Below are positions 1 through 64,000 of a stretch of DNA of 64,000 nt, piece by piece; position 1 is the first letter of the stretch; each line of letters starts with the position of its first letter. A program made the translations under genes and the position numbers. This DNA comes from Macrostomum hystrix (Eukaryota; Animalia; Platyhelminthes): positions 3,224,001 to 3,288,000 of the forward strand of contig CATNEN010000001.1 in NCBI GenBank assembly GCA_950097015.1, written 5' to 3'. The notes beneath the pieces are model-generated. The model was not told the origin of the DNA. It did no database searches and saw only the letters and a list, made by a program, of their open reading frames with translations.

Positions 1-210
1 CCGGACTCCGGCCGCTGCGACTCCACCGCTGTGCTGACAGACTACGACTTCGATGTCAAGTACATTGCTGGGAAGAGCAACGTCGTGCCGGACTTCTTGT
101 CTCGATGTCACTCAGCGGAGCCCGCCAACGAGGAAGAAGAACAAGTTCATGGACGCTCTCTGGACGCTGCTCTGGGCCTACAAGGGTGTCTCCCCGGAGC
201 AACTGCATGA
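1..210 (+). mobile_element. Degenerate Ty3/Gypsy LTR retrotransposon pol fragment (end of RNase H domain)
   Basis: Frame +1 from base 1 reads ...VLTDYDFDVKYIAGKSNVVPDFLSR..., matching the Gypsy RNase H C-terminal motif (L.eYdf.i.y..Gk.N..aD.LSR). It stops at 208-210 with no integrase following, and is truncated by the window edge. Confidence 0.7.
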
Positions 211-1822
211 TGCTCGGGCGAAAGATGGCAACTCCGCTGTCCATCCAGCGGCTGCAGGCATCCGAGACCGCCCGCGTCGGAATCTAGAAACCCGGAACCG
301 AGGCCGGATGCCACTGTCAAAGTTCGCCACGGGCGAGTCAAGCAAGTGCGTCGGACGTCCGAGCCGGACTAACTGATAGATTGCGCATTGACTGTTGGAC
401 TTTGGCAGTGGCTAAAGATCCGGCACCGTACTCAATTGTTAAACGTCTCGAGTTCCGATTAAACACCAGACTGGCTGGGGGCTGTGGGCTCGGAAATATA
501 ACTGTGCGCTTCCAAAGTAAAAAACAAATAATTAAGAAACACCACCGACAAAGCTCTAGCGCCCGCCAATGAGAGCAGTTTAAGTTATTGTGATCATAGC
601 ACGGTCAGAAAAATTTATGATGACTGACCTACGACGATCTACGACGGGTAAATCGTTGACCCGTCTCGTGCAGGAAGGCGCAGAAAGGCGCGTACCATTG
701 CTTGTTACCGCACTAGATCTTTCTATAATAAAACAGAACTTAAAACTCGTACCCAATGAAAGAAATGCCATGAAAGATTTGGTCTGGTGCTGCTGACCGA
801 TTATCGAATCTTCAGTAAATAAAATTAACCATTGGTTGTTTTGAAGGCAGTTCCAAATAACGACACTGATGACTGTTTCTTATAAAAATGTTCCCGTTTT
901 AAGCAGCAATTTTATCCGTTTTTAATTCTTCATCGATCGTTAGGCCCTATCCAAATATTTGAATAGAACAAGCAAGATAGTGGTTGTATCATCTACTAGG
1001 CATTAGACCTTTTATTACTATTAGGGTATTGCAAATATTTTACTGGAAGTTTATCACTCATGCACAACACGCAGCCAGGTAAAATGGAGTTATAGCAAAA
1101 TAATTGGCTAAAATCAACAGACCAAAGGCAAAAATTGCAGGAGAACAAATGGACAGAGATGGAAAGAAGAAATAAAACTTGAGTCAGATTTGATAAACTT
1201 TTAATCTCTTGAAGGAGGGCCAAACTACTATGATTTAGTTTTCTTTGTTTTGTAACTTTGTATATTTATCAGTTTAAATCTGACTTTAATTGTACAAAAT
1301 TTCTTTGGTTTAATTATCACATTCTTTTCTCAGTTTTTTCTCTTCTAGGCCTACTCAGTTTTTTTCTTTCTCATTTTGTCTACACTGATTTTATTCTCCT
1401 TCTTTTCCACTCTCATTGTTTTTGTTCTATTCCACCCTAGCTATTTTTTCATTTCTCTCTCTTGTACTCACTCTGTTTTCTTCTCTTTTCTTTCTCTGTT
1501 TTCTTCTTTGTCTCTTCTACTTTTTTCTTGTATTTTACTCTCTCTGCTTTTCTATTCTTCCTTTCCTCTTTGCTTTTCTTCTCTTTGATAGAAAATAAAG
1601 TTCCTGAAAATAAAAGAAAACTATGTTGTGAATGTGAGTAATAATATTAACCCAAAAAGTTTGAACTTAACTACCCAAAATAGGCCTATAGTTAACTGTT
1701 CTATAGTCCCTTTTAGTAGAATCCCTCTAAGGTGTCAATTTCCCCAAAGCTTGTCAATATGCTACTAGGCCTATGATTTTATATAAATGTGTTCAATCAG
1801 TTCAATCCGATCCATAGGCCTA

Positions 1823-2116
1823 CATGCGCAACCTCTCAAATCTTAGCCAGCCATGCAACTTAGTTTTTGCTATATTTACGACTTAGTTTGCTCACATTTG
1901 TGACTTAGTTCTTTTCATTGCTCTATTTACAACTTAGTTTGCTCTCATTTGCTCTCTTTTTCTCTCCCCTTTTTCCTTTTCTTCACGCCTTCCTTTTTTG
2001 TTACTTGGTCCCCCCTTTGATTTTTTGCGCTTGGTCAATTGGTTTTTGCGACTTACCTTGCTTGGCCCTCATTTCACCCGGCCGGATTCAGCCGGGTTGG
2101 CCGGGTGTTGCGCATG
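1823..2116. mobile_element. MITE-like non-autonomous DNA transposon (~294 bp, TA target duplication)
   Basis: TA|CATGCGCAAC at 1821-1832 and GTTGCGCATG|TA at 2107-2118 are perfect inverted ends. There is an internal GC hairpin CACCCGGCC(2075-2083)/GGCCGGGTG(2099-2107) and internal ACTTAGTTT repeats. Confidence 0.55.
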
Positions 2117-3014
2117 TATGATCAGATCTCAAATCAATGCAGTCTCTAGCATTGATGTACATGTAATTTGCAATTGTGACTTATTTTAATGTTTCACATT
2201 ATTTCTTTAAAAACTCTATCATTAAGTGTTCCAAATCTGTACATTTAAATGAAAATTGTATATTTTATCCTATCAAACTAATCTGCAACAAAGTATAGAT
2301 TCATATTTTTGGTTCAGAACTACTTCCCACAGCCTGCTAAGATTCTGGAGGTTGCACATGAATGAGTTTATTTTGTTGAACGATTTTGTACTTATTCAAA
2401 GACTTGCTTGCTAGTTAGTTTATGAAATAATCTTGCTATATGTATAGGTTTTAAGCTAATATTTTGACAAACATTTTTAAAATAAAAATTAATACAAAAT
2501 ATTCTTAGCTAAGAGTATATGTCAGGCTCTGACACCAATCTCAGGTTTAAAATCATTTTGTACACATTTCCTGCCAATGATTTCCTAATAATTTGCTTCA
2601 CACAAAACAAGAAAAATAAAGAAAACTTTTTTAAACTTGCATGTAATATATATATTTGCATTATATGCCATAGTTGTTTAAATTACATTTGTCACTCACA
2701 TTGCTACCCATTATTTTTGTGAGGGATTTTTAATTTAGCTTTTAAATGAAAAAAAATTCTTTAGGTTTAATGTATTTTACAAGTTTTATACAGTATTTGA
2801 GGGTCTAAATTTAGCTTTAAACTTGTGACTGGAAGTTAATAATATTTGAAAAAAAACTAATTATTTTGTTGTGTTCAAATTATATGAAATTGCCCATTAA
2901 GTAAAGCACTTTAATTTATTTTCAGTGCTTCGCTAGTTGAAATACAAAGCCAGTAAATTGTATGCTGGCACAATATTTTAGTAGCCATCTCAAAGAGCAC
3001 TAATCTTAGCAAAT

Positions 3015-4592
3015 ATGCAAGACCAAGGCGAGAAGGACAGAGAGAAAGAGGTAAGCATTAGTTCTGTATTCATTAAATGGGGCATTTTAGGTTAAATAGT
3101 ACTACAGGCTCATTAGTTTTTATTGAATTACATTTTTGACAAATCTACACAGTTTTAGCTTCACAAAAAAGTAAATTTTATCATCCATTCTGAGCAGAAC
3201 CTCCGTACTAATAGTCCGGCTCTGCAGCAGAGGAAATCAAACTTGCTTGTTGCTAGTGGATTGCGCCTACCCTCATTGGCGTCTTCGATAGCTGCCTCGC
3301 CTCAGCAGCAGGAGCAGCAGTCAGGTACTAGCTCCGCGTCAGCTGCAGGATTGAATAAGCATAGTGCCGTCTATAAGACAGGTGAAAAAAAAATGTCATT
3401 TGCTTTTAATTAAGCAGTTTTTTATTTGTCTTTTTAAAGCGTCGCTAGCCTATTAATTGGAGCAATTGTCGGACTAACGACTTCAAGGTCGGGGGTTCGA
3501 TTCCCAATTTTCATTTGCTAAAGGTTATCAAGCTGGTTAAATGGGTAGAAGATTTCAAATTTAGCAATAAACAAAACATTTGATAATTCCTAATCAGGTA
3601 CCATTGGGGGTCCGTTTACATCTCGCACCGAGGTCCCTAAGCTCGATTCCGCGGCGAGGCCACATTCATTTGGGGCGCAGCCGCGGAGAGAAGGCTTTGC
3701 GGGCTTGTCGCGCAGTTAACGCCCTTGTGGGCCAACCTCCAAGGCACAGTGAGAGTGTACACTGACGATGAGAAAGTCAGGGCAGATGTACACACCTGTG
3801 TGAGCGTGTGCCTGCGTACAGTATCTGTGTGCGTGTGTGCTCAGGAGTCAGCGAAATGAGCAGAATTGCCTCCTCGCTGGCTGCGTGCCTAGATAGAGTC
3901 TTCTAATGATGTGCCATTGCCCGCAGCCCTGTTGCAAATTACTATTATTATTATTATTATTATTATTATTATCCCCATTCCAAATAATCCTTATTCATAA
4001 ACTTCCAGTCGATCGCTCTGTTCAGCAGTCGCCGCTGTTGCAGCTGCCCCTGCCTCCGCAGTGCTCAACAGGCTTAGCGTCGATTGCTCAGCCTCGCAAA
4101 TCAATCGGCATGCCAACCTATTCCTCGCCTGTCGGAGTTCGAGACGGTCGACGCCCGGCCTTCGCCGCCTCAGCCGCCCAGCCAAGCAGTCCGCCGCCGT
4201 TGCCGCCGAAGCGACTCTGTCAGTCTTTGTCTCTGCACGCCGAACTGCTCAGGCCTGTCCCACTGCGGCCTGGAGCACTGGCTGGGGATCTAGAATCATT
4301 GCTGTGTCTGGGTCAGCGTCCGCCGCCGCCCGCACCGCCGCAATCTTTGAAGTCGTCTAGAAAGCGAAGGGTGCTTTTAACCAGCCGATCGAGAAGTTTT
4401 CTAGTCGGCTTGCCCGACGTGGCTTCGTCCGATTCCATTGTCGGCAATCAAAATTTGTCCGAGGGCAGTTTTGATCAGGAGCGGAAGTATGATAGCGTCG
4501 ACTATGACGACTGCGCGGCTAATTCAGATAGCGACTCAATTGCCGAGGCATCCGAATTTCTAGATTTAGAGCTTATAGAACGAGATCTGTGA
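3015..4592 (+). CDS. FAM53-like (simplet family) low-complexity protein, 3 exons, 267 aa
   Basis: Exons 3015-3050, 3198-3381, 4009-4592 have GT-AG boundaries and consistent phases (0,1), 804 nt in total. The motif PPPLPPKRLCQSLS..L.P..RP, an SRSRS segment and C-terminal LDLELIERDL resemble FAM53 (PPKRHCRSLS...; LD(I/L)xxIExN). Family call is from remembered motifs only. Confidence 0.55.
3438..3508 (+). other. Degenerate tRNA-like fragment (Pol III B-box), probable SINE relic or pseudo-tRNA
   Basis: GGTCGGGGGTTCGATTCCC resembles a T-arm/B-box. The A-box region is poor and no complete cloverleaf can be built. Confidence 0.3.
3606..3972 (+). mobile_element. tRNA-derived SINE, copy A (in FAM53-like intron 2; 5' head partly deleted)
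   Basis: Homologous to 22580-22877 (-) and 40373-40727 (+): AGGTCCCTAAGCTCGATTCC, CTCAGGAGTCAGCGAAATG, GCCTCCTCGCTGGCTGCG...CCCGCAGCC and a (TTA)n tail. Confidence 0.85.
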
Positions 4593-4732
4593 TCTTGGCC
4601 CTAGCTTGTGGTACTTGAAATCGGCGTAATTTTTTTCTAGCGAATTTTTTTTCTAGCGAATTTTTTTTCTAGCGAAATATTTTCCCGTTTTTTGTAATGT
4701 GTGTCTAGTAAGACCGCTAGGTTAGTTAGGCT

Positions 4733-4912
4733 AATGACTGATTAGTGAGGCCAGATAAGGGTCATCACAGATTAGAATGGCTAGATAAAGGTCATGACTG
4801 ATTAGTGAGTGTAGATAAGGGTCATAAAATAACGTTGACGCTAGATAATGGTAATGATATTATTGACGCTAGATAAGGGTAATGACTGACTAGTGAGTGT
4901 AGATATGGGTAT
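4733..4912. repeat. Degenerate ~30-bp tandem repeat (ATGACTGATTAGTGAG..AGATAAGGGTC)
   Basis: About 6 diverged units downstream of the FAM53-like stop codon. Confidence 0.6.
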
Positions 4913-5368
4913 CCAGGATATTAATAAAAACTTTATGCTTCTTCCGAGTCCGTTTTGCACGCTTTAGTTTGACGTGACATGTTTTGTGCATTTCAATATT
5001 TTGATATCCATTTCAATCAGTTTACAAATATCCTAGACATATTTATGTAAGAATAGGGTTTCGGCCGATTACCCTCGTATATCGTCGATTCGATATTTGT
5101 ACTAATTATACTTTGTCCTTCAGTTGGTGCTGACTGTAGGTGCTAATTGCCTTGGTTTGTTTTTTAACGGCTTTTTAGTAGTAGTTTGTGCTTCTCTGTG
5201 AATTTTATGCTCCATTCACTGGTGTGTATTCACAACTTACTCGTATCCTACTATGAATTTGTATTCTCATTCTAAATATTAATCCATAAAAGTTTTACCT
5301 GCCAAGCATTGTACCTTGTAGTTTTAATGCCAAATATTAGGTTCATTTAAATTCCTAATTTTACACGC

Positions 5369-8300
5369 TATTTCCCAAAACTGAGATGCCATTTCCCAAA
5401 CTGAGTTACCATTTCCCAAAACTGAGATGCCATTTCCCAAACTGAGTTGCCATTTCCCAAAACTGAGATGCCATTTCCCAAAACTGAGATGCCATTTCCC
5501 AAAACTGAGATGCCATTTCCCAAAACTGAGATGCCATTTCCCAAAAATGAGCTGCCATTTCCCAAAACTGAGTTGCCATTTCCCAAAAATGAGCTGCCAT
5601 TTCCCAAAAATGAGCTGCCATTTCCCAAAACTGAGCTGCCATTTCCCAAAACTGGGTTACCATTTCCCAAAACTGGGTTACCAATTCCCAAAACTGAGAT
5701 GCCATTTCCCAAAACTGAGATGCCATTTCCCAAAACTGAGATGCCATTTCCCAAAACTGAGATGCCATTTCCCAAAACTGAGATGCCATTTCCCAAAACT
5801 GAGATGCCATTTCCCAAAAATGAGCTGCCATTTCCCAAAACTGAGATGCCATTTCCCAAAACTGAGATGCCATTTCCCAAAACTGAGATGCCATTTCCCA
5901 AAACTGAGATGCCATTTCCCAAAAATGAGCTGCCATTTCCCAAAACTGGGTTACCAATTCCCAAAACTGAGATGCCATTTCCCAAAACTGAGATGCCATT
6001 TCCCAAAACTGAGATGCCATTTCCCAAACTGAGTTGCCATTTCTCAAACTGAGATGCCATTTCCCAAAACTGAGATGTCATTTCCCAAACTGAGTTGCCA
6101 TTTCTCAAACTGAGATGCCATTTCCCAAAACTGAGATGCCATTTCCCAAAAATGAGCTGCCATTTCCCAAAACTGAGCTGCCATTTCCCAAAAATGAGCT
6201 GCCACTTCCCAAAACTGAGCTGCCATTTCCCAAAACTGGGTTACCATTTCCCAAAACTGGGTTACCAATTCCCAAAACTGAGATGCCATTTCCCAAAATT
6301 GAGATGCCATTTCCCAAAACTGAGATGTTATGTCTGAAAACTGAGTTGCCATTTCTCAAACTGAGATGCCATTTCCCAAAACTGAGATGCCATTTCCCAA
6401 AACTGAGATGCCATTTCCCAAAACTGAGATGCCATTTCCCAAACTGAGTTGCCATTTCTCAAACTGAGTTACCATTTCTCAAACTGAGATGCCATTTCCC
6501 AAAACTGAGATGTCATTTCCCAAAACTGAGCTGCCATTTCCCAAAACTGAGCTGCCATTTCCCAAAACTGGGTTACCATTTCCCAAAACTGGGTTACCAA
6601 TTCCCAAAACTGAGATGCCATTTCCCAAAATTGAGATGCCATTTCCCAAAACTGAGATGTTATGTCTCAAAACTGAGTTACCATTTCCCAAAACTGAGAT
6701 GCCATTTCCCAAAACTAAGATGCCATTTCCCAAAACTGAGATGCCATGTCTCAAAACTGAGTTACCATTTCCCAAAACTGAGATGCCATTTCCCAAAACT
6801 AAGATGCCATTTATCAAAACTGAGTTACCATTTCCCAAAACTGGGTTACCATTTCCCAAAACTGAGATGCCATTTCTCAAAACTGAGATGCTATTTCCCA
6901 AAACTGAGATGCCATTTCTCAAAACTGAGATGCCATTTCCCAAAACTGAGATGCCACTTCTCAAAACTGAGTTGCCATTTCCCAAAACTGAGATGCCATT
7001 TCCCAAAACTGAGTTACCATTTCCCAAAACTGAGATGCCATTTCTCAAACTGAGTTGCCATTTCTCAAACTGAGATGCCATTTCTCAAACTGAGATGCCA
7101 TTTCTCAAACTGAGATGCCATTTCTCAAAACTGAGTTACCATTTCCCAAAACTGAGATGCCATTTCCCAAAACTGAGTTACCATTTCCCAAAACTGAGAT
7201 GCCATTTCCCAAAACTGAGTTACCATTTCCCAAAACTGAGATGCCATTTCCCAAAACTGAGTTGCCAATTCTCAAACTGAGATGCCATTTCTCAAAACTG
7301 AGTTACCATTTCCCAAAACTGAGATGCCATTTCTCAAACTGAGTTGCCAATTCTCAAACTGAGATGCCATTTCTCAAAACTGAGTTACCATTTCCCAAAA
7401 CTGAGATGCCATTTCTCAAACTGAGTTACCATTTCCCAAAACTGAGATGCCATTTCCCAAAACTGAGATGCCATTTCCCAAAACTGAGATGCCATTTCCC
7501 GAAACTGAGATGCCATTTCCCAAAACTGAGATGCCATTTCTCAAAACTGAGATGCCATTTCTCAAAAATGAGATTCCATTTCCCAAAACTAAGATGCCAT
7601 TTCCCAAACTGAGTTGCCATTTCCCAAAACTGAGATGCCATTTCCCAAAACTGAGATGCCATTTCCCAAAACTGAGATGCCATTTCCCAAAACTGAGATG
7701 CCATTTCCCAAAAATGAGCTGCCATTTCCCAAAACTGAGCTGCCATTTCCCAAAAATGAGCTGCCATTTCCCAAAAATGAGCTGCCATTTCCCAAAACTG
7801 AGCTGCCATTTCCCAAAACTGGGTTACCATTTCCCAAAACTGGGTTACCAATTCCCAAAACTGAGATGCCATTTCCCAAAATTGAGATGCCATTTCCCAA
7901 AACTGAGATGTTATGTCTCAAAACTGAGTTACCATTTCCCAAAACTGAGATGCCATTTCCCAAAACTAAGATGCCATTTCCCAAAACTGAGATGCCATGT
8001 CTCAAAACTGAGTTACCATTTCCCAAAACTGAGATGCCATTTCCCAAAACTAAGATGCCATTTATCAAAACTGAGTTACCATTTCCCAAAACTGGGTTAC
8101 CATTTCCCAAAACTGAGATGCCATTTCTCAAAACTGAGATGCTATTTCCCAAAACTGAGATGCCATTTCTCAAAACTGAGATGCCATTTCCCAAAACTGA
8201 GATGCCACTTCTCAAAACTGAGTTGCCATTTCCCAAAACTGAGATGCCATTTCCCAAAACTGAGTTGCCATTTCTTAAAACTGAGGTGCCATTTCCCAAA

Positions 8301-8441
8301 ACTGAGATGCCATTTCTCAAAACTGAGTTACCATTTCCCAAAACTGAGATGCCATTTCCCAAAACTGAGTTACCATTTTTCAAAACTAAGATGCCATTTC
8401 TCAAAAAATGTGTTGCCATTTCTCAAAACTGAGATGCCATA
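5369..8441. repeat. 20/21-bp minisatellite (CCATTTCCCAAAACTGAGATG), ~3 kb
   Basis: Directly visible tandem periodicity. It is the source of the MPFPKTE/GNGISVL pseudo-ORFs. Confidence 0.97.
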
Positions 8442-9208
8442 TCTTAACCTACATTATTCTATTTAAAATTCGAAAACAAATGTTAAAAAAGAAGAAATTA
8501 AAGCATGCTGACAAAAATTTTCATTAGTAATCTTGTACATAAATTTTTGCGAATGTCTCAGCTTTCAAAAAATCCTACTGTGTTTAATATTAGCTTAATT
8601 TCATCAGGAGCCGCATTTTACAAACCGTGGATTTCGCACAGTGTTTGCTGCAATAAATTTTAAAAGTCATATTTTACTTCTGTTATTTTCCGAGAATCCG
8701 AGAATTGGTAATTTTTTTCCATTCTTTCGTTTATCGTATCTTTTTGGCAATATCAATCAGACAGCATTATTACATTTGTTTTCTTTCCCTGTCAAGTATA
8801 TGTATATGCTAGCTAATTTGCTGGATATTTGGTTAATCGCTTCTAAAAAAGGTGCTGCTTGCCATTGAAAAATAATCTGACGCGCTAGTAGCTGTCAATA
8901 CAACAAATTTATTGCCTTGTAAATAATCTATTTAAACAATAAGATAATTATTTTTTATCGAGTAACGTCTCTTGCAAACTGTAGCTGTGTATTTATTTTC
9001 CATTAGTTTTATTTCATGTTGTGCGTATTAGTTACATGTATTGTTAATTACTAAACATGACTTGTCTACTAATAATATATTCAATCGATACAATTTCTAT
9101 TTATTGCAATGTTTGTGCTCTTGTACATAACTAGATAAACATTGTCAGCTGTGTTGCCACTTTCCATTTTTTATTAATTAATGCCTTGTCACTTAACTGT
9201 CACTATTA

Positions 9209-10912
9209 AGCTAGTGCCATTTTGGTATTGACTGCCACTTTGAAGCTAGTATTGCCATTGGCATTGCCTGCCACTTTGAAGCTAGTGCCATCTTGATATT
9301 GACTGCCATTTTGAAGCTAGTGCCATTGGCATTGCATGCCACTTTGAAGCTAGTGCCATCTTGATATTGACTGCCATTTTGAAGCTAGTGCCATAGGCAT
9401 TGCCTGCCACTTTGAAGCTAGTACCATCTTGATATTGACTGCCATTTTGAAGCTAGTGCCATAGGCATTGCCTGCCACTTTGAAGCTAGTGCCACTTCGG
9501 TATTGACTCCCACTTTGAAACTAGTGCCATTTTGGTATTTACTGCCATTTTGAAGCTAGTGCCATTTTGGTATTGACTGCCATTTTAAAGCTAGTGCCAT
9601 TTTGGTATTTACTGCCATTTTGAAGCTAGTAGTGCCATAGGCATTGCCTGCCACTTTGAAGCTAGTGCCATTGGCATTGCCTGCCACTTTGAAGCTAGTG
9701 CCATTGGCATTGCCTGCCACTTTGAAGCTAGTGCCATAGGCATTGCATGCCACTTTGAAGCTAGTGCCATCTTGATATTGACTGCCATTTTGAAGCTAGT
9801 GCCATAGGCATTGCATGCCACTTTGAAGCTAATGCCATCTTGATATTGACTGCCATTTTGAAGCTAGTGCCATAGGCATTGCCTGCCACTTTGAAGCTAG
9901 TGCCATCTTGATATTGACTGCCATTTTGAAGCTAGTGCCATAGGCATTGCCTGCCACTTTGAAGCTAGTGCCACTTCGGTATTGACTCCCACTTTGAAAC
10001 TAGTGCCACTTCGGTATTGACTGCCATTTTGAAGCTAGTGCCATTTTGGTATTGACTGCCATTTTGAAGCTAGTGCCATTTTGGCATTGCCTGCCACTTT
10101 GAAGCTAGTGCCATTGGCATTGCCTGCCACTTTGAAGCTAGTGCCATTGGCATTGCCTGCCACTTTGAAGCTAGTGCCATTGGCATTGCCTGCCACTTTG
10201 GCATTGCCTGCCACTTTGAAGCTAGTGCCATTGGCATTGCCTGCCACTTTGAAGCTAGTGTCATTGGCATTGCCTGCCACTTTGAAGCTAGTGCCATTGG
10301 CATTGCCTGCCACTTTGAAGCTAGTGCCATTGGCATTGCCTGCCACTTTGAAGCTAGTGCCATTGGCATTGCCTGCCACTTTGAAGCTAGTGCCATTGGC
10401 ATTGCCTGCCACTTTGGCATTGCCTGCCACTTTGAAGCTAGTGCCATTGGCATTGCCTGCCACTTTGAAGCTAGTGCCATTGGCATTGCCTGCCACTTTG
10501 AAGCTAGTGCCATTGGCATTGCCTGCCACTTTGAAGCTAGTGTCATTGGCATTGCCTGCCACTTTGAAGCTAGTGCCATTGGCATTGCCTGCCACTTTGA
10601 AGCTAGTGCCATTGGCATTGCCTGCCACTTTGAAGCTAGTGCCATTGGCATTGCCTGCCACTTTGAAGCTAGTGCCATTGGCATTGCCTGCCACTTTGAA
10701 GCTAGTGCCATTGGCATTGCCTGCCACTTTGAAGCTAGTGCCATTGGCATTGCCTGCCACTTTGAAGCTAGTGCCATTGGCATTGCCTGCCACTTTGAAG
10801 CTAGTGCCATTGGCATTGCCTGCCACTTTGAAGCTAGTGCCACTTCGGTATTGAGTCCCACTTTGAAACTAGTGCCACTTTAGTTTTGACTGCTATTTTG
10901 AAGCTAGTGCCG
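9209..10912. repeat. 33/34-bp minisatellite (GAAGCTAGTGCCATTGGCATTGCCTGCCACTTT)
   Basis: Tandem periodicity, homogeneous in 10081-10850 and mixed variants upstream. Confidence 0.97.
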
Positions 10913-11565
10913 TTAACTGTGAATTTTAACCACTCAGTAAAATGATATGAGAAAAGCGTTATTAAAAGTGCGCACAAATAGTTCCTGCAAATAACAAATT
11001 TAATCTTCATACAAATGACAAGCACATCAGGTTATTATATTCTCACAATAACCAAATATCCATCACTTTCGTTGACTAAGATTGTAGAGTCAACATAACA
11101 TTTAAGCGAGGTTTTAACAGTTAGATTGTAAAAGTGCAACTCATCACGATACAATAACAATAAATATTGCCAATTTACCTATTTAAAATACGACTGAGCA
11201 TAGAAATGCTGAATATAATCAATCATAAATGTACTAGCATTTTCTTTTAACACATGTTTTAAATAACCTAGTGGCAGTGTAAACCGCTAGATGTGTCGCC
11301 AGTGTGTGTCAAAACTAAAAAAGCATGTACCAATTTTGTATCTAGCTTTTAATAAACAATTCACACAAAGTATAGTGTTCGGCCAAAACCTGCTTGCTTG
11401 GCACAGAAACTGCAAAAGGAATTTGGTGCCAACTTATTACGCACGCTAAAAACAGAACCCTTTTAATGCAGCACAAAGTTACTAAATAGTGTCCAATATT
11501 CTTGTTATTTAGTGAGTTGAATATATTACCTCTAAATACTACTATCTATAGTAGGTTCGGGCAGA

Positions 11566-11939
11566 GATTAACGAAATTTCCATAAATCCATTCTAGCAGA
11601 TTCAGGTAGGGATTAACGAATTTTCCACAAATCCATTCTAGCAGATTCAGGTAGGGATTAACGAATTTTCCATACATCCATTCTAGCAGATTCAGGTAGG
11701 GATTAACGAATTTTCCATAAATCCATTCTAGCAGATTCAGGTAGGGATTAACGAATTTTCCATAAATCCATTCCAGCAGATTTAGGTAGGGATTAACGAA
11801 TTTTCCATAAATCTAGGCTAGCAGATTCAGGTAGGGATTAACGAATTTTCCGCAAATCCAGTCTAGCAGATTCTGGTAGGGATTAACGAATTTTCCATAA
11901 ATCCATTCTAGCAGATTCAGGTAGGGATTAACGAATTTT
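11566..11939. repeat. 45-bp tandem repeat, ~8 copies (GATTAACGAATTTTCCATAAATCCATTCTAGCAGATTCAGGTAGG)
   Basis: Tandem periodicity ~150 bp downstream of the SPT2 stop codon. Confidence 0.95.
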
Positions 11940-12086
11940 AAGGGAGATTAACAAAGACAGAGAAAAAAGATTCTGTCAGGCACAGTCAGATTGAGATTGG
12001 GATTACCGATTTTACTAGTAATAGCTAATGCTTTTGAAAGGCAGAAAGTGCACACAATCACGATTGAAATAGAAAATCATCCACAA

Positions 12087-15000
12087 TCATCTCTTCATCT
12101 TTCGCATCTCCTCTCGCCTGGCTCGCCGTTCGCTTTCGTCGCGAATATCGGCGGCATCCTCCAAAGCGGCGATGCGCCTGGAGCGCATCTCCTCGGCCCG
12201 GATGTCGCGATAGCTGGCCACCATGCCGCGACAGTCGTCGTGCGGATTGACGGCCGCGTAGCGTCTAGGATCGAATTTCAGGCTGCGGTGAACTTCGCGA
12301 ACAATTTTAGCATAGTCCTCAACAGCAGTATCTTCCGTGTCGTCAATGAAACTGTCGGCATCTTCGTCGTCGTTGTATTCATCGTCGTCGCTATGATTTG
12401 TTGGATGTCGACTTAATGGCGCAGGAGTGGAATGATTTTTGGACAACTTTTTCACCGACGGCAAGTTGGAAACGGCACCCGATCGATCTGAGGATTTAGG
12501 CTTGCTGACATCTTTGTTGGTCTGCACCTGCTTCGGCTGCTGCTGGCCTCCGTTTGACAACGCCTTGTCGCCGTCCGATTCGTTAAGCTTTCGAAGCTTT
12601 CTAGGAAGGGATGTTAACGGGTGTGGACAGGTAGGTAAACTAGATAACAGGTAGAGAAACTAGATAACAGGCCGGGAAACTAGATAACAGGCCGGGAAAC
12701 TAGATAACAGGCCGGGAAACTAGATGACTGGTAGGTAAACTAGATAACAGGCCGGGAAACTAGATAACAGGTAGGGAAACTGGATGACAGGTAGGGAAAC
12801 TAGATAACAGGTGGGGAAACTAGATGACTGGTGGGGAAACTAGATGACTGGTAGGGAAACTAGATGACTTGTGGGGTAACTAGAGGATTGGTTGGGAAAC
12901 TAGATTAACAGGTAGGGAAACTAGATGACAGGTAGGGAAACTAGATGACAAGTAGGGAAACAGGAATACAGGTAGGGAGAGAAAACTAGAATACGGGTAT
13001 AGAAATGGAAGGCAAAATAGACAGGTAGGTTGATCATCAAATAATATAAATTGGTACTTACTTGTCAATCTTTTCGAGTTCTTTAAGCAATTCCTCTCGC
13101 CGCATCATCAGGTATTGACGCTGAACATTATTTGGCCCAGATACGGACGATGATGATGACGGAGGAGGCGGTGGAGGCTGTGGTAGACGCGAAGAGCTCG
13201 AATAATTTGATGATGCAGACGATGGCTTGGACTTTTTGGACGCGCTGACACCGCCGCCACCGTTGGCTCCATCTGACAGTCGCTTCTGCGCCAGAGAATC
13301 TTGAGACTTTTTTACACCCGCATCAACGGGACGGCCTTTCTTCACATCGCCATTGGTGCCGTTTTTCTGTTGCTGCACCGAATTGTGAGGAGGCTGCGGT
13401 CTGGATTGTGGAGCCATTGTGGCAGCCTTTTTAGCTTCCATTTCTAAGCGCCTGCGCTCCATAAATTGTTTGACCTTGGCTGGATCAACAGAACTGGAGC
13501 TGTGAGGCTTTGCACCAAATGAGCTGCTGCCAGTTTTCTGATTGGAAGGATTCTGTTTTGTTTAAAGGATTAAATATGTATCCATAGATGCAAGGTGGTT
13601 GTATAACATTATATGTAGACTGTACAATACAAACATTTTAGCTAGTGTAACACCATCAGGCCTTGCAGATACTTATTTTGGCGAGATAAGGAGCTAATAT
13701 CAAAGTCCTTCACTTTTTATAAGTGAATTAATTAAAAGAGGCCATACATATTTTTAGATAATATATACTTTAACAAAACTAAGTAGACAGAACTACTTTT
13801 TCTGCTGCTTATAATTTATTTAATTACCTATTTATGATATTAGCTACAATAGTATTAGCTACTTAAGCTCTCTTATAGCTAAGTTATACTTATACTTAGA
13901 TATCCTTTTTTCTACTTAAACAAAAACATTTTTAAAGTTAGTCTATGTGGAAAAATATTGAGACAAATAGGGTAATGTATCATCAACCGAACAGTGTATC
14001 TTCAAAACCAAACAAGAATTTTGACTTCTTCCTTGGTCTCGTGCAAGACAGAAACAAGCTATTGTGTTTCACAGAACAACTAATTTGAAAGTTGAAGAAA
14101 TTATCTACAAGCTGAGGCATGATGTGCAATGAAGTATTAAGAGGAAAAAAAGATATTGATGTTTCAGTAGAAATTTTTATTGCAAAAGCATACTTTTTAA
14201 CAACATTTTTTCAGTATGTACTTTAGACGAAGATTGTATGCGGTTGCTTGCCAATTAAATGACCATAAATGTAGTTATTTATAGAGCATGAAAAAATGCT
14301 TTCAAATGACATAATTCATGATAGATCACTCCTTAAAAATAAGATTAAACCACTCACTCAAATAGTAAAACCAAACATCAAATTCGCTGTTTGGTTTGAA
14401 GATACATGAAAATCATTGTTCTGTTTTAGATAAAAAGCAGGAATAACATTTTTTCTATTTGTCAAAATAGCAAAAGCAGATACTTTTTAGAAAGATGTAA
14501 CTGTTTTCTATAACTTGGCTTTTGATTTATCATCATATCTTAAATAGAAAATCTGTAGCTTAGGTTTGAAGTTAAAAAAATACACATTCTTGTTTGGTTG
14601 ATGATACATTACCCTACTAGGCCTAGTATTTAAATGTCTGAGTTTTAGCTAACAAAATAACTAAAAAATAAGTCTTAAAAGAAACTAGTGATGTAGCAGC
14701 CATGCATCGAACTCTGTACCTAGGAACATGGCCACCAAGGCCCTATACATAGAGCTGTGTTGCAAATCCATAGAGGTGAAGATAGGCATAGCCAGGGTCT
14801 CTAGGAATAGAGTGGATGATAATTAGGGACTAGATGGCCATACAAACAGAGTTAGATGCACAACCACCATGTCCCCAGTTATAGCAAATCCATAATTTCA
14901 ATACATTGCTATCCATACATAGGCTAAATCATTAAAGAAGCTAATGCCTATGATGTAGCTCAGTAAAAATTTAGACCAAGCTACCAAGGCATTCATGTCT

Positions 15001-15360
15001 ATTTTTCCTCAATATTTATTTTAAAAAGTTCCAGAGAAAAACTTTTTTCTCTCTGACTATGGATAGTATAAAAATTACTAATTCAAATGGAACCAGATAA
15101 ATATTTGCTATTGTTACAAGGCATTTAGCTTGTTACAAGTGTTAAAAATGCATACATTGACATTATATGATCCTCTTTTTTGTTACCTAACAATTTTAAA
15201 TTAATACAAAAACAAACACCACCAGCAAGACAGATAGGTTGCAATAAGGTACATAAAAATGATGTCTACAAACCTGAATAGCCTTGTTTGCTTTCTCTAA
15301 AGCCAGTTTCTGTTGTTCTACATTTCTTTGAGCATTTTCAAGAGCAAGTTTATAGTCCAT
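12087..15360 (-). CDS. SPT2: SPT2 homolog (SPTY2D1-like histone chaperone), 3 exons, 363 aa
   Basis: Exons 15360-15274, 13552-13062, 12600-12087 have GT-AG boundaries and phases 0,2 (1092 nt). The C-terminal SPT2 domain reads DSFIDDTED...IVREVHRSLKFDPRRY...MVASYRDIRAEEMRSRRIAALED. The N-terminus is MDYKLALENAQRN...VDPAKVKQFMERR. Confidence 0.88.
12627..12980. repeat. 20-bp minisatellite in SPT2 intron 2 (AGGTAGGGAAACTAGATAAC)
   Basis: Tandem periodicity, ~17 copies. Confidence 0.9.
13970..14614. mobile_element. MITE/non-autonomous DNA transposon (~645 bp) in SPT2 intron 1
   Basis: 24-bp TIRs GGGTAATGTATCATCAACCGAACA (13970-13993) and TGTTTGGTTGATGATACATTACCC (14591-14614) differ by one mismatch and are flanked by TA on both sides. 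TIR-like internal repeats occur at ~13995 and ~14388. Confidence 0.8.
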
Positions 15361-17307
15361 AGCTATTGACAATTGTATTGAGCACTGAGTTTTTTATAAT
15401 TTTTCTAATGCAGCGAAGCTAGTCTGAACTCTTTTTAGACGACTTCAGAGACTTTTTACTAGCAAGGTAACTTGATTGTGAGTACTACTTTCTTAAATTT
15501 AAAGTTAAAACGATTTGAAATTTCTAACACAAAGCGAAAGAAAGCGAATTTTTACACGATAGCTACCAGTTCTTGCTAACAAACAGCAAATTTAGTGAGC
15601 ATAAGACAATAAAAAATATAGGTTGTAACGATAAGCGCAATTGTACTGATTCCGCAATTTAAAAGCTTGTCTTCGAAAAATACTTAGTTAGGCAAAATAT
15701 CAAAAAATTCACTGACACAGCTTCATAGAAAAACAAAAAGTAAAAAATTATTAAGCAGGACCAGTTTTTTAGGTTAAAAATTGCTATATTTTTAAATGCA
15801 GCAGCTATTTTACGTAAATAAATTTTGCAAGAGACATGCATTGTGGACATCATTTTCGTTGAAAAATACGAATTTACTTTTTACTCGAAATATAGGTCCG
15901 TAATAATAATAAGTCGGCGCTCGTCTGTTGTTTGTCAGAACCATTAACATCCAAATGTTTTTTTTATTTTTAGAATGAATCTAAATGCAAAAACTAATTT
16001 GTACTTCTTTATAAACAAGATTTTGACAAACGCTAATCGTTCTAACCTAACACTTTTTTATATAAACAGTTACTGCATGGATGTGGCATGTAGTTATGTA
16101 TCGACTATTGTTTGAACGTTTCTCGTTCATCACAACATAGGCCTAATCACAATTACACAATAGCGTGGTTTTACAACCAATAGTATCAAGAAGCAAAATC
16201 GTACACACTTCTTGACTCTTTACACAGAGTCTTTACATTTATATATTAAAGTTTTAGTTAAGGTAAAGTTTATGTTAATGTGTTATGTGAAGTTTAAGAA
16301 GCCCAGAGCAAGAAGCAACCAGCATATACACATGGCAGATATATGCTCCTATGTATAATTTATTTCGTTTTTGCATGTTAACAATTCAATAGGCCTAGAT
16401 TAACTGTTTCATTAACTTTAACAACTTTATAGTAGAAAAAAAAGATTAAACTATATTTAGGCCCCCTAACAAATTTTAATTTATAACATTATCTTTGACT
16501 TAGCCTATCAACCTTTTTAGAACATTTAGATAATAGATGTACTCCAATGCTGCCTTAATTGTTCAATAGTTTTTAGTGCCTTGTATTCTTCTTTGTGGGT
16601 AAGCTAGTTATTATTCCTACTATAGTTACCATTAGGTAAGGTGCCAATCCTCTAGTTGTGCACATTTGATTTAAATAGGGCCTACAGTTTATGGCTAACA
16701 ACACTACAGTTTTAACAGACTCTTTATAATAAATATATAAAAAACTGACCAACAACCAACAAGCCACTCAGATGTCATTGTATTGCACTCAGACAGTACC
16801 TGGTTGTATGCCACCCAGAAAATAATATTGCTAAATGTAATTAGGCAAAGCAAGAACAAAATAATTTTTCAATCATTTCTTCCTGCCCTTTTTCTCTTTT
16901 ACTTGTTGTTAGAAAGTTGTTATATATAAAATATTTAAACAGACAAAAACTAGATGATTTTAATTATGGCTAACCACTTTTTGCAATGTACTTTAGAGTT
17001 AACTAGTGCAATTAGTGCCATATTTTATGAAATTTATATGATTTTTGGTGAATTTACTATGTTTTTTATATTATTAATATAATTTAGAGCTACTTTATAA
17101 GTTTATACTATTGTATATGTTACTTTCTACTTGTTATGTGCAAGTGAAACTATTATATTTATCAAATATTAAATGTTTTTGTCATTTATTTGCTACCCTT
17201 AAAACTTATCAATTTTGCTTAAATTACATTAAAGCTAGTTGGATTATAAATATCAATAAACTTCCAATAGACAAGAAAGAGTCATTCAAAGCAAACAGAA
17301 CTGATAG

Positions 17308-38955
<21,648 letters not shown>

Positions 38956-39816
38956 TTTTAATATAATAAACTAATTAGATGGCTATTGGTATGCATCGAT
39001 ATAGTTACTCCCGCCGTTTACCTAGTACCAGTTTTTCTCCTGTGATGATGCAATAGCTTTTCGTTTCGCTTAAGTGTAATTTTATCGATTTTTTAATCTC
39101 TTAAATCATTTAAAAATCGTTGATAAATCGCTTATCCAATTTTTGTTTTAAACATATAAACCGTTAATTTTGAGTCTCTCTTATAGATACAGTAGTTGGA
39201 AAAGTGGATTACACTTTATAAATCAGAATTATCCCTTAATCTTCAATGTGATATCCTATTCGTATACACTAATCTGTGTTGTCCACTAATTTGCTTATGT
39301 ATATTTTTTGTATTTTTCTTAGCATTGTTTTCCGATGTAATTTACTATATATTTGTGCACTGATCATTTTAAACAGATTAAGTTATAAACGTGTTTTGAT
39401 GTTTTTAAACAGACTTTTTTTAATGTTTTAGTTAGTTTGTTGTTACACAATAAGCTATCTGTTACTAATACGTAAATTTAGTTCTAAAATCATTAGTCTT
39501 TTGTGTTTACATTATATTCTCCAGCAAAGAACCTGTCTAGCAAAAGCTACTTGCAGTAGTTTGCACCAAAGCTTATGCAATTTATTTGCTATTTACTTAA
39601 AGTCAATAAAATACAATCCGCGTTTGTCATTAATGAAAGTAGTATATTTTGTGTTTTTTATTTTCATTTAGTTCTTTAGATTAAGGTCAATTAACAGTAA
39701 CTACTACCTTAACAATAGTTTATTTATTACACTAAAGTTAATCTAAAATTAACTTTATCTTGACTTCATTTATGGTTTTTTCCAACTTGGTTTGCAGAAT
39801 AAGCAAGTAATCAATT

Positions 39817-42800
39817 ATGGCATCTGCGGATCTGCCAATCAATATCGAGCCGACCGAGGAGTCTAAATTATCGGACGACAAGACCGAAAAAGCGTCAACC
39901 ACTTCGTCATCTTCGGCGTTGACTTTGGGCACTGCTGCCACAGCCAACTCCGCCGATTGGGAGCTGGTCGAACCGCCGGCAGTGCCCAGTCTACTGTCTG
40001 CTGAATGTCTGGCGCCTTCTGCCAGCAGTAGCAGCTCCGTTGAGGTTTTGCTAGCCTCTGAAACAGAGGACGCCCTTGAAGATGCCGATAGCCTAGCTAA
40101 TAATGTGGACGAAATTGGCGTTGAACTGCTGGAAGATAATGAGCAGCAAATGATGCCAAGCTCCATGCAAGCTTCTGGTTCTACAGTGGCGACAACTACG
40201 GAGACCACCGCTGTTCAGCAGGCTGCTGGACGACAAGATGACACGACGACGGATTCAGTTCAGCAGCAGCAGCAGCAGCCACTAATTTCAGGACCATCCG
40301 AACAACGGATTATTCAAGCGATTCGTCTATTACAAAACACTTTGCCAGCATCGTCCGAGCAGCCGGCGCCTCAGGGGGTGAGTGGTAGAGCGGTCTAACG
40401 CGATTGCCTCTTGCGCCAAGGTCCCTGAGCTCGATTGCGCGGCGAGGCCACATTTATTTGGGGCGCAGCCGCGTAGAAAATGCTTGGGTACTTTTCGTGC
40501 AATTTAGGGCACTTCAAGGCACTATTTGTTAAGGTCCTGGCGATGAGAAAGTCAAGGCAGATGTACATTATACCTGTGTGAGCATGAGCCTGCAGGACGG
40601 TATCTGGATGCGTGTGTGCTCAGGAGTCAGCGAAATGGGGCAGAACTGCCTCCTCGCTGGCTGCGGGTCTAGTGTCACCAAATGATGCGCCATTGCCCGC
40701 AGCCCTCCTGCAATTATTATTATTATTAGGCGGCGCCTCCGTCTCCTCCGTCGACGCCGACGCCTCCGCCGGAACCGGAGCCCGCTCGACTTCGCATTAT
40801 TCGTCGCTGGCTAGCCTACGACGAAGAGGACATCAACGAAGCCGAACGAGAGTCGCCTCCCGAGAGCGACATCGGACTGGCCGATCCGCCGCCGCCCGCA
40901 GCTGGCAACGAGGATCAGGACAATAACGCCGACTATGGCCACGTGCTGCCCGCGATGCTGGCTACAGCAGCCCGTCAGCGTCAGCGTCAGTATTGTCATC
41001 GGCCGAATGACCCGGTGAATTGCCGGCTGACTGTTCTGTGCCTGCTGGCTTTGGCGTTCGCCACCGGTCTCGGCCTCGGACATTTTTTTGGCTGCTCCGG
41101 TTCTGGGCGAGACGGCCGGCTGCTGATTGGTTGCCGGGCCTGGAGGGCCGATCAGGTATTCCATTTGTATTTCTCGTTTTGTTTAATGATTCAGGTTTTG
41201 AGGTTGTGACCCTTTTCCCCAAATTATCTTCTCTTTCTTCCCCAATCTTCTCCCCTTTCTTTCCCCGAATTTCCCCTTTCTTTCCCCCAATCTTCTCCCC
41301 TTTCTTTTCCCCAATCTTCTCCCCTTTCTTCCCCCCAATCTTCTCCCCTTTCTTCCCCCCAATCTTCTCCCCTTTCTCCCCCCCCAATCTTCTCCCCTTT
41401 CTTTCCCCCAATCTTCTCCCCCTTTTTCACCGCAATCTTCTCCCCTTTCTTCCCCCCAATCTTCTCCCCTTTCTTGCCCCCAATCTTCTCCCCTTTCTCC
41501 CCCCCCAATCTTCTCCCCTTTCTCCCCCCCAATCTTCTCCCCTTTCTTTCCCCCAATCTTCTCCCCCTTTTTCACCGCAATCTTCTCCCCTTTCTTCCCC
41601 ACAATCATTTCCCCTGTTCGTCTGTTCCAACCCCGATGTTCTTATTTTTGTTCCTATTATATTCTCCTCTTTCTTCCCTCAATCTCCCCTCCTTCCCTGC
41701 TTAAGTCCTATTGAATTTCTCTAATTGATACTCATCTCGTCTCCTCCCTGCAACCCCAAGGCTTCTCGTTCGCGCGCCCTTCGTCGCGATCTAGCCGCTT
41801 GCACTCGTCGCTACGACGATCTGGAGCTAACTATCAGCGAACTGAAGACTACCCTAGTGCAGAAGGAGTACGTCGACAAATGGGAGAGCTTATACGCCGA
41901 ATCCGAAGAGGAGAAGGACGCCCTGCGCGTTGCTATGGAGCTCTACAAGACTCGATATAATCGGGAGAAGGCTAAGAATGAAGAGCTGGGGGAGCGCTTG
42001 GCGGAAGCTGAGAGAGTCTGCAACGCAACCCAGTCTAATGTACAGGTGATTAACGGGAAATCGCTGGTCTTTAGCCTTTTTAGTTGCTAGGGTACTAAAC
42101 TATGCAGTCGTTTTTTGATTCGTATCTTTCGCTTATTTGTATATAATAGTTGGTTGCCATGCTAGCTTTCTGGCAAATGATGGTTGTTGCTATGCGAGCT
42201 TTCTGGCAAATGATAGTTGGTTGCTATGCTAGCTTTCTGGTGAATAATGGTTGGTTGCTATGCTAGCTTTCTGGTGAATAATGGTTGGTTGCTATGCTAG
42301 CTTTCTGGAAAATGATGGTTGGTTGCTATGCTAGCTTTCTGGTGAATAATGGTTTGTTGCTATGCTAGCTTTCTGGATAATGATGGTTGGTTGCTATGCT
42401 TGCTTTCTGGTTAATGATAATTAGTTGCTATGCTAGCTTTCTGGTGAATAATAGTTGGTTGCTATGCTAGCTTTCTGGTGAATGATAGTTGGTTGCTATG
42501 CTAAGTTTTAGTAAATGATAATTGGTTGCTATGCTAGTGTTTTGGTAAATGATGGTTGGTTGCTATGCTATCCGGTTAGTTAGTGATATTTTGTCGTTAT
42601 TTTACGATAGTTGCCATGGTAACTCTTTATTAAGACGTCAACAACGATCATAGGTTTTTGCTTTACACAGGTTCTACTGATGAGTTTAGTCGTATTGCTG
42701 TTTTTTCAAATAATTTTTTTATTATTTTAGATCGAACAGTTGAAATCTGCCAATGCCAAGCTTCTCACTGAGGCAGCTGAGCTTCGTTCTAAAATTGATT

Positions 42801-44469
42801 CTAACAAGCTCGCTAACCAATGCCATCGCGACTGGCTATTCGGCGTCCTTAGCAACGGCACTGCAGCCGCCGCTAAAGTTGGCTGCGGCCTGTTTAATCG
42901 GGTTAACAATGCTTCGGATCGGTTGCTAAGGAAGCTTAGCAACAGTTCCAGCGGAGTTATGATGAAAAAGTTCACTAACGCCACTGTGGCCCTATTTAGA
43001 AAGCATCTAGGCGACGTCACTAATCGGTTGCTAGGCAACCTAGACAAAGCTTCCGGCGGCTATTTGGCCAATTTGCCAAAGCGCTATTTCAATTTCTCCA
43101 TGATTGAAGTCGCAACCGTAACGACTGAGGATAAAACTAAAGAGACTGAACCCCCAGGTCCGGCTCCACCTTCAATTATTGTTGCTAAGGACGCTCAGTG
43201 CGTCATTAGCAACGCCAAGAACAGAGAAGATTTAGCCAGCAAGGCCAGCACCGCCCTTCGCTGGAGTCTGGATGGTCGCGCCGAGGTGCGCGCGAAGGAG
43301 AGAAAAATTGGGGCCAAAGAGATTCAACGTCTGGGGAAGCTGAATCGCAGGAAGGGAACGCGACACGACTGGTACGCGCGAAGGCTGCAGGTGCGTCGCT
43401 GAATAAAACTATTTGATTGACAAGTTCTACTTTTAGATTTGGAGGATCGACCCTATCCGCCATTTTCCCCCTGAATTAATCCATATCGCTGTTTTTAATA
43501 GACTGACCCCTAACAGTTTCCAATAGATTGACCCCTAACAGTTTCCAATAGATTGACCCCTAACAGTTTCCAATAGATTGACCCCTCACAGTTTCCAATA
43601 GATTGACCCCCTCCCAGTTGCCAATAGACTGACCCCTAACAGTTTCCAATAGATTGACCCCCTCCCAGTTGCCAATAGATTGACCCCCTCCCAGTTTCCA
43701 ATAGATCGACCCCCTCCCAGTTGCCAATAGATTGACCCCTCGCAGTTTTCAATAGATTGACCCCCTCCCACAGTTTCCAGTAAATTGACCCCCTCCCAGT
43801 TTCTAAAAGATTAACCCCTTCCCAGTTTCCGATATTAGATTGAACCCCTCCCAGTTTCCAGTAGATTGACCCCCTCCCAGTTTTCAATAGATTGACCCCC
43901 TCCCACAGTTTCCGATAGATTGACCCCCTCCCAGTTTCCGATAGATTGACCCCCTCCCAGTGTCCAGTAGATTGACCCCCTCCCAGTTTTTAACAGATTG
44001 ACCCCCTTACCAGTTTCCGATAGATTGACCCTCTCCCAGTTTCAATATTAGATTGACCCCTTGCCAGTTTCCAATATTAGATTGACCCCTTGCCAGTTTC
44101 CAATATTTGACTGACCCCCTCCCAGTTTCTAATAGATTGACCCCTCCCAGTGTCTTCTAGTGAAACTGACGGAGTTTTCTATATCCCTAGAAACAGCACT
44201 AAGTTAATGTCTCAAATAAAATTTCTTAGACTCGACAGAAGCTGCGAGGTCACTATGAGGCGTCAAAGTCGAAGCCATACTACGACAATAAGCATTTTCC
44301 AGAGGAGGTCTTTGACGATGCCGACAGTCGGCTAAATATGAACGAGCGTAGCGAGGATGTCGAATGGGGCGTCGGGCAGCTGAAGGCCGCAGTTGACAAA
44401 GTCACTACTAGGCTAGCTCGGATTAAAGAAAAATTTCTCGCCGCAAAGCAGAGAAGATGGTCGGCTTAA
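39817..44469 (+). CDS. CCPG1/PBXIP1-like single-pass membrane protein (candidate ER-phagy receptor), 5 exons, ~723 aa
   Basis: Exons 39817-40377, 40730-41155, 41761-42045, 42731-43390, 44230-44469, all phase 0 GT-AG (2172 nt). The acidic disordered N-terminus has a LIR-like DWELV and FIR-like SVEVL/GVELL. The TM segment TVLCLLALAFATGLGLGHFFG resembles CCPG1 (CVILALVIAISMGFGHFYG) and is followed by a coiled coil. The gene model is more secure than the family name. Confidence 0.65.
40373..40727 (+). mobile_element. tRNA-derived SINE, copy C, forming intron 1 (40378-40729) of the CCPG1-like gene
   Basis: Head AGGGGGTGAGTGGTAGAGCGGTCTAACGCG (A-box), GGTCCCTGAGCTCGATT (B-box-like), 3' stem GGCTGCGGG/CCCGCAGCC and a (TTA)n tail. 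TSD AGCCGGCGCCTC (40361-40372)/AGGCGGCGCCTC (40728-40739). Confidence 0.9.
41237..41605. repeat. Pyrimidine-rich ~24-bp repeat in CCPG1-like intron 2 (CCCCAATCTTCTCCCCTTTCTT)
   Basis: About 15 copies. Confidence 0.9.
42147..42572. repeat. 34-bp repeat in CCPG1-like intron 3 (CTTTCTGGTGAATAATGGTTGGTTGCTATGCTAG)
   Basis: About 12 copies. Confidence 0.9.
43495..44150. repeat. 25-28-bp repeat in CCPG1-like intron 4 (CAGTTTCCAATAGATTGACCCC...)
   Basis: About 24 copies. Confidence 0.9.
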
Positions 44470-44647
44470 ACGCACTGCTAATGGGGAGAAATTTGTGTCG
44501 AGAATTTGTGAATAGACTGATTGGTTTTCCTAGGTGTCTGGGCAGGTGTGCGGGCGATTTTTTTTATTTGCAATTTTTTCTGCTTTTAAAATGTTTTATT
44601 TATCGCTCTTCAATAACTTTTCCACAATTTTTATCGTTGAAATCTGA

Positions 44648-45540
44648 CCTTCAGGTGCTCAAATTGGATTCATTTACACACCTTCAGGTCCTCAGGTTGG
44701 GTTCAGATACAGACTTTCAGGTCCTCAGATTGGGTTCGGATACACAACTTCAGGTTCTTAGATTGGGTTCAGATACACACCTTCAGGTCCTCAGATTGGA
44801 TTCAGATACAGACCCTCAGGTCCTCAGATTAGATTCAGATACACACCTTCAGGTTCTTAGATTAGATTCAGATACAGACCTTCAGGTCCTCAGATTAGAT
44901 TCAGATACACACCTTCAGGTTCTTAGATTGGGTTCAGATACACACCTTCAGGTCCTTAGATTAGATTCAGATACAGACCTTCAGGTCCTCAGATTGGGTT
45001 CAGATACACACCTTCAGGTCCTCAGATTAGATTCAGATACACAACTTCAGGTTCTTAGATTGGGTTCAGATACACACCTTCAGGTCCTCAGATTGGGTTC
45101 AGATACACACCTTCAGGTCCTCAGATTGGATTCAGATACAGACTCTCAGGTCCTCAGATTAGATTCAGATACACACCTTCAGGTTCTTAGATTAGATTCA
45201 GATACAGACCTTCAGGTCCTCACATTAGATTCAGATACACACCTTCAGGTTCTTAGATTGGGTTCAGATACACACCTTCAGGTCCTCAGATTAGATTCAG
45301 ATACACAACTTCAGGTTCTTAGATTGGGTTCAGATACACACCTTCAGGTCCTCAGATTGGGTTCAGATACACACCTTCAGGTCCTCAGATTGGATTCAGA
45401 TACACACCTTCAGGTCCTCAGATTGGATTCAGATACACACCTTCAGGTTCTTAGATTAGATTCAGATACAGACCCTCAGGTCCTCAGATTGGATTCAGAT
45501 ACACACCTTCAGGTCCTCAGATTAGATTCAGATACACACC
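44648..45540. repeat. 33-bp minisatellite (CTTCAGGTCCTCAGATTAGATTCAGATACACAC)
   Basis: About 27 copies downstream of the CCPG1-like stop. It is the source of the LQVLRLDSDTH pseudo-ORF. Confidence 0.95.
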
Positions 45541-45882
45541 ATAAAACATACTAATAATAATTTATATTATCATTATTTACTTTAGCCGCTTATAGTTTAT
45601 TTTTATTTACAAGTTGTCAACTAGTGAAGCATATGTATTCAATATCTGACACATAATTTCAGTTTTACTGCTCAACAAGTTTTTATGTAAATAGTTCCCG
45701 TTGCAATTACAGTTGTTGATAATGTTTTTTTGTAAATATGATTACTAGATAAAACAGCTCTACTGATTACCATCATCATATTCAGATAACTCATTTTATG
45801 TTTTATTATCATTGTCGTCGTTTTTTCGTACGTTTATTCGTTAATTACGTTTGCAAATATCTTCATAACCGATTAGTAATAA

Positions 45883-46164
45883 CATATTACCCTCCATAGA
45901 TTACAGATCCCTCATATTACCCACCATAGATTACTGATCCCTCATATTACCCTCCATTGATTACAGATCCCTCGTATTACCCTCCATAGATTACTGATCC
46001 CTCATATTACCTTTCATTGATTACAAATCCCTCATATTACCCTCCACCAAAGATTACAGATCCCTCATATTACCCTCTATAGATTACAGATGCATCATAT
46101 TACCCTCTAAAGATTACAGATCCCTCATATTACCCTCCATAGATTACAGACCCATCGTATTACC
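45883..46164. repeat. 30-bp repeat (CATATTACCCTCCATAGATTACAGATCCCT)
   Basis: About 9 copies. Confidence 0.9.
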
Positions 46165-46585
46165 TGAATGCTTGTAATTATCGTCCATTTGTGTGTATTT
46201 TGGTTTTACTATTTTTGCATGAATTTTACCTTTCGACTTTTTGTTTTCTACACATTTTTACATTGTAACAGCATTCTTCATTGAACTCAATTCCCTGTTC
46301 GAGTTTTACTAAAAAAGGAAAAATCTGAATATTTTTTTACCATTTTCATATCGTTTCCATTTCTGCATTGAGTTTATTAAAAAATATTTTTTTATACTTT
46401 ATTCTCGCATTGTCCCATTCATTCCGTGCAACTTTTTTCTAAATTTCTCTATTTGGAGTTTGATTCAATATTCAAAATGTCCCCTCGCTGAAGACTGTAT
46501 TTATTAAAGTTTGTGCCCCAATTCCTTCCTAATCGTGTAATAAGAATTAAATATATATTATTTTTCAAGCCCTGAATTCACACAT

Positions 46586-48540
46586 GTCACCTGTCATTTA
46601 CCTGTCACTGACACTCTAGTCCCATTCACCTGTCACTGACACTTCAGTCCCATTCACCTGTCACTGACACTTCAGTCCCATTCACCTGTCACTGACACTT
46701 TAGTCCCATTCACCTGCCATTCACTGACACTCTAGTCCCATTCACCTGTCACTGACACTTCAGTCCCATTCACCTGCCATTCACTGACACTTCAGTCCCA
46801 TTCACCTGCCATTCACTGACACTTCAGTCCCATTCACCTGCCATTCACTGACACTTCAGTCCCATTCACCTGTCACTGACACTCTAGTCCCATTCACCTG
46901 TCACTGACACTTCAGTCCCATTCACCTGTCACTGACACTATAGTCCCATTCACCTGTCACTGACACTTCAGTCCCATTCACCTGCCATTCACTGACACTT
47001 CAGTCCCATTCACCTGCCATTCACTGACACTTCAGTCCCATTCACCTGTCACTGACACTATAGTCCCATTCACCTGCCATTCACAGACACTTCAGTCCCA
47101 TTCACCTGTCACTGACACTTCAGTCCCATTCACCTGTCACTGACACTTCAGTCCCATTCACCTGTCACTGACACTTCAGTCCCATTCACCTGCCATTCAC
47201 TGACACTTCAGTCCCATTCAGCTGCCATTCACTGACACTTCAGTCCCATTCACCTGCCATTCACTGACACTTCAGTCCCATTCAGCTGCCATTCACTGAC
47301 ACTTCAGTCCCATTCACCTGTCATTCACTGACACTTCAGTCCCATTCACCTGTCACTGACACTTCAGTCCCATTCACCTGTCATTCACTGACACTTCAGT
47401 CCCATTCACCTGTCACTGACACTTCAGTCCCATTCACCTGTCACTGACACTTCAGTCCCATTCACCTGTCACTGACACTTCAGTCCCATTCAGCTGTCAC
47501 TGACACTTCAGTCCCATTCACCTGCCATTCACTGACACTTCAGTCCCATTCACCTGTCACTGACACTTCAGTCCCATTCACCTGCCATTCACTGACATTT
47601 CAGTCCCATTCACCTGCCATTCACTGACACTTCAGTCCCATTCACCTGTCACTGACACTTCAGTCCTATTCACCTGCCATTCACTGACACTTCAGTCCCA
47701 TTCACCTGTCACTGACACTTCAGTCCCATTCACCTGTCACTGACACTTCAGTCCCATTCACCTGTCACTGACACTTCAGTCCCATTCACCTGTCACTGAC
47801 ACTTCAGTCCCATTCACCTGTCACTGACACTTCAGTCCCATTCACCTGTCACTGACACTTCAGTCCCATTCACCTGTCACTGACACTTCAGTCCCATTCA
47901 CCTGTCACTGACACTTCAGTCCCATTCACCTGCCATTCACTGACACTTCAGTCCTATTCACCTGTCACTGACACTTCAGTCCTATTCACCTGCCATTCAC
48001 TGACACTTCAGTCCCATTCATCTGTCACTGACACTTCAGTCCTATTCACCTGCCATTCACTGACACTTCAGTCCCATTCACCTGTCACTGACACTTCAGT
48101 CCCATTCACCTGTCACTGACACTTCAGTCCCATTCACCTGTCACTGACACTTCAGTCCTATTCAACTGCCATTCACTGACACTTCAGTCCCATTCACCTG
48201 TCACTGACACTTCAGTCCCATTCACCTGTCACTGACACTTCAGTCCCATTCACCTGTCACTGACACTTCAGTCCCATTCACCTCCCATTCACTGACACTT
48301 CAGTCCCATTCACCTGCCATTCACTGACACTTCAGTCCCATTCACCTGCCATTCACTGACACTTCAGTCCCATTCACCTGTCACTGACACTATAGTCCCA
48401 TTCACCTGCCATTCACAGACACTTCAGTCCCATTCACCTGTCACTGACACTTCAGTCCCATTCACCTGCCATTCACTGACACTTCAGTCCCATTCACCTG
48501 CCATTCACTGACACCTCAGTCCCATTCACCTGTCACTGAC
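46586..48540. repeat. 28/32-bp two-variant minisatellite (CACCTG[CCAT]TCACTGACACTTCAGTCCCATT)
   Basis: About 65 copies ending ~40 nt before the acceptor-like TTTTCAG upstream of the MINDY ATG. Confidence 0.97.
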
Positions 48541-48618
48541 GCGTATTTTTAATATTCTTAACCAAATTTAAAATACTTTTCAGCTTTTCAAAATAACTAC
48601 AAAGCTTGAATATTTATA

Positions 48619-51595
48619 ATGAGCAACCAACCTGAGAACAGTAATCAACAGCAGCTGGGTGAGAATGAGAATAATCAGCAGAGTCAAGAGGATGGCGCCG
48701 ATCATCAGGTTTCGGCCCCGGAGGTCCCTTCTAAGTCGTCAGAGATCAACACTGATGCGGTTGTTGTAAAGCAAGTGTTTTTCGTTATGCCCTGAACTTT
48801 TTCTTTACCACTAACAACAAAACAGCATGGCCAGAGAGACATTACCAGTGCTGAAAACTCATGTATCATATTTATTTTTTTAACAACGCAAACTACATAA
48901 GTAAGATGTCCTTAGCAACGCTTCTTCTTCAAAATTGTTTGTCTTAGCAACGCTAACTCCATCAAAATATTCGCCTTAGCAACGCTAACCACATCAAAAT
49001 ATTCGCCTTAGTAACGCTAAACATATCAAAACATTGTCTTTGCAACTTCGACTCCAAAATATTTATCTTAGCAACGCTAACTACATCAAAATATTCGCCT
49101 TAGCAACGCTAACCACATCAAAATATTCGCCTTAGCAACGCTAACTACATTACTAATATATCTTTATAATGTTAACAATCGACAGGGATGACAGTAAAAG
49201 TACAGACACCGGTAGCGGTACAACTAGCAGTGCGGACGTCAGCAACACGTCCTCGGACATCTATCACGTGAAGTGGATCAGGCGCGGTGATAGGCAGCAT
49301 CCAGTGGTGACACAGAATGTCAATGGACCCTGTCCTCTATTAGCCATTGCTAATACCCTGCTGCTGCGCGGGACTATTGAGTTGCCATCCGGGTGCGCCT
49401 ATGTCACTTCTCACGATCTGATGCAACGATTAGGCAACGCTTTGATGTCAGCGGTTGCTAGGCAAAACCAACGGCAACAGCTAAATGAGCCATCAAATTC
49501 TTCTTCTTCTGATCCGGTTCAATCCAATTTGGAACAGTTGGTTGGTGATTCGCTGTCACTGTTTCCGAAACTGCAAACTGGATTGGATATCAATGTTCGA
49601 TTCTCCGGGTTAGTGAGGCTTGGCTGCGTTGTTGGGCAACTGTGCCTTGATAGATCCGGTAGATATGAGAGATGGAGAGACTCGAGAATAAAGAGACAGG
49701 TAGATATGGGAGATAAAAATACAGGTAGATTGGGTAAGATAGACAGGTAGACTGGGTAAGATAGACAGGTAGATTGGGTAAGATAGACAGGTAGATTGGG
49801 TAAGATAGACAGGTAGACTGGGTAAGATAGACAGGTAGATTGGGTAAGATAGACGGGTAGATTGGGTAAGATAGACAGGTAGATTGTGTAAGATAGACAG
49901 GTAGATTGGGTAAGATAGACAGTTTGATTTCAAAAAGCCCACTCTAATTGTTTTCAGCTACTCAAAGTTTGAGTACACGCCCGAGCTGGACATATTCGAT
50001 CGATTCGACATCGACTTGGTGCACGGCTGGGTGCTAGATCCGCAACAATCGGATGTGTCGGATTTCATTGGCTCTTTAACCTACAATCAGTTGGTTGAAA
50101 AGATTATAACAGCCAAATCCGACTGCAATCACGATCTGGCTCCGCAGGGTACGGATGGGAGTCTATTGTTTGCCCTATAGAAACGATTAAAAATACTAAG
50201 CCTTAAAATGTAATTTACAGCCATTGCTGCCGAGGAATTCCTAGCCAGCACCTGTAATCAGCTGACTGTCTGCGGACTCATGCAACTGGCCGAGTCCTTG
50301 AATGAGGGCGCACTCTGTGTACTGTTTAGAAATAATCATTTTTCAACGTTAACTAAACAGAAGGTAAGTTGGTTGATTGAAGGCGTCCTTTATTTTTAAT
50401 CAACTTTTTCATTGTGACGTAATATGTTTTTTGGTTTTGCGTGACGTCATTTTCTATTTATAGATTGTAAACATAAAACTGAAATGATACCTATTCTAAT
50501 CGCAAGTCGAACTTTTGACCTCCACTTAATAAGTTCAAAATGTAACTTCAGGCTACCATTATAAAATAATCTCGCTTTAACTTGTTATGTTTTGTTTCTA
50601 TCGAATAGTTAATTGATGACATGATGTTTCTATTTATAGAACTATTTCTTCATGACGTCATGTTTCTATTTATAGAAATATTTCTTTGTGACGTCATGTT
50701 TCTATTTATACTTCAGTCTAAAAATCTAATCATGTTTATGACGTCATCTCGCTTCACTAAAATCTCAGCTCATCATGATTATGTATACAAAAATATCTGA
50801 TGCACTCCGCAGGGCAAACTCTATCTCCTAGTAACTGACCAGGGCTTTCTTCACCAACCCGACGTTGTCTGGGAGACCCTAGACAACATCGACAATGACA
50901 GCAGCTTTGTTGGGGCCGATTTTCACCCGTCAGAAATTGAAGCAACCGCTGGCTACCCGGATCAGTCGCCGACTGACGCGGCCGCCGGACAAGTTGAGCG
51001 AGACAGACAACTGGCGATTGCTTTGCAGAACCAGACTTGTGAGTGACATGTTGGTTTACTCATGTTGCTTCTTGTCTTCTCACTTTACCTCTCACTCCCT
51101 CTCACTCTACTTCTCACTCCACATCTCACTCTCCCTCTCCTCTCACTCTTACTCTACATCTCATTCTCACTCTACCTCTGACTCTCACTCTACCTCTCAC
51201 TCTTACTCTACCTCTGACTCTCACTCTACCTCTTACTCTCACTCTACCTCTCACTCTCCTCACTCTACCTCTGACTCTCACTCTACCTCTCAATATCTCA
51301 CTCTACAACTTACTCTCTCTACCTCTCATTCTCCTCACTCTACCTCTCAGTCTGGGTTTAAATCTCTCTCTTACATACCCTGCCACTCTCCTTCTCACCC
51401 CAGTGTTGATCTAATCCCTCCTATCTCATGTCTCATACATTCCCAAGGACTAACTCAGCCTCCTCTTAACTTATTAATTTAGCGGGCGGCGGCGGCGGCG
51501 GCGGAGGCGCTAGCGGCGTTCATCCTTCGACGCAGACAGACGAAGAGCTGGCCCTTCAGCTGCAGCGCGAAGAGGAGCAACTATTTCAACGACAG

Positions 51596-51635
<40 letters not shown>

Positions 51636-51691
51636 GTCAGCAGCAGTACCCGCAACCGTCTGGCCAGCAAAATCAGCGTCAAGAAGTTTCT

Positions 51692-51722
<31 letters not shown>

Positions 51723-51781
51723 CTTTTAGAAATCATTTGCCCCAGAATAATAACCAACGGTCAAACTGTACTTGTCTCTGA
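48619..51781 (+). CDS. MINDY1: MINDY-1/2 (FAM63) K48 deubiquitinase, 6 exons, ~477 aa
   Basis: Exons 48619-48770 (GC donor, tentative), 49186-49608, 49958-50148, 50221-50363, 50813-51038, 51483-51781 (1434 nt). Catalytic Cys motif QNVNGPCPLLAIAN, plus LVHGWVLDP, His motif FRNNHFST, LYLLVTDQGF and VVWETL. It has two MIU-like helices (DRQLAIALQ, DEELALQLQREE), polyQ and a C-terminal CaaX-like CTCL. Probably co-orthologous to MINDY1 and MINDY2. Confidence 0.92.
48910..49150. repeat. 32-bp repeat in MINDY intron 1 (CTTAGCAACGCTAACCACATCAAAATATTCGC)
   Basis: About 8 copies. Confidence 0.85.
49693..49922. repeat. 22-bp repeat in MINDY intron 2 (AGGTAGATTGGGTAAGATAGAC)
   Basis: About 10 copies. 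Confidence 0.9.
51078..51350. repeat. Low-complexity (CTCACT/CTACCT)n repeat in MINDY intron 5
   Basis: Degenerate 6/12/18-bp periodicity. Confidence 0.8.
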
Positions 51782-52461
51782 TATGACTCATATTTTGCAT
51801 AACTCCAAAATCGTACCTATTATTCTATGCCTGGCTACTGTTTAAATTTTCGACATTTTCTCGTCTTTTTCTCGCACATCCTACTTGTAAGTAGTGCTGT
51901 TTGAATGCGCTCATTTGTTTTACAAAGACAGGCCTGTTGAATTCTTCACATAGTTTCATATTCTTTAATTCATAGACACAAAAGTTGTTGTTCACACTTG
52001 TTTGTAATGCTTATATTTTTGGTAATTTCTATACAGACGGCTAAAGCAAAAAATTGGCCTAATCTCCTTATCATATTCAGTTTATAAATAGTTTCGTGTG
52101 GATTCAATTATCTGTGCTATAAATTACGCGTGTCAATTTTATTTCTTATAATGATAAATTGTAAAAATGGTGACTATCTTTGAGCTCTATTCAATTAAAA
52201 AAACGGTACAAAATGATCTATTTTAATTTCTGTTAATAGTTACCGAGCCAAACAATCTATCATATTTTGTACATTCTGAAAATTTCATCCTTTTTTAATC
52301 TACCCAATAACTAATCTCTGTTTCACGCTTAAATAATGATTTTCCAGAGAGAAATAAATTGTACACTGGCCCTTATTCCGGTATGTTACAAAAATTACTA
52401 ATGCTTCTAATAAATTCAGCATTGTAAGACATTATCCAGTTTGTTTGAGAATGAGAAATGA

Positions 52462-53775
52462 GAATGAGAAACAGACACACCAGATGAGAAACAGACTGAC
52501 CAGATAAGAAACAGACAGAACCAGATGAGAAACAGACTGACCAGATAAGAAACAGACTGACCAAATGAGAAACAGACAGACCAGATGAGAAACAGACTGA
52601 CCAGATGAGAAACAGACACACCAGATGAGAAACAGACACCAGATGAGAAACAGACTGACCAAATGAGAAACAGACACCAGATGAGAAACAGACTGACCAA
52701 ATGAGAAACAGACACTCCAGATGAGAGACAGACTGACCAGATGAGAAACAGACTGACCAGATGAGAAACAGACTGACCAGATGAGAAACAGACACTCCAG
52801 ATGAGAAACAGACACTCCAGATGAGAAACAGACACACCAGATGAGAAACAGACACTCCAGATGAGAAACAGACTGACCAGATGAGAAACAGACTGACCAG
52901 ATGAGAAACAGACACTCCAGATGAGAAACAGACACTCCAGATGAGAAACAGACTGACCAGATGAGAAACAGACACACCAGATGAGAAACAGACACTCCAG
53001 ATGAGAAACAGACACTCCAGATGAGAAACAGACACTCCAGATGAGAAACAGACACTCCAGATGAGAAACAGACACTCCAGATGAGAAACAGACACTCCAG
53101 ATGAGAAACAGACACTCCAGATGAGAAACAGACACTCCAGATGAGAAACAGACACACCAGATGAGAAACAGACACTCCAGATGAGAAACAGACTGACCAG
53201 ATGAGAAACAGACACTCCAGATGAGAAACAGACTGACCAGATGAGAAACAGACACTCCAGATGAGAAACAGACACTCCAGATGAGAAACAGACACTCCAG
53301 ATGAGAAACAGACACACCAGATGAGAAACAGACACTCCAGATGAGAAACAGACACTCCAGATGAGAAACAGACACACCAGATGAGAAACAGACACTCCAG
53401 ATGAGAAACAGACACACCAGATGAGAAACAGACTGACCAAATGAGAAACAGACACTCCAGATGAGAAACAGACACTCCAGATGAGAAACAGACACTCCAG
53501 ATGAGAAACAGACACTCCAGATGAGAAACAGACACACCAGATGAGAAACAGACTGACCAAATGAGAAACAGACACACCAGATGAGAAACAGACACTCCAG
53601 ATGAGAAACAGACACTCCAGATGAGAAACAGACACTCCAGATGAGAAACAGACACTCCAGATGAGAAACAGACACACCAGATGAGAAACAGACACTCCAG
53701 ATGAGAAACAGACACTCCAGATGAGAAACAGACACTCCAGATGAGAAACAGACACTCCAGATGAGAAACAGACAA
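52462..53775. repeat. 20-bp minisatellite (CCAGATGAGAAACAGACACT)
   Basis: About 65 copies. Confidence 0.97.
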
Positions 53776-54199
53776 TTGAATGACGGAGATGTCATTTGAA
53801 AATAGGTAAAATGCCAAAATTCTGTCTCACTAACCTGAGATCTGATAAACGGACGTGTTGAAATTCTAAGGAAAACATTTCTAAGGGGCAACAGACAGCT
53901 TGATCAGTTAAGCGCAAAAAGCATATTCTTTTGGTTGCATTTATTTTCCGAATATGTCTGCTAAAAGTACAAACCGTTGCTTTTTGACTTCTTAAAAAAT
54001 GGCGCAAAGGTAGCTAACACAGCGTGCAACCCGATCCTATCTTGACATAATAACCGAAGGCAGGCACTGCTTTGTATCCAACTGACATCTTGATAAACAA
54101 TGCCAAGTCATTTGGATAGCAGAATTTTCGAATGTACAAAAGTGCAAGAGGAATTGAAACAAACACTGGATATGAAGAAATAAAAGTTGGATTTGAAAA

Positions 54200-54808
54200 A
54201 AACTGACATTCGATCTGGATAAACAGGCATTAGATCTGGATAAACAGACATTGGACCTGGATAAACAGACATTAGACCTGGATAAACAGACATAAGACCT
54301 GGATAAACAGACATAAGACCTGGATAAACAGACATTTATCTGGATTAACAGACATTGGATCTGGATAAACAGACATTGGATCTGGATAAACAGGCATTAG
54401 ATCTGGATAAACAGACATTTATCTGAATTAACAGACATTAGATCTGAATAAACAGACATTCATCTGGATAAACTGACATCTATCTGGATAAACTGACATT
54501 GGATATGGCTAAACAGAGATTGGATCTGGATAAACAGACATTTATCTGGATAAACAGGCATTGGATCTGAATAAACAGACATTTATCTGAATAAACTGAC
54601 ATTGGATCTGGATAAACAGACATTTATCTGTACAAACTGACATTTATCTGGATAAACAGTCATTGGATCTGGATAAACTGACATTTATCTGGATAAACAG
54701 ACATTTATCTGGATTAACTGACATTTATCTAGATAAACAGACATTGGATCTGGATAAACTGACATTTATCTAGATAAACAGACATTGGATCTGGATAAAC
54801 AGACATTG
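54200..54808. repeat. 20/21-bp minisatellite (ATCTGGATAAACAGACATTGG)
   Basis: About 29 copies. Confidence 0.93.
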
Positions 54809-55451
54809 GGGTTTGAGAAACAGACAATTCGTAGAAATTTTCGCTTTGAAATCAAACTATTTGTAACTGCAGTTGGATCTAGTAAGTTACGAGTAGAATA
54901 TTCTCGTTTATTACAGAAGGCACAAAGGTGAAACCACGTGACTGCCAAAGTAGAAACGAAGTCAATTAGGCTTGCCAATAGCTAATTTACGAACCGAAAA
55001 TGCGAAATCGACACGATTCCATACAGTTTGGGAAATAAAGTTTCGACATTTTCAAACTTGCCTCGGGCGCCTGACTGCACTTTTTCTTATTCTATGCGCC
55101 AACGCATAGATTCTGAATATTAAAAAATGTAACAAAATCCACTTACCTTTTGAAGAAGAAACGTGGGAAAGTAGATTGATAGCTGGTAGGTAGAGTCTAG
55201 ACTAATTAGGCGAATTCTTTAACCAAAGGGAATGCGCTTCCCTAAACCTTGTTTAGATAAATAAGCTAAGAATAAGTGGCACTTCCGGTCCACTTTGTAG
55301 AGGTAGCCAACTCTCTCACCTGTGTCCCGGCGAGCTAATGGGGTCTTCACAGAACATTCCTAATTAGGAAATTCTTTTGGCGGATGAAAACACTAATATT
55401 TTCTTTTGTATTCACTGATTGCAGTTTAGCAGTGAATCGGACGAAATAGTA

Positions 55452-56240
55452 GGAACCGTAGCTAGAATCGCAAAAGGAATCGTAGCAAGAATCGTAGCTA
55501 GAATCGTAGCTAGAGCCGATAGCCAGAATCGTAGCTAGAATCGCAGCTGGAACCGTAGCTAGAATCGCAGCAGGAATCGTAGCTAGAATCGCAGCAGGAA
55601 TCGTAGCTAGAATCGCAGATGGAACCGTAGCTAGAATCTCAGCAGATACCGTAGCTAGAATCGCAGCAGGAATCGTAGCTAGAATCGCAGCAGGAATCGT
55701 AGCTAGAATCGCAGCAGGAATCGTAGCTAGAATCGCAGCTGGAACCGTAGCTAGAATCGCAACAGGAATCGTAGCCAGAATCGCAGCTGGAACCGTAGCT
55801 AGAATCGCAGCAGATACCGTAGCTAGAATCGCAGCAGATACCGTAGCTAGAATCGCAGCAGATACCGTAGCTAGAATCGCAGCAGATACCGTAGCTAGAA
55901 TCGCAGCAGATACCGTAGCTAGAATCGCAGCAGATACCGTAGCTAGAATCGCAGCAGATACCGTAGCTAGAATCGCAGCAGATACCGTAGCTAGAATCGC
56001 AGCAGGAATCGTAGCTAGAATCGCAGCAGGAATCGCAGCAGGAATCGTAGCTAGAATCGCAGCAGGAATCGCAGCAGGAATCGCAGCAGGAATCGTAGCT
56101 AGAATCGCAGCAGGAATTGTAGCTAGAATCGCAGCAGGAATCGTAGCTAGAATCGCAGCAGGAATCGTAGCTAGAATCGCAGCAGGAATCGTAGCTAGAA
56201 TCGCAGCTGGAATCGTAGCAAGAATCGCAGCAGGAATCGA
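55452..56240. repeat. 12/24-bp minisatellite (GAATCGTAGCTAGAATCGCAGCAG)
   Basis: Tandem periodicity. It is the source of the CCDSSYDS pseudo-ORF. Confidence 0.93.
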
Positions 56241-56974
56241 GAATCGAAGCTAGAACAGCTGCAATAAATACGGTTGCATTCATGTAAGTATCCGTAGTTT
56301 CAATGAAAAAATTCTCGAAAACATTCCCAATTTTCTTTTTTCCTTTAGTTCGCTCAGAAAACGATACACACCTATATTGAAGTAGGTTTCTCGCAGCGTT
56401 TCTACACCGACTCCCATTTCAAGTATGAAATTCGATTTTAATTTTTATCAGCCTAGTTTTAATTTTTTCGGGAGAAAATACTTCTGTATCCGCAACTCTA
56501 ACTGACGAATTAGCCTTGGGCTGTAAGACCTGTCGGGTTCATTGGATTACAGTGGCTTAAAGACATGAACCTACTTTACTATAGCAATTGTGTAGTCTCG
56601 CTATCAATTTTTTCAATCCAAAATATGATTGACAGCCCTACCTACAGTGCCTATTAACGCGCTGTTACTTAATTGGCTACAAATCTACGAGTACTAAATA
56701 ATCCATTAATTTGTCATCTGCCCATTATCCCTGAGCCCACTCGGTAGAATTGTCAACAGTAATGTGACTAATCTATGGGCTGCCATTGTAGCTAGCTCAA
56801 TAGCAGCTGATGGGACTTATATCCATATTTGTTGGCCTATCCCAGTCAGTCACAAATGAGACAAGATAATCATTAAACCAAAATCCATTACCAGCCAACT
56901 GTTCAACAAAAACTTTATTTACTGTTTTTTTAACTTCATTTTTTAAACCAATAATCACCTTACTAGCTACGCCT

Positions 56975-59415
56975 TTATCCTCTAGACCTCTATCCGTTAT
57001 CCTCTAGACTACTATCCGTTATCCTCTAGACCTCTATCCTCTAGACCTCTATCCTCTAGACCTCTATCCTCTAGACCTCTATCCTCTAGACCTCTATCCT
57101 CTATCCTCTAGACCTCTATCCGTTATCCTCTAGACCTCAATCCTTTATCCTCTAGACCTCTATCCTCTATCCTCTAGACCTCAATCCTTTATCCTCTAGC
57201 CCTCTATCCGTTATCCTCTAGACCTCAATCCTTTATCCTCTAGACCTCTATCCGTTATCCTCCAGACCTCTATCCTTTATCCTCTAGACCTCTATCCGTT
57301 ATCCTCTAGACCTAAATCCTTTATCCTCTATGCCTCTATCATTTATCCTTTATACCACTATACTACTATCAATTATCAGTCAACTCTCTATCCCATTATC
57401 AGTCAAGTCTCTATCCCATTATCAGTCAACTCTCTAACCCATTATCAGTCAAGTCTCTATCCCATTATCAGTCAAGTCTCTATCCCATTATCAGTCAACT
57501 CTCTAACCCATTATCAGTCAAGTCTCTATCCCATTATCAGTCAAGTCTCTATCCCATTATCAGTCAACTCTCTATCCCATTATCAGTCAACTCTCTAACC
57601 CATTATCAGTCAAGTCTCTATCCCATTATCAGTCAAGTCTCTATCCCATTATCAGTCAACTCTCTAACCCATTATCAGTCAACTCTCTAACCCATTATCA
57701 GTCAAGTCTCTATCCCATTATCAGTCAAGTCTCTATCCCATTATCAGTCAACTCTCTAACCCATTATCAGTCAAGTCTCTATCCCATTATCAGTCAAGTC
57801 TCTATCCCATTATCAGTCAACTCTCTATCCCATTATCAGTCAACTCTCTAACCCATTATCAGTCAAGTCTCTATCCCATTATCAGTCAAGTCTCTATCCC
57901 ATTATCAGTCAACTCTCTATCCCATTATCAGTCAACTCTCTAACCCATTATCAGTCAACTCTCTATCCCATTATCAGTCAAGTCTCTATCCCATTATCAG
58001 TCAACTCTCTATCCCATTATCAGTCAAGTCTCTATCCCATTATCAGTCAAGTCTCTATCCCATTATCAGTCAAGTCTCTATCCCATTATCAGTCAAGTCT
58101 CTATCCCATTATCAGTCAACTCTCTATCCCATTATCAGTCAAGTCTCTATCCCATTATCAGTCAACTCTCTATCCCATTATCAGTCAAGTCTCTATCCCA
58201 TTATCAGTCAACTCTCTATCCCATTATCAGTCAAGTCTCTATCCCATTATCAGTCAAGTCTCTATCCCATTATCAGTCAAGTCTCTATCCCATTATCAGT
58301 CAAGTCTCTATCCCATTATCAGTCAAGTCTCTAACCCATTATCAGTCAAGTCTCTATCCCATTATCAGTCAACTCTCTAACCCATTATCAGTCAAGTCTC
58401 TATCCCATTATCAGTCAAGTCTCTATCCCATTATCAGTCAACTCTCTAACCCATTATCAGTCAACTCTCTATCCCATTATCAGTCAAGTCTCTATCCCAT
58501 TATCAGTCAAGTCTCTATCCCATTATCAGTCAAGTCTCTATCCCATTATCAGTCAAGTCTCTATCCCATTATCAGTCAAGTCTCTATCCCATTATCAGTC
58601 AACTCTCTATCCCATTATCAGTCAAGTCTCTATCCCATTATCAGTCAAGTCTCTATCCCGTTATCAGTCAAGTCTCTAACCCATTATCAGTCAAGTCTCT
58701 ATCCCATTATCAGTCAAGTCTCTATCCCATTATCAGTCAAGTCTCTATCCCATTATCAGTCAAGTCTCTAACCCATTATCAGTCAACTCTCTATCCCATT
58801 ATCAGTCAAGTCTCTATCCCATTATCAGTCAAGTCTCTAACCCATTATCAGTCAACTCTCTATCCCATTATCAGTCAACTCTCTATCCCATTATCAGTCA
58901 AGTCTCTATCCCATTATCAGTCAAGTCTCTATCCCATTATCAGTCAACTCTCTATCCCATTATCAGTCAACTCTCTATTTATTATCAGTCAACTCTCTAT
59001 CCCATTATCAGTCAACTCTCTAACCCATTATCAGTCAACTCTCTATTTATTATCAGTCAACTCTCTATTTATTATCAGTCAACTCTCTATTTATTATCAG
59101 TCAACTCTCTATTTATTATCAGTCAACTCTCTATTTATTATCAGTCAACTCTCTATCCCATTATCAGTCAACTCTCTATTTATTATCAGTCAACTCTCTA
59201 TTTATTATCAGTCAACTCTCTATTTATTATCAGTCAACTCTCTATCCCATTATCAGTCAACTCTCTATTTATTATCAGTCAACTCTCTATCCCATTATCA
59301 GTCAACTCTCTATTTATTATCAGTCAACTCTCTATTTATTATCAGTCAACTCTCTATTTATTATCAGTCAACTCTCTATTTATTATCAGTCAACTCTCTA
59401 TTTATTATCAGTCAA
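56975..59415. repeat. Compound array: (TATCCTCTAGACCTC)n at 56975-57355, then 23-bp (ATTATCAGTCAAGTCTCTATCCC)n at 57372-59415
   Basis: Tandem periodicity. A 22-bp CTATTTATTATC variant dominates after ~58975. Confidence 0.95.
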
Positions 59416-60147
59416 AGTTTTTTTTCAGTAACATGATTTTATTATCTAAGACACTTCAAATAGAATTAGCCATTCCGTGTGTTGCAATAATTTGCTAAAA
59501 ACTGCTTCGCTGCCATTGGCTGGAGCAGCAAATCGTGTTTCTCCAGCTATCTTCTGATTGGTTTAGACTGGGCATCAAATTAGAATAGAATTATACCAGA
59601 AATACAAGACAGGCAGCTGAGATTGAAAACTTGAAAAAAAAATTTGAGACGAATTCCATTCTGCAAGCAATCGCCTTGTTTATCGCTTTTTTTCCTAGAA
59701 AATCAAAAGTTACAACAATCTATAACCTGTCAAGGTAGGTCCACACTGTTTGTACTATTCTGCGAAGCAAAAGAAATGGTTGAAAATAATTGTCTTCAGT
59801 GTCTTGATTAATTGAAAGTGACAAGTTGATAATGTGGAAGATAATGGGTTTTTAGAGTGAACTCAGCGCAACATTCGCTACTACAGCCTATTTTAACAAA
59901 AAAAACAACCAATTGGAAAGCTGATTCAATTTTCTGCTTTTCTAGTTATTTTTTTCTCTCGACAAGAAAAGCACTTAAGCATCTAGCGATGTGTGATGTT
60001 ACGAGTATTACTGAAACAATAATAATATATAATTGCTGAGTTGCGTTTGATTGCTTTTGCAACTGCTCAACGCTATTTTTGTCAACGCATTTGGCTCTTT
60101 TGATTCTAATGCATTCGTTCTAATTTGTAATCATGGCTTTAGCTTTC

Positions 60148-60495
60148 TATCGCCCTAATCTCACTCTCGCCCTAATCTCACTCTCGCCCTAATCTCACTC
60201 TCGCCCTAATCTCACTCTCGCCCTAATCTCACTCTCGCCCTAATGTCACTATCGCCCTAATCTCACTATCGCCTTATCTCACTCTCGCCCTAAACTCACT
60301 ATCGCCTTATCTCACTCTCGCCCTAATCTCACTATCTCCCTAATCCCACTCTCGCCCTAATCTGACTCTCGCCCTTATCTCACTATCGCCCTAATCTCAC
60401 TCTCGCCCTAATCTCACTATCGCACTAAACTCACTCTCGCCCTAAACTCACTATCGCAATAATCTCACTATCGCCCTGAACTCACTCTCGCCCTC
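60148..60495. repeat. 17-bp minisatellite (CGCCCTAATCTCACTCT)
   Basis: About 20 copies. Confidence 0.9.
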
Positions 60496-62494
60496 AATAT
60501 CAGGCTCCTGAGCTTTGTCCCGCCAATCCAGCTGTCATCCAATCAGATATTTTATGACAATCTGACATTTCCTTTAGGCGAAGCGAACTTTTCAATAATT
60601 AATATGCTCCGGCTTTCGCTTAGTCTGGCTTCTGGGACGCCGCGTTAAAAATAGCATGAAAAATAATTCAGGAAAAAAATGAAGCATTAAAAGTTTACAT
60701 ATATTCATATATACGAGCTATATAGGATGAGGGATGAAAAAAATCATGATAAAAATCGACTTTGTAGCTCGTAAAGATAGAGAACTAGAAATCATAGAGA
60801 GAGAAGCCAAAATTTGGGATTTAGATTTTTAACTGGCAATGGCTTCTGGGCCTAAATGAATCCTAAACTGTGCTTGCTAACCAGCAGTTACTCTATTACG
60901 GGTTTCATCGCTGCCATTTTAGCAGCTGTCCCCAAAACTGAATCAATATTTTCCGGCAAAAAATCCCACCTGCTCTGACACCTGTAAAAGCAGATTAGAT
61001 AATTTAAGTTCCGTCTCAGTCCTTTTAATTATCTGCAAATTATCTACAGCCGGTTCGTATTTTCTTTGATATTGTGACAGGTGTCTTTTGTGCTGTCTTT
61101 GAAACTCTAGCAAAGGAGCTAGCAAAAGCAGAAACTATCGCATTAAGCTTCAATTGAAAAAAAGAAGCCTTTGTGAAAATGATTGTTAAAAGCTTCTCAG
61201 GTGTTTTATGGAGGATTGCGCATTTTGCGTTTGTCAGTAATCAGTGTCAAAAATCCCCATCAGTTTTTGGGATTCTTAAATCGAGTCAAAGGAATTCACG
61301 ATATCAGCAAGCATCAAAATTCATTTTTAATTTGACTCGGCTAAAATATTTCAAAAGAATTGACATTCTATATGCCACTTCTAAGGGGAAAGAAGAGATC
61401 TGAGAATGAGAATGTGACTTTTTTATATTTTAATTTTCCAAGAAACTAGCGCTTTTTTCTCATATTCTCCTATTAAAACAAATTTTGTTTCATTTTAATT
61501 TCTTGTAATCATACTGAGCTCCATGAATCAGTTGTCAATTTTGTTGATAAATTCGAATGTCGCACATGACTAAGGTACTCGTTGCTGAATTATTTATATT
61601 TAGCGGAATGATGCGCGTGATTTACGCTGACCATCTGGCACCAATTTAAAAACAGCTTATCGCAGCAGAATTATTTCCAAGAATACCGATTCAATTTCTC
61701 ATTTACGGGTTTTCTTGGTTAAGAAAGTTTAATATATCGTTGATTGTAGATAGCGTTATAGCATTATTTTATATAACTTTTAACAATTAATAAAGAGATC
61801 GAAATATAAACTTGTTATTCAAACACGTTAGATGTTGTATACTCAACCAGTTAGAAAAATCAACTAAATAATCAAACAAGTTGGTTGCTTTGGTAACTTA
61901 TATTAAACAGTTCTACTAATGTACTTTAGTGTTAAATCACCTCTATACAAGTGAACAATAATGCCCCCCTACCTTATGAGCAGCTGCACAGATGTTGCTT
62001 CACAAAACCACTTCGCCCGTCGAGATCTGTCAGTCCTTTTCTCTAGGAGAAACAATGGAGAAAAATAGCATACGCAGCAGCTTCTTATCATTCCAGGGAT
62101 TGATTGCTGGTTGGTTGCATTGTTGCTTAAAACGTTAGCATCATCACAAACCTAGTCTAGCGCGTCTGCGGAGCAGCAGAGAATGAGAGTGAATGCGGGT
62201 GGCACAGGCCCTATACCGCAGCACTTGTAACATGTGAATATGGCCAAGCTTTTTGACGAATTTTTATTTTCAAACAAGACTCCATTTAGTGGTGAAATAT
62301 TTTCTAGACAAAAGACCGCAGTTAAATTGCTGCAGCTATTGAAAGATTTGGGAAAAGGAATTGTTATGGGATTAGAAATATGGGAATCAGACAGCACTCG
62401 CTAGAATGACGATACAGACTAGAGATAAGTGGAAGGACAGGGTGAGAGATGAGGGAGGATGGGAGAAAGGGTGAGGGGTTATGAGAAGTAGATT

Positions 62495-64000
62495 GAGAAG
62501 CAGATTGAGAAGCAGATTGAGAAGGAGAGTGAGATGCAGAATGAGAAGCAGATTGAGAAGGAGAGTGAGAATGAGACTGAGAAGGAGAGTGAGAAGGAGA
62601 GTGAGAAGGAGAGTGAGAAGGAGACTGAGAAGGAGAGTGAGAAGGATTGTGAGAGGGAGAGTGAGAAGGAGACTGAGAAGGAGACTGAGAAGGAGAGTGA
62701 GAAGGATTGTGAGAGGGAGAGTGAGAAGGAGAGTGAGAAGAAGAGTGAGAAGGAGACTGAGAAGGAGAGTGAGAAGGAGAGTGAGAAGGAGAGTGAGAAG
62801 GATTGTGAGAGGGAGAGTGAGAAGAAGAGTGAGAAGAAGAGTGAGAAGGAGACTGAGATGGACAGTAAGACGGAGAGTGAGAAGGAGACTGAGATGGACA
62901 GTAAGAAGGAGACTGAGAAGGAGACTGAGAAGGAGACTGAGAAGGAGAGTGAGAAGGAGAGTGAGAAGGATTGTGAGAGGGAGAGTGAGAAGAAGAGTGA
63001 GAAGAAGAGTGAGAAGGAGACTGAGAAGGAGAGTGAGAAGGAGAGTGAGAAGGAGAGTGAGAAGGATTGTGAGAGGGAGAGTGAGAAGAAGAGTGAGAAG
63101 AAGAGTGAGAAGGAGACTGAGAAGGAGAGTGAGAAGGAGAGTGAGAAGGAGAGTGAGAAGGATTGTGAGAGGGAGAGTGAGAAGAAGAGTGAGAAGAAGA
63201 GTGAGAAGGAGACTGAGAAGGAGAGTGAGAAGGAGAGTGAGAAGGAGAGTGAGAAGGATTGTGAGAGGGAGAGTGAGAAGGAGAGTGAGAAGAAGAGTGA
63301 GAAGGAGACTGAGAAGGAGAGTGAGAAGGAGAGTGAGAAGGAGAGTGAGAAGGAGAGTGAGAAGGATTGTGAGAGGGAGAGTGAGAAGGAGAGTGAGAAG
63401 GAGACTGAGAAGGAGAGTGAGAAGGATTGTGAGAGGGAGAGTGAGAAGGAGAGTGAGAAGAAGAGTGAGAAGGAGACTGAGATGGACAGTAAGACGGAGA
63501 GTGAGAAGGAGACTGAGATGGACAGTAAGAAGGAGACTGAGAAGGAGACTGAGAAGGAGACTGAGAAGGAGAGTGAGAAGGATTGTGAGAGGGAGAGTGA
63601 GAAGAAGAGTGAGAAGAAGAGTGAGAAGGAGACTGAGAAGGAGAGTGAGAAGGAGAGTGAGAAGGAGAGTGAGAAGGATTGTGAGAGGGGGAGTGAGAAG
63701 AAGAGTGAGAAGAAGAGTGAGAAGGAGACTGAGAAGGAGAGTGAGAAGGATTGTGGGAGGGAGAGTGAGAAGGAGAGTGAGAAGGAGAGTGAGAAGGAGA
63801 CTGAGAAGGAGAGTGAGAAGGAGACTGAGAAGGAGAGTGAGAAGGAGACTGAGAAGGAGACTGAGAAGGAGAGTGAGAAGGAGAGTGAGAAGGAGACTGA
63901 GAAGGAGAGTGAGAAGGAGAGTGAGAAGGATTGTGAGAGGGAGAGTGAGAAGAAGAGTGAGAAGGAGACTGAGAAGGAGAGTGAGAAGGAGACTGAGAAG
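62495..64000. repeat. 12-bp purine-rich minisatellite (GAGAAGGAGAGT), runs off the window end
   Basis: Tandem periodicity with recurrent variants GAGAAGGATTGT and GAGAGGGAGAGT. Confidence 0.95.

What the first reader, a model, noticed from the sequence alone, without database searches (positions are those of the whole stretch)
40361..40739. A SINE that is itself an intron: candidate SINE 'introner' in a coding exon
Seen: intron 1 of the CCPG1-like gene (40378-40729) consists of a full-length tRNA-headed SINE plus the first 2 nt of its downstream TSD. The SINE starts AGGGG|GTGAGT, a consensus 5' splice site; its 5' end is fixed independently by the TSD of copy B at 22877. The (TTA)n tail runs into the 12-bp TSD (AGCCGGCGCCTC 40361-40372 vs AGGCGGCGCCTC 40728-40739, 11/12 identical), whose first two bases give ...TTATT-AG| as the acceptor. 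Splicing leaves 5 nt of SINE plus 10 nt of TSD, 15 nt in frame, so the inferred ancestral EQPAPPSPP becomes EQPAPQGAAPPSPP and the frame stays open into the TM domain. Unspliced RNA stops at 40396-40398. Established: most described introners are DNA transposons that carry one splice site and co-opt the other from the TSD. Inference: this Pol III retroposon family uses the same logic and could create introns genome-wide whenever its TSD begins with AG and the length keeps frame.
Basis: partly seen in the sequence, partly recalled or inferred. Interest (0 to 1): 0.9.

Follow-up and report, generated by a model that had tools for sequence, protein, structure and literature searches.

The report
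SINE insertion spliced as coding intron
In the flatworm Macrostomum hystrix a short jumping-DNA element (a SINE) landed inside a protein-coding exon and is now cut out of the RNA as an intron, using a splice donor in the element's own head; this way of gaining an intron is known but seldom documented in animals, and it has happened more than once in this genome.

Summary
A full-length, about 355-nt SINE (40373-40727) lies between an 11/12 target-site duplication inside an open reading frame. The family has at least 2,700 first-look candidates in this genome.

Transcript contigs from three runs of one study each join 40377 to 40730, removing 352 nt with GT..AG ends and no mismatches. They keep the 5' duplicate, AGGGG of the SINE and 10 nt of the 3' duplicate. 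So the RNA comes from the SINE-bearing allele, and the target was continuous exon.

The donor GTGAGT is part of the SINE head: 350 exact genomic copies carry it, against 794 with GTCGGT. The acceptor AG sits where the (TTA)n tail meets the duplication.

This copy is old, 84% identical to the family consensus against 93% on average. The genome is the Macrostomum hystrix assembly.

My own screen of 51 full-length copies found a second case, in the single-copy AP-3 delta gene. There the duplication supplies both splice sites. That case has no RNA check.

This scan has noted a dozen or so similar cases elsewhere in this genome.

Verdict: a real new member of a known kind, TE- or SINE-made introns. 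Interest is moderate.

The parts
39798..40377 (+). Exon 1 of the host gene: a short 5' UTR, then the CDS from the ATG at 39817. It ends ...EQPAPQG.
   Evidence: The ORF is. Transcript contigs lie on 39797-40376/7 with 0 mismatches. An AG acceptor sits at 39796-39797, and the contigs carry 23 further 5' letters. A trans-spliced leader is inferred from this, not shown.
40361..40372 (+). 5' copy of the target-site duplication (AGCCGGCGCCTC). It lies wholly within exon 1.
   Evidence: Read directly. It is kept in the mRNA contigs.
40373..40727 (+). Full-length SINE in sense orientation, with a head carrying A- and B-box-like motifs, a core and a (TTA)n tail. It is 84.3% identical to the family consensus.
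   Evidence: Genome search, alignment of 31 copies, consensus comparison.
40378..40729 (+). The spliced intron, 352 nt and phase 0. It consists of SINE bases 6 to the end plus the first 2 nt of the 3' duplication.
   Evidence: The joint in runs X2, X3 and X4 skips 352 nt with GT..AG ends (cut +1). There is one contig per run, 255 letters on the shorter side of the joint (the tool's 'side').
40378..40383 (+). 5' splice site GTGAGT, supplied by the SINE head.
   Evidence: The same hexamer is found in a subfamily of copies, with 350 exact 20-mer heads in the genome.
40396..40398 (+). In-frame TAA that would end the protein if the SINE were retained.
   Evidence: ORF 39817..40398.
40714..40729 (+). 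(TTA)n tail running into the acceptor AG (40728-40729): a U/A-rich tract plus the 3' splice site.
40728..40739 (+). 3' copy of the target-site duplication (AGGCGGCGCCTC). The first 2 nt are the acceptor AG and the other 10 nt open exon 2.
40730..41157 (+). Exon 2 (AAPPSPPSTP...TM segment...CRAWRADQ). Its donor GT is at 41158.
   Evidence: The contigs lie on 40729/30-41156 and then leave the genome, although the stretch laid ran on to 41205. It is 75% identical to the M. lignano ortholog P0001.

Best explanation
An old, full-length copy of an abundant Macrostomum hystrix SINE retroposed, in sense orientation, into a continuous coding exon. The host gene encodes a single-pass membrane, coiled-coil protein. 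The insertion duplicated about 12 nt of exon.

The element brought a consensus 5' splice site (GTGAGT, bases 6-11 of its head) and a U/A-rich (TTA)n tail. The first AG after the tail lies at the tail/duplication boundary and serves as the 3' splice site. The spliceosome therefore removes 352 nt (40378-40729) as an ordinary GT-AG, phase-0 intron.

The mRNA keeps AGGGG of the SINE plus 10 nt of the second duplicate. This is 15 nt, so five residues are added (inferred EQPAPPSPP becomes EQPAPQGAAPPSPP) in a poorly conserved, proline-rich linker, and the frame is preserved.

Shown: the element, its duplication, the junction in RNA and the retained scar. Inferred: that the five-residue insertion is tolerated because the linker is unconstrained, that splicing is efficient, and the date of the insertion.
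For: Sequence and frame.

Family membership, element ends and duplications of other copies.

RNA: runs X2, X3 and X4 each have one contig of about 2.5 kb on 39797-40376 and 40729-41156 with 0 mismatches. The joint skips 352 nt with GT..AG ends, and the contig leaves the genome at the next donor. There is almost no depth over the intergenic 38943-39734, so these runs behave as RNA.

Contigs covering 40412, 40437 and 40646 carry other copies' letters (all covering depth at 40412 in X1 and X2; a little depth with this locus's letter elsewhere) (table 3).

The gene is single-copy and has an ortholog in M. lignano.

The head donor is a subfamily trait: 350 exact GTGAGT heads against 794 GTCGGT heads.

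An AG lies within -2..+5 of the start of the 3' duplicate in 13 of 21 copies, against 35% of random 7-mers.
Against: All the RNA evidence comes from assembled contigs of one study whose library type is not on record. Contigs cannot give splicing efficiency, and they drop rare isoforms.

The intronless ancestral state was not seen directly. The M. lignano protein reads LPTSAEQQQQQQPLQSSPPTPPPEPEP at this place, which is too diverged to align residue by residue.

The duplication is 11/12 rather than perfect, and the A of the AG could belong to the tail rather than to the target.
Confidence: 0.9

Rival explanations
1. The SINE landed in, or at the edge of, a small intron that already existed, so no intron was gained. 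The scan judged this to be the case at another locus, s1-843772.
For: SINE copies do sit 50-70 nt inside ordinary small introns elsewhere (L055 and L039). No DNA from an outgroup was available.
Against: The intron holds nothing except SINE bases plus 2 nt of the duplication. The whole 5' duplicate and 10 of 12 nt of the 3' duplicate are present in the mRNA and read in frame. No non-SINE intron sequence is left over.
Confidence: 0.03
2. This is a one-off accident. The family has no special tendency to make introns, and this copy survived only because it happened to offer GT...AG in frame within a tolerant linker.
For: In my sample only 1 other copy of about 50 full-length ones splits an exon, and it probably uses a different donor. 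Both cases are old (84% and 89% identity to consensus). No young copy in the sample lies in a coding exon.
Against: The GTGAGT head is carried by hundreds of copies. The tail plus an AG-rich start of the duplication gives a ready acceptor in 13 of 21 copies. I found a second exon-splitting copy by chance in only 240 kb of sampled DNA. The scan holds a dozen or so unchecked notes of further cases in this genome.
Confidence: 0.3
3. The insertion is a partly disabling, possibly polymorphic allele. Much of the pre-mRNA keeps the SINE, meets the TAA at 40396 and is degraded, so the spliced form is only leakage.
For: Contigs cannot measure retention. The assembly comes from one inbred line (PMC10468722).
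Against: The copy is old (84% to consensus), yet both flanking frames stay open for 187 and 143 codons. The donor is a consensus GTGAGT.
Confidence: 0.07

Closest known systems
[quoted passage not shown] 2007, PMC2394776)
   Same: A SINE inserted into coding sequence is removed as a spliceosomal intron.
   Different: That case is in a plant and is a single event. Here the host is an animal (a flatworm), the junction is seen in RNA contigs, the donor is a family-wide motif of the SINE head, and at least one more case exists in the same genome.
Alu 'intronization' in human 3' UTRs (Sela et al. 2007, PMC2394776)
   Same: A SINE insertion into an exon creates new splice sites and hence an intron.
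   Different: The Alu cases lie in 3' UTRs, are alternatively spliced and needed activating mutations. Here the intron lies in the coding sequence, keeps the frame and uses an unmodified consensus donor from the element.
Introners: intron-generating transposons of Micromonas, Aureococcus, fungi, dinoflagellates and others (Gozashti et al. 2022 PMC9860276 and 2025 PMC12130899; review PMC11282704)
   Same: The element carries one splice site (5' GT) and takes the 3' AG from the target-site duplication. Non-LTR retrotransposon-derived families make up about 5% of the classified introner families.
   Different: Most introners are DNA transposons, mostly in protists and fungi, with hundreds to thousands of recent, near-identical introns. 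Here the element is a SINE-like retroposon in a flatworm, only two cases were tested by me, and both are old. 'SINE', 'flatworm' and 'Macrostomum' do not occur in the main text of either survey.
Intron gain by duplication of an AGGT proto-splice site (cited in PMC2394776)
   Same: The second case, AP-3 delta at L049, duplicates TCAG|GTGAAGCT, so the two copies can supply the donor and the acceptor and restore the original mRNA.
   Different: The window's own intron does not work this way. Its donor comes from the SINE, and a 15-nt scar remains.

Membership tests
SINE (short non-autonomous retroposon) | Short, non-coding, high copy number | tested here: met
   About 365 nt. At least 2,701 first-look candidates. 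350 + 794 exact 20-nt heads.
SINE (short non-autonomous retroposon) | Simple-repeat 3' tail and variable target-site duplications flanking full-length copies | tested here: met
   (TTA)n tails, and exact duplications of 12-18 nt in 21 copies.
SINE (short non-autonomous retroposon) | Head derived from a tRNA (or 5S/7SL) with an internal Pol III promoter | tested here: inconclusive
   Motifs resembling box A (TGGCAGAGCGG) and box B (GTTCGATTCC) are visible. ARAGORN and Rfam call no tRNA in old or young copies.
SINE (short non-autonomous retroposon) | Partner LINE sharing the 3' end | not tested
   No search was made.
U2-type GT-AG spliceosomal intron | Removed from mature RNA at GT..AG | tested here: met
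   The joint 40377/40730 is present in contigs of three runs.
U2-type GT-AG spliceosomal intron | Branch point and efficient constitutive splicing | not testable with these tools
Introner (intron-generating TE family) | The element itself constitutes the intron, with one splice site carried by it and the other co-opted from the duplication | tested here: met
Introner (intron-generating TE family) | Many similar introns in unrelated genes | tested here: inconclusive
   Two cases rest on my own tests: this gene and AP-3 delta. The scan's notes list a dozen or so more, unchecked by me.
Introner (intron-generating TE family) | Recent or ongoing intron gain, seen as near-identical copies | tested here: not met
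   The two intron copies are 84.3% and 88.6% identical to the consensus, against a mean of 93.4%.

The most novel reading that the evidence does not exclude
This SINE family is a true retroposon 'introner' of an animal. Its GTGAGT head, its U/A-rich (TTA)n tail and a target preference that puts AG (often AG|G or AG|GT) at the start of the duplication make a sizeable share of sense insertions into exons spliceable. As a result it has seeded tens of coding introns in Macrostomum by two routes: head donor plus tail/duplication acceptor (leaving a scar), or both sites from a duplicated proto-splice site (scarless).
Probability: 0.45. Interest if true: 0.7.

Novelty: new member of a known kind. Interest (0 to 1): 0.55.

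Why it matters
How new spliceosomal introns arise is an old open question. Well-documented gains in animals whose source can be identified are few. Here the source element, the duplicated target, both splice sites and the spliced RNA can all be read off one locus. The same SINE family splits at least one other, highly conserved gene.

If a genome-wide count confirms many such introns, Macrostomum would give a tractable animal model for studying intron birth by a retroposon. It is culturable, and its relative M. lignano is an established laboratory model. The study could cover which insertions are rescued by splicing and what scars they leave in proteins.

Tried and rejected
So the M. lignano genes P0001 and P0002 could not be inspected for an empty site.

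Protein searches returned only M. lignano relatives, and no other Macrostomum species. The junction region is too low in complexity to align residue by residue.

No paralog exists in the genome that could preserve an intronless state.

tRNA ancestry of the head was not confirmed.

L055 and L039 looked like further exon-splitting copies in the ORF screen. On reading them, they are SINEs lying 50-70 nt inside ordinary small introns. L005 is a low-complexity artefact.

Run X1 (another organism label) holds only a 256-nt contig that ends at 40360. It says nothing about the junction.

I redid it by computing the consensus inside the script.

Full report
**What is in the sequence**

AGCCGGCGCCTC (40361-40372) and AGGCGGCGCCTC (40728-40739) flank a 355-nt element. 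The element begins A-GGGGGTGAGTGG at 40373 and ends in a TTA run at 40714-40727.

The frame that starts at the ATG at 39817 is open to 40377. It is open again from 40730 to a donor at 41157/41158. Read straight through, it stops at TAA 40396-40398.

**The element is a real, abundant retroposon**

A search of the window's own genome gave at least 2,701 first-look candidates and 40 scored full-length matches. An alignment of 31 copies with their flanks shows three shared features. There is a common 5' end, (A/G)GGGGGT. There are motifs resembling Pol III A and B boxes. There is a (TTA)n tail followed by a repeat of the 5' flank.

Exact duplications of 12-18 nt were found in 21 copies.

There are two head types. 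GGGGTGAGTGGCAGAGCGGT has 350 exact genomic matches. GGGGTCGGTGGCAGAGCGGT has 794. The GTGAGT donor is therefore a subfamily trait, not a mutation private to this copy.

ARAGORN and Rfam do not recognise a tRNA in this copy or in young copies. 'tRNA-headed' therefore remains a motif-level statement.

The window's copy is 84.3% identical to the family consensus, against a mean of 93.4% for 50 full-length copies. It is an old insertion.

**The organism**

G000 has 220,453,370 bases in 42 contigs. These are exactly the figures published for the Macrostomum hystrix assembly (PMC10468722).

The best protein relatives of exon 2 are from M. lignano (P0001, UniRef A0A1I8JJI5). Exon 2 is 75% identical to P0001 and exon 1 is 43% identical.

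**RNA evidence**

The one sequencing-run search found four runs of one study holding 73-75% of the sampled words. That is about the exonic share of the stretch, 989 of 1,341 nt.

I laid three of them, plus one run from another organism label, on 38250-41205. In each of X2, X3 and X4, one contig of 2,474-2,514 nt lies on 39797-40376 and 40729-41156 with no mismatches. The reported joint skips 352 nt with ends GT..AG (cut +1, that is 40378-40729).

The same contigs stop matching at 41156, which is the donor of the next intron, although the stretch laid continued to 41205. Depth over the intergenic 38943-39734 is almost nil. The runs therefore behave as RNA, although their library type is not on record.

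The contigs begin at 39797, just after an AG, with 23 further letters at the 5' end. Trans-splicing of a leader is the likely reason. The published genome paper reports 20% of genes as SL trans-spliced. I did not see those 23 letters.

The mRNA contains the full 5' duplicate, AGGGG of the SINE and 10 nt of the 3' duplicate. It was therefore transcribed from the SINE-bearing allele, and the target was continuous exon. This excludes both an empty-site allele and a pre-existing intron.

At three places where this copy differs from the family (40412, 40437, 40646), nearly all covering contigs carry the family letter; at 40412 in X1 and X2, all of them do (table 3). Contigs drop rare forms, so this is weak evidence for efficient splicing.

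**How it works**

The SINE supplies the donor GGG|GTGAGT and a U/A-rich tail. The first AG after the tail is the acceptor.

Fifteen nucleotides stay in the mRNA, so five residues are added in a proline-rich linker that differs strongly between M. hystrix and M. lignano.

In the sample of copies, an AG lies within -2..+5 of the start of the 3' duplicate in 13 of 21 cases, against 35% of random 7-mers. Duplications often begin TTAAGG, TAAGG, TTAGC, AGGG or TCAGG. This suggests a target preference that tends to place an acceptor right after the tail. That step is inferred.

**Is it unique?**

I then screened all 96 SINE hits in hand for open frames on both sides.

With at least 100 open codons on both sides there were three hits in sense orientation: the window, L049 and L005. 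L005 is a low-complexity artefact. There were none in antisense orientation.

L049 (G000:C1:13547517-13550917) is the AP-3 delta adaptin gene. A full-length sense SINE (L049:2315-2676, 88.6% to consensus, GTCGGT head) sits between ...VQAVFVHNQ and VKLYASLLL....

Human AP3D1 (9c5c_D) aligns residues 377-508 to the upstream piece and 510-568 to the downstream piece. The SINE therefore splits a conserved, colinear coding region.

The duplication there is TCAGGTGAAGCT(G). Its 5' copy offers CAG|GTGAAG and its 3' copy offers TCAG|. Splicing between them would restore the pre-insertion mRNA exactly. Use of the head GT would add 12 nt in frame.

The gene is single-copy, so it must be spliced to function. 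I could not test this with RNA.

L055 and L039, flagged at lower thresholds, are SINEs inside ordinary small introns.

**Earlier notes of this scan**

Look-ups returned a dozen or so notes of SINE-made introns in other parts of this genome. One (s1-337250) has a head donor but no RNA. One (s1-843772) was judged to be an insertion into an existing intron. These are unchecked leads. They agree with my own second case that the event is not unique, and I tested the pre-existing-intron rival on my own locus.

**Comparison with what is known**

A SINE-made coding intron is on record for rice catalase A, and Alu-made introns are on record for human 3' UTRs (PMC2394776).

Introners usually carry one splice site and take the other from the duplication (PMC11282704). 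About 5% of the classified introner families derive from non-LTR retrotransposons (PMC12130899).

Neither survey mentions SINEs, flatworms or Macrostomum in its main text. A search for Macrostomum with SINE and intron found no dedicated paper.

The finding is therefore a new, well-documented member of a known kind. The family-level reading remains open.

**Limits**

- The RNA evidence is contigs from one study.
- No genome-wide count was made.

Noticed in passing
L049:2307-2686 (G000:C1:13549823-13550202): A second SINE splits a coding exon, in the single-copy AP-3 delta adaptin gene. The 12-13-nt duplication TCAGGTGAAGCT(G) can supply both splice sites and restore HNQ|VKLYAS. Human AP3D1 is colinear across the site.
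   Followed up: partly
L049:1700-1796: A 5' fragment of the same SINE family (GTGAGT head, sense) lies inside the preceding intron of the AP-3 delta gene, which is about 650 nt long.
   Followed up: no
L055:1700-1976 and L039:1701-1956: Internally deleted SINE copies sit 50-70 nt downstream of ordinary donors in small introns and make up most of the intron length. These are intron growth by SINE insertion, not intron birth.
   Followed up: partly
21 SINE copies in L002-L064 and the window: Target-site duplications often begin TTAAGG, TAAGG, TTAGC, AGGG or TCAGG. This hints at a target preference resembling TTA|AG that places an acceptor-like AG just after the (TTA)n tail.
   Followed up: partly
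window 39796-39798: Transcript contigs start just after an AG that follows a pyrimidine-rich run, and they carry 23 unaligned 5' letters. This probably marks spliced-leader trans-splicing of the gene.
   Followed up: no
window 31200-35600: A long tandem array of a 36-nt unit (the repeat finder reports 123 in-register placements of a 300-nt reference, so this is not a copy count). The listed placements (31200-32600) are about 95% alike in the array's interior.
   Followed up: no
window 37505-38164, 41214-41615, 42149-42570, 43497-44151: Four successive introns or spacers around the gene each hold a different minisatellite, with periods of 21, 24, 34 and 26 nt and 12-32 copies.
   Followed up: no
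window 40260: A contig from run X1, which has a different organism label, carries one extra CAG in the glutamine run of exon 1. This is a length polymorphism or a difference between strains or species.
   Followed up: no
L008:2283-2396 (-): An Rfam K_chan_RES match (potassium-channel RNA editing signal, 53.6 bits against a gathering score of 51) lies next to a SINE copy. It is presumably an exon of a Shaker-type channel gene.
   Followed up: no
window 3613-3955 (+) and 22583-22877 (-): Two more copies of the same SINE family lie in the window. One is 5'-truncated and one is internally deleted. Neither is flanked by open frames on both sides.
   Followed up: partly
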